IMG/VR virus record: IMGVR_UViG_3300028549_000507
Coordinates: 1-64,000 of that record
DNA length: 64,000 nt
DNA from: a virus
Lineage: Duplodnaviria; Caudoviricetes
Strand: one strand, 5' to 3'
Shown: piece after piece, positions 1 through 64,000 of the stretch
Layout: the number at the start of each line of letters is the position of its first letter
Numbering within the stretch: position 1 is the first letter of the stretch
The notes under the pieces: model-generated
Database searches by the model: none
The model's input: only the letters and a program-made list of their open reading frames with translations
What the model was told of the DNA's origin: nothing
Made by a program: the position numbers and the translations under genes

Positions 1-108
1 CTCCAAGAATTTTATGCTTCTTAGCATTCGATTCGACCTTTGAATCTTCTTCGGTTGAAAATATGGAACCAATAATCTCATGTCTTATAATCGTATTTAA
101 ATTACTCA

Positions 109-843
109 TTATACATAACTCGCATTGTAGTTCATAACTTCTTCTATTCTGTCTGGATCTTTGTAGTAGTCCTCGTCCATCTGAGTAATAAGATCATCTC
201 TTACAGACTCATAATCTTTAAACTCTGATACAAAGTCCTTTAATTCAACACCACCAAAAGACCCACCATCAGTAACTGTGTAGAATTTATAGTACAATGC
301 AATTTTGCAATCACACTCATACAATTTCTTAAACAACTCATGATAGCCAGTCTTAACCTCTTCAAGTTTTCTCATCTGATGCATTGATACAGAAAAGTCC
401 ATATGAGTCTTAGCTGGTGGATTTAGGACAAGTATATTTGGAGCCTCGAATGATGCTGTAAAACGTACATCTGCAATTCCCATAGATGACATGACTCTAG
501 ATGACATTGCATCAATTAGTCCAGGATTTGAGAATGTTCCACCGCCTGTAAAGTTTCTTGGGTAGTTGAACGTTGCGATTCCGGTATATGGATACAATTC
601 GTCATACTGTGGTATGACATATTTTGTACTTCTACTCACACGACCAGTGCTATCTAGAACTTCAACACCCATAGCACCATTTACAGAAATACCTTTTACA
701 ACTTTAGGATAGTATGATGAATAAGTAGTTAATGTCTCATCCATCAATATCTCTATCCAAAAGTCTTTATCAACGGCCTTGAATACCGGATCGGGCATTC
801 TATTTTTTATACGAGATATTAGAGTATTAATATTTAGAGACAT
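109..843 (-). CDS. Putative neck/head-completion protein (T4 gp13-like)
   Basis: 244 aa, directly downstream of the protease. The N-terminal pattern (LISRIK..P....EIL.DETL..YS.YYP) recalls gp13-type adaptors; resemblance by eye only. Confidence 0.4.
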   Translation of the reverse strand: MSLNINTLISRIKNRMPDPVFKAVDKDFWIEILMDETLTTYSSYYPKVVKGISVNGAMGVEVLDSTGRVSRSTKYVIPQYDELYPYTGIATFNYPRNFTGGGTFSNPGLIDAMSSRVMSSMGIADVRFTASFEAPNILVLNPPAKTHMDFSVSMHQMRKLEEVKTGYHELFKKLYECDCKIALYYKFYTVTDGGSFGGVELKDFVSEFKDYESVRDDLITQMDEDYYKDPDRIEEVMNYNASYV

Positions 844-858
844 ATAATCTCCTTTTTA

Positions 859-1713
859 TTATAGGATTTCACTAAGAATTGTTCTAGACATAGGAAGATC
901 CAAACGGACACCCTCATTACTAAACACTGTCAAAGTATTCTTACCAGTGATACTCATTTTAACATTATTTAGATCGATACCAAACATATCACCAACGATA
1001 TCGACACCTTCTTCTGATCTCATAAGATCTTTGATCTCTGACAATGTATCTTTATATACGATCTCTGTCAAAGATTCTGAGGTTCTTATGGATGTACTTG
1101 TGCTTATTTTAGTTTTACTAGCAATAGCTTTGAATTCTGAAGGTTTCATGATCCGAGCATCTTCAAGTCCAGGAAGTGTAACGCAGTCATATGATGCAAT
1201 AAACATTGGGTGTTTTTTGACTACGTATCCTCTTCCGCCTTCATTCTTCTGAACAAAGTTTGGAGTATATGCTCTTACCGACATTGCGAGATTCGAACCA
1301 TGGTCAACAAGAAGCTCTCTATACATCTGACCAAATGGACCAGCCCACTGTACAAGACCTTTGATATCTGATCCATCTGCCCAATAATTATCAATACGGT
1401 GAGAGATTCTTGAAGGTTCAATTCTCATAAGACGTTTGAGCGGAAGAGGTTCTTCTGTATCGCTAGCAGGGTGTTCCGCTTCTCCGAAGAAACATTTCTG
1501 ATCAAGTTTCTCTTGAACACGTCTATCCTGCATAGATGATAGCATATCTTGGAATGGATAGTATGTGTTATTTCTAGAGATTTGATCACAATTTATAAGT
1601 GTGCATTCAAATATAGATCCGTCATTGGATACGAGTTTTGCATCATTAAGATGCTTGAAAGATTCCATTGTAACCATTATAGGTATGCTTAAGTCTAGTA
1701 CTTTTCTTGACAT
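859..1713 (-). CDS. Prohead core (maturation) serine protease, T4 gp21/phiKZ gp175-like
   Basis: Motifs SRNNTYYP, FFGEAEHP, MSVRA and YDCVTLPG match the gp21 family. Start moved to the ATG at 1713 (SD AAAGGA); the track start at 1728 is a TTG. Confidence 0.85.
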   Translation of the reverse strand: MSRKVLDLSIPIMVTMESFKHLNDAKLVSNDGSIFECTLINCDQISRNNTYYPFQDMLSSMQDRRVQEKLDQKCFFGEAEHPASDTEEPLPLKRLMRIEPSRISHRIDNYWADGSDIKGLVQWAGPFGQMYRELLVDHGSNLAMSVRAYTPNFVQKNEGGRGYVVKKHPMFIASYDCVTLPGLEDARIMKPSEFKAIASKTKISTSTSIRTSESLTEIVYKDTLSEIKDLMRSEEGVDIVGDMFGIDLNNVKMSITGKNTLTVFSNEGVRLDLPMSRTILSEIL

Positions 1714-1747
1714 TATAAATCCTTTCAAAACAGATTTCGTTATTTAT

Positions 1748-1759
1748 CAATACGATGTT
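1748..1759 (-). promoter_or_regulatory. Late promoter AACA-N6-TG
   Basis: AACATCGTATTG upstream of the protease gene. Confidence 0.7.
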
Positions 1760-1768
1760 CATCATCTA

Positions 1769-1780
1769 AACATTTAATTG
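1769..1780 (+). promoter_or_regulatory. Late promoter AACA-N6-TG
   Basis: AACATTTAATTG upstream of 1816, divergent from the previous promoter. Confidence 0.7.
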
Positions 1781-1815
1781 GTATAAAAATTATTTTTTAA
1801 TTTAAGGAATGATCT

Positions 1816-3411
1816 ATGAGTCAAAAATCATTTGAATCAGAATTGTTTGAAGTTATGGGATTAGAATCTTCTGTAGATAATATTTCATATGAGTATGATG
1901 AAATATCTTGGGAATCATCTAATATTTATGATGATAATTTTGTTAGATATTCTGAAGAATCTACAAGTGCGAGCATTTTGTTAAAGATTTCTGAAGAGTA
2001 TATTAATAATGCTGTATCGTTTGAATCTAGCGGAGATAATATTGTTGTTAGAATTTTTAAGTTCATTTGGGGAATTATTAAGAAAATTGTAGCAGCTATT
2101 AAAAATTTCTTTTTGTGGATTGTAAATGGGATTAAATCGTTGTTTGGTGGAGGATCTGGTGGAGGGGTGGCTCAAATTACAAGTAGTTCGAATCCGAATA
2201 GAGATATCGTAATTACCGCAGTAATGTCCAAAGTTATTACAGTTCCTGTGATTGATAACTCTAAATTAAATGAATCTATGAAAAAACAAAAAGAATCACA
2301 AATAGAAATGGAAAAAGCTATAAAAGATTTTTCTAACACTTGTGATATTAATGTCATAAAGAAACCAACGATTGATGGTATTGATAAAAGTTCTAAAGAA
2401 CTCGATGAATTGATCGCAAGAAATAATGAAACGGCTCGTCAAATAGAGTTGGATATTGAAAAAAGAAAACTTGATAGAGAGAAACGTGAAACCGAAGAAA
2501 AAGATCGTATAGCCAGAGAAGCAAAAGAATCTTCCGAACGATCTTTAAAAGCCGCTCAAGATGCTGCTAAGAACGCCATAGCACTGATGCATAAGAAAGC
2601 TATGCAAGATAAAGAGGACAAAGATAGAAATGAAAAAGAGAAAAGAGAAAGAGATGAAGCGCTCGCTCAAAGTCAAAAGCGTCTACAAGAACTAAGAGAA
2701 GAACGAGAAGCGAATGATAAGAAGCGTAAACAAGAGGCTAAAGATACTGAGAAGTTCTTATCGGAAATAATTGAAACCTCAAAAGCTCGTAATGAGGAAC
2801 TTTTGAATAAAAGATTTATAGAAGAAAAAAATAAAATAAGAGAACGTGACCGTATCGGAAGAATGAATTCTTATATAAGTGGTAGAATTAGTACTCAAAA
2901 GACTATATCTGACTATTTTAATAACTATTCAACTATGACCGTTGATAGACGTAAACTTCAAAAAAGTATCGATGATATACAGCATCATATTCGTGGATAC
3001 GATGAATCTCTAAAATTCCTTGATAAACTTATTGAGAAAATTATAGACTCCGAGAGAACTACAACAAACCTTATAAATACTGCAGATAGTAAACATCATA
3101 TGTTGAATGATTCATATGTGAATAGAGTTCAATATAATAACTATCTTCAAAAAGTCAGAACACAAATCGCAAATCTTGTTAAAGCTATTAATACTAATGT
3201 TGGCGATGCTACATCTACTGTTAAAGAGTTGATGTGGTGTGCTCAAGACGATACTCTATTATCGAATATAATAATAAGTGCTAGAGATGCTATAGAATAT
3301 GTTGGAAAGCGTAGCGATAATAGATACAATACTGTTGTAGGTGGTTTGGATGATCTAAGACGTCGGGATGAACAGTTTAAGATGATTGAAGATATGAAAA
3401 GAAAGGTATAA
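1816..3411 (+). CDS. Internal head (ejection) protein with protease-cleaved propeptide and long charged coiled coil
   Basis: Acidic N-terminus with many S/G-x-E sites (SFE, GLE, SYE, SWE, SEE, SFE), then an amphipathic helix IFKFIWGIIKKIVAAIKNFF and an E/K/R-rich middle. Confidence 0.6.
   Translation: MSQKSFESELFEVMGLESSVDNISYEYDEISWESSNIYDDNFVRYSEESTSASILLKISEEYINNAVSFESSGDNIVVRIFKFIWGIIKKIVAAIKNFFLWIVNGIKSLFGGGSGGGVAQITSSSNPNRDIVITAVMSKVITVPVIDNSKLNESMKKQKESQIEMEKAIKDFSNTCDINVIKKPTIDGIDKSSKELDELIARNNETARQIELDIEKRKLDREKRETEEKDRIAREAKESSERSLKAAQDAAKNAIALMHKKAMQDKEDKDRNEKEKRERDEALAQSQKRLQELREEREANDKKRKQEAKDTEKFLSEIIETSKARNEELLNKRFIEEKNKIRERDRIGRMNSYISGRISTQKTISDYFNNYSTMTVDRRKLQKSIDDIQHHIRGYDESLKFLDKLIEKIIDSERTTTNLINTADSKHHMLNDSYVNRVQYNNYLQKVRTQIANLVKAINTNVGDATSTVKELMWCAQDDTLLSNIIISARDAIEYVGKRSDNRYNTVVGGLDDLRRRDEQFKMIEDMKRKV
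1826..1865 (+). repeat. 40-nt direct repeat, copy 1
   Basis: AATCATTTGAATCAGAATTGTTTGAAGTTATGGGATTAGA, identical at 3429-3468. Confidence 0.95.
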
Positions 3412-3418
3412 AAATAAA

Positions 3419-4624
3419 ATGAATATACAATCATTTGAATCAGAATTGTTTGAAGTTATGGGATTAGAGTCCCATTTGGAATACGATTGTAGTGTAGAAT
3501 CAGATATGATCTACGATGATAATTTTATACAGTATACCCAAGAAATGGTTGGAGTTACTGTACTTATGGCTGCTTCGGAAAGTGTAATATTTTCTATGGA
3601 GTCTGAAGATAATATTCTTGTAAGATTCTTTAAATTTATTATCGACGTAATTAAGAAGCTTGTCAAAGGAATTATAGATTTTGTAAAATGGATCGGTAAA
3701 AGTATTAAAAGTTTGTTTGTTCCTGATAAATCTAAACAAGAAGAAATTAAAACAATTTCCGAATTGCCTAAAGATAAGATAAAAGAAATTTCTGAAAACG
3801 ATAAAATTAAAGCTATAACCATTAATACCGTTGAAACTGATGAATTTAAAAGGGTTGAATCTGAGAGAAGTAAAGTTTATCAAGATTGCCTAAACAAGGT
3901 TAATGAAAATAGTAAGATGATGGAAGCTTTCCGAAACGTCAATGCTACAAGTACGAATCTCGACTCAACGAGCACCCAACTTGCAGAAATTAATGAAAGT
4001 CTTAAACAATTCGATAGTATTATGGGCGATAGACATAGGCCTAAACCCGAAGATAGAACTTCTAAAGATACAAATCATGCTAAATTTATAAATTATAGAA
4101 CAATGAATGCTGTGGATTATATAAGTAACATATATAAGCTAGACCCTGCATCTTCTGAAAATCTCCCGGATCTACAGAAGTGTATAAAAATGGTTGAGAT
4201 TCGTGAAAATGATATAGAAAGACGATTAAAATCGCTCGAAAGAACTCTTGAAAGTATTTCCAAAATTACTGAGGAACTTGAAAAAGATAAATCATCAACT
4301 TCCACTGATATTCATAGTAGTGGATATTTTACAAGTGGATCCGATGATACTAAGTATAAAAATGTTGATAGAGTGAAAATCTTGAAAATGCTTAATGGTG
4401 TTAAATCTAATGTATCATTATCGATATCCATTGTCAAAAAGATAATGGAAGGAGATGCTGAGTATATGTCTGAATTGGGTAAGTGTTCTAAAAAAGCTGA
4501 TGCATTTAGACGTTCGATAAATATGGTGATAAAAGGTGGAACTCTTAAAGATATAGATCAAAAGATTCATTTTGCCAATGATGATCGTAAGGCCGAAAAT
4601 CGTAAGTTTGATAGTAATAAGTAG
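3419..4624 (+). CDS. Internal head protein, paralog of 1816-3411
   Basis: Same SFESELFEVMGLES start, S-x-E propeptide and NILVRFFKFIIDVIKK helix. Confidence 0.6.
   Translation: MNIQSFESELFEVMGLESHLEYDCSVESDMIYDDNFIQYTQEMVGVTVLMAASESVIFSMESEDNILVRFFKFIIDVIKKLVKGIIDFVKWIGKSIKSLFVPDKSKQEEIKTISELPKDKIKEISENDKIKAITINTVETDEFKRVESERSKVYQDCLNKVNENSKMMEAFRNVNATSTNLDSTSTQLAEINESLKQFDSIMGDRHRPKPEDRTSKDTNHAKFINYRTMNAVDYISNIYKLDPASSENLPDLQKCIKMVEIRENDIERRLKSLERTLESISKITEELEKDKSSTSTDIHSSGYFTSGSDDTKYKNVDRVKILKMLNGVKSNVSLSISIVKKIMEGDAEYMSELGKCSKKADAFRRSINMVIKGGTLKDIDQKIHFANDDRKAENRKFDSNK
3429..3468 (+). repeat. 40-nt direct repeat, copy 2
   Basis: Identical to 1826-1865. Confidence 0.95.
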
Positions 4625-4653
4625 AGTTAACTGGTTAGGGGTTAATTTTCTTA

Positions 4654-4665
4654 AACATCTTAGTA
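4654..4665 (+). promoter_or_regulatory. Late promoter AACA-N6-TA
   Basis: AACATCTTAGTA. Confidence 0.7.
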
Positions 4666-4695
4666 GATGTAACAATATTTTTTAAGAGGTACTAC

Positions 4696-6498
4696 ATGGA
4701 TATTGTAATTGAAAATAAGCCCCTATCCCTCATAGCGGCACTTCTTTACGGAAAATTCTACGACGAGTATGATGCTGATGATAATGATGGTATACGTAGA
4801 AGTAATCTGAATAGTTTTATATTTAGATCTCTTAATAGAGATGCATTTACTTCTATTGGTGAAACATTTATCGGACTTAATGATGGTGCTCTTGTAAATT
4901 ATTCTAAAGATCATGCTAATCTTTTCAACAATACTGGTAAAAGTATACTAATGTCTATGATATATGAAGTATATAACGCTAAACATGGCGACGACGTTAA
5001 TACTTATATACCAGAATTTGCAGAGATAAATCGTGGACTTATATTGGGTTTAACTAAAGAGATGTCAGATTTCTCATATAGGAATATGAATCTTACGCTT
5101 AGTAAATTTAGCGCAGATGGATCTAAGAATAAAGTATTCCCATTCCTATCTGTAGCCCCGTATTTTGAAGATGGTATTGGTGGATTAAATCATTCGCAGA
5201 TATTCCCTATAATTAATAGTGCTATCTATTATATTCTTACGGGAACTATGTTTGGTCTTATCGGTGATGAGATTAAAGTTAGAGAAATCTTTGGATATGA
5301 GTCTGATACTGCTGTAGACGTTGATAGTCTATTTAAAGCCCTTCCTCAGGATAAGATTCTGAATATTTCACATCTTGCCATGATGTTTGAAATCATATGT
5401 GATTATACTGAAAAATCTACTGGTGTTAAATTTAATGATAAATTTACAGCAGCTTTTAGAACATTCGGTTCCGCATATATGAAAAAATTCAACGAAGCTA
5501 ACGATGGGTGTGATTATTCTTCATGTATTACTAGTGATGCATATGATATTAATACTCGTGCAGCTATGGTTGTAATGGATTCATTGTGTCCAACATCCCA
5601 AAGATACGTTGGAGATCATACTTATGACTTACGTCCTATGTATTTCCAACATATACTTAGAGATACTACATATTTACCACCAATGTATGCCAGAGTTCAA
5701 GATGAATTCAATGGTGCATGGGCTGATTTGGAGAAGTATACTTCAATCATGGATCTTCATGCATATGAACGGGCTATGAGAACTTGTTTGACATATCTCG
5801 AGTCTATGAATATGACTGATGATTCTGCATTTGTATCTAACTGGTATAAATACATACACTTAGATACTCTTATTAACAATGCATTTAGATGCTGGTCTTC
5901 TTCGAAGTCTCCATTTAAAATCGTTGGAGTAGATGATTTGTATGTTGAAGTTGATTCTATTAATGATTCGACTGTTAAAAAGTGTATGAGTATTAACTCT
6001 ATTCAATATTCTATCGGATTTGAAAGAGCTATTACAATTGCTAAAGCCCTCAATGCTAGATATATTGAAGCCGTTGAGTGGATTTATTGTAAAAAATCTA
6101 GAGCACAATTTAATTCAGATTTCTATAAGAAAATCGATTATGTTGCTGAAGGATTTTTAGCATATGATAGTGTCGAAGACGCTATTAGAGATTACAAGAC
6201 ATTTAAACAGCCTAGATTGACAACTATCGGAGATTATTCAAATTCCGATTTGGCAACTTATGCTAGTAAAAATAATGTAGATTGTGGGAATAAAACTATA
6301 GTGAAGCTTTGTGATTTAGACACTTCCTATGTTGACTCAGATCGATCTGTCGTCCGATATCCTTTCGATATCGTTAGAAATGGAAACTTTAACAATTTAA
6401 TTTTAACCAATTCGAATGATTCGGGTAAAAAATTTGCTACAACAATTAAGAATCTCGAAAATGCAGAGTTCGCCTTTTTGATGAAACAAAAAGATTAG
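4696..6498 (+). CDS. Hypothetical late protein (head module)
   Basis: 600 aa ORF, SD GAGGT, late promoter; no recognisable motif. Confidence 0.6.
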   Translation: MDIVIENKPLSLIAALLYGKFYDEYDADDNDGIRRSNLNSFIFRSLNRDAFTSIGETFIGLNDGALVNYSKDHANLFNNTGKSILMSMIYEVYNAKHGDDVNTYIPEFAEINRGLILGLTKEMSDFSYRNMNLTLSKFSADGSKNKVFPFLSVAPYFEDGIGGLNHSQIFPIINSAIYYILTGTMFGLIGDEIKVREIFGYESDTAVDVDSLFKALPQDKILNISHLAMMFEIICDYTEKSTGVKFNDKFTAAFRTFGSAYMKKFNEANDGCDYSSCITSDAYDINTRAAMVVMDSLCPTSQRYVGDHTYDLRPMYFQHILRDTTYLPPMYARVQDEFNGAWADLEKYTSIMDLHAYERAMRTCLTYLESMNMTDDSAFVSNWYKYIHLDTLINNAFRCWSSSKSPFKIVGVDDLYVEVDSINDSTVKKCMSINSIQYSIGFERAITIAKALNARYIEAVEWIYCKKSRAQFNSDFYKKIDYVAEGFLAYDSVEDAIRDYKTFKQPRLTTIGDYSNSDLATYASKNNVDCGNKTIVKLCDLDTSYVDSDRSVVRYPFDIVRNGNFNNLILTNSNDSGKKFATTIKNLENAEFAFLMKQKD

Positions 6499-6508
6499 GA
6501 GCTCTCAA

Positions 6509-7198
6509 ATGAGTATATCTGATATGTACTTTAAGCTTTTTGGTACTTCTTTGGAAAATAAAGAAATATCCAATAATAAAGAACAAATTAATGGATTAGA
6601 GGCGCTTGGGGATGTAGTTAAGGAGGGTTCTAGTGACGCTCCGATGGACAATCCTGAGGAAAACCCTAACGCTAATGAAGAGAAAGTAAAACCTTCAAAG
6701 GACGTTAAGGATACTAAAGAAAACCCAATGGAGGACGCAAAACCTTCCGAAGACGACTCTAATGCTGAAGACGATTCTACTGATAATAACGAAGGTAATC
6801 CTTCTGATGGAGATACTGGTGATGGTGAAGATGGCAATTCGATGAATGAGCCGTCCGATCCATCCCAGACTACCTCCGATGATGGTGCTCCTAGTGAAGA
6901 TCTGGTTAGTGAGGATGATAAAAAGGATTTATCCAAAGATCCAAACTTTGCCGAGAATCGTCGTATACTCTTGTCCAACAAACTTTTGAAACTTTTTGAT
7001 AGTATCAAGGATAGTATGAATGATATTGCTAATGGACCTAGTTTTTCTAATAAACCTGTCATTATTGAAGAACTTAGCGAACTTAGCGATAGCGTGCAGA
7101 GCATCATTATAGGAATCAATAAAGAACCTGACCATAAAGTATTGTTGATGAGATATGCTGTTTGTGTTAAAATTTATAATCGAATAATTAGAATGTAA
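6509..7198 (+). CDS. Acidic low-complexity protein upstream of the major capsid gene (possible scaffold/assembly factor)
   Basis: D/E/N/S/P-rich central ~110 aa, helical C-terminus, SLE and GLE sites, position next to the capsid gene. Confidence 0.5.
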   Translation: MSISDMYFKLFGTSLENKEISNNKEQINGLEALGDVVKEGSSDAPMDNPEENPNANEEKVKPSKDVKDTKENPMEDAKPSEDDSNAEDDSTDNNEGNPSDGDTGDGEDGNSMNEPSDPSQTTSDDGAPSEDLVSEDDKKDLSKDPNFAENRRILLSNKLLKLFDSIKDSMNDIANGPSFSNKPVIIEELSELSDSVQSIIIGINKEPDHKVLLMRYAVCVKIYNRIIRM

Positions 7199-7213
7199 TT
7201 TAGGAGGATTTAT

Positions 7214-9043
7214 ATGGACCATATCACTAATCAACCGATTAATGGTCGTATCGATGAACTCTACCAGACCTTCGAAGCGGAATATCGTCTTGACCCGTAT
7301 AACTCGGACAATCTTGGTCGTATCTTTGGAGATCCTGTAGCAACCGAATCGTACCTTAATCTTCTTCTTGCCGATGTGCCAGAAGAATCAAGTCGCGAGT
7401 CGATTTCACACCATATTCTCAACTCTATGAAAGTTCGCTCTGCCGGTGCAGCAGCTCAGTTCATGCGTTCAGAAGAAGGTTTCGACCATACATCTACACC
7501 AGGTACCAATATTGGTGCTCTTGATGCATATGTTCCTGCGACTATCCTTGGGTATCATGCAAAATCAATCATGCTTGATATCTATAAAACTCTGAATCAC
7601 AAAGACAGAGAATTCCCAATTCAGTTCGAACTCGCGTTCGCAATTGATGGAAACTCATCTAATCTTGCTGATCGTAAATTCCTCCCGAATGCAATTCGTG
7701 ATGGATCTATCGCTGGTCTCCTTAACCCTATGCGTATTGACCTTGCTGTCGGTGCTGCTGTGGTTGGTCAGACTCACATTATGACACATGATGGTAAAGC
7801 TTTTGCTAAACTTGGTGTTAAAGGTAATGCGATTGAAGATTCAGGTAAGAACCTTCAAGACTGGGCAATCGCCGAAGATATCCGTATCAATGAAATTGTA
7901 TACGATAAATCTGGTGATATTGCAACTGGTCCTGCTGGAACTGCTGTACTTGCTACCGAAATCGTAGCAGCTCGTGCAGAAGTTAAAGGATATGGCGGAG
8001 ACGTAGTTGCTCAGCGTCATATCGGTGTTGAAGTTCAGCTCACCCTCGCTTCTGGCGAAGTTGAAGAAGATTTCTTCACATTCTATATCAATCGTGATAC
8101 AGGTGAATACCGTGTTACACAGTGTTCAACTGGACGTATTAAGGGTTGTACAATCAATGCTGCATTCCTTAATCCTACAAACGATGCGTCTACAATCCGT
8201 CACGGTCGTGAAGTAATCACTCACCGTATCGTAGCAAATCCACGTAAAACCATGTCTCTTGGTCTTGCAATGGATACTGTTATGGATGAATTCGTTGCAG
8301 CTAATGCTGGTTCTTCTGATATCGTAAAATACGTATCAAATGAATTCTCAACAATTCTTGCCGGTGTAAACGACAATGATATGGAACAGCACATGATCGG
8401 TAATATCGATAAGTGTGTAGCTAATCAGAGTCTTCTCTACAAATATATCGCTTCTCGCCGTCTCGGTGGATTCGCTGCATTTGAAGAGATCGACCTTACA
8501 AAACGTGGACCTGGTGGTGAACGCCCACTTAGCTGGATGGAAGAAGCTATCAAAGATACTACTTCTAACCTTCTTATTATGGCTGAAACTGACACTCAGT
8601 TCTCTCAGGAATCAGATCGTGAATGGGTATTCGCTGGTTATCAGACTGACGTTAAACGTTTTGTTGATACAAAGTATACTACTGAAACTGCTGTTGGTGG
8701 AGAAACTCGTTTTGGTTTCAAGAAAATGAATGCATATGCGTACTCTGATAACTTCGGACAGCGTGTTAAATTCATTGGTTCATCTGACGTACGTTGGCAG
8801 GGTCGTCACGTATATGGATTCCTCCGTAGTAACTCACCTAAGGTTCAACCTACAGGTATCTACCACGGTTATGACTTCCGTATCGTGAAATCTCGTGACG
8901 CTCGTCAAATGGGTATCGACAGTATTTCATACTGGACACATGATACATGGGATATTCTTGCACTGTGTGCTGTTAAGCTCAAACTTATCAACCCACGTAA
9001 CCTGTACAAGAATCTTATGTCTGAAAGTTTCAAAAATCAGTAA
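7214..9043 (+). CDS. Major capsid protein precursor
   Basis: 609 aa with highly-expressed-type codon usage, SD AGGAGG, likely propeptide ending at RSEE|G, strong UUCG terminator, head-module context. Confidence 0.8.
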   Translation: MDHITNQPINGRIDELYQTFEAEYRLDPYNSDNLGRIFGDPVATESYLNLLLADVPEESSRESISHHILNSMKVRSAGAAAQFMRSEEGFDHTSTPGTNIGALDAYVPATILGYHAKSIMLDIYKTLNHKDREFPIQFELAFAIDGNSSNLADRKFLPNAIRDGSIAGLLNPMRIDLAVGAAVVGQTHIMTHDGKAFAKLGVKGNAIEDSGKNLQDWAIAEDIRINEIVYDKSGDIATGPAGTAVLATEIVAARAEVKGYGGDVVAQRHIGVEVQLTLASGEVEEDFFTFYINRDTGEYRVTQCSTGRIKGCTINAAFLNPTNDASTIRHGREVITHRIVANPRKTMSLGLAMDTVMDEFVAANAGSSDIVKYVSNEFSTILAGVNDNDMEQHMIGNIDKCVANQSLLYKYIASRRLGGFAAFEEIDLTKRGPGGERPLSWMEEAIKDTTSNLLIMAETDTQFSQESDREWVFAGYQTDVKRFVDTKYTTETAVGGETRFGFKKMNAYAYSDNFGQRVKFIGSSDVRWQGRHVYGFLRSNSPKVQPTGIYHGYDFRIVKSRDARQMGIDSISYWTHDTWDILALCAVKLKLINPRNLYKNLMSESFKNQ

Positions 9044-9070
9044 TTTCTCTGAATTGGTTCTTTTTGTTGC

Positions 9071-9100
9071 GAAGAGAGGGGCTTCGGCTCCTCTCTTTTC
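9071..9100 (+). terminator. Intrinsic terminator of the capsid operon
   Basis: GAGAGGGG-CTTCGG-CTCCTCTC followed by TTTT. Confidence 0.85.
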
Positions 9101-9111
9101 TTGTACCATAG

Positions 9112-9142
9112 AAAAAAAAGAGAGTGGCATTACACCACTCTC
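9112..9142 (-). terminator. Intrinsic terminator for the minus-strand operon
   Basis: GAGAGTGG/CCACTCTC stem with an 8-nt T-tract on the minus strand. Confidence 0.85.
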
Positions 9143-9149
9143 AATTATA

Positions 9150-9806
9150 TTATTCCGGTATATCTACTGGAGGTTTCTCACTTTCTTTTAATTCCTGCAT
9201 CATCTGAGCATGCTTTTCGGCCACCTTTCTAGCATTACCACTAAACTCAGGAGATGTTGTCATTACTTCAATAAATGCTTTGTGGAATTTACTAAACTCC
9301 GATATACATTCTTTAACTTTATTCTCAACCACCTCAAGAGAATCTAGAGTATGAAATCTTGATGTATCAAATGGATAATTGGCGGAAACGCGACAATATG
9401 GACATTGTATTTCAAAGACCGAAGGAACTTTAACATCTAAAATCTTAGATGCCAAATGTATCTCCCAGTAATAGAAGTTGCGATAATCCTGACTCATATC
9501 AGTTGGTCTTACTCTTGAAATAGCTTCTCTAAATCTATTAGGATCTATGGTATACTTTTCATATACCATCTTAAGAATACCATTATATTGATCCTTGAGT
9601 TGTTTAACATAATATTCTGTAGGATGGTTCGTCATAGGGTAGAATTCCGGAACCGTCCGATATCTTATGTATTCCCCACAATTAATACATGAGAATCGGA
9701 TCTCCTCAACCGTTGATTGCTGAGGAAGTTTTCCAGAAGGATGATCCAAATAATCATAGCGATTCTTATTACCTTTTACTGTTACTGCTAATCCTGTTCT
9801 ACTCAT
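9150..9806 (-). CDS. Hypothetical protein with two CxxC pairs (possible Zn-binding)
   Basis: CINC and CPYC in a 218 aa ORF. Confidence 0.6.
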   Translation of the reverse strand: MSRTGLAVTVKGNKNRYDYLDHPSGKLPQQSTVEEIRFSCINCGEYIRYRTVPEFYPMTNHPTEYYVKQLKDQYNGILKMVYEKYTIDPNRFREAISRVRPTDMSQDYRNFYYWEIHLASKILDVKVPSVFEIQCPYCRVSANYPFDTSRFHTLDSLEVVENKVKECISEFSKFHKAFIEVMTTSPEFSGNARKVAEKHAQMMQELKESEKPPVDIPE

Positions 9807-10147
9807 CCGTCACACCTTTGCTCAGATATGTATTCACTTGCACTTTTATACTTTGGAATGTGTGGTTGATCCTCCTCATCATTGATCGGGAGACTCTTCA
9901 TAACATTGGATAGACCATACCGGATATTGGTCATAATTTTCTCTTGATTTTTTATTAGAAGCTTATAAGTTTCTACCAAGTCATCGAGAATAGAAATTCT
10001 ATCAGTCATTTCCACAATTTGAGCATCCATCTCATTCGCATCAACAATAAATGTACGGATAATATCCGTAAGACGAGATATCTCGATATGAGCATCATCT
10101 CGCTCACGCTTGTACTTATCGGCCTTATTTTCTTTAGACATAATCAT
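9803..10147 (-). CDS. Hypothetical coiled-coil protein
   Basis: 114 aa; 4-nt stop/start overlap with the next gene. Confidence 0.6.
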   Translation of the reverse strand: MIMSKENKADKYKRERDDAHIEISRLTDIIRTFIVDANEMDAQIVEMTDRISILDDLVETYKLLIKNQEKIMTNIRYGLSNVMKSLPINDEEDQPHIPKYKSASEYISEQRCDG

Positions 10148-10171
10148 TCCTTTTTCTAAACATACGCAATT

Positions 10172-10555
10172 TTAAAGATGACATGATTCATCTTCCTCTA
10201 TAAGATTTATATTCCCATTCTCAAAACTAACTTTGAGAGAATTGATAGCCTTCCGCATATCCCCAGAGATATCGATTGTAGGAGGGAGATCCTGTTTCAT
10301 AAGTATATTAGCATACATACAATCAAGAACTCCCTTTAACGAATTGATAGCTGTTGAGTTTTGGAAGTATATAAATACATTTCCTTTTTCATCCGATTTC
10401 AAAGATTTTAAATCTTTAGATAATTCGATAAAAAACTTTCCATAACCCATAGGGTATACTAGAAGAATTTTCCCGAGAACCTTAGATGCCATTACTTTAA
10501 ATTCTGATTTTAAATTCCTAGAGGGTAGCTCAACGCTGATATCGGATACTCCCAT
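10172..10555 (-). CDS. Hypothetical protein
   Basis: 127 aa, SD AAGGA, operon context. Confidence 0.6.
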   Translation of the reverse strand: MGVSDISVELPSRNLKSEFKVMASKVLGKILLVYPMGYGKFFIELSKDLKSLKSDEKGNVFIYFQNSTAINSLKGVLDCMYANILMKQDLPPTIDISGDMRKAINSLKVSFENGNINLIEEDESCHL

Positions 10556-10570
10556 GATTCTATTCCTTTA

Positions 10571-10783
10571 TCACAAGATTTTTGAAACAATAAATGATGC
10601 AAATACTATAAGTATGATTGCTCCGATTATAACTTTGATAGTCATCCATTCGAAGTTAGGTTGAGTTGTACCACACGACTCATCCTCATCAAATCCATAC
10701 TCATCATCGAAATCATAATCCTCAGGTTCAATTCTCCAATTGCGATCTTTTGGATAATTGCTGAAAGAGTCTGTTTCATTCAT
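10571..10783 (-). CDS. Small membrane-anchored protein
   Basis: Acidic N-half and C-terminal hydrophobic helix (VIIGAIILIVFASFIV); SD AGGAGG. Confidence 0.65.
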   Translation of the reverse strand: MNETDSFSNYPKDRNWRIEPEDYDFDDEYGFDEDESCGTTQPNFEWMTIKVIIGAIILIVFASFIVSKIL

Positions 10784-10894
10784 TTAAATCCTCCTATTGT
10801 AGATTATAGAGTGCCTACATTCATAGACATCATGATTATATATATATTTAAAATTAAATATTAAAGGAGCTGGTTTTACCCAGCCCCAATATAA

Positions 10895-11212
10895 TTAAAT
10901 TAATACGGTTCGAATTGCATCGAATCCTGTAATCAATGCGCCAGTTACAACTGGTGTAATTCCGGTATTAGTTAGTCCACTTAGAATACTTGGAGCAGCC
11001 ATACCTGTAGTTACTGCATTTTTAAAATCTGTTGGTGCAATAATTACTATACCAAGTATACCAACTACGCCAGAAATAACACACTGTAACAGGAAATAAA
11101 GATTAATATCTCCGTATGCTTTAGTTGTAAGTATCTCCAACAGTCTAAGTAAAGAGATGGCCGTCCCTCCAATAAATCCGCCAATGATGTATTCTTTTGC
11201 AGGAATAGTCAT
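10895..11212 (-). CDS. Small multi-pass membrane protein (holin candidate)
   Basis: 105 aa with 2-3 hydrophobic segments and its own late promoter. Confidence 0.4.
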   Translation of the reverse strand: MTIPAKEYIIGGFIGGTAISLLRLLEILTTKAYGDINLYFLLQCVISGVVGILGIVIIAPTDFKNAVTTGMAAPSILSGLTNTGITPVVTGALITGFDAIRTVLI

Positions 11213-11243
11213 ATGGTTCCTCCACGATTAAATATTAGTAATA

Positions 11244-11255
11244 CACTAATATGTT
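11244..11255 (-). promoter_or_regulatory. Late promoter AACA-N6-TG
   Basis: AACATATTAGTG. Confidence 0.65.
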
Positions 11256-11258
11256 AAT

Positions 11259-11828
11259 TTAGATGTGGGGAATAGTTTCGTGTAAATGAGTTATAACTTT
11301 TACTCGTTTATCGAGCTTAAATTCAACGGCATGGTCATAATTGTGCGGAGTGTGTTCATTGCTAACCATAAATAATTTAGCTTTAGAACCTATACAATCT
11401 TTTATTGCGAAAGCATTATCATCCACAATTATAGAAGCGTTAAGGGAATCTACCAAAGGTCGTTTACTCTTCCCATCTGTAAACCAAACTTCTTCGATTT
11501 TTGGAATATGTCTTAGAACCATATCCAAAGTAGCCTTACCGATCGTAGATTCAGCTCGAGCAGTTACACATATTGGCTTATAACCTAACTGAATAAGTTC
11601 ATCAACAAACTCTTTAGCACCTGCAATCGGATTAAAACTTCCCATAATTGTAGGATCATTGAATCTCTTATTGATTAATTCCGCTACATAGCTTGGAATA
11701 TCCATCTTACTTAGATCATAATGTCTTTTAATATGACCTAAGTTAAGTTCATTCAAAGTATCAGTTATAACGGTATTTTTGAATAAAGTATCATCAATAT
11801 CTAATACTGCAATAGGGCGATAAAACAT
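11259..11828 (-). CDS. HAD-superfamily phosphatase (5'(3')-nucleotidase-like)
   Basis: Motif I VLDIDDTL, motif II VTAR, motif IV IVDDN; start moved to the ATG at 11828 (SD AGGA). Confidence 0.75.
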   Translation of the reverse strand: MFYRPIAVLDIDDTLFKNTVITDTLNELNLGHIKRHYDLSKMDIPSYVAELINKRFNDPTIMGSFNPIAGAKEFVDELIQLGYKPICVTARAESTIGKATLDMVLRHIPKIEEVWFTDGKSKRPLVDSLNASIIVDDNAFAIKDCIGSKAKLFMVSNEHTPHNYDHAVEFKLDKRVKVITHLHETIPHI

Positions 11829-11860
11829 AAAGTATCCTAAAGTTAAAGTTAAGTATCTTA

Positions 11861-11872
11861 CAATTAATTGTT
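11861..11872 (-). promoter_or_regulatory. Promoter AACA-N6-TG
   Basis: AACAATTAATTG upstream of the HAD gene. Confidence 0.6.
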
Positions 11873-11905
11873 TCGCATTAAATACAAAAACATATATAAA
11901 CCAAG

Positions 11906-11917
11906 AACATTTTATTG
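11906..11917 (+). promoter_or_regulatory. Late promoter AACA-N6-TG
   Basis: AACATTTTATTG. Confidence 0.65.
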
Positions 11918-11951
11918 TAAGTTTAATTTCCATCAATAAGGGAGATCGTAT

Positions 11952-13886
11952 ATGTTCGACAAGAATAGAACTAGTAACAATCTCAAAGACTTCTATGATA
12001 GTGGATTTGAGGCATCATACGATAGTAATATGTCCCAAATGATTCAAACAATCGTTGAAGAATCTAGAGAACTTTTCAAAAGTATGCTAAACGACAGTAA
12101 CACCAACGTCATAAACACTGCGGATTTTGATACTTTGGCAGAATTCCTTGGGAAATCTTTTACAGAACAACAGGAAGTCTACAAACTCAATAAGAGTTCA
12201 GCTATTAGACCTCTCGAATATTCTACAAGAGACATACTACTCCTTAATGAAGCAGTAATCCCGGGTAAAGACGACATCAAACATTTTTACAGATTTGATT
12301 CAGAGATATCCGTTCCAAGAGTTACCGAAAAATACATACTTCAGATTGTTAAAGATAGTCATAAAGGCGAAACTTACAATAGTTTGAACAATAATCATTC
12401 GGAAATACTCCCTACAGATATGATCGTTCCTATTTCATATTGTATTCCTACACTTGGAAATACTGATAAAATTGAATCTCTTTATAAGAGTAATGTATTG
12501 AATGTGTATACTAATATTGATAAAGATGAGTTCTTCTCATATATTATCAAAATTGTAAGTAGAATTCAATTCCAAACAAATCTCATTGTTATTGATAATT
12601 CCAACTATCTTTCTGTATTTAGATCAGTACTTTCGAACTTCGTATCAGTACTTTCTATGCCGAATATTGTAACAATGATTATTAAGGAACTCGCTGTAAC
12701 AGATGCTGTTAAAGCTGCCGTATTTATTAGTACGTTTTCTTCTATTAATAAATATTATGATCATATTTCAACATATGGAACTGTTGATTATGTGATCAAA
12801 ATGTTTAAGAAGGCTCTGTCTACTACTAAGATAACTGAAACTCATGAAAAAATGTGGCAATCACATAAAAATATCATTGATGTTATAACTGGTTGTAGAG
12901 GTATGGATTCTGTTTATTTCCACATGATATCTGATATCATGATGAATAAATCATTCAAAGATGTAAGTAATAAGAAAGAAGAATTCTTGAATTTCGTTAC
13001 TTCGAATTCTATAATTACGATTCTTATAAATGCGTCTATCTCATGTGGTGGACATAATACTGGAATTAGAGGATTGCATAATCTTATCGGAATTCATCCT
13101 GATGATTTGCGAGTTCTCGATGTTCAAATTCCTGTACTAAATGTTAGTGAGAGTATTATTGAAGCCATGTATACTGCTACAGTGAATAATATGGTTGCAA
13201 TATCTTACTCAACATTCTGCATGAAACATGTTCAGATAGCTAAAGGACGCGTTAAAGATACATCATCATACTCTATTACAGAGTATGGGTACGTAAAAAA
13301 TATCTTGGAAAGTTCTCTTGATATTCTTTATCATAATTCTAGAGTTTTGAGAAGAATGTATAAGAACTTGAATAGAAGAAATGAAGATTGTTGTGTTAAA
13401 TCGTATGAAGAAACCGGTAAATCATTCTTAACAGATCCGTATGAGATTAATATTATTTCAAGATTATCTAATCTACCTACGATTAGACGTATTGTTACGA
13501 ATCTTAACACAATTTCTAATGACTTTGAAACCTTACGTGGAGATCTTGATAAGAATCCTGTGTTTGGTGGAGCGAGTGCTATGACTATGAGTATCTCTGG
13601 AGAATCTGAAGATTACTTCTCTACAGAATTCTTTAAAGCAGATGTATCTTCTGAAAATTTCATTAAGCAGTTTACGAAGAATATCACTGTCGGATCCAAT
13701 GTTATTAAATATTGTGATGATCTCAAAGTTGATACAAGACTTGCAGTTGAATCTGGCGATGATGCTGGTATTACTGATTGTATAAAACGCTACGCGGTTC
13801 TCAAGGATTATGCTAATAGAATTACAAATGAAAGTAATTCTAAGATTGCATCTAAGACTATGAGATATGTTGCTAATTTGCTTTAA
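11952..13886 (+). CDS. Hypothetical late/virion protein
   Basis: 644 aa, late promoter, upstream of the terminase; several S/G/A-x-E sites. Confidence 0.55.
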   Translation: MFDKNRTSNNLKDFYDSGFEASYDSNMSQMIQTIVEESRELFKSMLNDSNTNVINTADFDTLAEFLGKSFTEQQEVYKLNKSSAIRPLEYSTRDILLLNEAVIPGKDDIKHFYRFDSEISVPRVTEKYILQIVKDSHKGETYNSLNNNHSEILPTDMIVPISYCIPTLGNTDKIESLYKSNVLNVYTNIDKDEFFSYIIKIVSRIQFQTNLIVIDNSNYLSVFRSVLSNFVSVLSMPNIVTMIIKELAVTDAVKAAVFISTFSSINKYYDHISTYGTVDYVIKMFKKALSTTKITETHEKMWQSHKNIIDVITGCRGMDSVYFHMISDIMMNKSFKDVSNKKEEFLNFVTSNSIITILINASISCGGHNTGIRGLHNLIGIHPDDLRVLDVQIPVLNVSESIIEAMYTATVNNMVAISYSTFCMKHVQIAKGRVKDTSSYSITEYGYVKNILESSLDILYHNSRVLRRMYKNLNRRNEDCCVKSYEETGKSFLTDPYEINIISRLSNLPTIRRIVTNLNTISNDFETLRGDLDKNPVFGGASAMTMSISGESEDYFSTEFFKADVSSENFIKQFTKNITVGSNVIKYCDDLKVDTRLAVESGDDAGITDCIKRYAVLKDYANRITNESNSKIASKTMRYVANLL

Positions 13887-13891
13887 TATTT

Positions 13892-13921
13892 GAGGTATAG
13901 GGGGAATACTCCCTATACCTC
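13892..13921 (+). terminator. 11-bp hairpin between 11952 and terL (terminator/attenuator)
   Basis: GAGGTATAGGG/CCCTATACCTC with a weak T-tract. Confidence 0.55.
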
Positions 13922-13945
13922 TTATAAAAATACTACGGAGGAATA

Positions 13946-16024
13946 ATGATACACTATACTACAACAAATATGTCATCTTTAAAGATGTCATATTTGCTAA
14001 GTGATATGGGTATAGATAATTGTAATTTTATGTTACGATTAGATAATCCAGAACTACTTAGAGTAGACCCATTCGATGAGAACCTAACCGATTTACAGAG
14101 AGCTATGATTACTCATGAGATAATCCATAACCCTTGGTATTTCTTCAGGGAGATTGTAAGAATCCCTGCAGGCGGAGCACTTATTCGATTTGAATTTCAT
14201 AGAGGAAATATAGCATTAATATGGGCAGTATTAAATGATATAAGTTGTTTTGTAGTATGGCCTAGACAAACGTACAAGACAACAACTATGACATGTATAT
14301 ATGATTACCTGTATTACTGGGGAAGTATGCATAATAAGATGGTATTCATAGCCCATGAAGATTCTATTGTAAAAAAGAATCTTCAAGGAGTTAAGGATAT
14401 TCGTGATAATCTGCCTCCATGGTTAAATCTATATGACAAATCGGATAGAGATAATGAAAAAGAAATGTATAATAGCATTGCCAATAACCGCATTACATGT
14501 AGGGCTCCTGCTCGTAATGAGGATGGTGCTAGAAAAGCTGGTCGAGGTCTTACCACTCCTGCACAATGGTTTGACGAAATTGCGTTCGTTAAGTATATCG
14601 CTGCTATGTATGATAGTATCTCATTTGCATACGCTCAAGCTTCTAAAAGTGCAAAAGAAAATGGCGCACCGCACCACCAGATAATGACAACTACCGCAGG
14701 ATTCCTTAATACGGACGAAGGACAGTGGTCACATAACTTTATGATGAGTTGTGCAGACTTTACTGAGCAATTCTATGATATGGATATCTCTGTAGTTAAA
14801 ACTATTATTGATAATACATCTTTATCGAATTTCTTGAATGTATCATTCATGTATTATGATTTGGGTAAAGATGAGTTCTATCTCGAAGAACAACGTCGAC
14901 GACTCGTTAACTCCCCGACTCCTAAGGATACATTGGATCGAGAAGTTTTAAATAAATGGAAAGATATTAGTACGGAGCACCCACTCGGTCAGGAACGTAT
15001 TGAAAGACTTAATGGACTTGTTAAGGATCCTAATGATTATGCTATAATAAATGATACTTATTCCGTTCGAATTTATGTCGATATGAATACATTTGATATA
15101 TCTAAACCATTGATCGGTGGACTTGACTTGGGAGGAAACCTTCGTGGCGACTTCTCAGCACTTACACTTGTAGACCCTACAGACTTTAAGGTTGTAGCTG
15201 TTATGCGAACTAACTCGCAAAGTACAACTTTGTTTGCATTCGCTATTATAACTATTATGACGGATATGTTTCCAAATATGATACTCTTTCCTGAACGAAA
15301 TTATAATGGCGCTATCATTGATATGATTGTATCATATCTTCCTAATTCTAGAAAAAGAGTATATTTCGAAGGGCCGGATAGACCTGGATTATTCAATAGT
15401 AAGGCTGTACGTCCTGTTCTTTTCAATATTATACTTAGAACAATTGTTGATGAATATGGTGATAGAATCTTTGATAAAACTATTATTACAGAAATATCAG
15501 GTTTGATTCGTACTAGAGCTGGAAGAATTGACCATAAGCCTGGCAAACACGATGATACTTTGATTAGTTTACTTTTGGCATTCTATTTTATATTGTATGT
15601 AGATGATAATGGATTGTATTTTGATAAGAGTATTATACTCTCTAACTTTGAAAAAGGTAATCTTATTGGGGATAAAACTCTAAAAAGTAAATCTAAAGCT
15701 AGAAAGAGTAAACTCGAAGCAATGGGATCACAATATTCTGCACTTATGGATAGTGCTTCTAAGGTATCTAGTTTGGATGATATTGCAAATATTATGTTTG
15801 AAAACCATTATTCTAAACGGGCGAATGTTAGTAGTAAAGTGGAAGTCTTTGAAATTGGAGGGGACAACTTTGATAATATTGAGGAAAGTGATAATATTAG
15901 TATTATCAGGAATGACCTTGATAAGATACGAGATGAGACTACCGTTAGAAGTCACCATGCTGATAATGTTAGGCCATCAAGTTCAAAAGAAAAAGATATG
16001 CTTACTGCTGTGTTTGGTTGGTAA
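13946..16024 (+). CDS. terL: Terminase large subunit
   Basis: NPWYFFREIVRIP, Walker A PRQTYKT, Walker B WFDE, TTTAG motif, nuclease acidic residues GLDLGG..DFS and HDD. Confidence 0.93.
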   Translation: MIHYTTTNMSSLKMSYLLSDMGIDNCNFMLRLDNPELLRVDPFDENLTDLQRAMITHEIIHNPWYFFREIVRIPAGGALIRFEFHRGNIALIWAVLNDISCFVVWPRQTYKTTTMTCIYDYLYYWGSMHNKMVFIAHEDSIVKKNLQGVKDIRDNLPPWLNLYDKSDRDNEKEMYNSIANNRITCRAPARNEDGARKAGRGLTTPAQWFDEIAFVKYIAAMYDSISFAYAQASKSAKENGAPHHQIMTTTAGFLNTDEGQWSHNFMMSCADFTEQFYDMDISVVKTIIDNTSLSNFLNVSFMYYDLGKDEFYLEEQRRRLVNSPTPKDTLDREVLNKWKDISTEHPLGQERIERLNGLVKDPNDYAIINDTYSVRIYVDMNTFDISKPLIGGLDLGGNLRGDFSALTLVDPTDFKVVAVMRTNSQSTTLFAFAIITIMTDMFPNMILFPERNYNGAIIDMIVSYLPNSRKRVYFEGPDRPGLFNSKAVRPVLFNIILRTIVDEYGDRIFDKTIITEISGLIRTRAGRIDHKPGKHDDTLISLLLAFYFILYVDDNGLYFDKSIILSNFEKGNLIGDKTLKSKSKARKSKLEAMGSQYSALMDSASKVSSLDDIANIMFENHYSKRANVSSKVEVFEIGGDNFDNIEESDNISIIRNDLDKIRDETTVRSHHADNVRPSSSKEKDMLTAVFGW

Positions 16025-16055
16025 AAAAAGAAGGAGAGCGTAATGCTCTCCTTCT
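16023..16055. terminator. Terminator, family T2
   Basis: A7-GAAGGAGAGC-GTAAT-GCTCTCCTTC; related copies at 27070, 28041 and 62420. Confidence 0.85.
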
Positions 16056-16211
16056 CTATTTATATCGACAGTCCTCAACGATCTGATCGATCGATCGGGA
16101 ATTATGTTTGTCGATATACTCTTTACAGTATCCCATACATTCCCTATACGATAAAAGAACTCCTCCGAAAATCATGATAAATATAAACCATTTTTTAATA
16201 GAAGCTTTCAT
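16056..16211 (-). CDS. Unannotated 51-aa cassette ORF (MKASIKKWFIFIMIFGGVLLSYRECMGYCKEYIDKHNSRSIDQIVEDCRYK)
   Basis: SD AAGGA plus TTATT-ATG, its own promoter/leader, stop abutting a terminator, N-terminal hydrophobic segment. Confidence 0.75.
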   Translation of the reverse strand: MKASIKKWFIFIMIFGGVLLSYRECMGYCKEYIDKHNSRSIDQIVEDCRYK

Positions 16212-16326
16212 AATAAATCCTTTTCTTGGTACCATAGATAAATATAATTAATTAGAGTGTATGGTATAGTCTTTCTATCCATTCTCCACTATTAAATATA
16301 TACTTTATAATTAATTTAAAAAACTT
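16212..16326 (-). promoter_or_regulatory. Early promoter plus family-A hairpin leader plus CTATGGTAC box
   Basis: TATATTTAATAGT at 16288-16300; 48/49 nt identical to 62742-62790. Confidence 0.85.
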
Positions 16327-16355
16327 AAAAAAGAAGAGGGATTACTCCCTCTTCT
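16327..16355 (-). terminator. Terminator, family T1
   Basis: AGAAGAGGGA-GTAA-TCCCTCTTCT plus T-tract; related copies at 29980, 54214 and 62813. Confidence 0.85.
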
Positions 16356-16362
16356 AATAATT

Positions 16363-16998
16363 TCATTTAAAAGCAATCGACCGAACTACCATTGAACAGA
16401 GTGCCGCCGTAGGATTTAATACTGTCATATGGGGTTCTCCGAACTCTTTAATACCACTCTCTTCGAATACGATAAAGAATGAATTATGATTATAATGCTT
16501 AGCAAGAAGCATTGTATGATATATCATCTGATCTACTTTTGCCAAGTCTTCTTCTTTAAGATAATCTAGAAGATATAAGATTGGCGGGTATTTACCATCT
16601 CTAGTAATAACCTCTCCAAATTTACCTTCATACCATTCACCGATATCCTCAAGTTCAACCGATACGCAGTATGAATCATTGAGAGCTTTAAACTCCCCTT
16701 TAGGTTTATTCTTCTTCATATCAAATCTTGATCTGAAATGAATATTATAACCATTATCGATATATGCATCATCGAACATATATACAATGGTTTCAACGGT
16801 TTCAACGCTAGATTCATTTCCTATCAATCTTAAATTGTTGACATTAGGTTGATTGTTGGGTATCATCATATTAGTAGGATTCATATGCATACCATTGACC
16901 CCAGCATCAATGGGCAATCCTCCCTGACCCATATTAAAATTAACAGACATTGAATGAACGTTCATTCCTCCAAATAAAGACCCTCCAGAACCAAACAT
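16363..16998 (-). CDS. Hypothetical early protein
   Basis: 211 aa, SD AAGGAG, G/N/M-rich N-terminus; upstream TATATATTACTTAATG promoter variant. Confidence 0.65.
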   Translation of the reverse strand: MFGSGGSLFGGMNVHSMSVNFNMGQGGLPIDAGVNGMHMNPTNMMIPNNQPNVNNLRLIGNESSVETVETIVYMFDDAYIDNGYNIHFRSRFDMKKNKPKGEFKALNDSYCVSVELEDIGEWYEGKFGEVITRDGKYPPILYLLDYLKEEDLAKVDQMIYHTMLLAKHYNHNSFFIVFEESGIKEFGEPHMTVLNPTAALCSMVVRSIAFK

Positions 16999-17091
16999 AA
17001 CTTCTCCTTATTAAAGTTGCATCTCATTAAGTAATATATAGACAATTTTATACTTTGAGTATTTATTTGTTACTTTGATCATAAAAAAGTA

Positions 17092-17103
17092 AACATCTTA
17101 TTG
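17092..17103 (+). promoter_or_regulatory. Late promoter AACA-N6-TG
   Basis: AACATCTTATTG. Confidence 0.7.
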
Positions 17104-17131
17104 TATTAAACTTTTACATAGGATTAATTGT

Positions 17132-17770
17132 ATGAGTGTCAACGATTTAGTATCAGTTTCTGTTGAACAAGATAGCGACATGCTCGGTCTTGAAAAAATA
17201 TTACTACAAAACATCACAAACCAAGTAACTGACTTTTATGGCGATTATACTGGGGATGTATCTACTGAAGTCGATTATATACGGGAGTATATTGAGAATC
17301 GGTTTGAGGGAGATTTTGAGTATATTATTGAAAACTTTGAAACAGTCTGTAATGTGAGTAATCTCGAGGAAAGCTTCGATACAATATCTAGAGGTATTGT
17401 AGATATATTGAAATCTCACGTTGGAATTTGTTTTGATCTTGATAGAGAGAATGTATACTTCTCTGATATCTATAGTGTCTATTGTCTATTTGTACTTGCA
17501 TTTAGAAATACTTTAACAGTATCAACTCTAAATCATTACAGAAAATATAGACAGAAAATTAATATTGCACAGGTTACTATTGATAAGATCTGTGATTATT
17601 GTTTGAGTGATGAGTTCTCTCCAACTGATGAGTTTATTTCAAATTTAGCTCAATCAGGAGAGTTGACAGCTTCAGAAATCCAATCCAAAATTGACGATAA
17701 TGTAATATTTATAGATGAATTTGTTTTCTCATCTTACATATACAGATTCGTTACCAATTCTTTATCGTAA
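17132..17770 (+). CDS. Hypothetical late protein
   Basis: 212 aa, acidic, late promoter. Confidence 0.6.
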   Translation: MSVNDLVSVSVEQDSDMLGLEKILLQNITNQVTDFYGDYTGDVSTEVDYIREYIENRFEGDFEYIIENFETVCNVSNLEESFDTISRGIVDILKSHVGICFDLDRENVYFSDIYSVYCLFVLAFRNTLTVSTLNHYRKYRQKINIAQVTIDKICDYCLSDEFSPTDEFISNLAQSGELTASEIQSKIDDNVIFIDEFVFSSYIYRFVTNSLS

Positions 17771-17781
17771 GGGCGATATAA

Positions 17782-18525
17782 ATGGAAGAAGTATTTAAGA
17801 AGTTCTTTACACATAAACCTGATGATAAGTCACTGGTTCTAAAAGAACCTTATTATGCAGAGATCAGAATTCCTATAGAAATGTTTGACAAAGGTATAGC
17901 TAATATATTCGGTGATACTGTCAGTACTTTCTTCTTTGTGGATATTTATATTTGGGATGAGTATACAGACGTTCCTCTTATTAAAGATGCTACAAAAATA
18001 AATATAAGAATTCCAAACATACTATCATCTAGACCCACTAGAATAAAATATGATAGTAAGAATTCTGAGAATATATTAGAGTTTATGCCCAACGACCAAG
18101 TCATAATGACAACTATGGTTCCTAAGAAATCTGAAGTTGTTGTTGAATTCTTTGAGATAATGTTGGATGGTAAGATTCCTGATGATATACCATATAATGA
18201 AATATCTGGTTATTTCGAGGAATGTGCTAGAATTAATGGAGTTAACCTTCGGGCAAACTCTTTATATGTAGACGCAATGGTTGCTTCTATATGTAGAGAT
18301 CCCAATAATAACTCTAGACAATTCAAAGAACTTATAGCGGAGAATCCTAAAGTTTCAATGTATTCTAGAAAAGTTGTTAATGCGGACTTAATACCGTCAA
18401 TGACTTCTCAATTTAACGCTATAACAAATAGTAATCCTAAATACGGTATCACATCGTCTATAGGAGCTGTTCGTAGTGGGGATATGGAAATCATTGAAAC
18501 TGACATTGACGTTGCAATTAAATAA
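17782..18525 (+). CDS. Putative virion RNA polymerase subunit, beta-prime C-terminal fragment
   Basis: NGVNLRANSLYVDAMVASICR resembles QGVKINDKHIEVIVRQMLR, and TSQFNAITNSNPKYGITSSI resembles [20 protein letters not shown] of bacterial RpoC (aligned by eye). Confidence 0.55.
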   Translation: MEEVFKKFFTHKPDDKSLVLKEPYYAEIRIPIEMFDKGIANIFGDTVSTFFFVDIYIWDEYTDVPLIKDATKINIRIPNILSSRPTRIKYDSKNSENILEFMPNDQVIMTTMVPKKSEVVVEFFEIMLDGKIPDDIPYNEISGYFEECARINGVNLRANSLYVDAMVASICRDPNNNSRQFKELIAENPKVSMYSRKVVNADLIPSMTSQFNAITNSNPKYGITSSIGAVRSGDMEIIETDIDVAIK

Positions 18526-18561
18526 ATAAATTGAAATTAACATTATTAATACCCATATAAT

Positions 18562-18573
18562 AACATTGTAATG
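18562..18573 (+). promoter_or_regulatory. Late promoter AACA-N6-TG
   Basis: AACATTGTAATG upstream of the sheath gene. Confidence 0.7.
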
Positions 18574-18622
18574 GTACATTTGTTATATTATGTGTAGTAA
18601 AATTTAAACTCGGAGGTTAATC

Positions 18623-20485
18623 ATGGGACTGATGCATGATAGCTTAGTTAGAACTACACTCGTAGACAATTCAATCGCCATCCCGACCCCAGATCCAATC
18701 CAGACCGGTTTTACATTCCTTCAGCCTTTCTTTGCAAAAAGAGGACGTCAGAATGAAATTATCCGTAAAGGTGGTATCGGGGCTTTTGAACGTGAGTACG
18801 GCAATGATGTCGACAACGTTACAAAGTATGGTCACGGTGGACTTATCGCTAAAGCAGTATTGCAGGGCGGTGGAATTGTTGACGCGTGTCGACTTATGCC
18901 AGATGATGCGACAAAATCTGGATTGGTCATTTCGCTTATTCTTGATGAAAATGGAACTGATCCAAAAATCACAATCCATGCAGGAGCCGTAGATTCAACA
19001 AAGACTACTGCGGTAAATCTTGTTAAAGATGATGCATTCAAACTCGTTGCGGCTGACACAACTACAGTTAAACGTTACCCGATTATCTTGCTTGAATCTA
19101 CAAGTACTGGTTCTTTTGGTAATTCATTTACTGCAAAACTTTCATTGGATACTACTAGAGATGGTAAAAATCCTGATGGAAGACGTTATGTTCTTGATCT
19201 TGCTGATGCTGGTAATAGAATCGGTGATAAATTTGAAGTAATTAGCTTCTCATTTAATCCTGATGCTAAAACAACTCCATCAAGTGAAGCACTTGATAGT
19301 TTTGACGTTGTGTTTGATTCGTACAAACGTGCATTCGGAATTCCTGTAGACGCTACTTATTCTCCTGAGAATTTTGAAGCACTTCTTACAGATCTCGAAA
19401 CAGATCATGAAACAGCAGTATATGAAGCAGTTGGAGCTACAGATGAAGAATCTTATGCTACTAAAAAATGGCTGCTTGACCCTATTACTGGTACAATTTT
19501 CGATGAAGAAAATGATTACACTGGATTTGATACTTTTGCACTTCCTACTGAACTTACGTTCTCTGGTGGAGATGATGCCGGGGTATTCGATAATGATGCG
19601 GAGGGACAGAAGCTCAGATCTGATCTTCTTGTAGACTTCTATGAAGGTAACATTGATAAAAATATCTATGATGCAAGAATAATCGATTGTGGTATTACTC
19701 TCGATGCATGGTGGCCTGCTGAAGTTAAAGCTGCTATGGTTGGAACATTCGGAAAAGAAGTTCGTGATGACATTTATGTTATCGCTGACCTTGGTCCTGA
19801 TGCGACTACTGCTGCAAGTGCAACAAGTGCTGCCGCGACTCTTATTGCCGGTGTATCTTCTACTTATGGAATGGTTTCTATCAATTATCATAATGGTAAA
19901 ACAAGAGATAGAGCTCGTAATATCAGAACTTCTGGTAACTATGAGATCGCGAAATCACTCCCTAAACTGTATAGAACTAGAGGAGCATTTACTGTTCATG
20001 CTGGATATCTTTCCGGTCGTGTTGAGTATATGGATTTCGAATACTTCCCTAAAATCTACAAAAACGATTCTGAGATCAAGCCTCTTAAGAAGCAGAAACT
20101 TAGATTCGCAATGCAGCTCGATAGAAGTGGAGACCTTTTCTATATGTCCGATTCTAGCCAGTATAATACAGATTTCTCAGTACTTGGTTCTGAAAGAAAT
20201 CTTATATTTGCCGGTGACGTTATGCGTACATTTAAGAAAGTTATGGCTAAGTATGCGTTCCATCCTGAGAATTTCGAAGGTGCAAAACGCGACGCAACTA
20301 CAGAACTTAATACAATACTTTCTACAAGTTGGTTCCCTGCGTCTATTCCTGTTTCGTTCGAAATCTTCCAAACTCGTAATGATAAAATTAATAAAACTGC
20401 GACTGTTGATGTCGGTATTACCTTCCCTGATGTCGTTGAGACTTGGAAAGTTACCATTACAGCCAACAGACAGCCTTTGGTTTAG
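18623..20485 (+). CDS. Tail sheath protein
   Basis: 620 aa; FFAKRG, SGGDDAG, ITLDAWWPAEVK and a C-terminal ATVDVGITF..VETWKVTI sheath pattern; followed by the tube gene. Confidence 0.8.
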   Translation: MGLMHDSLVRTTLVDNSIAIPTPDPIQTGFTFLQPFFAKRGRQNEIIRKGGIGAFEREYGNDVDNVTKYGHGGLIAKAVLQGGGIVDACRLMPDDATKSGLVISLILDENGTDPKITIHAGAVDSTKTTAVNLVKDDAFKLVAADTTTVKRYPIILLESTSTGSFGNSFTAKLSLDTTRDGKNPDGRRYVLDLADAGNRIGDKFEVISFSFNPDAKTTPSSEALDSFDVVFDSYKRAFGIPVDATYSPENFEALLTDLETDHETAVYEAVGATDEESYATKKWLLDPITGTIFDEENDYTGFDTFALPTELTFSGGDDAGVFDNDAEGQKLRSDLLVDFYEGNIDKNIYDARIIDCGITLDAWWPAEVKAAMVGTFGKEVRDDIYVIADLGPDATTAASATSAAATLIAGVSSTYGMVSINYHNGKTRDRARNIRTSGNYEIAKSLPKLYRTRGAFTVHAGYLSGRVEYMDFEYFPKIYKNDSEIKPLKKQKLRFAMQLDRSGDLFYMSDSSQYNTDFSVLGSERNLIFAGDVMRTFKKVMAKYAFHPENFEGAKRDATTELNTILSTSWFPASIPVSFEIFQTRNDKINKTATVDVGITFPDVVETWKVTITANRQPLV

Positions 20486-20495
20486 GAGATAACTA

Positions 20496-21551
20496 ATGAG
20501 TTCAGTAAAATTTGACAAAGCAAAAGATGGTAATACTACCGTCACTGGTATCTACGGAAACCAGAATAACGCTAAACTTAGAGGCTGGGAAAGTGGTACT
20601 ACTGGTGTTGGTGGAGATGTTCGAGTTCGCCTCGGTCATCAACAGGGCGTTCCGTCGCTCGACCATAACACAGTATCTATCGACGAACCATTGCGTCTTG
20701 GTCGATTTATTTGCGTATGGTTGAGACTTCCTACCTTTATTCACGCTGACGTACGTTCTTATTGGAACTACTTCTTCCAGGATAAAGTTCTTGAGTTTAA
20801 CGGCCTTGCAGATAATGAAATTGGAGTAATGTCTCGTACCTCTGGAGCGGTTGGTCGTCAGGATGAATATGCTGGTTTCTACAAAGAAAACAACAATAAA
20901 TTCCAGATCAAAGTTCCAGAAGTAAAAGGTTCTCCTGTTCGTAAATTGTGTAAATACTATGTCACAGGTCTTTCTGACTCTGTAACCGGTGTTGCACATT
21001 TCCACGGAAATGCAGACCTTCGTTTCAGTAAGATTAACTATGGCGGAGACTTCCTCTACGTTCTTCTTGGACCTACTATGCGTCCTGATGATATTGAATT
21101 TGCATGTGCATATTTCAATTGTTTCATGACAAAAGACTATATCGGTCATTTGAATAGTGGTGCTATTGGTGAACCTGGTGATGCGGGTCTTACTTTCGAT
21201 ATCGAATTCGCAGGTTACTATGTGCAGAATAATACAATCAACAAACTCGCAATGAAAATTGTTGAAGCTGTTGGACTGTATAAAGACTGTGTTGAAGACA
21301 TTGTTCTTCCTGCATATGTATATGAGTCATTCCTTAAAGATGGTAATGCTCCAAACCTTGCAGAAGCGTATGGTGTATATATCGATGCTAAACTCGCAAG
21401 AGCTAAAACTAGCGCAGATACAGCGGCACTTACTACTGGTCTTGGGGATTTCGTTACCGACTATGCTGTCGGAAACACTCCTCAGACTACAACTGTTCTT
21501 AGCGAAACAAATACCCCAAGTGGTCCAGACATCGTTGTTCCAACAGTTTAA
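20496..21551 (+). CDS. Tail tube protein
   Basis: Directly after the sheath, highly-expressed codon usage, beta-rich pattern ending FDIEFAG. Confidence 0.7.
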   Translation: MSSVKFDKAKDGNTTVTGIYGNQNNAKLRGWESGTTGVGGDVRVRLGHQQGVPSLDHNTVSIDEPLRLGRFICVWLRLPTFIHADVRSYWNYFFQDKVLEFNGLADNEIGVMSRTSGAVGRQDEYAGFYKENNNKFQIKVPEVKGSPVRKLCKYYVTGLSDSVTGVAHFHGNADLRFSKINYGGDFLYVLLGPTMRPDDIEFACAYFNCFMTKDYIGHLNSGAIGEPGDAGLTFDIEFAGYYVQNNTINKLAMKIVEAVGLYKDCVEDIVLPAYVYESFLKDGNAPNLAEAYGVYIDAKLARAKTSADTAALTTGLGDFVTDYAVGNTPQTTTVLSETNTPSGPDIVVPTV

Positions 21552-21569
21552 TACTCTATGTATTATAGA

Positions 21570-21598
21570 AGAAAGGTGGGGAAACCCACCTTTCTTTT
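21570..21598 (+). terminator. Intrinsic terminator after the tube gene
   Basis: GAAAGGTGGG-GAAA-CCCACCTTTC-TTTT. Confidence 0.9.
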
Positions 21599-21610
21599 AA
21601 TTTATCAATT

Positions 21611-21622
21611 AACATTTAAATG
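21611..21622 (+). promoter_or_regulatory. Late promoter AACA-N6-TG
   Basis: AACATTTAAATG. Confidence 0.7.
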
Positions 21623-21653
21623 AAAGTAAATAATTTATTATGTAGGGATAGTT

Positions 21654-22325
21654 ATGGAAGAAATCTCTGGAGTAACTTCTGATGTCAAATCGAATGATAA
21701 TATAGTTATCTCCTCAAAAGTTAGTGGAGATATAGTGCCGTTCTTTAAAGAACAAGATTTCATGCTAGACGATAAGACTTACATAAGTATGATTAAGAAT
21801 ATCGAGTGGCAAATACGTTCTAGTAAAGAATACAGTGCCTATATTAGATATTTAAAAGAGGATATAACTCCCCCTTTAAATCATTGTATGGTTTATAGTA
21901 ATATTACGGATGATCTTGCTCCTATAGAAATGCATCATGGTCCTATATTTACATTATTTGATTATGTAGAGATAGTTATGATATATCAATTCAAAAAGAA
22001 TATACCATTTTCATCATCTTACATATATCATCTCGTCATGGAAGAGCATCGATTGGGACATGTTCAAACTGTAATGTTATCTGAAGCAGTGCATAAAGCT
22101 ATACATAATACTAAAAAAGGATATGATGCTAAATTCTTAGATATAAAGATGGCTCATGGAGATATTTTAGGATTCCTTAATAGATATTACGAAGGATTAA
22201 CTCTAGGTCATATTGGTAAAATAGATAAATATCTTAAATCTTACGAGCAGAATGTTAGTGAAAAGAGTGATGGATTCTTTGAAGAATTTATAACGAAATG
22301 GTCAAAAGAAATTCTAGCTGTGTAA
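21654..22325 (+). CDS. HNH-like protein
   Basis: HCMV..IEMHHGP..VMLSEAVHKAIH pattern resembling a His-Me finger. Confidence 0.5.
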   Translation: MEEISGVTSDVKSNDNIVISSKVSGDIVPFFKEQDFMLDDKTYISMIKNIEWQIRSSKEYSAYIRYLKEDITPPLNHCMVYSNITDDLAPIEMHHGPIFTLFDYVEIVMIYQFKKNIPFSSSYIYHLVMEEHRLGHVQTVMLSEAVHKAIHNTKKGYDAKFLDIKMAHGDILGFLNRYYEGLTLGHIGKIDKYLKSYEQNVSEKSDGFFEEFITKWSKEILAV

Positions 22326-22340
22326 GTATAGGGGTTATAA

Positions 22341-24929
22341 ATGAGTATAGAAAATGAAATATTACTAAAAGGAGGAAAGGTTGTATTGGATAATCTACTA
22401 TCCTTTACAGATTCCTTAGTAATAAAGAATTCTCAGGAAGCCGAAATCGGTGAAACAAATAGATCCTTTGAACATTTTATGTTTTATAATAGATGTTTGG
22501 AAGGATTTACTAATTTTAGTGATCACGGTATCCCTGAAAGCGAGATTCCTACGGAATATATTGGTGTATCAATTGGGACATTAGATGAACTTACTGCTCG
22601 TGGTGATTGGAGATTAAATCTCATTGTAAAAAATCGTAGACAACAGTTTGTGAGAAATTATATAGATTTAAATAACTATTACGCAACCTTAACAGGTAAA
22701 CCGAGTTCCACATCTCAATATATTCCAGTTCCAAACTTAGATGGAACATATGTATTATATCTACATATGGTTAATATTCAAGATCACCCTAATACTTTTA
22801 AGAAGATTTTTGTAGATAATGAATTAGAAGTATATAAGAATAGGTATAATTTTGAATATCTTAAATTTATGAGATATAACCTAACTGTCAAGCAGGTTAG
22901 AGATTCAGAAAATTTTGATATACTTTGGTATAATGATTCTATATTAGATGATTATGATTTGAATTTATTCCTATCATCATATTATGAAATTAGATCATTT
23001 ATACTAGAAAATAAATACATTAAAAATCTGGAAGAGATATATGAGCACTACTCCAATTTTCAGGCTAGTGTTATCATATTTGGAACTCTTCAAAAGTTTT
23101 TCAATGGTATGATTGATAAGTTTGCTAAGAGAGTTTATACGGATAAAGAGATCTACGATATACTAGATTCTCACAATCTATCATCTCTTAAGAGGGTTAA
23201 TCTGCCTATTCTAAGAAGACTTGTTGAGAATATCGATGAGACTCTATCATATAGAGGAACTGAATATATCCTGAAACTTCTTCCGAATATTGTTGGAAAA
23301 GATTCGATGTTGAGTATAAAAAGGTACGATGTAGTCAAAACATTCAAAACCAACGTAACCAGCGTCGTATCTTTGGATAATATTGATGCTGATGGTAACC
23401 CTATCTCTTATTCAGATAACGTCGATTTATCATTTATCGATAGAAATATCGTTGAAAGTGATGGGTATAAATTTACTTCTATAAACAATAAACGATTTGT
23501 TCCATATGATGAATTCGTTTCATCTGATCCTACTTGGGGAGCAAATGGTTTATATGATTCAAATGTTGGTAAAAGTAATGCTATAAAGAAAATTAAGTAC
23601 GATCTGTTGAGGATGAATTTTGATAGATTGAGTACTAAGTATCTAAGTGTGGTTAATATTTTAAATGTTGACGATACTATGAAATCTATAGAATATAAAT
23701 TAGGTTTACTTATACAATATTATGGTGGATTTAGAAGTCTTACTTCATTTGAAATTGTAGATGGTGTTAAGTTTAAAACTTTAGATCTATTTATGATGGC
23801 TTCATATATAGTCAATCATATGAAGAAAATTGCATCAAAAGATATAATCGATTTAAACCTCTTCAGATATGAAGGGGTTATGAAATTGAATTATATAGAT
23901 AATTATATCGATTATGCTAAAACTTTAAAGTTTACACCTACGAATGTAGACAATTTTCATACAGAATATGTAACTTCAATAAACCCTGATACCGGAGATA
24001 TTGAGGAAATACCTATAGCAGTTAGAAATGTCGGATCAGTAGATCGTTCTCCGGTAAGTATTATGGAATACTTAACTGAAGAAGAGGTTTCTAAGTATGT
24101 ATATAGCTTCAATTCTTCGGAGTCTTTTGATTCTATAATGAACTCCTTTGTTAAAAATTATAAAATATTCAATAAGTTGCATGAGAAATCTATGGAATCT
24201 AATGAATATAATAAGGCGATGGCTTGGAAAACATTATATGAAAGTTTTAAAGTTGATATAGATAACGCATTTGATATAGAATGTTTTACATATTCGGAAT
24301 ATTTTAGTAAAGATCCCGAAATGAAGAATATATTTGATAGCATATCAACATTATCTGATGATGGTTTGAATAGTGCATTCCTCAAATACTTTAGAAACTT
24401 TAGAAGATCTGTATCTGAATTGGTTCATGAAGATGAAAATCTAATAGATTACGAATATAATTCAGTGATAGGATTAGATTTAAGACTCATGGTTGAAGCA
24501 TTTGTTTCGATATACCTAGAACTCAGAGATGTTAGTATCGTTCTCAATATGGGAGATTACCCCAATAATATCTACCAACTCATGGATAGATATCGTATAA
24601 ATTTCTCATTTAAGATGAATGATTATTATAACATTCGCGAAGATTGTATAATAAAAGTATTCTTAAAGCTATCAGATACTTTTGAAATAACTCAAAAATA
24701 CGATTTAAACATAACTATGGATGAGTTTGAAGATTACATTATCAAGGATGATAAAGTTACTATTAAAGCAATAATTAATCCGGATGAAATGTATAGTATC
24801 GAGGATTACTTTGAGATTCAAGAAGAATCCGATATAGATGATTCATATTCTATTGGTGAAGCATTAACAATTCATCCGTATGTATATGAAATCGATCAAA
24901 ATGGTATTAAAATTAAAAAATTTCTATAA
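22341..24929 (+). CDS. Virion structural protein, baseplate wedge-like
   Basis: NNYYATLTGKP and LSYRGTEYILK (the xKGT motif of gp7/gpI-like wedges); tail-module context. Confidence 0.5.
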   Translation: MSIENEILLKGGKVVLDNLLSFTDSLVIKNSQEAEIGETNRSFEHFMFYNRCLEGFTNFSDHGIPESEIPTEYIGVSIGTLDELTARGDWRLNLIVKNRRQQFVRNYIDLNNYYATLTGKPSSTSQYIPVPNLDGTYVLYLHMVNIQDHPNTFKKIFVDNELEVYKNRYNFEYLKFMRYNLTVKQVRDSENFDILWYNDSILDDYDLNLFLSSYYEIRSFILENKYIKNLEEIYEHYSNFQASVIIFGTLQKFFNGMIDKFAKRVYTDKEIYDILDSHNLSSLKRVNLPILRRLVENIDETLSYRGTEYILKLLPNIVGKDSMLSIKRYDVVKTFKTNVTSVVSLDNIDADGNPISYSDNVDLSFIDRNIVESDGYKFTSINNKRFVPYDEFVSSDPTWGANGLYDSNVGKSNAIKKIKYDLLRMNFDRLSTKYLSVVNILNVDDTMKSIEYKLGLLIQYYGGFRSLTSFEIVDGVKFKTLDLFMMASYIVNHMKKIASKDIIDLNLFRYEGVMKLNYIDNYIDYAKTLKFTPTNVDNFHTEYVTSINPDTGDIEEIPIAVRNVGSVDRSPVSIMEYLTEEEVSKYVYSFNSSESFDSIMNSFVKNYKIFNKLHEKSMESNEYNKAMAWKTLYESFKVDIDNAFDIECFTYSEYFSKDPEMKNIFDSISTLSDDGLNSAFLKYFRNFRRSVSELVHEDENLIDYEYNSVIGLDLRLMVEAFVSIYLELRDVSIVLNMGDYPNNIYQLMDRYRINFSFKMNDYYNIREDCIIKVFLKLSDTFEITQKYDLNITMDEFEDYIIKDDKVTIKAIINPDEMYSIEDYFEIQEESDIDDSYSIGEALTIHPYVYEIDQNGIKIKKFL

Positions 24930-24946
24930 ACGATTTGGAGAATTAA

Positions 24947-25792
24947 ATGAATAAAATCGAAGATAAGTACGGTATTCATTCCGACGTTAAAATTTACGAC
25001 TTGAATGGCACTCTTTTGCAACATAAAAAAAATATTGTTGCACTTGGCGGACGTATTGCTCTTGAAAACATCTTCAAAAGATCTACAAGCGTTGGAGCAT
25101 ATCATAAGACTATTCGCGAGCTTCTCATAATGCAGAAAGCATCAGAATATACAACTGCTACAGATTTTGAAGTTCTTGAAACCCCAGATACACAGGTTAT
25201 TGGAGACTATTTTGATAGATCTATCAAATACTTCTGTATTGGTAATGGTGGTATTGAAAATACAACTACTGTACAGATGGCTAAACCGAAACCTCATGAG
25301 ACAAGACTTTATAACTTTGTTCCATTCCGATGCGTTACGGTTGCTTCTGGCGGACTTCCTGCGGGAGAAGTAGATCGTTATGCATTGAAATGTAAAGAGA
25401 AGATTGATGGCGTTGACTATTATACTTACTACTTCAAGAAATTTGAAGATTCTACAAATAACAATATTAAAGTTGTCAAATCGGATGGGGTTGATTATGA
25501 GCCTGAATATTCTGATAGTGATTTCAATAATGTTGGTATGCGTAATGAGTATATCCATTCATTCTATGAGATTTCTCTGAATATCGATGCCGTTGATTTT
25601 AAAGAGTGGTATAAAGCCAAACATGATAGCCAACTTACAGATGCATTCACTACGGAATTCGGTCTTGTTATTGGTAATAATGTTGGTAACACTGTTAAAA
25701 ATGCCGAGCTGTTCTCTAAGCTTGTACATTCGCCAATCAATCTCAATCTTGAGAATAATGGTGCAATGATCGTTTATACAGTGTATTCTTAA
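24947..25792 (+). CDS. Virion structural protein (baseplate/fibre attachment-like)
   Basis: NIVALGG..YFCIGNGG..TEFGLVIG..ELFSKL pattern; tail-module context. Confidence 0.45.
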   Translation: MNKIEDKYGIHSDVKIYDLNGTLLQHKKNIVALGGRIALENIFKRSTSVGAYHKTIRELLIMQKASEYTTATDFEVLETPDTQVIGDYFDRSIKYFCIGNGGIENTTTVQMAKPKPHETRLYNFVPFRCVTVASGGLPAGEVDRYALKCKEKIDGVDYYTYYFKKFEDSTNNNIKVVKSDGVDYEPEYSDSDFNNVGMRNEYIHSFYEISLNIDAVDFKEWYKAKHDSQLTDAFTTEFGLVIGNNVGNTVKNAELFSKLVHSPINLNLENNGAMIVYTVYS

Positions 25793-25798
25793 TCTATA

Positions 25799-25837
25799 AA
25801 TTTATATAGGGCGGTCTTTCGGCCCCCTATATAAATT
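25799..25837. other. Long intergenic hairpin immediately before the SD of the RNAP gene
   Basis: AATTTATATAGGG/CCCTATATAAATT (13 bp) plus an inner GGTC-TTTC-GGCC stem; no T-tract. Confidence 0.8.
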
Positions 25838-25847
25838 AGGAGGAACT

Positions 25848-27071
25848 ATGATTATTGATTCTAATGATCTATCTTTTAAAGATATTGTTGAGATATTAAA
25901 CAAAGAGACTATTACAGCAGACGATTTTCTTACCTTCTGTAAAAATAAGTCTGTAGACGATCCTAAGGGCGGATTTAAAGTTATCAAATCCAAATGGCAT
26001 ATACATAGCGTTATTCCACTTATGCCTAAGGATGTTTCGAATCTTGATACACAAGTTGAGACTACTATAGGTAGAGCACTTGCTAATAGAGTATTAAAGA
26101 TTGATATATTTGGTGATAAGTTTCCATACCTAAATGCACCTTTGAATATCAATGAATTCATCGACGAAGTTACAAAAGAAGCACTGATTGGTACAGTTAC
26201 TACCGCTCAAGTTATTCAATTATTGAATTCTGCAATATGGTTGATGAGATTTTTGGATATGACTATTCCATCATTATCTAAAGTCGCACTACAGATGCCT
26301 GCTTCTGCTAGAAAGCTCAGAGACGACCTAACTGAGAAATATAAGGCTTACATTGAAACTGGCGATATTCGCTATGTAAAAGATGTAGAGGGTCCTGTAC
26401 TTCAAGAAGTTATAAATGTGCTTTCTAAAGATCCAAGTTGGATGTTATACCATGTAGGTAAACCAGACCAAGGAAACCATTTGAAACAGACTGTCGGCAC
26501 ATTCTCACCAATTTTCAATCCTGGAACTGGTAAGTATGATATTCCAAGTGGTAACCTTCAGAGCGGACATAATCCTAACCTATATGATGCCATGGCTAAT
26601 ATGAATATCGTTGGTTCATATAAGCGAGCGGTTCAGACTCAAGATGGTGGTACAATCGTTAAGAAATTGTATGGCTGTATGAATCCTATTAAAGCTGGAC
26701 CTGATGGTTCTGATTGTAAGACTACATTGTATAAAGATGTATTTCTTTCAAAGGATAACTTGAAGTATTATCTTTGGAATTATTTCATTGATAATGGTAA
26801 GATTATGCTTCTAACTCCTAAAATTGCTAAAGATTTTATGAATAGAAAAATGCAATTTAGGTCGGCATTGTATTGTAAATATCCTTCCCCATTTGAGATC
26901 TGTAACAAGTGTGCAGGAGAGATTCCTTATAAGACTAACCTTAGAAGTATTGGTAGTACGACTGCTCGTATTGGGTTTAACTTTGTACAATTGAGTATGA
27001 AGGCATTCCATAACTCGACAATCCAATTGACTGATACTGACCCGTTCAAGTATATGAAGTTGTCTAAATAA
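25848..27071 (+). CDS. rpoC: Multisubunit RNA polymerase beta-prime middle fragment (probably virion RNAP)
   Basis: Bridge helix AVQTQDGGTIVKKL (cf. TADSGYLTRRL), Zn site CK..FRSALYC..ICNKCAG, trigger loop VQLSMKAFH; ends just after the trigger loop. Confidence 0.85.
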   Translation: MIIDSNDLSFKDIVEILNKETITADDFLTFCKNKSVDDPKGGFKVIKSKWHIHSVIPLMPKDVSNLDTQVETTIGRALANRVLKIDIFGDKFPYLNAPLNINEFIDEVTKEALIGTVTTAQVIQLLNSAIWLMRFLDMTIPSLSKVALQMPASARKLRDDLTEKYKAYIETGDIRYVKDVEGPVLQEVINVLSKDPSWMLYHVGKPDQGNHLKQTVGTFSPIFNPGTGKYDIPSGNLQSGHNPNLYDAMANMNIVGSYKRAVQTQDGGTIVKKLYGCMNPIKAGPDGSDCKTTLYKDVFLSKDNLKYYLWNYFIDNGKIMLLTPKIAKDFMNRKMQFRSALYCKYPSPFEICNKCAGEIPYKTNLRSIGSTTARIGFNFVQLSMKAFHNSTIQLTDTDPFKYMKLSK

Positions 27072-27107
27072 AAAAAAAGAAGGAAGCGTAATGCTTCCTT
27101 CTTTTTT
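27070..27107. terminator. Bidirectional terminator, family T2
   Basis: A-tract-GAAGGAAGC-GTAAT-GCTTCCTTC-T-tract. Confidence 0.85.
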
Positions 27108-27108
27108 C

Positions 27109-27369
27109 CTAACATTCAATTCCGTACGTTAGGAAGTACTGCATTTCGTGAAAGCTTCTCATAGCTTTCACTACTGATGGAATAGTTGAGACATACGTTT
27201 CAACGATATCCCATGATCCTGTTACTGGGTCGTGAAACATATCGGCCAGGCAGATGATATCATCTGAATTCTGGGGGTAGTTCCCAGAATACATCGTGGT
27301 GTGATTTTCAGATGACGTGGCTGTAACGAAATTTGAAAAGTCAGAATTGGTTTCGATAGTTCTTTTCAT
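27109..27369 (-). CDS. 86-aa cassette ORF with hairpin-dense coding sequence
   Basis: GGATCTATT-ATG start, family-C leader, stop next to a terminator. Confidence 0.7.
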   Translation of the reverse strand: MKRTIETNSDFSNFVTATSSENHTTMYSGNYPQNSDDIICLADMFHDPVTGSWDIVETYVSTIPSVVKAMRSFHEMQYFLTYGIEC

Positions 27370-27488
27370 AATAGATCCAATCCGGGCGTATTGTTCGCCC
27401 TATAATATAATTAATAGAAGGTAAGTTAACACTCGTTACTTCCTTCTTTGTTCACTATTAAATATACACATCAATAATCGTTTATTAC
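27370..27488 (-). promoter_or_regulatory. Early promoter plus family-C two-hairpin leader
   Basis: TATATTTAATAGT at 27454-27466; 57/58 nt identical to 54150-54207. Confidence 0.85.
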
Positions 27489-27519
27489 AAAAAAAAAGAG
27501 GTGACTAATGTCACCTCCC
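27489..27519 (-). terminator. Intrinsic terminator
   Basis: GAGGTGAC-ATTA-GTCACCTC plus T-tract. Confidence 0.85.
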
Positions 27520-27523
27520 ATTT

Positions 27524-27931
27524 TTATCGTATAGCTTTAAGACACTCTTCAAACCGCCCAAATCGACGATAGCGATATTCGGTTTGTCTTGCGGTCATTT
27601 CTACAATATGACCATTGATATTAACTTCGATTGATTCGTCTTCTTTGAGATCTTCAATCAAACATAATGGTATACGATTAAGTGCCAACTCACTCTTTTC
27701 AGGATCGGCTCTAAGTCTTTTAGGGATACCATGATCTCCCCAGTTCTCACTGGTATCTCCTGAACCATCTTTACTGTTTGTTATCCAAATCTGGACAACC
27801 GTTTCATCGCCATAGATACCCAATTTTTCACCATTACTTCCATACCATTTTGGTAGAACTGCGAATGATGATGCCTTAGCTGCTTTGTTTGGGATGATAA
27901 AGAATTCTGCTTTTACGACTACTTTACTCAT
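27524..27931 (-). CDS. 135-aa cassette ORF, hypothetical
   Basis: Start moved to MSKVV (GGACTTATT-ATG); the track start falls inside the CTATGGTAC box. Confidence 0.7.
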   Translation of the reverse strand: MSKVVVKAEFFIIPNKAAKASSFAVLPKWYGSNGEKLGIYGDETVVQIWITNSKDGSGDTSENWGDHGIPKRLRADPEKSELALNRIPLCLIEDLKEDESIEVNINGHIVEMTARQTEYRYRRFGRFEECLKAIR

Positions 27932-28040
27932 AATAAGTCCGTTCCTAGTACTCTTGAGTACCATAGAAAAATGTTATAAGATATAGATCAGTCAATCTAT
28001 TCTAGTATTAAATATATAATCTATAATTCATTTAAAAAAT
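27932..28040 (-). promoter_or_regulatory. Early promoter plus family-B hairpin leader plus CTATGGTAC box
   Basis: TATATTTAATACT at 28004-28016; ATAGAT/ATCTAT stem; near-identical to 29331-29420 and 43213-43265. Confidence 0.85.
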
Positions 28041-28071
28041 AAAAAAAAAGAGGAAGCACAATGCTTCCTCC
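28041..28071 (-). terminator. Terminator, family T2
   Basis: GAGGAAGCA-TTG-TGCTTCCTC plus T-tract. Confidence 0.85.
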
Positions 28072-28081
28072 TAAAAATTGA

Positions 28082-28426
28082 TCAATCTCCAGTAACATAC
28101 CGATCATATCCGAGTTCTTCAAGATGTGAAATAGTTTCTTTCACAATCCTATTAATTATATGAATACTAGACTCTTCAGGATAGTCTATAAATCCACGAG
28201 GATGGATTCTGGATTTATTAATCCAAACTTCATCATTCACATCAACCAATATGTGTAACTGTCTGTCGATCATACCTCTATCGATAATATGTAGATTAGT
28301 ATATTCAAGATGTGCAATGGTCGTTGTTGGTATTCGTTCAATAACAATTACGCCGGTAGTGAACAAATTCATTACATCATTTACAGAATACTTTACAGGT
28401 GGTCTTGTAGGAATTTCAAAGTCCAT
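28082..28426 (-). CDS. Hypothetical early protein
   Basis: 114 aa, SD GGAG. Confidence 0.65.
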   Translation of the reverse strand: MDFEIPTRPPVKYSVNDVMNLFTTGVIVIERIPTTTIAHLEYTNLHIIDRGMIDRQLHILVDVNDEVWINKSRIHPRGFIDYPEESSIHIINRIVKETISHLEELGYDRYVTGD

Positions 28427-28448
28427 ATTTTTTCTCCATTTTTAAAAA

Positions 28449-29315
28449 TTAACATGTATGAAAGATTTTTGGATTAGCTTCCATATCATCCATATCAACA
28501 CTAATGCTACCAGACTCATCGAGTGTGAAAGTGCAATAGCCGACTATTCTAGCACATGTTCCAAGTCGGAGGTTCGCTCTATGAGTAGATAAGCATGATA
28601 GCGCATATAACCCTTCTAATACATTGTCAATGTATCTTTGATCTATATTTGCTGTACGAACGAATGTCATAGTCCGTTCGATCAAACTCATCTCCTCTTC
28701 ATATTCTGAGAAGAATGTTTTGTAACATTCGGCATAATTTTTAAGCGACATTCCGTTAGACACCGATACAAGATCATTCTTAACAGTCAACGCATATGCT
28801 TCCGGAGTCTCACATACATACCTAACATTACCATAAATCATACTCTGTAGATTATCTCCTAATATGAGGTCATGTGTTATGTTTTTGAAGTATCTGGAGT
28901 AATCCAAATCATACTTACTGACGTTTAGAGGGTCAGACGATATTGATATAACATCGGAACAAATTTTGGAGATGATATTTGATATAACGTTATTATGAGA
29001 TGGGTCTAAAAATATAGATCCAAATCTTTCATTTGTCATAGTCATCTTTCCAAGCATATTTAAGATTAACTTCTTCTTCTTGGACCCTCCAAACTTAACA
29101 CTCTTAAAACGGCGTAAGTATGTGTTATAATATCGAATTTTATCACGCATAGGTCCAATCAATATGGTTCTCGACATTGACCCTTTGGTGACAACCTCAA
29201 CATCATACTCTCCAAGATAATCGATTCTCCCATCGATTAGACTTAAAAGATCTACCAAATGGTCTTTTGGTTTTGAAGTTTCTTTGTTACTTGGACACAT
29301 TGATACATTTGTCAT
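28449..29315 (-). CDS. Hypothetical early protein
   Basis: 288 aa, AGGAG-TCTATT-ATG, family-B leader. Confidence 0.7.
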   Translation of the reverse strand: MTNVSMCPSNKETSKPKDHLVDLLSLIDGRIDYLGEYDVEVVTKGSMSRTILIGPMRDKIRYYNTYLRRFKSVKFGGSKKKKLILNMLGKMTMTNERFGSIFLDPSHNNVISNIISKICSDVISISSDPLNVSKYDLDYSRYFKNITHDLILGDNLQSMIYGNVRYVCETPEAYALTVKNDLVSVSNGMSLKNYAECYKTFFSEYEEEMSLIERTMTFVRTANIDQRYIDNVLEGLYALSCLSTHRANLRLGTCARIVGYCTFTLDESGSISVDMDDMEANPKIFHTC

Positions 29316-29406
29316 AATAGACTCCTACTAAAAATATTATAAGATATAGATCATTCAATCTATTCTACTATTAAATATATAATCTATAATTTATTTAAAA
29401 AATAAT
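29316..29406 (-). promoter_or_regulatory. Early promoter plus family-B leader (no CTATGGTAC)
   Basis: TATATTTAATAGT at 29367-29379. Confidence 0.85.
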
Positions 29407-29438
29407 AAAAAAAAAGAGGAACCACCCTCTTTTTTTTT
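29407..29438. terminator. Bidirectional terminator
   Basis: A-tract-GAGG-AACCAC-CCTC-T-tract. Confidence 0.7.
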
Positions 29439-29907
29439 AGAATTCAAGATCCGGAAATTTCGAAGCATAATCCGCTTGAACGGAAAATGCTTCTATTTCA
29501 GAAGCTCTCTCATTGTATGGGAGAGCCGCTTCGCCCTTGATGGAATTTATACCATCAAGGGTTTGCATTTGGCGCGCATGAACTAATTCATGCACTATAA
29601 AATGCGAATAATTCCCAAGACGTCCGAATATATCGGCATTTTTTACGGCGTCGAATCCGCCGAAATCCAGTATTATGCACGCTTTACGTGTCACAAAACT
29701 AGATATACACATAAGTGCAAGAACATCCAAACCCAAACGGGTTGTAAATGTTTTTGCCGATGATGCCGCTACAGGCATAACAAACGTTTTAAACCCTTTT
29801 GGAAGACCGAGATCTTCCAAAATGGATTCAGGAACATTCACCCGTTTAGCTACGAGTGAATATATCGCTACTAATATAGTAGCGATAAGTCTTTCAAATT
29901 TCATCAT
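29437..29907 (-). CDS. Zinc metallopeptidase-like cassette protein
   Basis: HELVH (HExxH) plus a downstream EIEA third-ligand motif; hairpin-dense CDS. Confidence 0.7.
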   Translation of the reverse strand: MMKFERLIATILVAIYSLVAKRVNVPESILEDLGLPKGFKTFVMPVAASSAKTFTTRLGLDVLALMCISSFVTRKACIILDFGGFDAVKNADIFGRLGNYSHFIVHELVHARQMQTLDGINSIKGEAALPYNERASEIEAFSVQADYASKFPDLEF

Positions 29908-29942
29908 AATATATAATCCTTTAATAAATTTACATTCTAATC

Positions 29943-29955
29943 ACTATTATATATA
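29943..29955 (-). promoter_or_regulatory. Early promoter variant
   Basis: TATATATAATAGT(G). Confidence 0.7.
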
Positions 29956-29979
29956 CACATGAAATATCATTACAAACAT

Positions 29980-30008
29980 AAAAAGAAGAGGGATTACTCC
30001 CTCTTCTT
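29980..30008 (-). terminator. Terminator, family T1
   Basis: AAGAAGAGGGA-GTAA-TCCCTCTTCTT plus T-tract. Confidence 0.85.
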
Positions 30009-30013
30009 AATTA

Positions 30014-31810
30014 TTATTTCTTCAAGAGAGTCTTAACATAAGCTTTAAGATCTGTTTTAGAGATCACATTAAGAGATTCCAAAGTATTAACCATGGTGGT
30101 CATAATTTTAGAATAAGTCTTAATACCTTCTTTAGAACCCTCAATAGAGTTATCAGATTCAGAAGACATAATCTCTACAGCACCTGCATAAGCAAATGTT
30201 TCATACAGATTCTCAGAAGATACGTGAACTTCACTTCCACCACGGTTAGTGAAGAAGTCATCTACTATAGAATCGTATTTGTCAGTTCCATAGTTCTGAG
30301 CGATCATTTCTTTAACTCTTGCACCTTCTTTATTGAAATCTACAAGAACTTCAGGATCAACAATCTGAGCCGTCTTATAATAGATACTCTTAAGAGTCTT
30401 TGGACGAGAATACTTAAGTCCGTCAGTATTTGCAAGACCTTTGATTCCGCTCAACATCTCTTTAAGTCTCTGAGCACGAGCCGTAGGAACGTGTTGAAGT
30501 CCATCCACAAGGAATTCACCAATGAGTTCTTCACGAACTTCGATAGCTTTAGTATGAGCCGCATAGTCAGGAATTTCGTCCGATTTAGCAACTTTAAGTT
30601 CAAGATTCTCAAAAGCCATTTTAATAAGATCAGCACTTGTATTTACAGTGGAAGGAGTCGCTGTAATGATAATTTCCATATCATTAATACGTTGTGTCTG
30701 GTCTTTAGAATTGATATCAACCATAGCTTTTACAGCCTGAAGAGTATCTTCATCTTTAATCGCAGCAGGAACATCGCCTCTTCCAAGACCGATCTTTCTA
30801 TGAGCAGAGAATACACCATTGACATCTTTAACACACTCTTTGAAGAGAGATTCAAGATCTGTAGCCTTTGAAACATCAAAGTCTTTAATATCCGCGGTAT
30901 CTGCAATGATATTCTGAATACGTTTCTGAACGAATTCGACATCTTTATCATACGTATCACTATTTTCTTCAAGAGTAAACAGCATACGCATGATACGTTC
31001 TTTCTTGAACTTACCATTATCAGATTCAATCGCAAATCTCATAGCACTACAAGGAATCATACTTTTAATATACTCAGTAGAGTTAATAAACTTGAGACCT
31101 TCAGCACCCTCTTCAGGAGATTCTTCTGGAGTAACTTCCCCTTTAGCAACAGCTTCCTGCTCAGCAGGAGATGTTTCTGGAGTAGTATCTCCTTCAGTCG
31201 GAGCCATAGTTTCACGCTGTTCTTTGATCTCATCGGAAACTTCTTTGAACTCATTTATCACAGTGCGTGTTACTTCGCTTTTTTCTTCAGCATCTTTAAC
31301 AGCCTCAATAACGTTTCCACTTACTTCTTCGATAAGATCATTCTCTTTACTTGAGAAGAGAGCAGTAATCTCATTATTCATTTCTTCAGACAATTCTACC
31401 TGAAGATACTTTGCATGAAATTCTGTACTTACAGCGTCAATTACAGTTTTTCTTTCAAAAGTTCTAGGGTTACCAGCAAAGATAGCCTTTTTAACTTTAT
31501 CTTCTCTATAGTATGCTTCTTGTGAAGTATACTTTGCAATAGTATGAGCGATTTCGCCAATATGATCTGTACCTTTGGAAACACCCATAAGAGCAGATTC
31601 CACAGAAGTAGTATATTTGAAAGTTGAAAGATTCTTTCCAACAACCTTTTTAACAGATTCTGTTGATACCGCTGATCCAGAGGTCTTTTCGAAAGTTCTA
31701 GCTACAATGCTTGAAATATGATTATTAAGCAAAGTTTTACCAAGAGTCTTTCTAAATTTCTCACTCTCAGATGAGATTAAAGCTGTAATCTCTTGTTCTC
31801 TAATATCCAT
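30014..31810 (-). CDS. Head protein rich in protease sites (core/scaffold candidate)
   Basis: 598 aa with about 15 S/A/G-x-E sites along its whole length; highly-expressed codon usage. Confidence 0.5.
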   Translation of the reverse strand: MDIREQEITALISSESEKFRKTLGKTLLNNHISSIVARTFEKTSGSAVSTESVKKVVGKNLSTFKYTTSVESALMGVSKGTDHIGEIAHTIAKYTSQEAYYREDKVKKAIFAGNPRTFERKTVIDAVSTEFHAKYLQVELSEEMNNEITALFSSKENDLIEEVSGNVIEAVKDAEEKSEVTRTVINEFKEVSDEIKEQRETMAPTEGDTTPETSPAEQEAVAKGEVTPEESPEEGAEGLKFINSTEYIKSMIPCSAMRFAIESDNGKFKKERIMRMLFTLEENSDTYDKDVEFVQKRIQNIIADTADIKDFDVSKATDLESLFKECVKDVNGVFSAHRKIGLGRGDVPAAIKDEDTLQAVKAMVDINSKDQTQRINDMEIIITATPSTVNTSADLIKMAFENLELKVAKSDEIPDYAAHTKAIEVREELIGEFLVDGLQHVPTARAQRLKEMLSGIKGLANTDGLKYSRPKTLKSIYYKTAQIVDPEVLVDFNKEGARVKEMIAQNYGTDKYDSIVDDFFTNRGGSEVHVSSENLYETFAYAGAVEIMSSESDNSIEGSKEGIKTYSKIMTTMVNTLESLNVISKTDLKAYVKTLLKK

Positions 31811-31820
31811 TGGAATCTCC

Positions 31821-34793
31821 TTAAATTGATTTGATATTTATATCAGGATTAAATGTAATAGCTCCACCAGTATCGGTTGCAATATGTTTAACCGTTAATA
31901 TGTCGTTATTCTCAACATCACTCTCTTCAAATATTGAGTGACAAGTTCCTTCTGTTAGGTTGTTTACCTTGTAAAGTTCAACATATCTAACACCCTGAAC
32001 ATTCTCACTAATATTCATTATCATTTCGATAAACGATATAGATTTTTCATTAGATCTATCTCTAATGTATTTCACTATATTATACTTTATAACACTTTCG
32101 ATAGAACTCTCATCGACACCAGATTCGTATTTTACACCAATCTTAAAACTCAATGCAAGTCTATCTAGAGGTTTCTTAGTATTTTCAATTCTATCAATAT
32201 AATAGAAGTTATTATTACTAACAGTATTCATAAGACCGAACTTAAACGATACTCCGGATGGAGCAAAGTTTTGTAAAGATTCAATCTCATTCATAGTACT
32301 CTTTATAGAATCTATCGTATCAATGTAACTTGATCCAATAGAATGAATTCTGTCAACGAGAGGTGTATCTGTTATAACTAATGTATTTGTAGTCAGGTCA
32401 GTTATTTCATAAATAGGAAGTCCATTTTTATCAAACATCAGGTTGCCTATTGTTATAAGATTTCCGAAGATATCTCTCTCTTCTATAACCTTACGACTTA
32501 CAGTAACACCATTTATAGTCACATCTTCCATAACAAATTCACCAGTAACAGGATCCTTCTTATAAGTATTATATTTATATGTTTTTTGAATTCTCGAAGA
32601 AGACTTCGCGAATATATCAACATTTGGTTTAATACTGTCTGTTATATCTTTGAAAAGTTCGATATTACTAATGCTGTGTGAAGAAGATAAGAAATTAAAT
32701 CTAGATTCAATGCCATCATCGCCGTAACTTTTGTTTACGATATTCGCATATGTATTTTGATACTTAATTCCATCTTGGTCAATACTACCAGTTCCGACTA
32801 TAGAAGTGTAAATTGTTGCAGTAACACTTCGTCTAATTCGTTTACTGTTATCAAAATCGTCAATAGAATACACATCATCCTCTAGAATAGTTATACTATC
32901 ATCCAAGATATTGTGGTCAGTTCTAATTGACGCATGTATTGTGAGCATATTCATAGCACGAAAGTTCGGATCTGAGTATACTTTAATACTATTCTTTTTA
33001 ACTATAAACGTTTTACCACCAACTTCAGTAAGTGCAATGGTACTTCTGAAGAACGATTCTGACCCAAGGACTTCATCAGTTGCAAGATCAACATTGTCAT
33101 AATTACTTCCAACAATATTATCAAATAGAAGTTCGCTAACTTGCATATTGAATTCGATATTGAATTTTCCAATATATAATTCATCATCCATAGGATTCTT
33201 GAAGAGTGTACAGTTATCAATAGCAACTACTGATGGAGAATTTAAGTTAAAGTGATTAAACTCTACTTTTCTATTCTCATTAATAGATACATCATATACT
33301 CTACAATCGATAACCTTTACAAGATTGATTATCATATAATATGGAAATCTAAAATCTCTATCAGAATACAGAGAACTCAATGAATTATATATTGGAATAT
33401 AACTATCATCTTCAACGATAATTTCGTTTGGTACAAATCGTTTAGTATCAGTATTCATTTTAAATATATCTCTAGGAGAAACCACGATCATATCGTCAGA
33501 ATTCTGCACGTACGGGATCTCTATAGTCCCAGAAATAGTATTCAGAATAATATTATTTGTAACAATCTTACTACTCATCTTGAAATATATACTAAGGATA
33601 TCAGATCGTTCTTTCAACAATCTCATACCTTTTTCATTTGCAATATTTGCCAATTCCGTAATTGTAAGATTCTTAGAATCACTCTTTTTGGTTACAATAT
33701 TTCGCAATTCTTCGATAGTCATATCGCTAACACCACCGATAGACTCAGGACCATTAATAGATAACAGTGGAGTCATTCTTTTGATATTAGTTTGATAAGG
33801 GTTATCGTCAGAACTTATAATAATATCTCGTATAGGCGGAATATCATTATTCCAGTCCCGAATATAGAAATTGCCTTTAGAACCAAAAGTTTCATACGTA
33901 ACTATTAGTACAGACGAACCTTGTTCTGGGGAGAAGCTATTATTTGCTCGACTAAATCTAACATCTACAAACTTCTCACCATTATTTCTTTCAACAATTT
34001 CGTAACCGTAACCATCTTTATTCAATACTCCGATAGGTCTACCAGTAAGTAATCTATAGGTATCCTTATCGGTTGATTTATAGAATACCTCAAATGCATA
34101 CAGATTAGTTGTATATGGTACTCTAAACTCATATTTATTTATAGATGTATTGATACTAGTTATTTCACGAAATTTTCTAGAATACTGTTTCATTTCTAGA
34201 ATCATAATGAAATAATTATCACCATCTATATTTTGAGTAAACGATTTTATAAATGGATTGTTTATAATACGAGTTATTTCGCTACCATCATTTGTGTATT
34301 TTGCAAAATACGTTTTCCCATCGACACCATTGTCTCTAACATAAATATCAATATCATTATCAAATGTAAATGGCGGATAATCCGCAACAACCATCAGTGT
34401 ATTTTTGTTAACAGTTATTTTTCTAAGAATAGAAGAACCATCTACACTATATGCAAAGTTATCGATATCTGAAAGTTTGAACCCTATACTGAATCCCATG
34501 CTAGCTGGTTTCCCGAAGATACCAACAATCTCATCAGAGTTAAGGTATCTTACAAGAGAACTCTTCAGCTTTGCTGTATTTTTAAGAGCTTCTTGTTTAA
34601 TCATCATCATTTCGAAGAAGTTCATTGATACCATAGAACCAATTTCATCAAATAAAATATTCAATGACGAAGTCGGAGAGTCCGACAATTGTTCATCTAC
34701 ACCAAGGGCATTTCTTTCGATATGTTTTAATAAGTAATTTATAGTACCTTGTGTACTTTTAATTTCACTTATTGGTTTTTCTGGAAATCCCAT
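31821..34793 (-). CDS. Baseplate wedge protein (T4 gp6/baseplate J-like)
   Basis: 990 aa; A....SSL..Y and YETFGSKGNF..GGVSDMTIEELR motifs typical of gp6-like wedges. Confidence 0.65.
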   Translation of the reverse strand: MGFPEKPISEIKSTQGTINYLLKHIERNALGVDEQLSDSPTSSLNILFDEIGSMVSMNFFEMMMIKQEALKNTAKLKSSLVRYLNSDEIVGIFGKPASMGFSIGFKLSDIDNFAYSVDGSSILRKITVNKNTLMVVADYPPFTFDNDIDIYVRDNGVDGKTYFAKYTNDGSEITRIINNPFIKSFTQNIDGDNYFIMILEMKQYSRKFREITSINTSINKYEFRVPYTTNLYAFEVFYKSTDKDTYRLLTGRPIGVLNKDGYGYEIVERNNGEKFVDVRFSRANNSFSPEQGSSVLIVTYETFGSKGNFYIRDWNNDIPPIRDIIISSDDNPYQTNIKRMTPLLSINGPESIGGVSDMTIEELRNIVTKKSDSKNLTITELANIANEKGMRLLKERSDILSIYFKMSSKIVTNNIILNTISGTIEIPYVQNSDDMIVVSPRDIFKMNTDTKRFVPNEIIVEDDSYIPIYNSLSSLYSDRDFRFPYYMIINLVKVIDCRVYDVSINENRKVEFNHFNLNSPSVVAIDNCTLFKNPMDDELYIGKFNIEFNMQVSELLFDNIVGSNYDNVDLATDEVLGSESFFRSTIALTEVGGKTFIVKKNSIKVYSDPNFRAMNMLTIHASIRTDHNILDDSITILEDDVYSIDDFDNSKRIRRSVTATIYTSIVGTGSIDQDGIKYQNTYANIVNKSYGDDGIESRFNFLSSSHSISNIELFKDITDSIKPNVDIFAKSSSRIQKTYKYNTYKKDPVTGEFVMEDVTINGVTVSRKVIEERDIFGNLITIGNLMFDKNGLPIYEITDLTTNTLVITDTPLVDRIHSIGSSYIDTIDSIKSTMNEIESLQNFAPSGVSFKFGLMNTVSNNNFYYIDRIENTKKPLDRLALSFKIGVKYESGVDESSIESVIKYNIVKYIRDRSNEKSISFIEMIMNISENVQGVRYVELYKVNNLTEGTCHSIFEESDVENNDILTVKHIATDTGGAITFNPDINIKSI

Positions 34794-34803
34794 TTAAAGA
34801 CCC

Positions 34804-36135
34804 CTATACAAAAATAAGTTTATTTCCTACTATTATCGGACATTTAGCCCATACTTCACCACTATCATCACCATCATTATTTCTAACAGTAGTACTCTTG
34901 AATAATTTTTCAGGAGTAGTTCCTGGAGTTAGTGATATAGTCGTTAGTTCCTTAGCCAATTTTGCTATAGAATGAGGACTACATTCATCAACTGCAACAG
35001 TTTTATCTATTGTATTATTTGTTAATGCCATAGGTAAATTTAACTCGTTGAAATCTATAAATACTCTTGGTTCCATAGGTTCATAAAAATTGAACTTATA
35101 AGATATGCTTATATCGTCTAATTCATCCAATTTTATTTCTTTAGAATGATTCAATGTATTTAAAGGTATTCCAACCGGATAACATCCTGTCCACTTAGCC
35201 CATCTTATGATTGTCATATTATCATCGGCAAGTTTAAATGAATATATAGATATCGTATAATCGATTACTCTATGAGCTAGATATAAATACTTTGGCCAAT
35301 AATATCCTTTTGATACGTCATGGATATATTTTACCCAAGTTAAATGTTTAAGGAATATTGGAGATAATGTTGTGTCATAGAATGTAGCAGTCAATTCCCC
35401 AGCACTATCATAACCATCTGCACCAGCGGCATATGATAATGTGTGTCCTGAAAAGTCGCTATATTCCTCATATGAGTCCAACATAATATCCTTGGCACCA
35501 GTCAAATCTTTACATGCATTGGACATCAATGGATCGAATGCTGATTTGGTTTTAAATTTTTCATCAAGTTTTACTTTGAAATTATCTGATCCAACCGCAC
35601 TATTACTTACTCCCGGATATTGTAAGTACTCGCCAACAAATTGTCCGATTTCACTACTTAAAAGCCAAGTCAAATATCCATTTTGCGTAACGTCATCTTT
35701 AAGTAAATTTAAATCAGGTCTTGTGAAAAACACATAAGAATTTCCGGGACGAGCCGGATCCAAATTTAATATATCCATAGATTTTCTAAAGTGCGTACCG
35801 TATGCTTGTAATGGATTTGAAAAGTTAATACCAATACTATCCAGAGCTTGAGCATACAATTCTTCAATGTCAAGGATCAGAGCTTTATCATCACTAAAAT
35901 TCCCACCAACACCTTTCCCACCATTCGCAGTGGAAAACATATTAGATTCCCCAGCGGGTTTAGATGTGGTTAAACTCTCCAAAACTGTATGAGCGATACT
36001 TGGGTCAGTAGGTAAGCTCGTACTGGCGCCTTTATTTTCCTCATATTTTAAAGGATCTATTTCCATAATGTAAGTCGCCCTCTCGAAATTAACATTAATT
36101 AGTGTTGTTATATCAATATAATGTTGTCGCTCCAA
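34804..36135 (-). CDS. Virion structural protein, tube-fold/baseplate hub-like
   Basis: YVFFTRPDLN, and a C-terminal GCYPVGIP..DISISYKFN tail-tube-like pattern. Confidence 0.5.
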   Translation of the reverse strand: MERQHYIDITTLINVNFERATYIMEIDPLKYEENKGASTSLPTDPSIAHTVLESLTTSKPAGESNMFSTANGGKGVGGNFSDDKALILDIEELYAQALDSIGINFSNPLQAYGTHFRKSMDILNLDPARPGNSYVFFTRPDLNLLKDDVTQNGYLTWLLSSEIGQFVGEYLQYPGVSNSAVGSDNFKVKLDEKFKTKSAFDPLMSNACKDLTGAKDIMLDSYEEYSDFSGHTLSYAAGADGYDSAGELTATFYDTTLSPIFLKHLTWVKYIHDVSKGYYWPKYLYLAHRVIDYTISIYSFKLADDNMTIIRWAKWTGCYPVGIPLNTLNHSKEIKLDELDDISISYKFNFYEPMEPRVFIDFNELNLPMALTNNTIDKTVAVDECSPHSIAKLAKELTTISLTPGTTPEKLFKSTTVRNNDGDDSGEVWAKCPIIVGNKLIFV

Positions 36136-36148
36136 TTAAAAGCTAAAG

Positions 36149-36160
36149 AACACTATAATG
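36149..36160 (+). promoter_or_regulatory. Late promoter AACA-N6-TG
   Basis: AACACTATAATG. Confidence 0.7.
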
Positions 36161-36201
36161 TAAGCACTAGTTGGTATATATTTTTTAAAGAGAGTTGTTA
36201 A

Positions 36202-37389
36202 ATGGGAATATTTTTCGATATTGCTACTCAACTTATCGGGAAATCCATAAAGGATGAGGGAAGTAGCCTAGGTCAAGGCGTTCTCAATAACTTCGGTAAG
36301 ATGAATGCCATAACTAAAATGGCAAAAGATGCTGTACACACATACCCTGTAATCTTCTCAGAAGCAGTAGTTGCAAACGATGAAGATCTTATGTTTGCTA
36401 TATGTAAAAAACTCGAAGTACAGTATGCTGTATGTACAATGATTTCATTGGGACTAGATCCCATTTTTGAAGGAAATAGTGCAAAAGATCATCTCTTAAA
36501 AGTATATTCTGAAGAGGATGCTGAGCTTATTACTGATCCTGAATCGGTTCCAAATTCTGAAATCAGCTTATCTGATGGAAATTGTCCTTCTAGTTTGAAA
36601 AACTCAGATGATTTGAAACCTTATGCTGAAGAATCATTTGGTTCAAATAAGCCTGCAAATCCGAAACCTGCCGAAGATTCTAAGAATCTTCAATATTCTT
36701 CAAGCAAAATGGATTCACTAGCTAAAAAGGCTAGAGATAGTGATCCTACAATTGTTAATGTTAAGCTCAAAATGGCTGCAAATAAGCATGAAGTAGAGTT
36801 CCCATTGGCAATTAAAGCTGTAGCTCGATTCATTAGTGGTGAAGAATCGCAGAGAATATTTTCTTATTTGCGTGACGACAAACCAATGGTTCAGATAATT
36901 AAATTCCTTAGCGGAGAAGTACGTCTGTTCCGGGATATTATATTTCAGCTTGATAGAGCTAAAAAAGATAAAGAACTTTATTCTAAACTCGGAAGACATC
37001 CTTGGTTTAGAGCTATGATTGAACGTAGAACTAAACGTAAAGTTAACGGATTGCTTCAACTCACTGGAGTTATGAGTGATTTTCTTCTTGGAAAGAACCC
37101 AGATATTCTTCCATTGTGTAGTCTAATCGTTACTAAAGATGAAATTGAATCAGGATTTTCTAATCTCTGGGCAAACATCAAGAAAAGTGACGATAATATT
37201 ATGGATAAACTCATGCTTCTCGGACTTGTAGTTGTCGATACTACGACTAGAATCGTAGAATTTGATTACTATGGATTCAAGAATAATGAACTGATACGTG
37301 CGGATGACCTTATCAAAGATATGGGTAAATCCGGTAAAGATGGTAAGGATCTTGAAAAATTATTAAATTCACTTATTTATAAGGTTTGA
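36202..37389 (+). CDS. Putative virion (head) protein
   Basis: 395 aa, late promoter, internal SEE/AEE sites. Confidence 0.55.
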   Translation: MGIFFDIATQLIGKSIKDEGSSLGQGVLNNFGKMNAITKMAKDAVHTYPVIFSEAVVANDEDLMFAICKKLEVQYAVCTMISLGLDPIFEGNSAKDHLLKVYSEEDAELITDPESVPNSEISLSDGNCPSSLKNSDDLKPYAEESFGSNKPANPKPAEDSKNLQYSSSKMDSLAKKARDSDPTIVNVKLKMAANKHEVEFPLAIKAVARFISGEESQRIFSYLRDDKPMVQIIKFLSGEVRLFRDIIFQLDRAKKDKELYSKLGRHPWFRAMIERRTKRKVNGLLQLTGVMSDFLLGKNPDILPLCSLIVTKDEIESGFSNLWANIKKSDDNIMDKLMLLGLVVVDTTTRIVEFDYYGFKNNELIRADDLIKDMGKSGKDGKDLEKLLNSLIYKV

Positions 37390-37401
37390 TGAGAGGATAT
37401 C

Positions 37402-38610
37402 ATGAAATTTCTAAATAATTCTAAGAGTGCTATTGGTCGGCACATTGCTCCCGTTATGCATAAAATTAACGGTGGAATAGCAATGTTCAAAGGCGATGTG
37501 CAGAAATCAATTGACTCAGAATTTAAATCATTCGAAGTTAATAATACTGATAAGGCGTTTAAACCATCTATACAAACGTCGATATTTACTGGGATAACAA
37601 GTAATGTTATCCTCAGAAAATATACAGAATTACGCGGACCTTCAAAAAAGTACCTTACTGAAATTGAAGATACTGAAGGCGTGTATTCTAAAAGAGATTC
37701 GCGTGTTAGAAAATCTGTAGATGATATGTATACTCTTATTAGTAAGAATTATAAATTATCTAAAGGTACCAGTGAACAACATACCGTTTATGATTTGTAT
37801 ATTAGAGCATGTAAAATCCTTAATGATAAAAAATGGGCTGATACATTCTCTACATCATTCAAACTTCATAAAAAAGGTTATAAATCTCCTGCAATGTACT
37901 ATTTCATGTATACAGGTTTGGTGTATACCGTTGAAATTCTCACATTGATTCTTAGAGAATATTCTGAGATGATATCTTCGGGAAATCTGAACATATCTAC
38001 GGGAGTAATTAGTAATATCATTTCTAAGTATCCAACTTTCTCTAATGCGGCTTTAACTAATTGTGTTAAAATTGTTTGTTTCTGTGAATCTATTAAGGAT
38101 CCAAAGCAAAGTTTGAACAATATTACTAAAGCTGAAAAAGGTTCTAATGCCGAGGAAGATTACTCAATCTCTACAGAGAATAGTAATCTTTACTCTACGG
38201 AATTTGCGGCTGGGGCATTTATTGCTGTAGGTGCTGGAGTTATTGGTATTGTAGCTGTGATACATGCTATTAGATACGTGATCTATGCATTCTCATGCAC
38301 TATGGTTGATGTATCTAAATCTCTCGTTGAACAATCTTATACTCTTCTTGTAAACATCGAATCTCTTGAAAGAAAACTTAAAACTCTTCCTTCAAATTCA
38401 AGTGAATACAAGTCTTTGGAAAAGGTTATCGAAAGACAGAAATACTATACTGAAAAGTTAGTAGAAGTTTCTCAAAAACTCTCTGGAGATGATTTTAAGA
38501 GTGTTGATGAAGTTCGTAAACAAGAATATCAAGATGCCGAAATTATTAATGATGAAGTAGAAGAGAGTGAAAACTCTGGTTCTGCTGATGATGGCGGATT
38601 CGATATCTAA
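37402..38610 (+). CDS. Putative virion protein with one internal hydrophobic helix
   Basis: STE sites directly before FAAGAFIAVGAGVIGIVAVIHAI; C-terminal coiled coil. Confidence 0.55.
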   Translation: MKFLNNSKSAIGRHIAPVMHKINGGIAMFKGDVQKSIDSEFKSFEVNNTDKAFKPSIQTSIFTGITSNVILRKYTELRGPSKKYLTEIEDTEGVYSKRDSRVRKSVDDMYTLISKNYKLSKGTSEQHTVYDLYIRACKILNDKKWADTFSTSFKLHKKGYKSPAMYYFMYTGLVYTVEILTLILREYSEMISSGNLNISTGVISNIISKYPTFSNAALTNCVKIVCFCESIKDPKQSLNNITKAEKGSNAEEDYSISTENSNLYSTEFAAGAFIAVGAGVIGIVAVIHAIRYVIYAFSCTMVDVSKSLVEQSYTLLVNIESLERKLKTLPSNSSEYKSLEKVIERQKYYTEKLVEVSQKLSGDDFKSVDEVRKQEYQDAEIINDEVEESENSGSADDGGFDI

Positions 38611-38624
38611 TAAGAAAAAAAAAC

Positions 38625-38636
38625 AACATATTAATG
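38625..38636 (+). promoter_or_regulatory. Late promoter AACA-N6-TG
   Basis: AACATATTAATG, followed by a leader of about 110 nt. Confidence 0.7.
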
Positions 38637-38745
38637 TGAATTAAATGTATTTTAACTGTTTTATGAGATGAATTATATCTAGCAACTTTGACAGGTTTAT
38701 AGCTGTATGATTCGTCCAATACAAAACCTATTTTGGAGGAATATT

Positions 38746-39831
38746 ATGTTTGATACTTCAATTGAAAGTATGCTTGGAGACCTTTTCGGTACAAGTTCTA
38801 AACATTCGATGGGAATTGAATCTTCATTGTTCATGGGTATCGAATCCGATGATGGTGATGAAGATGATAAAAAAGGTGAACCTACCGTAATCGAGGGTAC
38901 AGATAAAACTGTCGATCTCGAGGAAGATAAATCAGTCATTAAAGATGCTGAAGATGACGAAGAAAACCTTCCTACTGATGCAGAAGGAAAACCTACTGAT
39001 GCAGTAGATCCTACTCTTACAGATAAAACTGAAGAAGTAACTGGCGAATGTTATAGACTCTCTGCTGAGTGTGCTGTAATGAATGTTGCTATGTTTGCTG
39101 CTGAACACTTTCAGTCTACCGAAGGTGAAGGCTGGGACAAGTTCAAAGCTACTATGAAGAAAATCTGGATCAAAGTAAGAGATTTCGCTCTTACAATCCT
39201 TCGTAGAATCAATCTTCTCATCGCTGGCGACCTTAAGGGTTATCAGAAATGGGCTGCGGCTAATAATTATCAGGGTTTCTATGGTAGTTCTAAAGCTACT
39301 GTTAACGCTAAAGTTCCTGTTACAACTTTCTCAAAAGTTGAAGAAGCTATTAATGCTATTTCTGGCACATATAATGGGTGTGTAGATCTTGCTAAAGAAG
39401 CTCTTTCTACTGGTAAATCTACTTGGAAAGATGAAATCGATAAAGAATTTGCTGGAGTAGCTATTGATACTCTTACAAAACTGTATTATGGTGAAAAACC
39501 TACTACTAAAGCGGTTACTCCTGCAGAATTCAAATCTGCATCTGGTTTTGGTTGGGATGATTTGAAAAATCCTAATCTTAAAGGTATGATTGTTTCTGCA
39601 ACCAATGCTGTTAAAGGTACCAAAATCCTTCTTGCCGGTGTAGATCGTGCAAAAGAGATGGATGCTGATGCAAAAGCAGTTGTCAGAAAAACTTCTACTT
39701 ATGGAACAGCTTATGTTAATGCAACATTCTGGGCTATGAATCAGAAACTTTCTGGTATCCGCACTGTTCGTGCTCTCGCTGGTAAAGTTGTTGGAGAAAG
39801 TACTAAGAAAAAAGCTAAAGATAAGAAATAA
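38746..39831 (+). CDS. Abundant internal head protein with acidic propeptide
   Basis: Start moved to MFDTSIES (SD GGAGG); SIE/GIE/STE sites, then a WDKFKATMKKIWIKV helix. Confidence 0.65.
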   Translation: MFDTSIESMLGDLFGTSSKHSMGIESSLFMGIESDDGDEDDKKGEPTVIEGTDKTVDLEEDKSVIKDAEDDEENLPTDAEGKPTDAVDPTLTDKTEEVTGECYRLSAECAVMNVAMFAAEHFQSTEGEGWDKFKATMKKIWIKVRDFALTILRRINLLIAGDLKGYQKWAAANNYQGFYGSSKATVNAKVPVTTFSKVEEAINAISGTYNGCVDLAKEALSTGKSTWKDEIDKEFAGVAIDTLTKLYYGEKPTTKAVTPAEFKSASGFGWDDLKNPNLKGMIVSATNAVKGTKILLAGVDRAKEMDADAKAVVRKTSTYGTAYVNATFWAMNQKLSGIRTVRALAGKVVGESTKKKAKDKK

Positions 39832-39864
39832 TCTTATCTCCTTTTCTATTAGATATAATAAATT

Positions 39865-39897
39865 AAAGGAATGATGCTTACGGCATCATTCCTTTTT
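39865..39897 (+). terminator. Intrinsic terminator
   Basis: AAAGGAATGATGC-TTACG-GCATCATTCCTTT-TT. Confidence 0.85.
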
Positions 39898-39932
39898 ACT
39901 TTATTTTTGTTAAAACGAATAGGAATATATAT

Positions 39933-41189
39933 ATGAGTAGAACTGCCCTTGAAAGTATGATTGGTGACATCTTTGGAGATAGAAAATATAGTATCTCTTT
40001 CGAAGATATAAACACCTCTACAGGAGATGAAATTGATACAGATAGTACTGATGAAGAAGTGATGCAAATTGCTCAGGATGCTGAAGTTACTATCGACGAA
40101 ATCAAACAAGAACAAGAAAACGCTCCAGAACCTACTGATGATGGTGAAGGTGGTGTTGTAGGAATTGATACTGACCCAAGTGCAATTGAGAAGATCGCAA
40201 CGGACGATGCACTTGAATCAATGCATATATATCTCAGAGAGACTCTAGAGGCTCAAATCCTTCTTAGAGCTGTTGAGAAATTTGTATGGTCTGTTGAATC
40301 TGATGAAGAGGATGAAGAAATAGATACAACTCTATCTAATGGTGAATCTTATAATATTTCAACGGAATCCAAAGAAGCTTCTAAAAATACCGTTAAAGAA
40401 GGTTTCTGGACTAAATTTTGGGATGCTATTAAACGTATCTATGAAAAAATTAGACTTGTTGTAACAAACTTCTTTAAACGTATTGGAATTTTTCTAGCCG
40501 GTAGTATGAAGAAATATTCGGAATGGTATAATGTTGAAGGTTCTAAGTATGAATCTGCAATTGTTAAAAGTGATGTTACAAGAAAAATTATTCTTCCATC
40601 TGTAAATTTCTCAACATATGAGAAATCTGTGAAGGCCGATGTAGTTTCAGCATTGACAAAAGTTGATAAAGCTACAGTAGAACTTGAAAAGGCATCTACT
40701 AAATCTACAAAATTATTTGGACTTATTAAAGTCGCTGACTATGCAAAATATGCAGATGAATGTCGTGCAGCTTCTGATAAGATTACAGTTGAAACTCTTC
40801 GTACTAACCTTTACGGTAAAAATACAAAAGCTACAACTGTAACTGCTAAAGAGTTCTTTGCAAAATTTGAGTTTAAACAACTCAAGTCATCTGAAGCTGT
40901 TAAAGAATATTATAATAAGAGTAAAGAGCTTGTAGCAACAGCTTCTAAAAACATTAAAAATGCAATGAAAGCTAAAGCTGTCAAAGAATCTGATGTTAGA
41001 AGAGCTCTAAAGATAACTGCTTCAGGTCTTCAGGTAGCTCTTAATAATACTACTACAGGGTTAATTTGGCTCACCACTGACCATATTAAACTTCTTAACA
41101 TTTCTCTACAGTATGGTAGAAAAGTTGTAAAGAATCTCTCTGGTGAGAATAAACTCCAGGTCAACGTTAAGCATAAAATTGGTGGTTGA
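39933..41189 (+). CDS. Internal head protein, paralog of 38746
   Basis: ALESMIGDIFG start, acidic propeptide with ALE/SVE/STE sites, FWTKFWDAIKRIYEKI helix. Confidence 0.65.
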   Translation: MSRTALESMIGDIFGDRKYSISFEDINTSTGDEIDTDSTDEEVMQIAQDAEVTIDEIKQEQENAPEPTDDGEGGVVGIDTDPSAIEKIATDDALESMHIYLRETLEAQILLRAVEKFVWSVESDEEDEEIDTTLSNGESYNISTESKEASKNTVKEGFWTKFWDAIKRIYEKIRLVVTNFFKRIGIFLAGSMKKYSEWYNVEGSKYESAIVKSDVTRKIILPSVNFSTYEKSVKADVVSALTKVDKATVELEKASTKSTKLFGLIKVADYAKYADECRAASDKITVETLRTNLYGKNTKATTVTAKEFFAKFEFKQLKSSEAVKEYYNKSKELVATASKNIKNAMKAKAVKESDVRRALKITASGLQVALNNTTTGLIWLTTDHIKLLNISLQYGRKVVKNLSGENKLQVNVKHKIGG

Positions 41190-41197
41190 TTTACATT

Positions 41198-41233
41198 AAA
41201 TTAATGTAGGGATTTACTTCCCTACATTAATTT
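41198..41233 (+). terminator. 15-bp hairpin/terminator
   Basis: AAATTAATGTAGGGA/TCCCTACATTAATTT. Confidence 0.7.
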
Positions 41234-41234
41234 A

Positions 41235-41246
41235 AACATCTTATTG
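41235..41246 (+). promoter_or_regulatory. Late promoter AACA-N6-TG
   Basis: AACATCTTATTG. Confidence 0.7.
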
Positions 41247-41277
41247 GTAATAAAATTAGACTAATGGAGTTAAATAT

Positions 41278-43053
41278 ATGGACACCAAAGAACTGATTGT
41301 TGAATTTTCAGAATTCATAGAGACTAGTTATGATGATATTGAGAGAGAATTATCTCTTATATCAAATTCCAATAAGAGCTTTGATAATTCAGATGCGCCT
41401 CTCAATTATAAACAAACAAACATGGAACCCGCAACTGTCAAAGATGCCATAGATACTATGATTAAAACTGGAGATGATTCCAAGTTTATAGATATGGTGA
41501 GTGATAAGTTTGTAGTTATGGTAAATAAACCTATTAAAGAAATCTTTGTTGATATGTCGAAGATTATTCACAGTTTCAATGATATAATATTGTCACATAA
41601 TGATATGGGAGACAAATCTACATTTGTTAATTTCAACAATTATGTCGGAGCTGTTAGACATAACTTAGAATTACTTCTATTAAGCAATGGTTCTAATGTC
41701 TCTATTGAAGGTTTTAATGTCGATAATTATGTAACTCATAACTCGAATACCCCATCATATGAGTCGGATATGTATTTATCTGTTGAAGCTGATGAGGTTA
41801 AACGTGAGGAAAATGAAAAAAATAACATTGAAGCTGCTAGAAACGCTATAAAGGCTGTGGGTAAGAAGTCTCTTAAAATTCGCAATGCTATCAATCAGGG
41901 TAAGATTAATCTTAATAACTTTATTGATAAGATGAATTTAATTAGAACAGCGTTTTATAATAAACATATGGGTAAGATTGATCATATATTTGAAAATTAT
42001 GGAAGTTCCGCTGTCATAAATGAAAATGAAGTATCGATGGATCCTGTTCAAGCTTTATTTCATAAGTGTGGACCATACCTAGCTAAACTTATAGATGATG
42101 TTATTCAGATATATAAGGACTATAACCTATTTATGGATAAGTGTTTCAACTTTAAATCATATGAAGAGATAATAGTTGAAGCTAATAAATATATTAAATT
42201 CGAAGATGTCAAGTTAGAAAATGAAGCAAAACCGTCAGATGTTAAAAAAGCACTGCTTAAGGATCTTAGATTCAAAGTTGCGACAGCGTTACTGACAGAT
42301 AATAAGGTATATGGTCATACTATAAAAAGTATAGTTGAGCAGAAATATCCTCCTATACACCATGTTATGGTATCATTATTTGTACCAAGACCGCATGAGA
42401 AACCTGTAGATATGGCTGTGAGTGATGTATTCTCTAAAGCAGAATCATTTCATCTTATGGGTAATAAAATGAAAGATGTTGTAAAACAGGCATCTTCTAT
42501 AGTTTCATCTAGAATATCCAGTATTAATATTGAGACCGACTTCAAGAAGGTTGTTGAGAGATTTGATAGATTCTCGAAAGTATCTAAAGCAAATCTTAAA
42601 GATCCGATACTTGGTGTTAGTAAAACTATGAATGATGGTGGTAAAGGGGAGATTGATAATAGAAGAAATGATCTTAAGAAAAGATTAGAAGTTCTTAGAG
42701 ATTTTGGTAATATTATCGAAACATTCATACCTATATTCACATATGTATCTGATGCCGGTGTTGTAATGTATGATATTGCTGTTAGAATAGATCATACGTG
42801 TCAAGATGCTGTAAAAGCATTATTGAACGCCGAATCCGCTAAGACAGACAATAGTTCCTCGTATAAAACTGGAGCTTCTAAAGTTAGAGATTCTGAGTAT
42901 AAAACTAGTGCGAATCCTAATCCTAAGAAATTGGATAAACGTTCTGATTTTGAAAAGAGAAGAGATGATCTTATGGCTGAAGGTAGACGTGATAATGGCG
43001 ATAGCGTTACACAGTTTAAACTCAGTGGGATAAACTCTGTTCTGCGTAGATAA
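41278..43053 (+). CDS. Putative virion (head) protein
   Basis: 591 aa, late promoter, cluster of SIE/SYE/SVE sites near residues 140-170. Confidence 0.55.
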   Translation: MDTKELIVEFSEFIETSYDDIERELSLISNSNKSFDNSDAPLNYKQTNMEPATVKDAIDTMIKTGDDSKFIDMVSDKFVVMVNKPIKEIFVDMSKIIHSFNDIILSHNDMGDKSTFVNFNNYVGAVRHNLELLLLSNGSNVSIEGFNVDNYVTHNSNTPSYESDMYLSVEADEVKREENEKNNIEAARNAIKAVGKKSLKIRNAINQGKINLNNFIDKMNLIRTAFYNKHMGKIDHIFENYGSSAVINENEVSMDPVQALFHKCGPYLAKLIDDVIQIYKDYNLFMDKCFNFKSYEEIIVEANKYIKFEDVKLENEAKPSDVKKALLKDLRFKVATALLTDNKVYGHTIKSIVEQKYPPIHHVMVSLFVPRPHEKPVDMAVSDVFSKAESFHLMGNKMKDVVKQASSIVSSRISSINIETDFKKVVERFDRFSKVSKANLKDPILGVSKTMNDGGKGEIDNRRNDLKKRLEVLRDFGNIIETFIPIFTYVSDAGVVMYDIAVRIDHTCQDAVKALLNAESAKTDNSSSYKTGASKVRDSEYKTSANPNPKKLDKRSDFEKRRDDLMAEGRRDNGDSVTQFKLSGINSVLRR

Positions 43054-43088
43054 AAAAAAAAGAAGGATAGCTATAGCTATCCTTCTTT
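43052..43088. terminator. Bidirectional terminator
   Basis: A-tract-GAAGGATAGCTATAGCTATCCTTC-TTT. Confidence 0.85.
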
Positions 43089-43090
43089 AG

Positions 43091-43180
43091 TTACCACCAA
43101 TCTCTTCTAAAGAGTTTGTAAGTGATAAGTGATGCTACGCATGTAACCGCGATAATGATAAGTTTAGTTGCAACTTTCAT
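43091..43180 (-). CDS. Unannotated 29-aa membrane peptide (MKVATKLIIIAVTCVASLITYKLFRRDWW)
   Basis: AGGA..GGATTCATT-ATG, its own promoter, family-B leader and terminator; single TM helix. Confidence 0.75.
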   Translation of the reverse strand: MKVATKLIIIAVTCVASLITYKLFRRDWW

Positions 43181-43285
43181 AATGAATCCTATTCCTGGTA
43201 TTCGTACCATAGAAAAATTGTTATAGGATATAGATCAGTCAATCTATTCCACTATTAAATATATACTTTATAATTCATTTATTAC
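43181..43285 (-). promoter_or_regulatory. Early promoter plus family-B leader plus CTATGGTAC box
   Basis: TATATTTAATAGT at 43251-43263; box at 43204-43212. Confidence 0.85.
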
Positions 43286-43317
43286 AAAAAGGAGGGAATT
43301 ACCCTCCTTCTTTTTTT
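43286..43317. terminator. Terminator (T1-related)
   Basis: AAGGAGGG-AATTA-CCCTCCTT with flanking A/T tracts. Confidence 0.8.
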
Positions 43318-44693
43318 GTAGTATTCAATAGAGTTATGGTTTCAAATGATTTAAATATATTATAATTACCTGAAGTATTCTCTGGATAGAATTCTTGGTT
43401 ATAATCTGATATAATGAATTTCTTTTCAACAAAACGTTCATTATCTTTAACATCTCCACCTACGACATTTATAGTAAATAGTACATTAGGTTTAAGACAA
43501 TCATCATCCATAGAATCCGATTCTATTACGTAGAATGAATCAATGCCAAGCGATTCGAGCATACTGAATAGGTTAAAGTTATTATTCAACTCATCATATT
43601 CAAAAGATACACCCATACCAGTCTTACTATGACTTAATGCATTTCTAATATATTGTCTAGCTGGAGATTCTGCTCCTTCGAATTTACCATCTTTATAACT
43701 AAACGTTTCCATACCGAAACCATAGTTAGTAAATGCTATACTATCTCCATATGCTTCACCGCTAACAATTCCTAAAGAATTATCTTTAACACCCTTAAAC
43801 ACTGTATGAGCGACAGTTGAATCGGTCTCATACATAGTCATTCCGCCAACATCACCATCAGTATTGTCGGTTTTAGAATATACATACAGATTACAATCTT
43901 TAACTTTACCTTCTTCATAATCATGCTCTAAAGAAAGTCTATTTAGTATATATAACTTACCATCATGATCGAAGAAAGATAATATACCTTTAAGATATAA
44001 TCCATATGTAACTTGCAACGCATCTAATGTATATTTAACATTCCCCGGAGGGATTATTATATTCTCAAAAGGAATTATATTATCAGGTTTATCTATTATA
44101 AACCCTTTACAACCACAAGTCTCAGCAATAAATCGTAGAGCAGTGTCTACCTGAATATAATCTACTCCTTTAGATCTAAGTACTGTATTGTATGTTTTCT
44201 TAAACATCATGTGGTAATCTAGGGTAGTTAGATACATTCGAACAGTATAGATATTTAATGCTCTATCTCGTTCATTTATAGTAGCGATATCCAAAGGTCC
44301 AGCATTCTCATCTTTAGAAGGATTCTCAGGAAAATCCCTAAGATTAGTAGTATCATCTGATTCTACAAGAGGAATGAATAGTTGTTCAAATACTATATCA
44401 TTCTCAACTAGAGTCTTGTCTGCACTATCTTTTGATGTTAAATATTTTAACTTCTCTTTAGTTAAATGTAATAGTAATCTATTATCATTTTTCTTTATAA
44501 ATCCGACATGATCAGCAGTCAGTTCTAATGTAATTGTCATCATTGGTGTGAATAAGTTGTTATACTTAACCACATTTGTTATACTTTGTATCTTTATAGG
44601 TTCAAATTCACCAGTACCATCATCTAAGAATAACTTACATGAAAATCTGTATCTGATACTATATTTTTGATCTTTATCTTTAGCAGCCATCAC
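43299..44693 (-). CDS. Putative virion structural (tail/baseplate) protein
   Basis: 464 aa; LQVTYGLYLKGILSFFD..LYIL pattern seen in jumbo-phage tail proteins (from memory). Confidence 0.45.
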   Translation of the reverse strand: MMAAKDKDQKYSIRYRFSCKLFLDDGTGEFEPIKIQSITNVVKYNNLFTPMMTITLELTADHVGFIKKNDNRLLLHLTKEKLKYLTSKDSADKTLVENDIVFEQLFIPLVESDDTTNLRDFPENPSKDENAGPLDIATINERDRALNIYTVRMYLTTLDYHMMFKKTYNTVLRSKGVDYIQVDTALRFIAETCGCKGFIIDKPDNIIPFENIIIPPGNVKYTLDALQVTYGLYLKGILSFFDHDGKLYILNRLSLEHDYEEGKVKDCNLYVYSKTDNTDGDVGGMTMYETDSTVAHTVFKGVKDNSLGIVSGEAYGDSIAFTNYGFGMETFSYKDGKFEGAESPARQYIRNALSHSKTGMGVSFEYDELNNNFNLFSMLESLGIDSFYVIESDSMDDDCLKPNVLFTINVVGGDVKDNERFVEKKFIISDYNQEFYPENTSGNYNIFKSFETITLLNTTKKEGG

Positions 44694-45718
44694 TACCCCA
44701 TTAACCAGTTAACATTTAATAGTAAATCTTCAAATACAAAGAAGTCATTGAACGAATGAACTGCTTTTGTATCAATTTTACTTTCCCATATCTTCATCAA
44801 ATCTTTAGATAACACATATAGTCTATTCATATAGTCTACATCTATTACCTTTAATCTAATTCCGAGAAGATCTATATCTTTTTGATTTATTTTTATACCA
44901 TCAATGAGTGATGGTATATCATTCTTATCTGTAAATTCCATTGTATTTTGTATAAGTATATTATATATCTTAGTACTTCGAACATGTTTAAGACTCTCTA
45001 ATTTAGGGAATCCATGTTTAAATCCGAGTATACATAGTAATACAGATATTAGATCCAAGTCTTTATAGTTATCTATTACAGTATCAAGCTTTAACCCAGA
45101 ACTTCCAAAGAATATGTCTGGTCCATGGTTTATATGATCGTGTTTTACATGGATCATATCTCTATCAATTCTAAGCATCTGCATTGCTAACATATTGTTA
45201 CCGATGTACATTATTCTACATCGTTTACCAATTTTTGCATTCATAGATGATATATTTGTAGCAGTGAAATATGCTACGTGTTGGTATAGATATTTCATTT
45301 CATTATCAAGTTTCTCTATAAATATAGTCTTTTTGAATAGATTAACTATAGAACAAACTTTAGAACACGTTATACTATATCTATCATAAATAGTGCTATC
45401 AGATGAATAAATGATAAGTACACTTTTACAACCAACTTTATCATTTATAAAATGTCTATAGTGTGCGGCTGTATTCAATATTCCGTATGCTATTCTTGTA
45501 ATTGTTAAATTATCAAGTTCTCTATCTTTGAAATTGGAATGTTCATCTATATTATGAATACTTTCCATAAATCTAAGTATATAAGCGATGTCCAACATTA
45601 CTATAAACTTATCTTTCTTATAACTCTCGTCTAATTCGGTTTCAAAGAACTCTGTCAATTTGGCAAATTGTAATTTAGAATAATTACACGATAAGTCGAT
45701 CTTTTCATTTTCAAGCAT
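44693..45718 (-). CDS. Hypothetical protein, possible diverged 5'-3' exonuclease/PIN-like fold
   Basis: VMLDIAYIL..NTAAHYRHF..VLIIYS secondary-structure pattern; catalytic acids unclear. Confidence 0.35.
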   Translation of the reverse strand: MLENEKIDLSCNYSKLQFAKLTEFFETELDESYKKDKFIVMLDIAYILRFMESIHNIDEHSNFKDRELDNLTITRIAYGILNTAAHYRHFINDKVGCKSVLIIYSSDSTIYDRYSITCSKVCSIVNLFKKTIFIEKLDNEMKYLYQHVAYFTATNISSMNAKIGKRCRIMYIGNNMLAMQMLRIDRDMIHVKHDHINHGPDIFFGSSGLKLDTVIDNYKDLDLISVLLCILGFKHGFPKLESLKHVRSTKIYNILIQNTMEFTDKNDIPSLIDGIKINQKDIDLLGIRLKVIDVDYMNRLYVLSKDLMKIWESKIDTKAVHSFNDFFVFEDLLLNVNWLMG

Positions 45719-45728
45719 AGTATACCTC

Positions 45729-45740
45729 CATTAAGATGTT
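45729..45740 (-). promoter_or_regulatory. Promoter AACA-N6-TG
   Basis: AACATCTTAATG. Confidence 0.65.
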
Positions 45741-45767
45741 TCGTCGAGATTAATATATTACCCAGTC

Positions 45768-45779
45768 AACATATTAATA
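45768..45779 (+). promoter_or_regulatory. Promoter AACA-N6-TA
   Basis: AACATATTAATA. Confidence 0.65.
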
Positions 45780-45804
45780 TATAACTTAAAGTAGGAGTTT
45801 AGAA

Positions 45805-46716
45805 ATGGCAGAGACACCAAAGTTTCTTGATATAAAAACATTTATGAATCCGGCAGGACAAGCATCACATGCACGATTGATTATAAATGCATTCGTTGAT
45901 AGATATAAACAGTTTATAGTGAAAACTATAAATATGAAAGCATATAAAGATGGTAAAAGTTATGTATTCTTATTTAAAATACCTTCTGAAAAGAATCACT
46001 TATACCTTACAGATATGTTTTACGATATCATAGTAGAGTTCTATCCTAGACCAAATACTACCAATGAAGATGATAAAACTGTAATAGACTATGGTCTGAG
46101 AGTTTTTAGTAATTGTCCCACATTCGTATTTCAGTATACTCACTTATATTACAAGATGGGCGCACTATATAGAAAGATAGATACAAACCACTACAGTCAT
46201 ACGGCATTGGAAGAGCCTGCTAAGATTGCAAATCCTTATAAATTAGTAGGTATTGAAAAATCAATATTTTATGCTCTTAATTATATATTTGAGAAAACGA
46301 ATTATAATAAAGGTAAGATAGATGGATTACTTATTAAACTTCCTAAAATTGAGACCGGATTCCAATTTCCAGGCAATCTATTTAGTGATGTAAAGACTCA
46401 AGATTCTAAGATGAATGAGATTGCTAAGCATAACAAAAGTAGATTAAATGAAAAAAAGAGGAAGAAACGTAAAGCGGGACATTCTCAAGTTGAATTGAGA
46501 TTAGGTAATACTGTACTAGCTAGTGACGAAGTTGGTGGTAGAAAGAGTAAAAGGAATCTTCTAGAGAGTGATTTGGTTCGTAGAGAAGATAACTTTAAAA
46601 GTAATCTGACTCATAGTTTTAAGAAAGAATCTGTTAAAAATTCTCTTACAACTTCTAAACTAAAAACATCGGGTCTTACGACATCTAGGATTAAGTCTAA
46701 ATTAAAGAAAAAATAA
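45805..46716 (+). CDS. Hypothetical protein with very basic C-terminal tail
   Basis: 303 aa; FSNCPTFVFQY core and K/R-rich last ~90 aa. Confidence 0.65.
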   Translation: MAETPKFLDIKTFMNPAGQASHARLIINAFVDRYKQFIVKTINMKAYKDGKSYVFLFKIPSEKNHLYLTDMFYDIIVEFYPRPNTTNEDDKTVIDYGLRVFSNCPTFVFQYTHLYYKMGALYRKIDTNHYSHTALEEPAKIANPYKLVGIEKSIFYALNYIFEKTNYNKGKIDGLLIKLPKIETGFQFPGNLFSDVKTQDSKMNEIAKHNKSRLNEKKRKKRKAGHSQVELRLGNTVLASDEVGGRKSKRNLLESDLVRREDNFKSNLTHSFKKESVKNSLTTSKLKTSGLTTSRIKSKLKKK

Positions 46717-46743
46717 ATAAGGAGGGATAATACCCTCCTTATT
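46717..46743. terminator. Terminator between convergent genes
   Basis: ATAAGGAGGG-ATAATA-CCCTCCTTAT. Confidence 0.75.
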
Positions 46744-47327
46744 TACAATTTAACTTTATCAAGTTCTCTTCTAACATCATCAGACTCTAAACGAGTTATT
46801 TTGATAAAGTTATTAATGTATAGTTCAGATGGATTGATTTTGTAATATATCAAACCTCCAAAATATTTACTAAAGAATATCAATGCCAATCTTGACGTTT
46901 TCTTGACAATCTTTCTAATAAATGATTTTTCGGGATATTGAATATTATAGTCAATAAGCTTTTTAAATAGTATATCACATACTTCTCTATCAAAAAAATT
47001 ATTAGCATACAATCCATCGTGATATAGAGTTGGAATCAGAGTATCCGCAGATACTCTAACTACATCTCCAATATTTATAGGGGATGTTACTCCATCCCAT
47101 ATAATACCCTCAGAAACATCGATACTATAGAACTCATTCTTAACACTAATAATCATGTGACTAGGTTCACAAGTTGTCATTATGTTAGATGGGAACTTTT
47201 TGTATCGACCTATTATTTTAGATTTATACACTGGATTAGTCTGTAACTCCTCCATATGCATAAATCTAAATGGTATACTTTTTTTAGGGTATATTATAAT
47301 CATTACATCATTTTCTTTAATACTCAT
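46743..47327 (-). CDS. Hypothetical protein
   Basis: 194 aa ORF with an SD-like AAGGG. Confidence 0.6.
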   Translation of the reverse strand: MSIKENDVMIIIYPKKSIPFRFMHMEELQTNPVYKSKIIGRYKKFPSNIMTTCEPSHMIISVKNEFYSIDVSEGIIWDGVTSPINIGDVVRVSADTLIPTLYHDGLYANNFFDREVCDILFKKLIDYNIQYPEKSFIRKIVKKTSRLALIFFSKYFGGLIYYKINPSELYINNFIKITRLESDDVRRELDKVKL

Positions 47328-47348
47328 AGTTTAATTCCCTTAACCTTA

Positions 47349-48467
47349 TTAACAATAAGATAATAATCGGTTTCGTTGTTCGAATCCGTAATCTATCCCT
47401 TCTACAATACTATTATGAACGAATAGTTTATCTTCATCTATCATCTGACTAATTACATCCGTAACTTCGTAAGATGAATCTGCTGAGGAACTAACATCAC
47501 TATCTGCTTGTTGATTGTCATAATCTTTGTATATTATTCTACACTTGGAACCGATTATTGAAGGTGAGTACATAAGTCTCACACTGCCGTAGCGATCCTC
47601 TATAACTTTCCCAATTTGGCGTAGAGCAAACATAACATTTTCAATTTCAATCTCAGCATGACCAGGTGTCATATATTTTTTACCGATAACAGAACTATTT
47701 CTGAAATTCATTCCCATTTGGGTATCATATGCGAATACACCACCATTCACGGTGTAATCGCACCCTGTAATGAAGTTTAGATCTGATATAACTTCATTTG
47801 ATGAACGGAGTTCACTATCATTAGTAAACATTATCTTTTTATCATCATTAATCAGAAGACTATCATTTATCGTATCAAACATCTTAGGGTGTTGTAAATA
47901 TAACGTTGTAACATCATCGATAATGTCCAACCCATACAATCTAGTAAACTCCCGAATTCCGGGATTGACATCATTTTCAACAGCATATTCATGCTCTTGG
48001 GTATAAAATCTCGGATCTACAAGTAATTTTGTTTCAACATATTCACTTATCTCATAACTATTAAATGTACAAGAGTAAAGATTGGCTACATCATTTCTAG
48101 TAAATCCTAAATCATAGTCCGAATCTCTATCGAGTCTTTTAGCTGATAGTATGGTTAGTTCGCTAACCTTAAATCTATCAATTAATGATCCTCCGATATG
48201 GGGGAGTTGGCATGAATAAACATACACAGCCATGAACGAAAGTGTTCCATTATCTCTATTTGATACGGATTCGAATATCACTTTATCAGATCGGGTTGTG
48301 GATATGTTTACTTGTATAACTTTACACACATCACCAATTCTTTCATCATGAAATATATGGATAAATCTTCTACGATCAATAAGTCCCGCTTCTTTAGCAT
48401 TTTCACCGTGCTTACTTAACAATGAATCGCCTAACAAATCGTAATTATTTCCCGTTGGAATATACAT
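47349..48467 (-). CDS. Hypothetical protein (possible paralog of 48496)
   Basis: 372 aa, starts MYIPTG, AACA-type promoter. Confidence 0.6.
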   Translation of the reverse strand: MYIPTGNNYDLLGDSLLSKHGENAKEAGLIDRRRFIHIFHDERIGDVCKVIQVNISTTRSDKVIFESVSNRDNGTLSFMAVYVYSCQLPHIGGSLIDRFKVSELTILSAKRLDRDSDYDLGFTRNDVANLYSCTFNSYEISEYVETKLLVDPRFYTQEHEYAVENDVNPGIREFTRLYGLDIIDDVTTLYLQHPKMFDTINDSLLINDDKKIMFTNDSELRSSNEVISDLNFITGCDYTVNGGVFAYDTQMGMNFRNSSVIGKKYMTPGHAEIEIENVMFALRQIGKVIEDRYGSVRLMYSPSIIGSKCRIIYKDYDNQQADSDVSSSADSSYEVTDVISQMIDEDKLFVHNSIVEGIDYGFEQRNRLLSYC

Positions 48468-48478
48468 TAAAATTCTCC

Positions 48479-48490
48479 CACTTAAATGTT
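48479..48490 (-). promoter_or_regulatory. Promoter AACA-N6-TG
   Basis: AACATTTAAGTG. Confidence 0.65.
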
Positions 48491-48495
48491 CAAGT

Positions 48496-49563
48496 TTAAA
48501 AGATATGATCTATCCAATGAATGGAATCGAAATGTTGTTCATTCCTAAACTTACCTATATCATAAGTAAAGTCTTTGGTTATAAATCCACCATTATGTTT
48601 ATCATACTTTATAATTCTAATAGCAATGTTGCCTATAGTAGCTTTTACCATAAGTCTAAAATTGAATTCGAATTCATCTTTTATAAAATCCATAGATGTT
48701 ACGAATGTTTCTATGGCATTATTTTCTATTTGAGTTCTATAAATATCGTTTGGAAGCTTGTGATCTGTAATATACTTTATCCTGGATAACCCATCTATAG
48801 TATCGTAGCAAAATTCCAAACCATTGTAAAGCAGAGTCAACTTCAGGTCAGTGACAGGTCCTACTATCATATACTTGAGGTAATCGATTGTGTCACTATG
48901 ACTTAATCCCTCATTATATTGACATTCCATAGACTCCATATCAAAGGCATGACTAGTCTGCAAGTTAGAGTAGTTTGATTTATTTGTAACGATCATTCTA
49001 GTATTCTCATCAATTAATTCTTTGAGAATAACTTTGTAATGATCTATCTTCATGTAATCGCCATTGTTAAGAAACACATCACCACCAAATGCTCTATCGA
49101 TATTTTCCAGCCCTATAGCTTGGTGCTCTTCATTATAGTACCTGATATCAGGTATTTTTGCAAAATTATCAGTATAACTAAAGTTATCAACATAAGATGT
49201 GTGAGCTCTCAACTCATCGAATCTATTTCTACGTAAATCATAATCGTGCATTCCGTATGATAGATCTTTAACAAATAGCTCAGAGTGCATATTTAATGCA
49301 TCCCTATAGTTTCCATCTGTAGGAATTCTAGAGAAAACCATACCTAAACAATGGTATATGTTTACATTTTGAACCTGTTGTTTGTTTGAAAGTATTCCGA
49401 CAGCACTACCTCCTTTAGTAGCACAAATATTAACCACAGTTATCTGCGACGGCTCCATCACAGAATTAGGTAATTCGAAAATTATATATCGTTTGTTATA
49501 CACGATATTGGATAAATTTGTAAAAGATTTACCCTTTAAAGATCCGCCTGTATTTATATACAA
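48496..49563 (-). CDS. Hypothetical protein (possible paralog of 47349)
   Basis: 355 aa, TTG start with SD AAGGAG, starts MYINTG. Confidence 0.6.
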   Translation of the reverse strand: MYINTGGSLKGKSFTNLSNIVYNKRYIIFELPNSVMEPSQITVVNICATKGGSAVGILSNKQQVQNVNIYHCLGMVFSRIPTDGNYRDALNMHSELFVKDLSYGMHDYDLRRNRFDELRAHTSYVDNFSYTDNFAKIPDIRYYNEEHQAIGLENIDRAFGGDVFLNNGDYMKIDHYKVILKELIDENTRMIVTNKSNYSNLQTSHAFDMESMECQYNEGLSHSDTIDYLKYMIVGPVTDLKLTLLYNGLEFCYDTIDGLSRIKYITDHKLPNDIYRTQIENNAIETFVTSMDFIKDEFEFNFRLMVKATIGNIAIRIIKYDKHNGGFITKDFTYDIGKFRNEQHFDSIHWIDHIF

Positions 49564-49577
49564 TTTAAACTCCTTTT

Positions 49578-49614
49578 AAAAAATATAATGGTTGGGACAT
49601 TCCCAACCATTATA
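49578..49614 (-). terminator. Intrinsic terminator
   Basis: TATAATGGTTGGGA/TCCCAACCATTATA 14-bp stem plus T6. Confidence 0.8.
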
Positions 49615-49618
49615 CATT

Positions 49619-51241
49619 CTAGTTTATAATCTTTAAATAAAACTCTAAGATCTCATTAATAAGCTCTTCATCAGAGTGTTTTATGATATTACCGTTACGT
49701 GGATCTCCGAAATTATTATATACAAACTTATCGTTTGCAAGATGAATTACATCGTCTCGAATAAAGTCTTTCTTTTCAAAGAAACCTCTAATAAAACGAT
49801 ATTTTCCATCAACAATCTCAGTATATCTAGGATCTTCATAAAACTTTCTATCAGAGTTCTTTCCGCCCCATCGCTGTGTAAACGAATGTCCGACACAATT
49901 GGATGCGACATAATCTGCAAGAATATTAAACCCTTGTTTTCTCAAATACTTAATAGTAAGTATGAGTAATCTGACATAGTTATGTCTATTATTATCATAC
50001 ATATTATCAATCCCACCATAACTGTGTGAGAAGATGTTGAATATAGTTTTAGATTGCATATTATGAAGATATAGATTATTCATATAGAATAGATATTCTT
50101 CATACGAATCAATGAATACCCCATATCGAGCAGATATCTTACCAATCGTATCATCAGCAGTATATCGTCTAACGATTTTTAGCAATTCATCTGGACGAGC
50201 TATCTTATTCTCATGAATCTCTATCTCAGTCACAATGTTATCATCGCTACCGGTATTCTTATAATCGTCCCCAAACCCGTTCAAATGGTTATACCCATTA
50301 TCAGTTTGAGGCGTCCAAGTTGCCGATGTATTTTTGATAACTCCTAGAAGATATGATGCAGCTTTATCGACTGGTTCAATTACCGCAATAATCTTTGCAA
50401 GAACCTTAGAAAAGTTATTCTCAATCTCAGTATCAGTTGTAATACCTTTGATTGCCATATTGTCATACATCTTCTTGTGAACTTTTACAGAGTTCTTAAC
50501 GATCTTAGTCGTATATCTGTGTAGTTTATCAAGGATATCATTATCATATTTAAGAGTCAAAGACATTCTTTTAAACAACGCAATAGCCAGATCGTGGAAG
50601 AATTCTTTAGAATCAACTTCTCGGATCATGATATTACAATAATGAGTACAGATAGGAACGATAAGATTTGCGGCATATTTAACATGACACATACCTTTAA
50701 TATCCATATCGGTAAATGTCATATCCATGGAATGTTTATGTTTGGTTGAATCGATTAATTCATCCATACTTCCCATATATACTGAATCTACGTAATTGAA
50801 AATTATCTTAATAATGTTATCTGTTACAACATTCATAAGCTCATTTATAAATACAGGATAGGGGATCTTCGTAAGTTCTCCACCATCATCAATATCCATT
50901 TTCATAGATATTATATTAAGGATAAACTCTTCAGTGTCTCTTAATCCTTCATTATATTTGCGTTTAATCTTGTCGCCAGTATCAATATGAACAAATTGTT
51001 CTGTAAATGAATGGTTTAGAATTCGATTATTATTATCGACTATCAGAGCATTATATCTTTTGAATATACGTTTTGCCGATAGCGATACTCTGAAAGTATC
51101 ATATGGCTTAGCGAAATCGAAGAGTTTACTTACATCAATTGTAATATCTCCCGGACTATCTGTAGATAGTTTGAAGAAGTGCTTACCTTTGAAAGGCTTT
51201 TGCACAAACTCATACTTCTCTTTCTCAATATCTTCGCTCAT
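49619..51241 (-). CDS. Putative non-virion RNAP promoter-specificity subunit (AR9 gp226/phiKZ gp68-like)
   Basis: About 540 aa helical protein; ANLIVPICTHY recalls the IP-x-x-x-x-Y motif of this family; early-type upstream TATATTTACTA; start moved to MSEDIEK. Confidence 0.45.
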   Translation of the reverse strand: MSEDIEKEKYEFVQKPFKGKHFFKLSTDSPGDITIDVSKLFDFAKPYDTFRVSLSAKRIFKRYNALIVDNNNRILNHSFTEQFVHIDTGDKIKRKYNEGLRDTEEFILNIISMKMDIDDGGELTKIPYPVFINELMNVVTDNIIKIIFNYVDSVYMGSMDELIDSTKHKHSMDMTFTDMDIKGMCHVKYAANLIVPICTHYCNIMIREVDSKEFFHDLAIALFKRMSLTLKYDNDILDKLHRYTTKIVKNSVKVHKKMYDNMAIKGITTDTEIENNFSKVLAKIIAVIEPVDKAASYLLGVIKNTSATWTPQTDNGYNHLNGFGDDYKNTGSDDNIVTEIEIHENKIARPDELLKIVRRYTADDTIGKISARYGVFIDSYEEYLFYMNNLYLHNMQSKTIFNIFSHSYGGIDNMYDNNRHNYVRLLILTIKYLRKQGFNILADYVASNCVGHSFTQRWGGKNSDRKFYEDPRYTEIVDGKYRFIRGFFEKKDFIRDDVIHLANDKFVYNNFGDPRNGNIIKHSDEELINEILEFYLKIIN

Positions 51242-51304
51242 ACGTTCCCCAAAGTTAAAGTTATTCAAGTAGTAAATATATACTCATATACTCACTTTAA
51301 GATA

Positions 51305-51330
51305 TTGCGGGAATTGTTTAATTCCCGCAA
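51305..51330 (-). terminator. Hairpin after gyrB
   Basis: TTGCGGGAATT/AATTCCCGCAA, 11 bp. Confidence 0.65.
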
Positions 51331-51334
51331 ATAA

Positions 51335-53722
51335 TTACATTTCACCTTTTACGAGAAACATTTCTTTCTTAGCAGTGCTATTTGTGAAAAGGTTCTCAAT
51401 CCACGTATCAGTATAGAATTTATCAGTACTTTTCAATTGGATGATATAACGAGTTTTCGTATCCATAGACGTTACACGAAGTTCCTCTTCCGAGTTCGCT
51501 CCGAGACCTTTAGATCGCGTAACCTCCATACCAGAATTATTTCCAAATAGAGTATTATGAATAAGTTTACCTTGTTCATAATAGATACCACTATAGATAG
51601 TTCCAGTATTACGTCCTACCAATCGGATTCTACATAGTTGAATTTTATTTTTAATGAAATCTACAATAGGATCTATTATATTTTCTTTAAAAGTTCTATC
51701 AATCTGTATATAGAAGTGCTCATATTCCTTATCAATATTAAGCTTTCTAACTCCACCTTCTTCAATATCGAATTTGGTACAATCAAATCCATAAACTTTA
51801 AGTGATTTAGTATTACCTTTCATGATATTCTTGAAATCCATAGCAATTGCTTCCAATATGATAGGATTCAATGTTAATCTATGAGCAAACTCATCAAGCA
51901 ATTTAGAATAGTCTACAAGATTCTGAATGTAGTATTTAAATACATAATCCGGAATATCTGTATTCTCTGGGGTAATACCTTTGAATACTTTCATACACTT
52001 ATCATTTAGCAAACGATTCAGTTGATCATGATTATTGATATATATCGAATTACCTTTAGCATTCATAGTGTATAAAGGCGGTTTAGCAATGAATACATTT
52101 CCATTCTCAATCAGCTCTGGGTAATGTATATGAAAGAATGCTATAAGAAGTGAACTAATATGATACCCATCAACATCGGCGTCTGTAATGATAATGATAC
52201 GCTTATATCTCAATTTAGAGATATCTTTAGTATCATCTTTACCAATTCCGAGAATCTTGACAAGAGTCATAAGTTCCTCTGATAGATCAGATTTCTTTAC
52301 AACATTTTTCACTTTACCACGAAGAGCGAATACAGCTTGATAATCTCTATTACGACCATCTTTAACAGATGATGCAGCGGAATCTCCTTCACATAAGAAT
52401 ATCTCCGTACGCTCTGGATCATTCTTATTACAGTCGGAGAATTTCTTTACATCAATAGTCTTGAATAGATCAGTTTTACTTGATCCAGATTTGATGATCG
52501 CATCTTTAAGCTTACTTGTTTCATATCTCAATTTTGCAAGTTTAGCACAATGTTCACCGATCTTATCGATAGTTGTTGGATCAGAAGATATCCATTTACT
52601 AATCTCATTCTTAAGAACTGGTACAGTTGTAGGTCTATATTCTTTAGAGTTGAAATAACTCTTCTGCTGACCTGTATATTCCGCATGTTGTTGGTCTGCA
52701 ACAATGATCGCAAACATACTATCTGCAATCTCGGAACCACTAATCTTAATCTTATTTGCCATAGATTTAGGTATGTAATTACCTTTATTAAGATGAGCAG
52801 TCAATGTTCCGAGTGCTTCTGTTAACGATTTAACGTGTTCACCACCATCTTTAGTATAGATACCATTTACATATGAAATGCTACCCGCACCACGTCCGGT
52901 GAATCCTAGTACGATATTATAACCTACAGTATGTTTATCATTAAACCATTTGAAATGTACTGGTTTACCGATTGTCTTAATACTACGTTTACGACTTTCT
53001 TTTTCATAATAGTCTACAACGCCATTAGGATGATAATAGTGTTCAACACGACCATTATCCCATTTGAAGTTAATCTTTACACCGGGAGTTACCATAGATT
53101 GTACTTCTACAAAATTTCTATACTCAGATGCTCTAGATGTAATATCTACAAGACGCATAACCTCTACGTCAGGAGTCCATTCGATAATTGTACCGGTGAG
53201 TTTCTTGTCAACTTTAACAATTTCAACATCACCAATCTGCACACCCATATCGAATTTGACCTTATGAGATTCACCATCTCGTGTAGAAATTGCTACAAGA
53301 TCACGACTTACGGCAGTAACCATAGTGATACCAATCCCATTTACGCCGCCAGATACAGGATATCCAGACTTCTCTGCCCCAGCGATATCTCCCATTTTAC
53401 CGGAAGTATTCATCTTAGTGAGAATTCGTACAAGTTTACCTTGTGGGATACCTCGACCTCTATCTTCAATACGGAATCGGGGACCTCGACTATCGATAGT
53501 ATTATTGATATATACATCAATTTCATTACCGAAACCGGCTATAAATTCGTCAATTGAATTCGCAAATACTTCTTGAAGTAGGTGAAATACTCCATCCAAC
53601 TCAATTTTACCATTGAGCATAGGGCGTTTTCTCAATGCTTCAAGTTCCGTAAGTTCAACGATGTGGTCATCATTATAACCAGTAGACATAGTAGATCCTT
53701 CATGTTTATTATTAGACTTCAT
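51335..53722 (-). CDS. gyrB: Type IIA topoisomerase/gyrase subunit B
   Basis: GHKL motifs EVFANSIDE, EDRGRGIP and GGVNGIG; Toprim motifs CEGDSA, LRGK and TDADVDG. Confidence 0.95.
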   Translation of the reverse strand: MKSNNKHEGSTMSTGYNDDHIVELTELEALRKRPMLNGKIELDGVFHLLQEVFANSIDEFIAGFGNEIDVYINNTIDSRGPRFRIEDRGRGIPQGKLVRILTKMNTSGKMGDIAGAEKSGYPVSGGVNGIGITMVTAVSRDLVAISTRDGESHKVKFDMGVQIGDVEIVKVDKKLTGTIIEWTPDVEVMRLVDITSRASEYRNFVEVQSMVTPGVKINFKWDNGRVEHYYHPNGVVDYYEKESRKRSIKTIGKPVHFKWFNDKHTVGYNIVLGFTGRGAGSISYVNGIYTKDGGEHVKSLTEALGTLTAHLNKGNYIPKSMANKIKISGSEIADSMFAIIVADQQHAEYTGQQKSYFNSKEYRPTTVPVLKNEISKWISSDPTTIDKIGEHCAKLAKLRYETSKLKDAIIKSGSSKTDLFKTIDVKKFSDCNKNDPERTEIFLCEGDSAASSVKDGRNRDYQAVFALRGKVKNVVKKSDLSEELMTLVKILGIGKDDTKDISKLRYKRIIIITDADVDGYHISSLLIAFFHIHYPELIENGNVFIAKPPLYTMNAKGNSIYINNHDQLNRLLNDKCMKVFKGITPENTDIPDYVFKYYIQNLVDYSKLLDEFAHRLTLNPIILEAIAMDFKNIMKGNTKSLKVYGFDCTKFDIEEGGVRKLNIDKEYEHFYIQIDRTFKENIIDPIVDFIKNKIQLCRIRLVGRNTGTIYSGIYYEQGKLIHNTLFGNNSGMEVTRSKGLGANSEEELRVTSMDTKTRYIIQLKSTDKFYTDTWIENLFTNSTAKKEMFLVKGEM

Positions 53723-53813
53723 TTTACTCTCCGAATGTTACATTTATTTGTTGAGTGAATTATAATTTTTAATCCTATGGCGTTATCTAATATATATTTA
53801 AACGATATCATTG

Positions 53814-53847
53814 AAAAAAAAAAGAAAGGCTTGCACCCTTTCTTTTT
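53814..53847. terminator. Bidirectional terminator
   Basis: A-tract-GAAAGG-CTTGCAC-CCTTTC-T-tract. Confidence 0.8.
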
Positions 53848-54106
53848 AACTCATACTCGCCATTACGCCGAGTATTGTCCCTGCAAGCACAGTGCTCGCC
53901 AGAACCGTGTTGAGTACGATCTTTTGAACACCTTTGACTTCCGACAACCCGTCGGAAGTTGAGAGCATCATGAGCGGGATGCTCATGATCGCCAGTGCAA
54001 GCGCGATTCCTATGGCAATATATGCCATAGGTTTAATCATCATAATCACCGCAACCGTAACAACAGTAACGATAATTTGAAGTGCTTCTTTTGTAGAATC
54101 TTTCAT
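53846..54106 (-). CDS. 86-aa membrane cassette protein with hairpin-dense CDS
   Basis: Two to three hydrophobic stretches; GGATTTATT-ATG; family-C leader. Confidence 0.7.
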   Translation of the reverse strand: MKDSTKEALQIIVTVVTVAVIMMIKPMAYIAIGIALALAIMSIPLMMLSTSDGLSEVKGVQKIVLNTVLASTVLAGTILGVMASMS

Positions 54107-54213
54107 AATAAATCCAATCCGGGCATATATTGTTTTGCCCTATAATTAATTAATAGAAGGTAAGTTAACATTCGTTACTTCCTTCTTTGTTCACTATTAA
54201 ATATACATATTAC
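54107..54213 (-). promoter_or_regulatory. Early promoter plus family-C two-hairpin leader
   Basis: TATATTTAATAGT at 54193-54205. Confidence 0.85.
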
Positions 54214-54245
54214 AAAAAAAAAGAGAGAGGGATTACTCCCTCCCT
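54214..54245 (-). terminator. Terminator, family T1
   Basis: AGGGAGGGA-GTAA-TCCCTCTCT plus T-tract. Confidence 0.85.
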
Positions 54246-54246
54246 A

Positions 54247-54588
54247 CTAAGAATCCATAGAATCAGGATCGGTATCAACAATTTCCAAAAGATTACTTTC
54301 ATAATCAAGATGTAGATAAACTCTTTTTCCAACTTCACAATTGGAAGATCCCATTTCTTCAATGAGTTCTTTTACATGAGTATTGTTAAACCTAGCAAAT
54401 ATTACATTGCCAAGCGGTACAGATTTCTTAATATCCACAACACTTCCTTCTATGAAGTCTCTGTGGATATATTTATCAATCTGAGGATCATGTATCTTAA
54501 CCCATACAACTGCTCCATTCATGAACGTTTTTAACTTATATCTAAAACGTTCTGGGAATGATGTTACTTCGATAATTAGTCTACTCAT
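54247..54588 (-). CDS. 113-aa cassette ORF, hypothetical
   Basis: GGAGAATATT-ATG; own promoter and terminator. Confidence 0.7.
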   Translation of the reverse strand: MSRLIIEVTSFPERFRYKLKTFMNGAVVWVKIHDPQIDKYIHRDFIEGSVVDIKKSVPLGNVIFARFNNTHVKELIEEMGSSNCEVGKRVYLHLDYESNLLEIVDTDPDSMDS

Positions 54589-54660
54589 AATATTCTCCGT
54601 TATTAAAGTATTATGGATGCATCTCGATTGAGATGCATCCTATTCATTATTAAATATATA
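54589..54660 (-). promoter_or_regulatory. Early promoter variant plus palindromic leader
   Basis: TATATTTAATAAT at 54646-54658, then GGATGCATCTC-AATC-GAGATGCATCC (11-bp stem). Confidence 0.8.
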
Positions 54661-54673
54661 CTTTAATAATAGT

Positions 54674-55111
54674 TTAAAGTATGGCCCTTCTAATCTCACC
54701 AATGACAAATTGCTTCATTTCCTGAGCATAATCGCCTAGGTATACAGTCTCACCATAACGACGATTATTAATAGTCATTTCTTCGCCAATTATATCACAC
54801 ACCATAAACATAACATTCTCAATTAGATCGAGTTTGTATTTTGAGATCTTCTTAGTATTGTATGCATAAGTAGATATGTATACTCCTGTAACATTGGTTA
54901 TAAGTTCAAAAATGTTAACAAGTGTAGTTTTTTTATTAGAATTTTCACGCTTTAAACTTTTGCGGATATTTTTCATGTCATTATATATTACGCCGAAGAT
55001 CTTTTTATCCTCAAGGAGTTTATAGACCGCACGTTTAATAACTAACCGAAACATCACCTCTGCTGCAATTGTGCTTAATACGTCTTTCAAAACACTAACC
55101 TTAAACATCAT
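54674..55111 (-). CDS. Hypothetical protein
   Basis: 145 aa, SD AGGAG, directly after the endolysin. Confidence 0.6.
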   Translation of the reverse strand: MMFKVSVLKDVLSTIAAEVMFRLVIKRAVYKLLEDKKIFGVIYNDMKNIRKSLKRENSNKKTTLVNIFELITNVTGVYISTYAYNTKKISKYKLDLIENVMFMVCDIIGEEMTINNRRYGETVYLGDYAQEMKQFVIGEIRRAIL

Positions 55112-55116
55112 ATCTC

Positions 55117-56028
55117 CTATTTAAAATTTGAAGCAATTACTTTTCTAATAGACTCGAAATAAGCTCTACGCCCATCAAGTCCATGACTACCACCATTGAT
55201 ACGTTTTGTAAGAAGAGTTACATTATTAGTATCAGCAATAGTATTACAATTATTCTTTGTCCAGAACCATACCGCAGAGTCAACGATGCCACCACCTCTA
55301 GTACAGAAATCAACTGCTTCAGGAACTGTAATCTTTCTATCAGCAGCATATGCTGTATAGTTAGCTCTACCCGTCAACTGTATAAGTCCTCTGCCGCGAA
55401 ATCTAAACCCATCACCACTCGATGGATTTCCATTAGCCATTCTATTGGCATAAACCTTATTAGCAATAGCCTCAGGTTTTCTGGCGTATTTAGCAGCCTC
55501 GGCATCAGTAAGGAAGTATTTCTTAAAAATCTTAAGAAGACCTTCCTTAGAATAATTTAGATTCTCAGTAACAACACGGAAACCACCAGATTCTTGAGCA
55601 CATTGTGCTAAGAAATGAGATGCTCTAAGTTCCGTGTTAATATTGCCGATATCCATAAAGTTATTCAAGAACGGTACGAGATCCTTACGACCAGTAGGGA
55701 ATAATTTTACAAACTGGGCTTCTGTTATAATTGGTTTTTTAGCTACAGGAGATGCTGCGACTATCTCATTAATTTCAACATCCTCAACCTTTGATGCTTC
55801 TTTAATTGGAGAAGATACAGCCTCGACTATAGGAGTTTCTACAACTAATGCAACAAGCTGACCATCAATCTCATTTTCAGAGAAATGAGCAGTATCTAGA
55901 ACTGCCGGAGTTGTTGTAGGAGGTTCTACAAGAGTAGGTTCTGTATGCATTGGGGTTGCCGATATTGCAACCGGTTCAGATCTACGAGATCTTAGGTATT
56001 CGATAATAGTTCTGAGTAAAGATTTCAT
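55117..56028 (-). CDS. Glycoside hydrolase family 19 endolysin with N-terminal low-complexity extension
   Basis: FLAQCAQESGGF, ENLNYS, FRGRGLIQLTGRANY, SAVWFW and INGG..GL..R. Confidence 0.9.
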   Translation of the reverse strand: MKSLLRTIIEYLRSRRSEPVAISATPMHTEPTLVEPPTTTPAVLDTAHFSENEIDGQLVALVVETPIVEAVSSPIKEASKVEDVEINEIVAASPVAKKPIITEAQFVKLFPTGRKDLVPFLNNFMDIGNINTELRASHFLAQCAQESGGFRVVTENLNYSKEGLLKIFKKYFLTDAEAAKYARKPEAIANKVYANRMANGNPSSGDGFRFRGRGLIQLTGRANYTAYAADRKITVPEAVDFCTRGGGIVDSAVWFWTKNNCNTIADTNNVTLLTKRINGGSHGLDGRRAYFESIRKVIASNFK

Positions 56029-56064
56029 AGAATCTCTCCAAATGAATAAAATTAATTAGATACA

Positions 56065-56076
56065 CATTATAATGTT
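56065..56076 (-). promoter_or_regulatory. Late promoter AACA-N6-TG
   Basis: AACATTATAATG upstream of the endolysin. Confidence 0.7.
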
Positions 56077-56080
56077 TACT

Positions 56081-56692
56081 TTAAGGATTGTATATAGGAT
56101 TTTCATCTATTTTGAATTTCCATGTACCATCCAAAAACCCAGTAGGACACTCTCCCGAATTAGTTCTATACTCTCTAACATTAGGACTATTTATAGTTGC
56201 ACTACGTTCATCCAAGGTATACTCGCTAATTTTAAATGATCGAGCATTGGTATTTATTAGAAATGGTTCATTTCCTACAATTTGTTTATAATCGTTACAA
56301 TTACACCATCTTCTAAACTCGGCAAAAGGTTCCTGAGTTTTTGAATGTGACAATATTTTGAAGAATCGTTCATTTCCAGATTCGAATGTTATAATGTCCG
56401 CATCAAGATGAGGAATTATATATAACTCGACATAAGAATTTGTTGTGTAATCATTAATAATACCTGTTAGATTTTCCATTATATCACTTATAGCACGTTC
56501 GATTCTTTCGGTATCAAATCGATTACAACATATAGAAGAAAATCTGACAAGTATTTCATTATGATTATTGTGCGTATAACTAGCTAATGGACAACTTCCC
56601 ACACCACCACTGATATAGGATATAACTTTATTCGCCGGAGTCTTTCCGGGATATTTAATTTCCAATACAATACTTTTAACTTGTAAAAACAT
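56081..56692 (-). CDS. Hypothetical protein
   Basis: 203 aa, operon context. Confidence 0.6.
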   Translation of the reverse strand: MFLQVKSIVLEIKYPGKTPANKVISYISGGVGSCPLASYTHNNHNEILVRFSSICCNRFDTERIERAISDIMENLTGIINDYTTNSYVELYIIPHLDADIITFESGNERFFKILSHSKTQEPFAEFRRWCNCNDYKQIVGNEPFLINTNARSFKISEYTLDERSATINSPNVREYRTNSGECPTGFLDGTWKFKIDENPIYNP

Positions 56693-56695
56693 AAA

Positions 56696-57277
56696 CTAAT
56701 CTCCTCTGTAAGTATCTTCCCATGTTTCTTCTAGAAATGAATCCGCGTCAATAAGCTCAAACTCTGCTTCTTCAATATCATCGTCTTCGTAGCCACTACC
56801 ATCTTCATCTTCACAATCGTCATAACCATCTGTTCCACTACGAAGTTCATCGAGATAGAATCTAATATTAGAATTATTAAACACCTCTCCAGGACCAACG
56901 TAATGTAATTGATTTTTCAACGTATTTATTGAGAAGAATGGTTTGACTTTAATACCATCAATACTATTGAATGATGATACAGCTACCAAATACACCGAAT
57001 CGATTGCGATTTCATCCTCAATCCAATTCAACATTATTGGGCAATTTGTAAACATGATATAGTCTTCTAATTTAGAATCTTCAATGATACTATCCATGTA
57101 TTTTTCAACATCCCAATACTCCAAATCTCTCGTAGGATCCCATAACACCATAGCATTTGGATTATAATCCATACCAATAGAATTCATTAGAGGGATTACT
57201 TCTAACGGGTTTCTATTTAAAAGAATGTCATGTAAATATTTTTTTTCTTCATAAGTTCCTAGTATAATTCTAATCAT
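56696..57277 (-). CDS. Hypothetical protein with acidic tail
   Basis: 193 aa, D/E-rich C-terminus. Confidence 0.6.
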   Translation of the reverse strand: MIRIILGTYEEKKYLHDILLNRNPLEVIPLMNSIGMDYNPNAMVLWDPTRDLEYWDVEKYMDSIIEDSKLEDYIMFTNCPIMLNWIEDEIAIDSVYLVAVSSFNSIDGIKVKPFFSINTLKNQLHYVGPGEVFNNSNIRFYLDELRSGTDGYDDCEDEDGSGYEDDDIEEAEFELIDADSFLEETWEDTYRGD

Positions 57278-57710
57278 GAGATGTCTTCAATTCTTTTGAT
57301 GTAATTAACGGATTTTCATTAAAATGAAATTTAAGCCATTCTAGACATGCGCTATTATATTCCTCTGACTTCTCGGGTTCCCAAGATACTCTGAAAGTTC
57401 TTGAGATATCCTCGATAAAGTATCGAATATGTACATTATCAGGATGACCGAATATTTCAGTAATCATATCATCGAAAGATCTCAGATTTCTGACATGGAA
57501 AAGTATATATGCATCATGACTTCCTTCTTGATTAGATGGTATACCATCTTCATTGGTCGAAGGAATTGAACCTTGACATGATGCTATTGGGGTAACGTCC
57601 AATGAATAATTCATACTTATTACCATGATGATTGCGGATATACCAGAATCTACACTATAAGATATATCATCTGTTTTATGTGCATTGAAATCTGTTCTAT
57701 TCGTATACAT
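57270..57710 (-). CDS. Hypothetical protein
   Basis: Start probably MYTNR at 57710, which minimises the overlap with the upstream gene. Confidence 0.55.
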   Translation of the reverse strand: MYTNRTDFNAHKTDDISYSVDSGISAIIMVISMNYSLDVTPIASCQGSIPSTNEDGIPSNQEGSHDAYILFHVRNLRSFDDMITEIFGHPDNVHIRYFIEDISRTFRVSWEPEKSEEYNSACLEWLKFHFNENPLITSKELKTSHD

Positions 57711-57942
57711 CAATACCATCCAATTCTTTTTGAATACGTTTACATCCCTCAATATCTCCAGCAACAAGGCATATTTTATGACCCTGAATTAACGCGATTC
57801 TTCTAGACTGGTTGACCATTTTTTCAGGAGCATCGTATAAGTGTAAGCCTCGGTTATTCATTTTCGCAAAGATTGTAGCGAAATGTCTTCTCTGTCTCTC
57901 CATAAAGATTTCTAATCTCTCTTTTCTACTTCTCGGTCTCAT
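57697..57942 (-). CDS. Small basic hypothetical protein
   Basis: 81 aa, SD GGAG. Confidence 0.6.
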   Translation of the reverse strand: MRPRSRKERLEIFMERQRRHFATIFAKMNNRGLHLYDAPEKMVNQSRRIALIQGHKICLVAGDIEGCKRIQKELDGIDVYE

Positions 57943-58258
57943 TTGGAACTCCTTCGGAAATATGAAAACTCTTATTAACTTTTATATACAAATTCGTATC
58001 AGCACACGCAACAGCTTCTTTCCAGTATATAATACTGTCAGTAACGCCTTCATCGATCCATCTAGTACATTCTTCTTCTGTAATTGGTTCTTTCCAATTA
58101 GCAACGCAAGATTGATTGACCGTACATTCTTTTAAATGAAACCACGGTTTATTTTCATTGAAGTATATCCCGTTATAACTCCCGCTGATAGTGGGAATGT
58201 CATCAAGACATACAAACATTTCTTCTTCGATTTTCAACATCCGAACAACACGTTTCAT
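57926..58258 (-). CDS. Hypothetical early protein
   Basis: 110 aa; upstream TATATTTATAAT promoter variant near 58285-58296. Confidence 0.6.
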   Translation of the reverse strand: MKRVVRMLKIEEEMFVCLDDIPTISGSYNGIYFNENKPWFHLKECTVNQSCVANWKEPITEEECTRWIDEGVTDSIIYWKEAVACADTNLYIKVNKSFHISEGVPNETEK

Positions 58259-58363
58259 AACATCCGACCTTGTTTAAATTGTTATTAACCAAATTATAAA
58301 TATATAATTTAATAAGATACTTGAAAAAAAAATGAGGTAGTAAATACCACCCCATTAATACGA

Positions 58364-58900
58364 TCAATCTGAGGAAGTTGAGGTAATGGATATAGACTCA
58401 TTATCGATAGCCATTATGGTTAACGTTTCGCCAATAGAACCATTCCACATCTGACCACTGATAGTAACCTTGCCAACTTCACCAAAACACAACTTAGCAA
58501 TGTGCATGTCTGATACAAAGTGTCTTAACTCTAATTTTCTTCGCTCCTTACTAATGATCAACCCATCAGGTTCCTCACAGATAAGTCTTGCCCCATTTTC
58601 AAATCCAATGATCACAGCAAACCGAAAGAATCTAGTAGCATCTGAATTATGTTTGATGAGATCAGTCGTTCTGGCTCTTGTAGTTGGATCATATGCTATA
58701 TATACATTTCTTATAAATCCGGTATCTTGGATAAGTACATATGTATTATCCTCAAGGTGGTCGATAAATTCAATATTATCATCAGTTCCAGTGATGATAT
58801 GTCTTAGTATTTGTACAGATTTCAATCCTCGAAAATCCGTCTCATTAAAATTAACAAACCCAACATTAAGTTCTTCCGAACTACACTTCTGCATATCCAT
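58364..58900 (-). CDS. Cassette ORF, hypothetical
   Basis: Start moved to MDMQK (AGGAG-TTATT-ATG). Confidence 0.65.
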   Translation of the reverse strand: MDMQKCSSEELNVGFVNFNETDFRGLKSVQILRHIITGTDDNIEFIDHLEDNTYVLIQDTGFIRNVYIAYDPTTRARTTDLIKHNSDATRFFRFAVIIGFENGARLICEEPDGLIISKERRKLELRHFVSDMHIAKLCFGEVGKVTISGQMWNGSIGETLTIMAIDNESISITSTSSD

Positions 58901-58982
58901 AATAACTCCTCTTATAATATTATTACACATTTGACATTCGTCCTATGTGTTCACTATTAAATATATAATTTAATATGAATTT
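58901..58982 (-). promoter_or_regulatory. Early promoter plus hairpin leader
   Basis: TATATTTAATAGTGAACA at 58948-58965 (shared with family C), then ACACAT..GAC-GAAT-GTC..ATGTGT. Confidence 0.8.
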
Positions 58983-59018
58983 AAAAAATGGGGTAAATAA
59001 ATACCCCATTAATATAAT

Positions 59019-60068
59019 CTAAAAATCATCCCAACCCGGAAGAGCAGAGCTCATATTATATGAAGTAACTGTAGTCTCGAAGAAGTTGGCTTTAGATGAA
59101 CCTTCTCCTTCCAAGTCTGCAATTCTTTCAAGATGCATATATGGATTCTTAGAGAACTTAGGATCAGTAAATAATTTACTTATACCAATAAATTCCAAAC
59201 GTTCATTAGTAATAAATTTTGTATACTGCTCAATAGAATCATCTGATATTCCGAGTACATTCTTTATAATATGTGTAGACCATTTAATCTCTTGTTCTAC
59301 CGCCATTTTAAACATTTCATTAATCTCTATATCATGAATAGATTCCCATACTTCCGGAGATTCTTTCTTGATTTCATTGATAATATGTTTAAATAATACA
59401 ACATGGAGGAGTTCATCTCTCTGGATAAGTTTGATGATATTAGCTGTACCATTCATCAAATTTCTAGAAGTTAATGTATAGAAGAAATTAAATCCATTGT
59501 AAAAATATATAGATTCAAGAAGATAGTTAGCAATAATAGTCTTCATAAAGTTCTTATTACTAGGATCATCCTCAAAATCTTGATATATAGAAGCTATGTA
59601 TTTATTTCTTTCTAGAAGAACCTCATCCTCACGCCACTTCTCATAAAGAGTATCTCTTGCAGGTTTATCTATAATACTCTCGATAATATATGCATAAGAC
59701 TTCGAATGAATAGATTCAAAGAAAGTTTGCACCGTTAGAGTTAGAGATACTTCTGGAGCTGTAATATACTTGGCTATATTAGGTAAGTTTGTAACCTGAA
59801 TACTATCTAAGAATACTAAGAAAGACAGTATCCCATCATAAGCAACCTTTTCATCAGGAGTTAATTTACGGTAATCTCGTACATCATCTGTAAGAGATAC
59901 CTTCTCCGGAATCCAGAAGTTATTCATCATATTAGTATAAAGGTTGTTTGCCCACTGATATTTAACATTGTTAAGGTTAAATAGATTAGTAGTATTACCA
60001 TCCAAAATACTTCTTTCAGAAAGTTCTTCAGTTCCGGTTTCATTAAATATAAGTTTAGTCTTCATCAT
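59019..60068 (-). CDS. nrdB: Ribonucleotide reductase class I beta subunit
   Basis: NFWIPE, FLDSIQ, ESIHSKSY (radical Tyr), LESIYFYNGF, RDELLH and the FFE C-terminal tail. Confidence 0.95.
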   Translation of the reverse strand: MMKTKLIFNETGTEELSERSILDGNTTNLFNLNNVKYQWANNLYTNMMNNFWIPEKVSLTDDVRDYRKLTPDEKVAYDGILSFLVFLDSIQVTNLPNIAKYITAPEVSLTLTVQTFFESIHSKSYAYIIESIIDKPARDTLYEKWREDEVLLERNKYIASIYQDFEDDPSNKNFMKTIIANYLLESIYFYNGFNFFYTLTSRNLMNGTANIIKLIQRDELLHVVLFKHIINEIKKESPEVWESIHDIEINEMFKMAVEQEIKWSTHIIKNVLGISDDSIEQYTKFITNERLEFIGISKLFTDPKFSKNPYMHLERIADLEGEGSSKANFFETTVTSYNMSSALPGWDDF

Positions 60069-60073
60069 ATCTC

Positions 60074-62332
60074 CTAATTAGCACAGCTTACACATTCTTC
60101 TTTAGACTTTTCAGAACCATCTTTTTGAATAGTTCTTGTATAATAAATAGCTTTACACTCGGATTTCCAAGCGAATATAATATTTTCAAAGATATCCTTA
60201 GCGGTGATATCTGAATTGAGATTGTACACAAGCTCCATACTAATTCCAGTATCGATCCATTTCTGAATAATAGATGTAATACGGATCACATCTCTTTGAT
60301 CTGTAAACTTATTCTCATTATAGAACCATCGTTTAGATCTAATATAAGGTGGGAATACAGGTACATTTCCATTAGAATTCTTTTCGATATGGAACTTAGA
60401 GTATGTAGGAAGAACACTTGCTGTACATCCGATGAGATTAGATGTAGATGTATTTGGAGCAATTGCTGTACATTGTGAGTTTCTTATTCCAAACACTTTA
60501 AGTTTATTGAATAATACTTTCCATTTTTCATACATACTTGAGTTAGAGTATTCATCAATAGTTTTATTGAGGATCTTACCTTTATAGAATTCTGAATTCT
60601 CATATGCTTCAAATGTTCCACGTTCTTTAGCCAAATCTATAGATGAATCATATGTATAATATGCAAATTTTTCAAATAGATTATCTACAAATTCTCCAGA
60701 TTCAGCATATCGTTTATCATTTATAGCTAACAAATCATGCAAACCCATATAACCGATACCGATTACTCTATATAGTCTATTGTGATTATCTGCATCCATT
60801 ACTGGTGGAGTTGTAATTTCTATAGCATTATCAAGTATTCTAACTGCCGTTCTATGGATTTGTTTAATTTCATCTTCATCCGTAATATCTATTTCTGCAA
60901 GATTTATAGAAACTAGGTTACATATATGGGTTTCCCCTATACGTCTAATCTCGGTCGATACTGCAGAATCATGCTCAGATTCCATTATTGAAGATGGTCT
61001 AAAGTTAGAGAATGATTCTACACAGAGATTAGCAGAACCAATATAACCACATTCTTTATTTGGATTATATTTGTTAGCGGTATCTTTGAAGAATATATAT
61101 GGCATACCGGTCTCAATTTGAGTTTTCATGATATGCTTCATAATATCTCTTGCTTGATGAACTCTTTTGAATTTGATCAATTCACTATGTTCGATAGTAA
61201 GATACCAATCTTCAAATGCTTTACCATGAAGTTCGAAGATATTTATACCAAATACCTTTTTAATTTCATATGGATCGAATGTTGTCCAAGGACCACTTTC
61301 TTCAACACGTCGCATGAATATGTCCGATATAACTACTTGTGGGAATACATCAAATGACTTTCTTCTAAGATCACCATTTTCAGTCTGCATTTCCAAGAAT
61401 TCAATAATATCATTGTGCCAAATATCCAATGCGACAGTAGCTGCACCAGCTCTATGACCATTCTGATCTACTGCAATCATTGTATCATTTACAATCTTAA
61501 TCCAAGGAAGAACTCCATTGGATCCTCCGAGTTGTCCTCTAAGATAAGATCCATTTGATCTAATTCTAGATACATTAACACCTACACCACCACCTGTAGC
61601 AGATATATTAGAAATATCTTTTACTGTTTGGAATATGCTGTCTAGGTTATCATCCATTGCTACGATGAAGCAAGATGATAGATTTCCATTAGGACGTCTA
61701 AGGTTTGTTAGGATAGGCGTTGCAAGAGATATCAATTTCCTAGTGATCATACTATAGAATTGGATTGTTACACTGTTGCGAACTTCCGGTTTCTCATTCA
61801 TTGCGAGGTACATTGATACTACCATAAACATTGTTTGAGGGAGTTCATATCCTATAAGATAACGGTTTTTAAGAATGTTTAAACCGGCGTATTCAAACAA
61901 TGCATCATTATCAAAATCCATAGAATTGAAGATTTCTCTAATAGATTCTTCATTATATCTTTCCAATATAACTTTATCATATTGATTCTCTTCAACCATT
62001 TTATTAACAAATGAAACAAACCCATCTACAGTATATTGGTCGAATTTAAGGTTTCGTTTGGCTTCTTTTGTAACTTCATGAAGGAGCATTCTAGCTGCAA
62101 AACTTGAGTAATCTAGGTTATTCAAATCACATTTAGTTACAGCATAGTGAATGATTGATTTCTGAATCTCACTGGTAGTGACAACTTCTGATTTAGAGAA
62201 TGCATCAATGTGGGCTTCTACTTCAAGGTGATCTATAGTGAGTCCTACGGAACAATCTCGTACAACTTTTCTAATTTTTTCAATATCAATTTTACTTTCA
62301 TGACCATGACGGTCAACTACGGTTACGCTCAT
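60074..62332 (-). CDS. nrdA: Ribonucleotide reductase class Ia alpha subunit with ATP cone
   Basis: N-terminal ATP cone, ATPIL, LSSCF, NLCVE, APNTS, KAIYY and C-terminal CVSC. Confidence 0.95.
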   Translation of the reverse strand: MSVTVVDRHGHESKIDIEKIRKVVRDCSVGLTIDHLEVEAHIDAFSKSEVVTTSEIQKSIIHYAVTKCDLNNLDYSSFAARMLLHEVTKEAKRNLKFDQYTVDGFVSFVNKMVEENQYDKVILERYNEESIREIFNSMDFDNDALFEYAGLNILKNRYLIGYELPQTMFMVVSMYLAMNEKPEVRNSVTIQFYSMITRKLISLATPILTNLRRPNGNLSSCFIVAMDDNLDSIFQTVKDISNISATGGGVGVNVSRIRSNGSYLRGQLGGSNGVLPWIKIVNDTMIAVDQNGHRAGAATVALDIWHNDIIEFLEMQTENGDLRRKSFDVFPQVVISDIFMRRVEESGPWTTFDPYEIKKVFGINIFELHGKAFEDWYLTIEHSELIKFKRVHQARDIMKHIMKTQIETGMPYIFFKDTANKYNPNKECGYIGSANLCVESFSNFRPSSIMESEHDSAVSTEIRRIGETHICNLVSINLAEIDITDEDEIKQIHRTAVRILDNAIEITTPPVMDADNHNRLYRVIGIGYMGLHDLLAINDKRYAESGEFVDNLFEKFAYYTYDSSIDLAKERGTFEAYENSEFYKGKILNKTIDEYSNSSMYEKWKVLFNKLKVFGIRNSQCTAIAPNTSTSNLIGCTASVLPTYSKFHIEKNSNGNVPVFPPYIRSKRWFYNENKFTDQRDVIRITSIIQKWIDTGISMELVYNLNSDITAKDIFENIIFAWKSECKAIYYTRTIQKDGSEKSKEECVSCAN

Positions 62333-62362
62333 TGGTTTCTCCTAAAGATAAATACTCGCTAC

Positions 62363-62374
62363 TAATAGACTGTT
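62363..62374 (-). promoter_or_regulatory. Promoter AACA-N6-TA
   Basis: AACAGTCTATTA upstream of nrdA. Confidence 0.65.
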
Positions 62375-62419
62375 TAATCGATTATATTTTTTAAATTTAT
62401 AACGATAGATGATATGTTC

Positions 62420-62460
62420 AAAAAAAAAAGAAGGAGAGCGCAATGCTCCCCTTTCTTTTT
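62420..62460. terminator. Bidirectional terminator, family T2
   Basis: A-tract-GAAGGAGAGC-GCAAT-GCTCCCCTTTC-TTTT. Confidence 0.8.
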
Positions 62461-62692
62461 ATTCTGAAGCCTTTCTAAGGGCACGGCGAAGTGCCGCTCC
62501 CTTATACGCTACGGAGTCATAGATATTCACCCACACGTCGAAATCTCCTTCCGGATCAATAGCGTGTCCGAAGATCCACGCATCTCCATTCATAATGAAC
62601 GAAGTCTGAATAGCCTCAACCCCCTGCACAGATACTTCTGTGATAAGGGTTCTAATTTCTTTGTCGCCGCTGTTTGTTGTAACTTTAATCAT
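62459..62692 (-). CDS. 77-aa cassette ORF, hypothetical
   Basis: Start moved to MIKVTT (AAGAAAAGGATCTATT-ATG); about 46% GC by hand count. Confidence 0.7.
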   Translation of the reverse strand: MIKVTTNSGDKEIRTLITEVSVQGVEAIQTSFIMNGDAWIFGHAIDPEGDFDVWVNIYDSVAYKGAALRRALRKASE

Positions 62693-62812
62693 AATAGATC
62701 CTTTTCTTGGCACACCTGTACCATAGTAAAAATATAGTTTGTTAGAGTATATGGTATAGTCTTTCTATCCATTCTCCACTATTAAATATACACATCAATA
62801 ATCGTTTATTAC
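62693..62812 (-). promoter_or_regulatory. Early promoter plus family-A leader plus CTATGGTAC box
   Basis: TATATTTAATAGT at 62778-62790; box at 62718-62726. Confidence 0.85.
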
Positions 62813-62840
62813 AAAAAGAGAGGGATTGCTCCCTCTCCTT
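62813..62840 (-). terminator. Terminator, family T1
   Basis: GAGAGGGA-GCAA-TCCCTCTC plus T5. Confidence 0.8.
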
Positions 62841-62843
62841 ATA

Positions 62844-64000
62844 TTATCCGCAAGAAAGAGGTTTTCTAATAATAGGTCTATCACTAGAATTTGAAGAATA
62901 TGTAACTCTTCTAGGAGCTTCCCATTCACGTCGTTCTTTGTTCCAATTTTCAACTTTAGTTGGGAATCCAACAACACGAGTGATACGGGATACAATCTCT
63001 GCACCACACATATTACAACTAGTTGTATCGAAATCTCCAATAGTATTATGACCATTTTCACATTCACACGTTACAGGATTAGCCGAGAAGTGTTCACATC
63101 CCACTTCAACCGCATCATTTACAAGATTTTCATTTTGTAATGGAGTTAAAAGTGATCCAATTTGGAAGTGAACAATACCACCACCGGTAAGCATCTGTTG
63201 ATACTTTCCGTCAGTAGCCATACGTTCATAGATAGTAGCATCTTCCCACAATGGAACGAATTGATTACTATATAGAACATTAGTTACAACATCACTACCA
63301 AATATAGCCCTATCAGCTTTAGGGAATTTAGCAGCCATAGACTCACCGGGAATCTCTTCAATATTACCAAAGATCTCATATTTAGAAGAGAACTCGTCTA
63401 CAGAACTCTCAATGATTTCTAAAGCAATCCCGATGAAATCAAGATCTTCATCATTACCAAATTTATGAACAAGAGTTGTAGCCATCTCAGAAGAAGCAAT
63501 TATACCAATAGTAGAGAATAATGCATTATGATTGATCCAACCATTAGAAATAAACTTCTGAAGCTTCTTATCTGCTGTAAATTTGATAAGTTCTTTATGA
63601 GCCTTAAGAACTTTACATGCGTCTTCTACTCTGTTTCTAAGTACTTCTTTGAAGTCTTTTACAGATTTAGATTGCAATGCAACTCTATTAAGATTAATAG
63701 GAACTACACGATGCGAACCAATACCAATACCTTCTCCACCAAATGAGTTTACAGATTTAGCCTGTTCTCTCATTAGAGATTTGAGTAGGTCATAATCGTT
63801 GGAAAACCGACAGTTGTGAGTTATAATTCCATTAGGAAGAGTAAAGTATGGTTCATCTTTATTTTTCATTTCAAAACAGTATACATATTCTTTTTCATAA
63901 TCTTTGATTTTCTCAACTGATTTGATTTTAAAGTAAGTATTGCCATTGAATTTTCTATAAATATGACCATATCCTCGCTTCTGTTTTATAGAATAGAATC
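62844..64000 (-). CDS. nrdD: Anaerobic (class III) ribonucleotide reductase, 3' part, intein-containing; 5'-truncated by the window
   Basis: CRF active-site loop, GGGIVH, Zn site CENGH..CNMC and glycyl-radical loop RVVGF; the frame is open to the window edge. Confidence 0.9.
   Translation of the reverse strand, partial: FYSIKQKRGYGHIYRKFNGNTYFKIKSVEKIKDYEKEYVYCFEMKNKDEPYFTLPNGIITHNCRFSNDYDLLKSLMREQAKSVNSFGGEGIGIGSHRVVPINLNRVALQSKSVKDFKEVLRNRVEDACKVLKAHKELIKFTADKKLQKFISNGWINHNALFSTIGIIASSEMATTLVHKFGNDEDLDFIGIALEIIESSVDEFSSKYEIFGNIEEIPGESMAAKFPKADRAIFGSDVVTNVLYSNQFVPLWEDATIYERMATDGKYQQMLTGGGIVHFQIGSLLTPLQNENLVNDAVEVGCEHFSANPVTCECENGHNTIGDFDTTSCNMCGAEIVSRITRVVGFPTKVENWNKERREWEAPRRVTYSSNSSDRPIIRKPLSCG
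63813..64000 (-). mobile_element. Intein, C-terminal splicing region
   Basis: In-frame ..FKIKSVEKI..YVYCFEM..EPYFTLPNGIITHN followed by Cys(+1) at 63810-63812; these are intein blocks F and G. Confidence 0.92.

Follow-up and report, generated by a model that had tools for sequence, protein, structure and literature searches.

A strain-specific variant of a common two-hairpin leader in an AR9/phiKZ-type jumbo phage

Comparison with described leaders and early promoters

The closest described systems are the PeSL elements of T4-type phages (Arbiol et al. 2010, PMC2839356; Comeau et al. [quoted passage not shown] These properties recur at two sites in the first 64 kb of a 200,251-bp IMG/VR record that is estimated to be 72% complete; this 64,000-nucleotide stretch, the whole of the DNA presented here, is referred to as the window. 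A leader of about 90 bases, designated family C, occurs there twice on the minus strand (27367-27466 and 54104-54205), and terminator-like hairpins with T-runs appear directly upstream of both putative promoters. The PeSL promoter corresponds to the host sigma-70 consensus, whereas the motif found here resembles promoters of AR9-type virion polymerases. In addition, the PeSL stem-loop is a terminator located upstream of or within the promoter, whereas the elements described here also carry two hairpins that are predicted to be transcribed as part of the leader and that show covariation. Finally, the PeSL hosts are T4-type phages, whereas the phage studied here is not T4-like.

In the ompA 5' UTR of E. 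coli, a stem-loop near the 5' end is followed by a single-stranded AU-rich segment, a second stem-loop and the ribosome-binding site, and the parts of the family-C leader are arranged in a similar order. The two leaders have no sequence relationship, however, and the first hairpin of family C probably lies several bases away from the 5' end. A stabilising effect of 5'-terminal stem-loops on bacterial mRNAs has been described (Emory 1992, Bouvet and Belasco 1992, Arnold 1998, via PMC3997798), and a stem-loop close to the 5' end is what family C would share with the ompA leader (Emory 1992, Arnold 1998). In Bacillus, a stabilising effect is attributed to polypurine, SD-like 5' elements, as in the early RNA of phage SP82 and in ermC (Hue et al. 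1995, via PMC3997798). A purine-rich, SD-like run, AAAGAAGGAAG, is likewise found near the inferred 5' end of family C. The known mechanism of the Bacillus elements is 30S binding, whereas the run is base-paired in hairpin 1 here, so that 30S binding would need the stem to open.

In phage AR9, early promoters with the consensus AAATATATATTAT-N6-G+1 are read by the injected virion polymerase, and early transcription proceeds without new protein synthesis (Lavysh et al. 2017, PMC5312081). The AR9 element and the motif described here are both extended, highly conserved and AT-rich, with an inferred start approximately 6 nt downstream, and both precede (putative) early genes including a topoisomerase/gyrase B homologue; the two motifs differ in detail. 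For the 5' UTRs of AR9 early transcripts, a predicted motif has been mentioned for which no function is known (PMC5312081).

Layout, putative promoter and cargo of the family-C leader

Both family-C copies have a common layout in which the terminator of the upstream gene is followed by the motif TATATTTAATAGTGRA, hairpin 1, an AU linker, hairpin 2, a ribosome-binding site and an ATG (Table 1). ViennaRNA folds both copies into exactly these two hairpins, with -20.5 and -19.6 kcal/mol and z values of -3.2 and -4.0, and none of 200 shuffled sequences folded as well; minimum-energy and centroid structures concur. Both hairpins had been described in an earlier note on this DNA, and the element reads on the minus strand. 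The alignment of the copies bears out two further statements of that note, namely that hairpin 1 differs between 27.4 and 54.2 kb only in its loop (GAGT versus GAAT), and that hairpin 2 combines a compensatory exchange, from G-C in copy 1 to A-U in copy 2, with a change in loop length. The two bulged A residues on the 3' arm of hairpin 1 are the same in both copies, the exchange in hairpin 2 affects the loop-closing pair, and the loop of hairpin 2 also differs in sequence. RNAalifold assigns 18 pairs to the two copies, 17 of them unchanged and one altered on both sides. Hairpin 2 is followed in both copies by the block GGATTGGATYTATTATG, the end of which forms the start codon of an 86-aa ORF. 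An 11-mer of the copy 1 linker, TTAATTATATT, is also present in a family-B leader (see below) at 16.2 kb.

Table 1. Features of the two family-C cassettes and sites of the common start context
Feature	Position	Strand	Description	Basis
Copy 1, 5' border	27496..27519	-	intrinsic terminator of upstream gene, stem then T-run	terminator scan, sequence
Copy 1, early-promoter-like motif	27451..27466	-	16 nt, TATATTTAATAGTGAA	motif scan, AR9 consensus likeness
Copy 1, hairpin 1	27416..27447	-	13 bp, two bulged A, loop GAGT	ViennaRNA, RNAalifold
Copy 1, linker	27401..27415	-	AU-rich, single-stranded, 15 nt	fold, alignment
Copy 1, hairpin 2	27384..27400	-	GGGCG/CGCCC, 7-nt loop, abuts ribosome site on 5' side	ViennaRNA, RNAalifold
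Copy 1, translation initiation region	27367..27383	-	GGATTGGATCTATTATG	contains block GGATYTATTATG
Copy 1, cargo ORF	27109..27369	-	86 aa, soluble, ORFan	
Copy 1, closing terminator	27071..27101	-	joint with convergent plus-strand gene	repeat family D8, sequence
Copy 2, 5' border	54224..54245	-	terminator of upstream gene	terminator scan
Copy 2, early-promoter-like motif	54190..54205	-	16 nt, TATATTTAATAGTGAA	motif scan
Copy 2, hairpin 1	54155..54186	-	stems as in copy 1, loop GAAT	ViennaRNA, RNAalifold
Copy 2, hairpin 2	54121..54140	-	GGGCA/TGCCC, 10-nt loop	ViennaRNA, RNAalifold
Copy 2, translation initiation region	54104..54120	-		sequence
Copy 2, cargo ORF	53846..54106	-	86 aa, hydrophobic, membrane-like	
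Terminator downstream of copy 2 cargo	53819-53847			
Topoisomerase II large-subunit gene, following this terminator	51335-53722			
Start context GGAYYYATTATG, window	16209-16220, 27367-27378, 27929-27940, 43178-43189, 54104-54115, 58898-58909, 62690-62701			
Start context GGAYYYATTATG, elsewhere in 200-kb record	68768-68779			

The terminase and topoisomerase II of the record have their best matches in the Bacillus phages AR9, PBS1, BpSp and Goe21 and in Staphylococcus jumbo phages such as S6. Together with the RNA polymerase ORFs of the record (one beta'-like, two beta-like), these matches identify an AR9/phiKZ-type jumbo phage with its own polymerases. The promoter motif is enriched in the window (24 matches against 7.3 expected), and 15 of the 16 good sites in the 200-kb record are on the minus strand, mostly right after terminators and before genes. 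It precedes replication-type genes including those for topoisomerase II and ribonucleotide reductase, and in AR9 an early promoter is annotated for the homologue of the topoisomerase gene that follows copy 2. From this distribution, the genes served, the AR9 annotation and the likeness to the AR9 consensus, we infer that the motif is an early promoter and that the 5' UTR extends from approximately motif position 12-17 to the ATG; the transcribing enzyme would probably be the injected virion RNA polymerase. With this start, the distance from the 5' end to hairpin 1 would be about 4-9 nt in family C and 0-3 nt in families A and B. No conserved -35 element was found at the motif sites, where TTGTAA precedes the motif at a variable distance of 4 to 18 nt. 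Other promoters were also sought inside the leader: a sigma-70-like candidate (TTAACT-16-TATTAT) is present in copy 1 only and was rejected, and an AR9-type late promoter (AACA-N6-T[A/G]) is absent from both copies. A Logan contig of the same phage from an independent assembly (SRR21758068_15509, positions 1-20) breaks exactly inside the copy 2 motif, which would be expected if assemblers are misled by the repetition of promoter and leader.

The two cargo ORFs are unrelated to each other, although each is exactly 261 nt (86 codons) long. Neither protein has a Pfam or PHROG match or a homologue in an index of 5.8 billion proteins, and as ORFans they give no access to orthologous leaders. Both family-C cassettes are absent from a sister strain (JGI sample 3300000235) that is 90-94% identical. 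At the copy 2 site, this strain has an unrelated 96-aa ORF behind a family-B leader. At the copy 1 site (L129:5255-5352, minus; window approximately 27100-27470), it has the putative early promoter, about 110 nt without a comparable ORF, and the same terminator, and the BLAST alignment between the strains breaks at 27103, by the closing terminator of copy 1. The ORF-less unit of about 110 nt (fold z -1.4) may represent either a decayed cassette or a gene for a small RNA. The sister strain also lacks the 16-kb cassette altogether. The absence of the family-C cassettes from this strain indicates that they are young and mobile. Family C, present in two copies and specific to its strain, is one sequence variant of a two-hairpin leader that moves with a promoter-to-terminator cassette found at many early genes of the phage.

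Covariation within family C and across the leader families

Six substitutions separate the two family-C copies; five of them are located inside hairpins, and four of the six affect hairpin 2, in its loop and closing pair. When six substitutions were placed at random, at least one kept double change arose in 3% of the trials, and a kept double change with no broken pair in 0.6%. The pattern therefore exceeds usual chance, yet it is a single event between two paralogous copies, and since five of the six substitutions lie inside hairpins, a single complex mutational event could mimic compensation. A third copy was not found in IMG/VR, either with an exact and gapped hairpin-1 pattern or with a pattern combining the promoter and the ribosome-binding site. 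A hairpin-2 pattern with free loop gave three matches in JGI metagenome contigs, all in unrelated DNA of 50-67% GC and hence attributable to chance. The promoter motif by itself is too AT-rich for collection scans, in which it gave at least 115 single chance matches. Protein-anchored look-ups retrieved contigs from other samples that encode the same proteins, and their leaders are identical and thus add no information. A blastn search of the region against GenBank phages gave no match. With two copies only, the covariation of family C itself rests on a single pair.

The earlier note had suggested a covariance model as a check on its proposal of a selected RNA structure. Over the whole 200-kb record, such a model found only the two family-C copies. 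The model built from family C alone retrieves families A and B and a leader at 58.9 kb with E values of 6e-5 to 0.02. Families A (28.0, approximately 29.4 and 43.2 kb) and B (approximately 16.3 and 62.8 kb) resemble family C in the linker, the placement of hairpin 2 and the context of the start codon. Approximately 13 of 16 leaders combine the same promoter with differing hairpin sequences at the same position, and the first 55 nt after 16 promoter sites have a mean fold z of -2.1, with negative values in 13 of them. In contrast, in AR9 the 34 leaders that follow an early-promoter match (no more than one mismatch to the pattern; loci L139-L168) are short and without excess structure (mean z -0.2). 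These AR9 leaders mostly start with GAU or GAA, and two of them (L153 minus and L158) are strongly folded exceptions with z < -4.

In a structural alignment of ten leaders, 97.3% of the cells pair compared with 73.7% in shuffles and 31-56% after sliding the partners, and 15 of the 18 pairs are altered on both sides, values reached by none of 500 shuffles for either measure, although these scores are inflated because the alignment was fitted to the structure of the model and comprises only three to four independent lineages. With the sister strain included, the outer pair of hairpin 1 in family A occurs as AU (two), GC (two) and GU (one); this pair includes motif position 14, so that base 14 must be transcribed. 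In hairpin 1 of family B, the comparison with the sister strain shows a change from A-U to G-U. The leader at 54.6 kb differs from its sister-strain ortholog by four changes in 62 nt, two of them in a loop and the other two forming one swap from U-A to C-G. The 5' arm of hairpin 2 does not vary in families A and B; the loops and 3' arms do, with complementarity retained. Paired and unpaired positions did not differ significantly in variable columns across the four family alignments (Fisher P 0.28), which places the signal in how the pairs change and not in how often. In nine of ten leaders, the sense strand gives a more stable fold than the antisense strand, by 3.6 kcal/mol on average; this advantage is due to G-U pairs and argues for a structure of the RNA, not of the DNA, for the system as a whole. 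The leader system, and with it family C, is therefore likely to have a selected RNA structure, as claimed in the earlier note; the support comes from the sister leader families, and the one compensated pair of family C adds little to it.

Sequence outside the hairpins is also shared. The block GGATYTATTATG is common to at least eight early cassettes. The start context GGAYYYATTATG, with AAA or AGT frequently coming next, likewise occurs in at least eight early cassettes, the cargo genes of which are unrelated. An antisense partner for the common ribosome-site block was sought across the record and not found. The apex GAUUGACUGAU of hairpin 1 in family A (window 27985-28000 and 43232-43247) recurs in an otherwise different, longer hairpin behind the putative promoter at 186.3 kb (approximately 186280-186310 of the record), which hints at sequence-specific recognition of that loop.

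Proposed role and alternative explanations

We propose that the family-C element is a constitutive structured 5' leader serving mRNA stability and presentation of the ribosome-binding site, a reading that we consider about as likely to be correct as not. In this hypothetical scenario, (i) transcription would begin at the 3' end of the conserved AT-rich promoter; (ii) the RNA would fold co-transcriptionally into a 5'-proximal hairpin 1, an AU-rich linker and a short GC-rich hairpin 2 abutting the ribosome-binding site; (iii) hairpin 1 would impede decay that depends on the 5' end; and (iv) hairpin 2 would hold the ribosome site single-stranded and insulate it from whichever cargo is attached, and could in addition form another barrier against nucleases. 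Families A, B and C would be sequence variants of one leader that are moved by recombination together with their cassettes and can serve any cargo. Several observations run counter to this proposal. For a Bacillus RppH-type enzyme, two to three or more unpaired 5' nucleotides suffice (PMC3997798), and the predicted 5' tail of 4-9 nt in family C may be long enough for such enzymes, whereas families A and B are paired almost from the first base. Within family C, hairpin 1 shows no stem variation and hairpin 2 a single double change. Hairpin 2 is missing from the related leaders at approximately 16.2 kb and 29.3 kb and is therefore dispensable, and the early leaders of AR9 do not have such hairpins.

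If the structural reading is correct, the early genes of this lineage would be equipped with a portable unit of promoter, protective 5' hairpin, insulating hairpin and fixed start context, and a new gene could be expressed at once after recombination. The PeSL idea, so far tied to T4-type phages using the host polymerase, would then also apply to phages equipped with a polymerase of their own. The cassette would gain a component at the RNA level, and compact, context-independent expression parts would become available. The gain from family C alone, as a two-copy, strain-specific variant, is small. The earlier note had proposed a new cis-regulatory RNA motif, which overstates the case: family C is a variant of a common leader and is neither a new class of regulatory RNA nor a new kind of RNA switch. 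There were no signs of a ligand- or signal-dependent switch; neither an alternative fold nor a terminator-like tail was predicted in family C, and the Rfam 15 covariance models gave no family at gathering score anywhere in the window.

Alternatively, a factor of the phage or the host could recognise the hairpins, for example a repressor of translation, a nuclease, or a chaperone or export factor for RNA, with families A, B and C defining separate regulons. We regard this as possible but unlikely, and the same doubt applies to its consequence that family C would co-regulate its two cargo genes. The operator hairpin of the T4 gp43 type lies next to the ribosome-binding site, the position also taken by hairpin 2. 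Within families, stems and most loop bases are conserved although the cargo is unrelated, and the recurrence of the family-A apex in the hairpin at 186.3 kb would suit a factor that reads the loop. However, this conservation may reflect recent copying, and the loops of family C have changed (GAGU to GAAU in hairpin 1, length and sequence in hairpin 2), the opposite of what loop reading predicts. No candidate binding protein was identified.

Rather unlikely, in our view, is that the hairpins are DNA-level or neutral inverted repeats in recently duplicated cassettes, either recombination substrates or terminator relics, and that the apparent compensation arose in one templated or recombinational event within the hairpin and not through selection on the RNA. 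[quoted passage not shown] In families A and B, however, G-U pairs favour the sense RNA by 2-10 kcal/mol over the antisense, double changes occurred independently in three other leaders, and the position of the hairpins relative to the promoter and ribosome-binding site is fixed despite unrelated sequences.

A further reading, which we consider improbable, is that the two-hairpin leader serves as a dedicated tag of early transcripts made by the virion polymerase in a jumbo phage lineage of the nucleus-forming type. The tag would be read by a phage or host factor that routes, protects or preferentially translates the first messages after DNA injection. The three families would act as exchangeable versions of the address, each of which could be fused to any new cargo gene.

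It is very unlikely that hairpin 1 acts as a premature-termination or pausing element for the phage polymerase, yielding a short 5' RNA and a tuned read-through. The termination rules of phage polymerases are poorly known, and in the jumbo phage 201phi2-1 eight small RNAs originate from premature termination in 5' UTRs (PMC11512511); however, neither hairpin is followed by a U-tract or called terminator-like, while the real terminators of this phage have 8-10 T, and no alternative anti-terminator fold was predicted. Least credible, and almost certainly wrong, is a leader peptide whose translation would use a start codon in the loop of hairpin 1 and, in the 5' arm of this hairpin, the SD-like GAAGGAAG, with the upstream ORF controlling the main gene: the sole substitution in hairpin 1 does exchange two start codons, GUG and AUG (window 27401-27440 and 54104-54180, minus), and the 22-codon upstream ORF of copy 2 overlaps the main AUG with its terminal UGA, but a 1-nt indel in the linker of copy 1 ends the upstream ORF after 10 codons and in another frame relative to the main AUG, so that the two copies conserve neither peptide nor coupling; in addition, the SD-like element is sequestered by a stem of -11.6 kcal/mol, and families A and B have no such ORF.

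Beyond the sister strain, a 47-kb IMG/VR relative (G001) contains neither promoter nor leader, and its motif matches are terminators. The nearest distinct phage (L126), with a topoisomerase of 64% identity, lacks family-C sequence, and its topoisomerase gene is not preceded by a small ORF; the promoter core is kept, and 5' hairpins are found in two of three leaders. In the same phage, a gene-free stretch of 466 bp behind an early promoter (L126:5463-5928) starts with a 15-bp 5' hairpin (z -4.6) and may represent a long structured leader or a non-coding RNA.

Follow-up and report, generated by a model that had tools for sequence, protein, structure and literature searches.

The locus that we describe here lies in the genome of an uncultured jumbo phage whose DNA was found in microbial-mat metagenomes. 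The window, by which term we refer to the whole 64,000-nucleotide stretch analysed, corresponds to the initial 64 kb of an IMG/VR record of 200,251 bp that is linear, has 33% GC, is about 72% complete, and contains two beta-like matches and one beta'-like match to RNA polymerase (RNAP). On the minus strand of this window, at positions 53846..54106, is ORF86, an open reading frame of 86 amino acids that forms the payload of a small gene cassette and is predicted to encode a membrane protein with three transmembrane (TM) segments. Directly downstream from ORF86 is a gene for the large subunit of topoisomerase II, which is closest (30%) to those of AR9 and PBS1, two jumbo phages of Bacillus. A tblastn search of 50,697 phage records with the ORF at 49619-51268 was negative.

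ORF86 looks like a real ORFan gene for a membrane protein: T occupies position 2 in 47% of its codons, position 1 is purine-rich, the translation contains three hydrophobic helices, and the reading frame fills exactly the space between the leader and the terminator of its cassette. We found no homologues in PHROGs, Pfam, IMG/VR, or the metagenome contigs, by tblastn against phages, or in either a 5.8-billion word-indexed set or an exhaustive search of 1.8 billion representatives; and the search for a known membrane-protein family, whether holin or other, ended with 0 families and 0 homologues. The look-alikes in the Atlas were generic small multi-TM proteins, all of them scoring <0.9 and hence below the trust threshold, and the DNA of the locus had no match in the phage collection. 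An exact-protein look-up placed ORF86 on three further contigs; in both of those that were read the cassette was identical, as it also was in the contigs of run X2, a single allele being present across all the samples in which it was found. With respect to base composition, the preliminary description of this DNA had put the GC content of the ORF at about 46% and above that of its surroundings, and our count agrees, with 45.2% in the ORF versus 35.8% and 31.6% in the 500-nt flanks.

The cassette is ordered as a terminator/promoter composite, a leader with two hairpins, an SD-ATG junction, ORF86, and an intrinsic terminator, all on the minus strand. The composite begins with the intrinsic terminator of the upstream gene, ORF113 (54224..54245; a stem, a GUAA loop, and a T-run, conserved in the relatives L005 and L006 described below), and continues with the promoter core TATATTTAATAGTG (54192..54205), at which the identity with the relative stops. 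About 20 intergenic copies of this core occur genome-wide, mostly after the T-run of a terminator, and each stands ahead of a leader and a small ORF. The core resembles the early-promoter consensus of the AR9 virion RNAP (vRNAP), experimentally defined as AAATATATATTAT-N6-G (PMC5312081); by analogy we regard it as a candidate early promoter of the virion-RNAP type, and we infer that such a polymerase would use it. Within the leader, hairpin 1 (54155..54186) lies close to where the transcript is predicted to start, appears in the whole-transcript fold, and is near-identical in a paralogous leader at 27.4 kb, whereas hairpin 2 (54121..54140) reads GGGCA...TGCCC here versus GGGCG...CGCCC in the paralogous leader, which difference constitutes a compensatory A-T to G-C change. 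An SD-like GGAT, a TTATT spacer, and the ATG follow (54104..54115), and the same GGAT(N)TATTATG junction precedes unrelated ORFs in sister cassettes. The unit is closed by an intrinsic terminator with an 11-bp stem and a T-run (53819..53847) that overlaps the stop codon and at whose T-run the identity with the relative restarts. Within the composite, at 54206-54223, the ORF86 promoter lacks 12-14 nt of an upstream element (..TTGTAATAA-N-GATTATTGAT..) that the relatives and the sister promoters have, so that the conserved core alone is left; because those nucleotides are missing here, the -35-like TTGTAA is just a few bases from the core.

Inside ORF86 there are three perfect hairpins, each with a 9-bp stem and a 5-nt loop, and each lying exactly where the preliminary description had located it. 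Hairpin H1 (54009-54031; arms CCTATGGCA/TGCCATAGG) encodes PMAYIAIG and has a folding energy of -14.2 kcal/mol as RNA and -8.5 kcal/mol as DNA; H2 (53967-53989; arms ATCATGAGC/GCTCATGAT) encodes IMSIPLMM, with -12.0 and -8.2 kcal/mol, respectively; and H3 (53937-53959; arms ACTTCCGAC/GTCGGAAGT) encodes TSDGLSEV, with -13.2 and -9.2 kcal/mol. No stem is extendable past 9 bp, and all three start at codon position 1 on the minus strand, the spacings being 30 and 42 nt.

These hairpins are real and highly non-random, and chance does not explain them. When we counted perfect hairpins of at least 9 bp with loops of 3-8, the number per ORF86 was 0.0065 in codon-order shuffles and 0.068 in synonymous-codon permutations, which latter procedure preserves the protein; three stems were reached in 0/2000 shuffles of either kind, the maximum being one with the codon-order and two with the synonymous procedure. 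The comparison with codon-preserving shuffles, which had been proposed as a check on the hairpins, therefore came out in their favour. The folding energy of the ORF86 RNA leads in the same direction: the minimum free energy (MFE) is -97.8 kcal/mol, with a z of -5.8 when compared with dinucleotide shuffles, -6.2 with codon shuffles, and -4.7 with synonymous permutations. As to the identical geometry, which had been considered striking, the observation stands to the extent that the geometry is indeed seen three times, but its force is partly post hoc in that the sister cassettes vary: the uninterrupted stems in cassette genes measure 6-12 bp (mode 9), with none >12 bp, and the loops 3-8 nt (mode 4-5). 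Therefore, the 9-bp/5-nt arrangement represents the mode of a distribution and no separate rule.

We considered several familiar identities for the three hairpins. As intrinsic terminators they were absent from the terminator scan, and a T-run follows none of them on either strand. With regard to a dispersed palindromic repeat—REP, MITE, RPE-like, or CRISPR repeat—no recurring unit was present in the 200 kb: each 9-mer arm has at most one other copy in that length and never as a hairpin, there is no sequence common to the three stems, and their arms form no repeat family. The hairpin promoters of N4-type virion RNAPs have a 5-7-bp stem, a 3-nt loop, conserved bases, and a position upstream of the transcription start; H1-H3, with 9 bp, 5-nt loops, no common bases, and an intra-ORF location, do not answer to that description. 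A derivation of H1 from the leader CTATGGTAC box was likewise ruled out, since that box always comes after a T-run and H1 has none.

The transcript deduced for the whole cassette, from 54192 to 53810, has an MFE of -132.7 and a z of -8.4, and over its approximately 380 nt folds as a string of about 10 short stem-loops in which some 66% of the bases are paired; H1-H3 are the most regular members of that chain. The remaining members within ORF86 are imperfect and lie on the minus strand: one in the gene's 5' portion (54040..54080), which includes G-U pairs, is sense-strand-specific, and appears in both the MFE and the centroid structures, and two more in the 3' part (53853..53905).

Throughout the genome we counted 87 perfect hairpins of at least 9 bp, about 49 of them intergenic (mostly terminators) and 38 intragenic, with a codon-shuffle expectation of about 10 perfect stems per genome. 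The idea that cassette genes should be more structured than other genes held: the 17 genes that come first after the promoter motif, which total 6.8 kb, contain 13 perfect stems, or 1.9 per kb, versus 25 (0.137 per kb) in the other 183 kb of coding DNA, and their mean synonymous-permutation z is -2.83 versus -1.36 in the others (p = 0.002). Several sister payloads attain dinucleotide z values of -6 to -9, and ORF77, at 194 kb, contains two perfect stems. The packing with hairpins is thus a class feature of the swappable early cassettes in this lineage.

Some of the individual genes deserve mention on their own account. No other coding sequence in the genome is as structured as ORF156 (29437-29907), with synonymous z values of -6.8 and -6.3 and a dinucleotide z of -9.3; this cassette-borne gene encodes an HExxH motif, gave no homologues in our searches, and has three perfect stems of 10-11 bp. 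Three perfect stems, one of 9 bp and two of 11 bp, also occur in a 62-aa ORF at 186066-186254 of the genome, which has a good SD, lies behind a copy of the promoter motif at 186326, and has a dinucleotide z of about -9. The last 1.25 kb of the record (199000-200251) has 44.5% GC and several strongly structured ORFs with synonymous z values of -5.5 to -6.1; there is no promoter motif within 260 nt of those ORFs, at a point where the record ends and the context is incomplete.

Relatives of 92-95% identity align with our phage on both sides of the cassette: L006, on a contig of run X5, and L005, on a JGI contig. In both of them the segment 53822-54192 is replaced by approximately 400 unrelated bases that comprise a leader of a different family and a 96-aa ORF with a single TM segment, the identity ending at the end of the promoter core and resuming at the T-run of the terminator; in a third relative the slot is occupied by a gene of 178 aa. 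The 96-aa payload, although unrelated to ORF86, is also hairpin-rich, with a z of -3.7 and two 9-bp/5-nt stems. The ORF86 unit is, then, an exchangeable, self-contained module of the PeSL type. A further IMG/VR relative, whose topoisomerase is 55% identical, starts within the gene for that enzyme and is without the locus, and a second metagenome scan with ORF113 as the query gave no match.

The promoter-early stem-loops, or PeSLs, are mobile regulatory cassettes of T4-type phages in which a composite of terminator stem-loop and early promoter, repeated genome-wide, flanks small genes that are mostly ORFans, and close relatives differ by the replacement of a gene between two such composites (PMC2839356, PMC4122927); their promoters are sigma-70-like, and promoter and terminator function has experimental backing there. 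The unit described here shares with them the composite itself, in which the terminator at 54224-54245 is followed by the promoter core at 54192-54205, the recurrence of that core in about 20 copies, and the replacement of the gene between composites in L005 and L006, with breakpoints at the core and the T-run. The differences are nevertheless several. The present genome is not T4-type, in that it has multisubunit RNAP genes and a topoisomerase closest to those of AR9/PBS1; the conserved core, a predicted promoter, exceeds a sigma-70 -10 element in length and is similar to the early consensus of the AR9 vRNAP; hairpin leaders are reused among the cassettes, with the ATG as the point of junction to the payload; and hairpin-filled payloads are outside the PeSL description, those of the T4-type phage RB49 lacking such hairpins.

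Comparison with other systems leads to similarly partial resemblances. The morons of lambdoid phages are autonomous promoter-gene-terminator units of deviant base composition, and the ORF86 cassette is likewise a stand-alone transcription unit between core genes with a GC content above that of its flanks. Unlike in a moron, however, the excess GC at third codon positions (GC3) is located in base-paired positions rather than evenly spread, which concentration argues against a purely foreign composition, and the frame of promoter and leader is repeated and phage-specific. Among the known mRNA-stabilizing stem-loops are the ompA-type 5' hairpins, the REP and intercistronic 3' hairpins, and the RNase III sites of T7 early mRNA, all of them sequence-independent and located in untranslated or intercistronic RNA; the cassette resembles these in having a leader hairpin close to the 5' end and a terminator hairpin at the 3' end, but differs in that its stems are spread along the coding sequence, where ribosomes have to unwind them. 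Finally, AR9 and PBS1 have a long, AT-rich, conserved promoter element before many early genes and two sets of multisubunit RNAPs (Lavysh et al., 2017; PMC5312081). The present genome has its own multisubunit RNAP genes and a long, AT-rich, highly conserved element upstream of many cassette genes, whereas the AR9 early genes are without intragenic hairpin enrichment and the identity of the topoisomerase with that of AR9 is just 30%.

The statement on intragenic hairpins in AR9 derives from the application of the identical pipeline to three reference phages: AR9 (150 kb, with annotated early promoters), phiKZ (1-50 kb), and RB49 (1-50 kb). In AR9 the early-first genes and the others had 0.159 versus 0.163 stems per kb and z values of -0.73 versus -0.44, which differences were not significant, and the general explanation that early genes of a vRNAP are structured was accordingly not borne out in that phage. 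The early region of phiKZ (1-50 kb) gave a mean z of -0.82 with no clustered stems, and did not bear out the notion that the early genes of nucleus-forming phages are structured; nor did RB49 (1-50 kb), the archetypal PeSL phage, bear out the same notion for PeSL payloads, the mean z of its small genes and payloads being -1.0 and no gene having two or more stems. Since none of the three displays the enrichment, the tiling is unexplained by vRNAP early transcription, by a phage nucleus, or by the PeSL architecture: it is particular to this lineage. The preliminary description had suggested that the stems might protect early mRNA that is uncoupled from translation, and as a general rule that proposal was not supported, there being no enrichment in either the experimentally mapped vRNAP early genes of AR9 or the phiKZ early region. 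Isolated examples do occur in AR9 despite the lack of a class-wide enrichment: gp086 (NC_031039.1, 72178-72570), which comes first after an annotated early promoter, contains two perfect hairpins of at least 9 bp. The mean synonymous z of the non-cassette genes in our genome (-1.36) is similar to that of phiKZ (-1.1) and lower than those of RB49 (-0.65) and AR9 (-0.44).

Whether the stems act in RNA or in DNA is a question that H1-H3 alone cannot decide because perfect Watson-Crick palindromes are symmetric. The sense z is lower than the antisense z in 10 of 12 structured genes, with a mean difference of 0.9; for ORF86 the two values are -5.8 and -4.75. The conserved neighbour ORF113, which has imperfect stems only, yields whole-ORF z values of -3.7 and -3.0 in the two strains (60 permutations), with -5.6 in its first tile (20 permutations). 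Between those strains ORF113 has 23 substitutions, of which 9 are in paired bases, although the paired bases make up 61% of the total; and 5 of those 9 keep the pair, four of them by giving G-U and one by turning G-U into A-U. Because all five of the pair-keeping changes involve G-U, the pairing is preserved solely in the sense RNA. The ORF113 leader hairpin (54615-54640; L005:4949-4974) is a perfect 11-bp stem in both strains, reading GGATGCATCTC in the window and GGACGCATCTC in L005, each with a matching 3' arm, so that a compensatory T-A to C-G change separates the two, along with a loop of AATC versus GATT; such pairing-preserving changes in the leaders point to selection on pairing in those cassette RNAs. 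In addition, GC3 in the cassette genes is 0.42 at paired versus 0.26 at unpaired positions (0.30 versus 0.22 in other genes), and the RBS windows of the cassette transcripts are more open than the rest (0.44 versus 0.37, p = 0.0035), albeit that of ORF86 is no more open than its remaining transcript (0.32 versus 0.35). The G-U-containing stems in cassette genes, for their part, number 17 in the sense versus 14 in the antisense strand, and the stem excess is strongest among pure Watson-Crick stems. Taken together these data lean slightly towards the sense RNA as the acting level.

The reading that we tentatively favour, and that we would call plausible without going so far as to call it probable, is that an mRNA composed of about 10 stem-loops stabilizes a small early message or insulates it, with template switching as a possible origin of the perfect stems. 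The stems would act in the sense mRNA as an armour that is independent of sequence and that leaves few long single-stranded AU-rich stretches, so that factors dependent on single strands—endonucleases of the RNase E/Y type and possibly Rho or RNA-guided defences—would have less access; a short early message covered by few ribosomes would thereby live longer. The ceiling of about 12 bp may keep the stems below the length cut by enzymes of the RNase III type. The perfection of the stems suggests that they are young, and they may have been made by intra-strand template switching during replication. The action in RNA, the benefit through stabilization, the RNase III ceiling, and the template-switch origin are proposals, whereas the non-random stems, their enrichment across the cassette genes, the covariation of the leader hairpins, and the exchange of the cassette in a relative are shown. 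To our knowledge, folding z values of -6 to -9 are normally encountered only in dedicated structural RNAs; here such values mark a class of small, fast-swapping early genes and are absent from AR9, phiKZ, and RB49. Functional stems would mean that message stability or the evasion of defences can be written by a phage into the reading frames of its accessory genes, and a simple design rule for stable short mRNAs would follow.

If, alternatively, the stems had no function, they could be a mutational by-product of template switches by the replisome that persists in weakly constrained ORFans and is purged from conserved genes, which explanation we judge somewhat unlikely, though it merits serious attention. 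Hairpins reportedly arise through short template-switch mutations in the evolution of rRNA and miRNA, and a one-step perfect inverted repeat with a short spacer would explain mismatch-free stems in young sequences; the reported case, however, concerns rRNA and miRNA, whereas ours concerns phage coding cassettes. The facts that H1-H3 contain neither G-U pairs nor mismatches, that the perfect-stem payloads searched (ORF86 and ORF156) have no homologues, that the conserved ORF113 has only imperfect stems, and that the excess is largest for pure Watson-Crick stems, with counts free of sense-strand bias, are all in accord with such an origin. A pure by-product would fit less well with an ORF113 that, though conserved, is still strongly structured in two strains and whose substitutions avoid or preserve pairs, with the covariation of the leader hairpins, with the presence of two unrelated payloads, both hairpin-rich, in one slot, or with the concentration of the additional GC3 in paired positions. 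Should the stems prove mutational after all, the cassettes would illustrate clearly how new genes are shaped by template switching in nature.

A further reading, which we hold to be unlikely, is that the tiling is an adaptation specific to this lineage: the messages would be born structured through template switching and would then be selected, either to resist single-strand-dependent attack by RNases, Rho, or RNA-guided type III/VI CRISPR, or to be recognized for handling around a nucleus-like compartment. If that were true, the tiling would amount to a novel level of phage mRNA design, overlaid on genes that are ORFans.

More doubtful still, in our estimation, is a role at the level of DNA, in which palindromes extruded from single-stranded or supercoiled DNA would serve recombination or cassette mobility, replication priming, or the binding of structure-specific proteins. 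The palindromes are indeed perfect, the cassette has demonstrably been exchanged between strains, and the antisense z of ORF86 is nearly as low as the sense value; but the exchange breakpoints are in the promoter core and the terminator, away from the internal stems, and the hairpin energies as DNA, with 5-nt loops, come to merely -8 to -9 kcal/mol. Stems of 9 bp with 5-nt loops are, moreover, short for cruciform extrusion. The GC skew has no inflection near 54 kb, on which ground a replication origin there was rejected; the arms belong to no repeat family; and the sister genes have both G-U-dependent stems and G-U-preserving substitutions.

That the hairpins are specific RNA tags—serving in packaging, in export from a nucleus-like compartment or sorting around it, in recognition by an RNA-binding protein of the phage, or as decoys for an RNA-sensing defence—appears to us quite improbable: the repetition of the 9-bp/5-nt geometry three times in ORF86, with two further cases in the relative's unrelated payload, would suit a tag, but there is no common loop or stem sequence, the geometry within the class ranges over 6-12 bp and 3-8 nt, and the early region of phiKZ is without such tiling. 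Lastly, a structured ncRNA overlapping or replacing a fortuitous ORF, an overlapping one having been envisaged at the outset, might be imagined from the z of the transcript, its degree of pairing, its own promoter and terminator, and the lack of homologues of the ORF, yet we give this explanation almost no credence in view of the absence of any Rfam 15 match even at E <= 10 with sub-threshold scores (best 27 bits versus gathering values of 56-80, in unrelated families), the absence of a tRNA or tmRNA at the locus by ARAGORN, the exact span of the ORF from leader to terminator, the SD-ATG junction common to other cassettes, the strong codon periodicity with three hydrophobic helices, and the HExxH motif in the sister payload ORF156.

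Whichever explanation of the stems applies, the modular shuffling of the PeSL type is extended by this locus to a lineage with its own multisubunit RNAPs. With respect to the leaders of these modules, a T-run followed by CTATGGTAC recurs 18-27 nt 5' of the ATG, at positions 9111, 16237, 27966, 43212, and 62726 of the window and at 200240 of the genome, always on the minus strand, and could be a second regulatory or processing signal. The cassettes at 27109-27466 and 53846-54205, moreover, have near-identical leaders that end in ATGAAA and are followed by unrelated 86-aa ORFs, the one other than ORF86 being at 27109-27369; the exchange of payloads therefore apparently takes place at the start codon as well.
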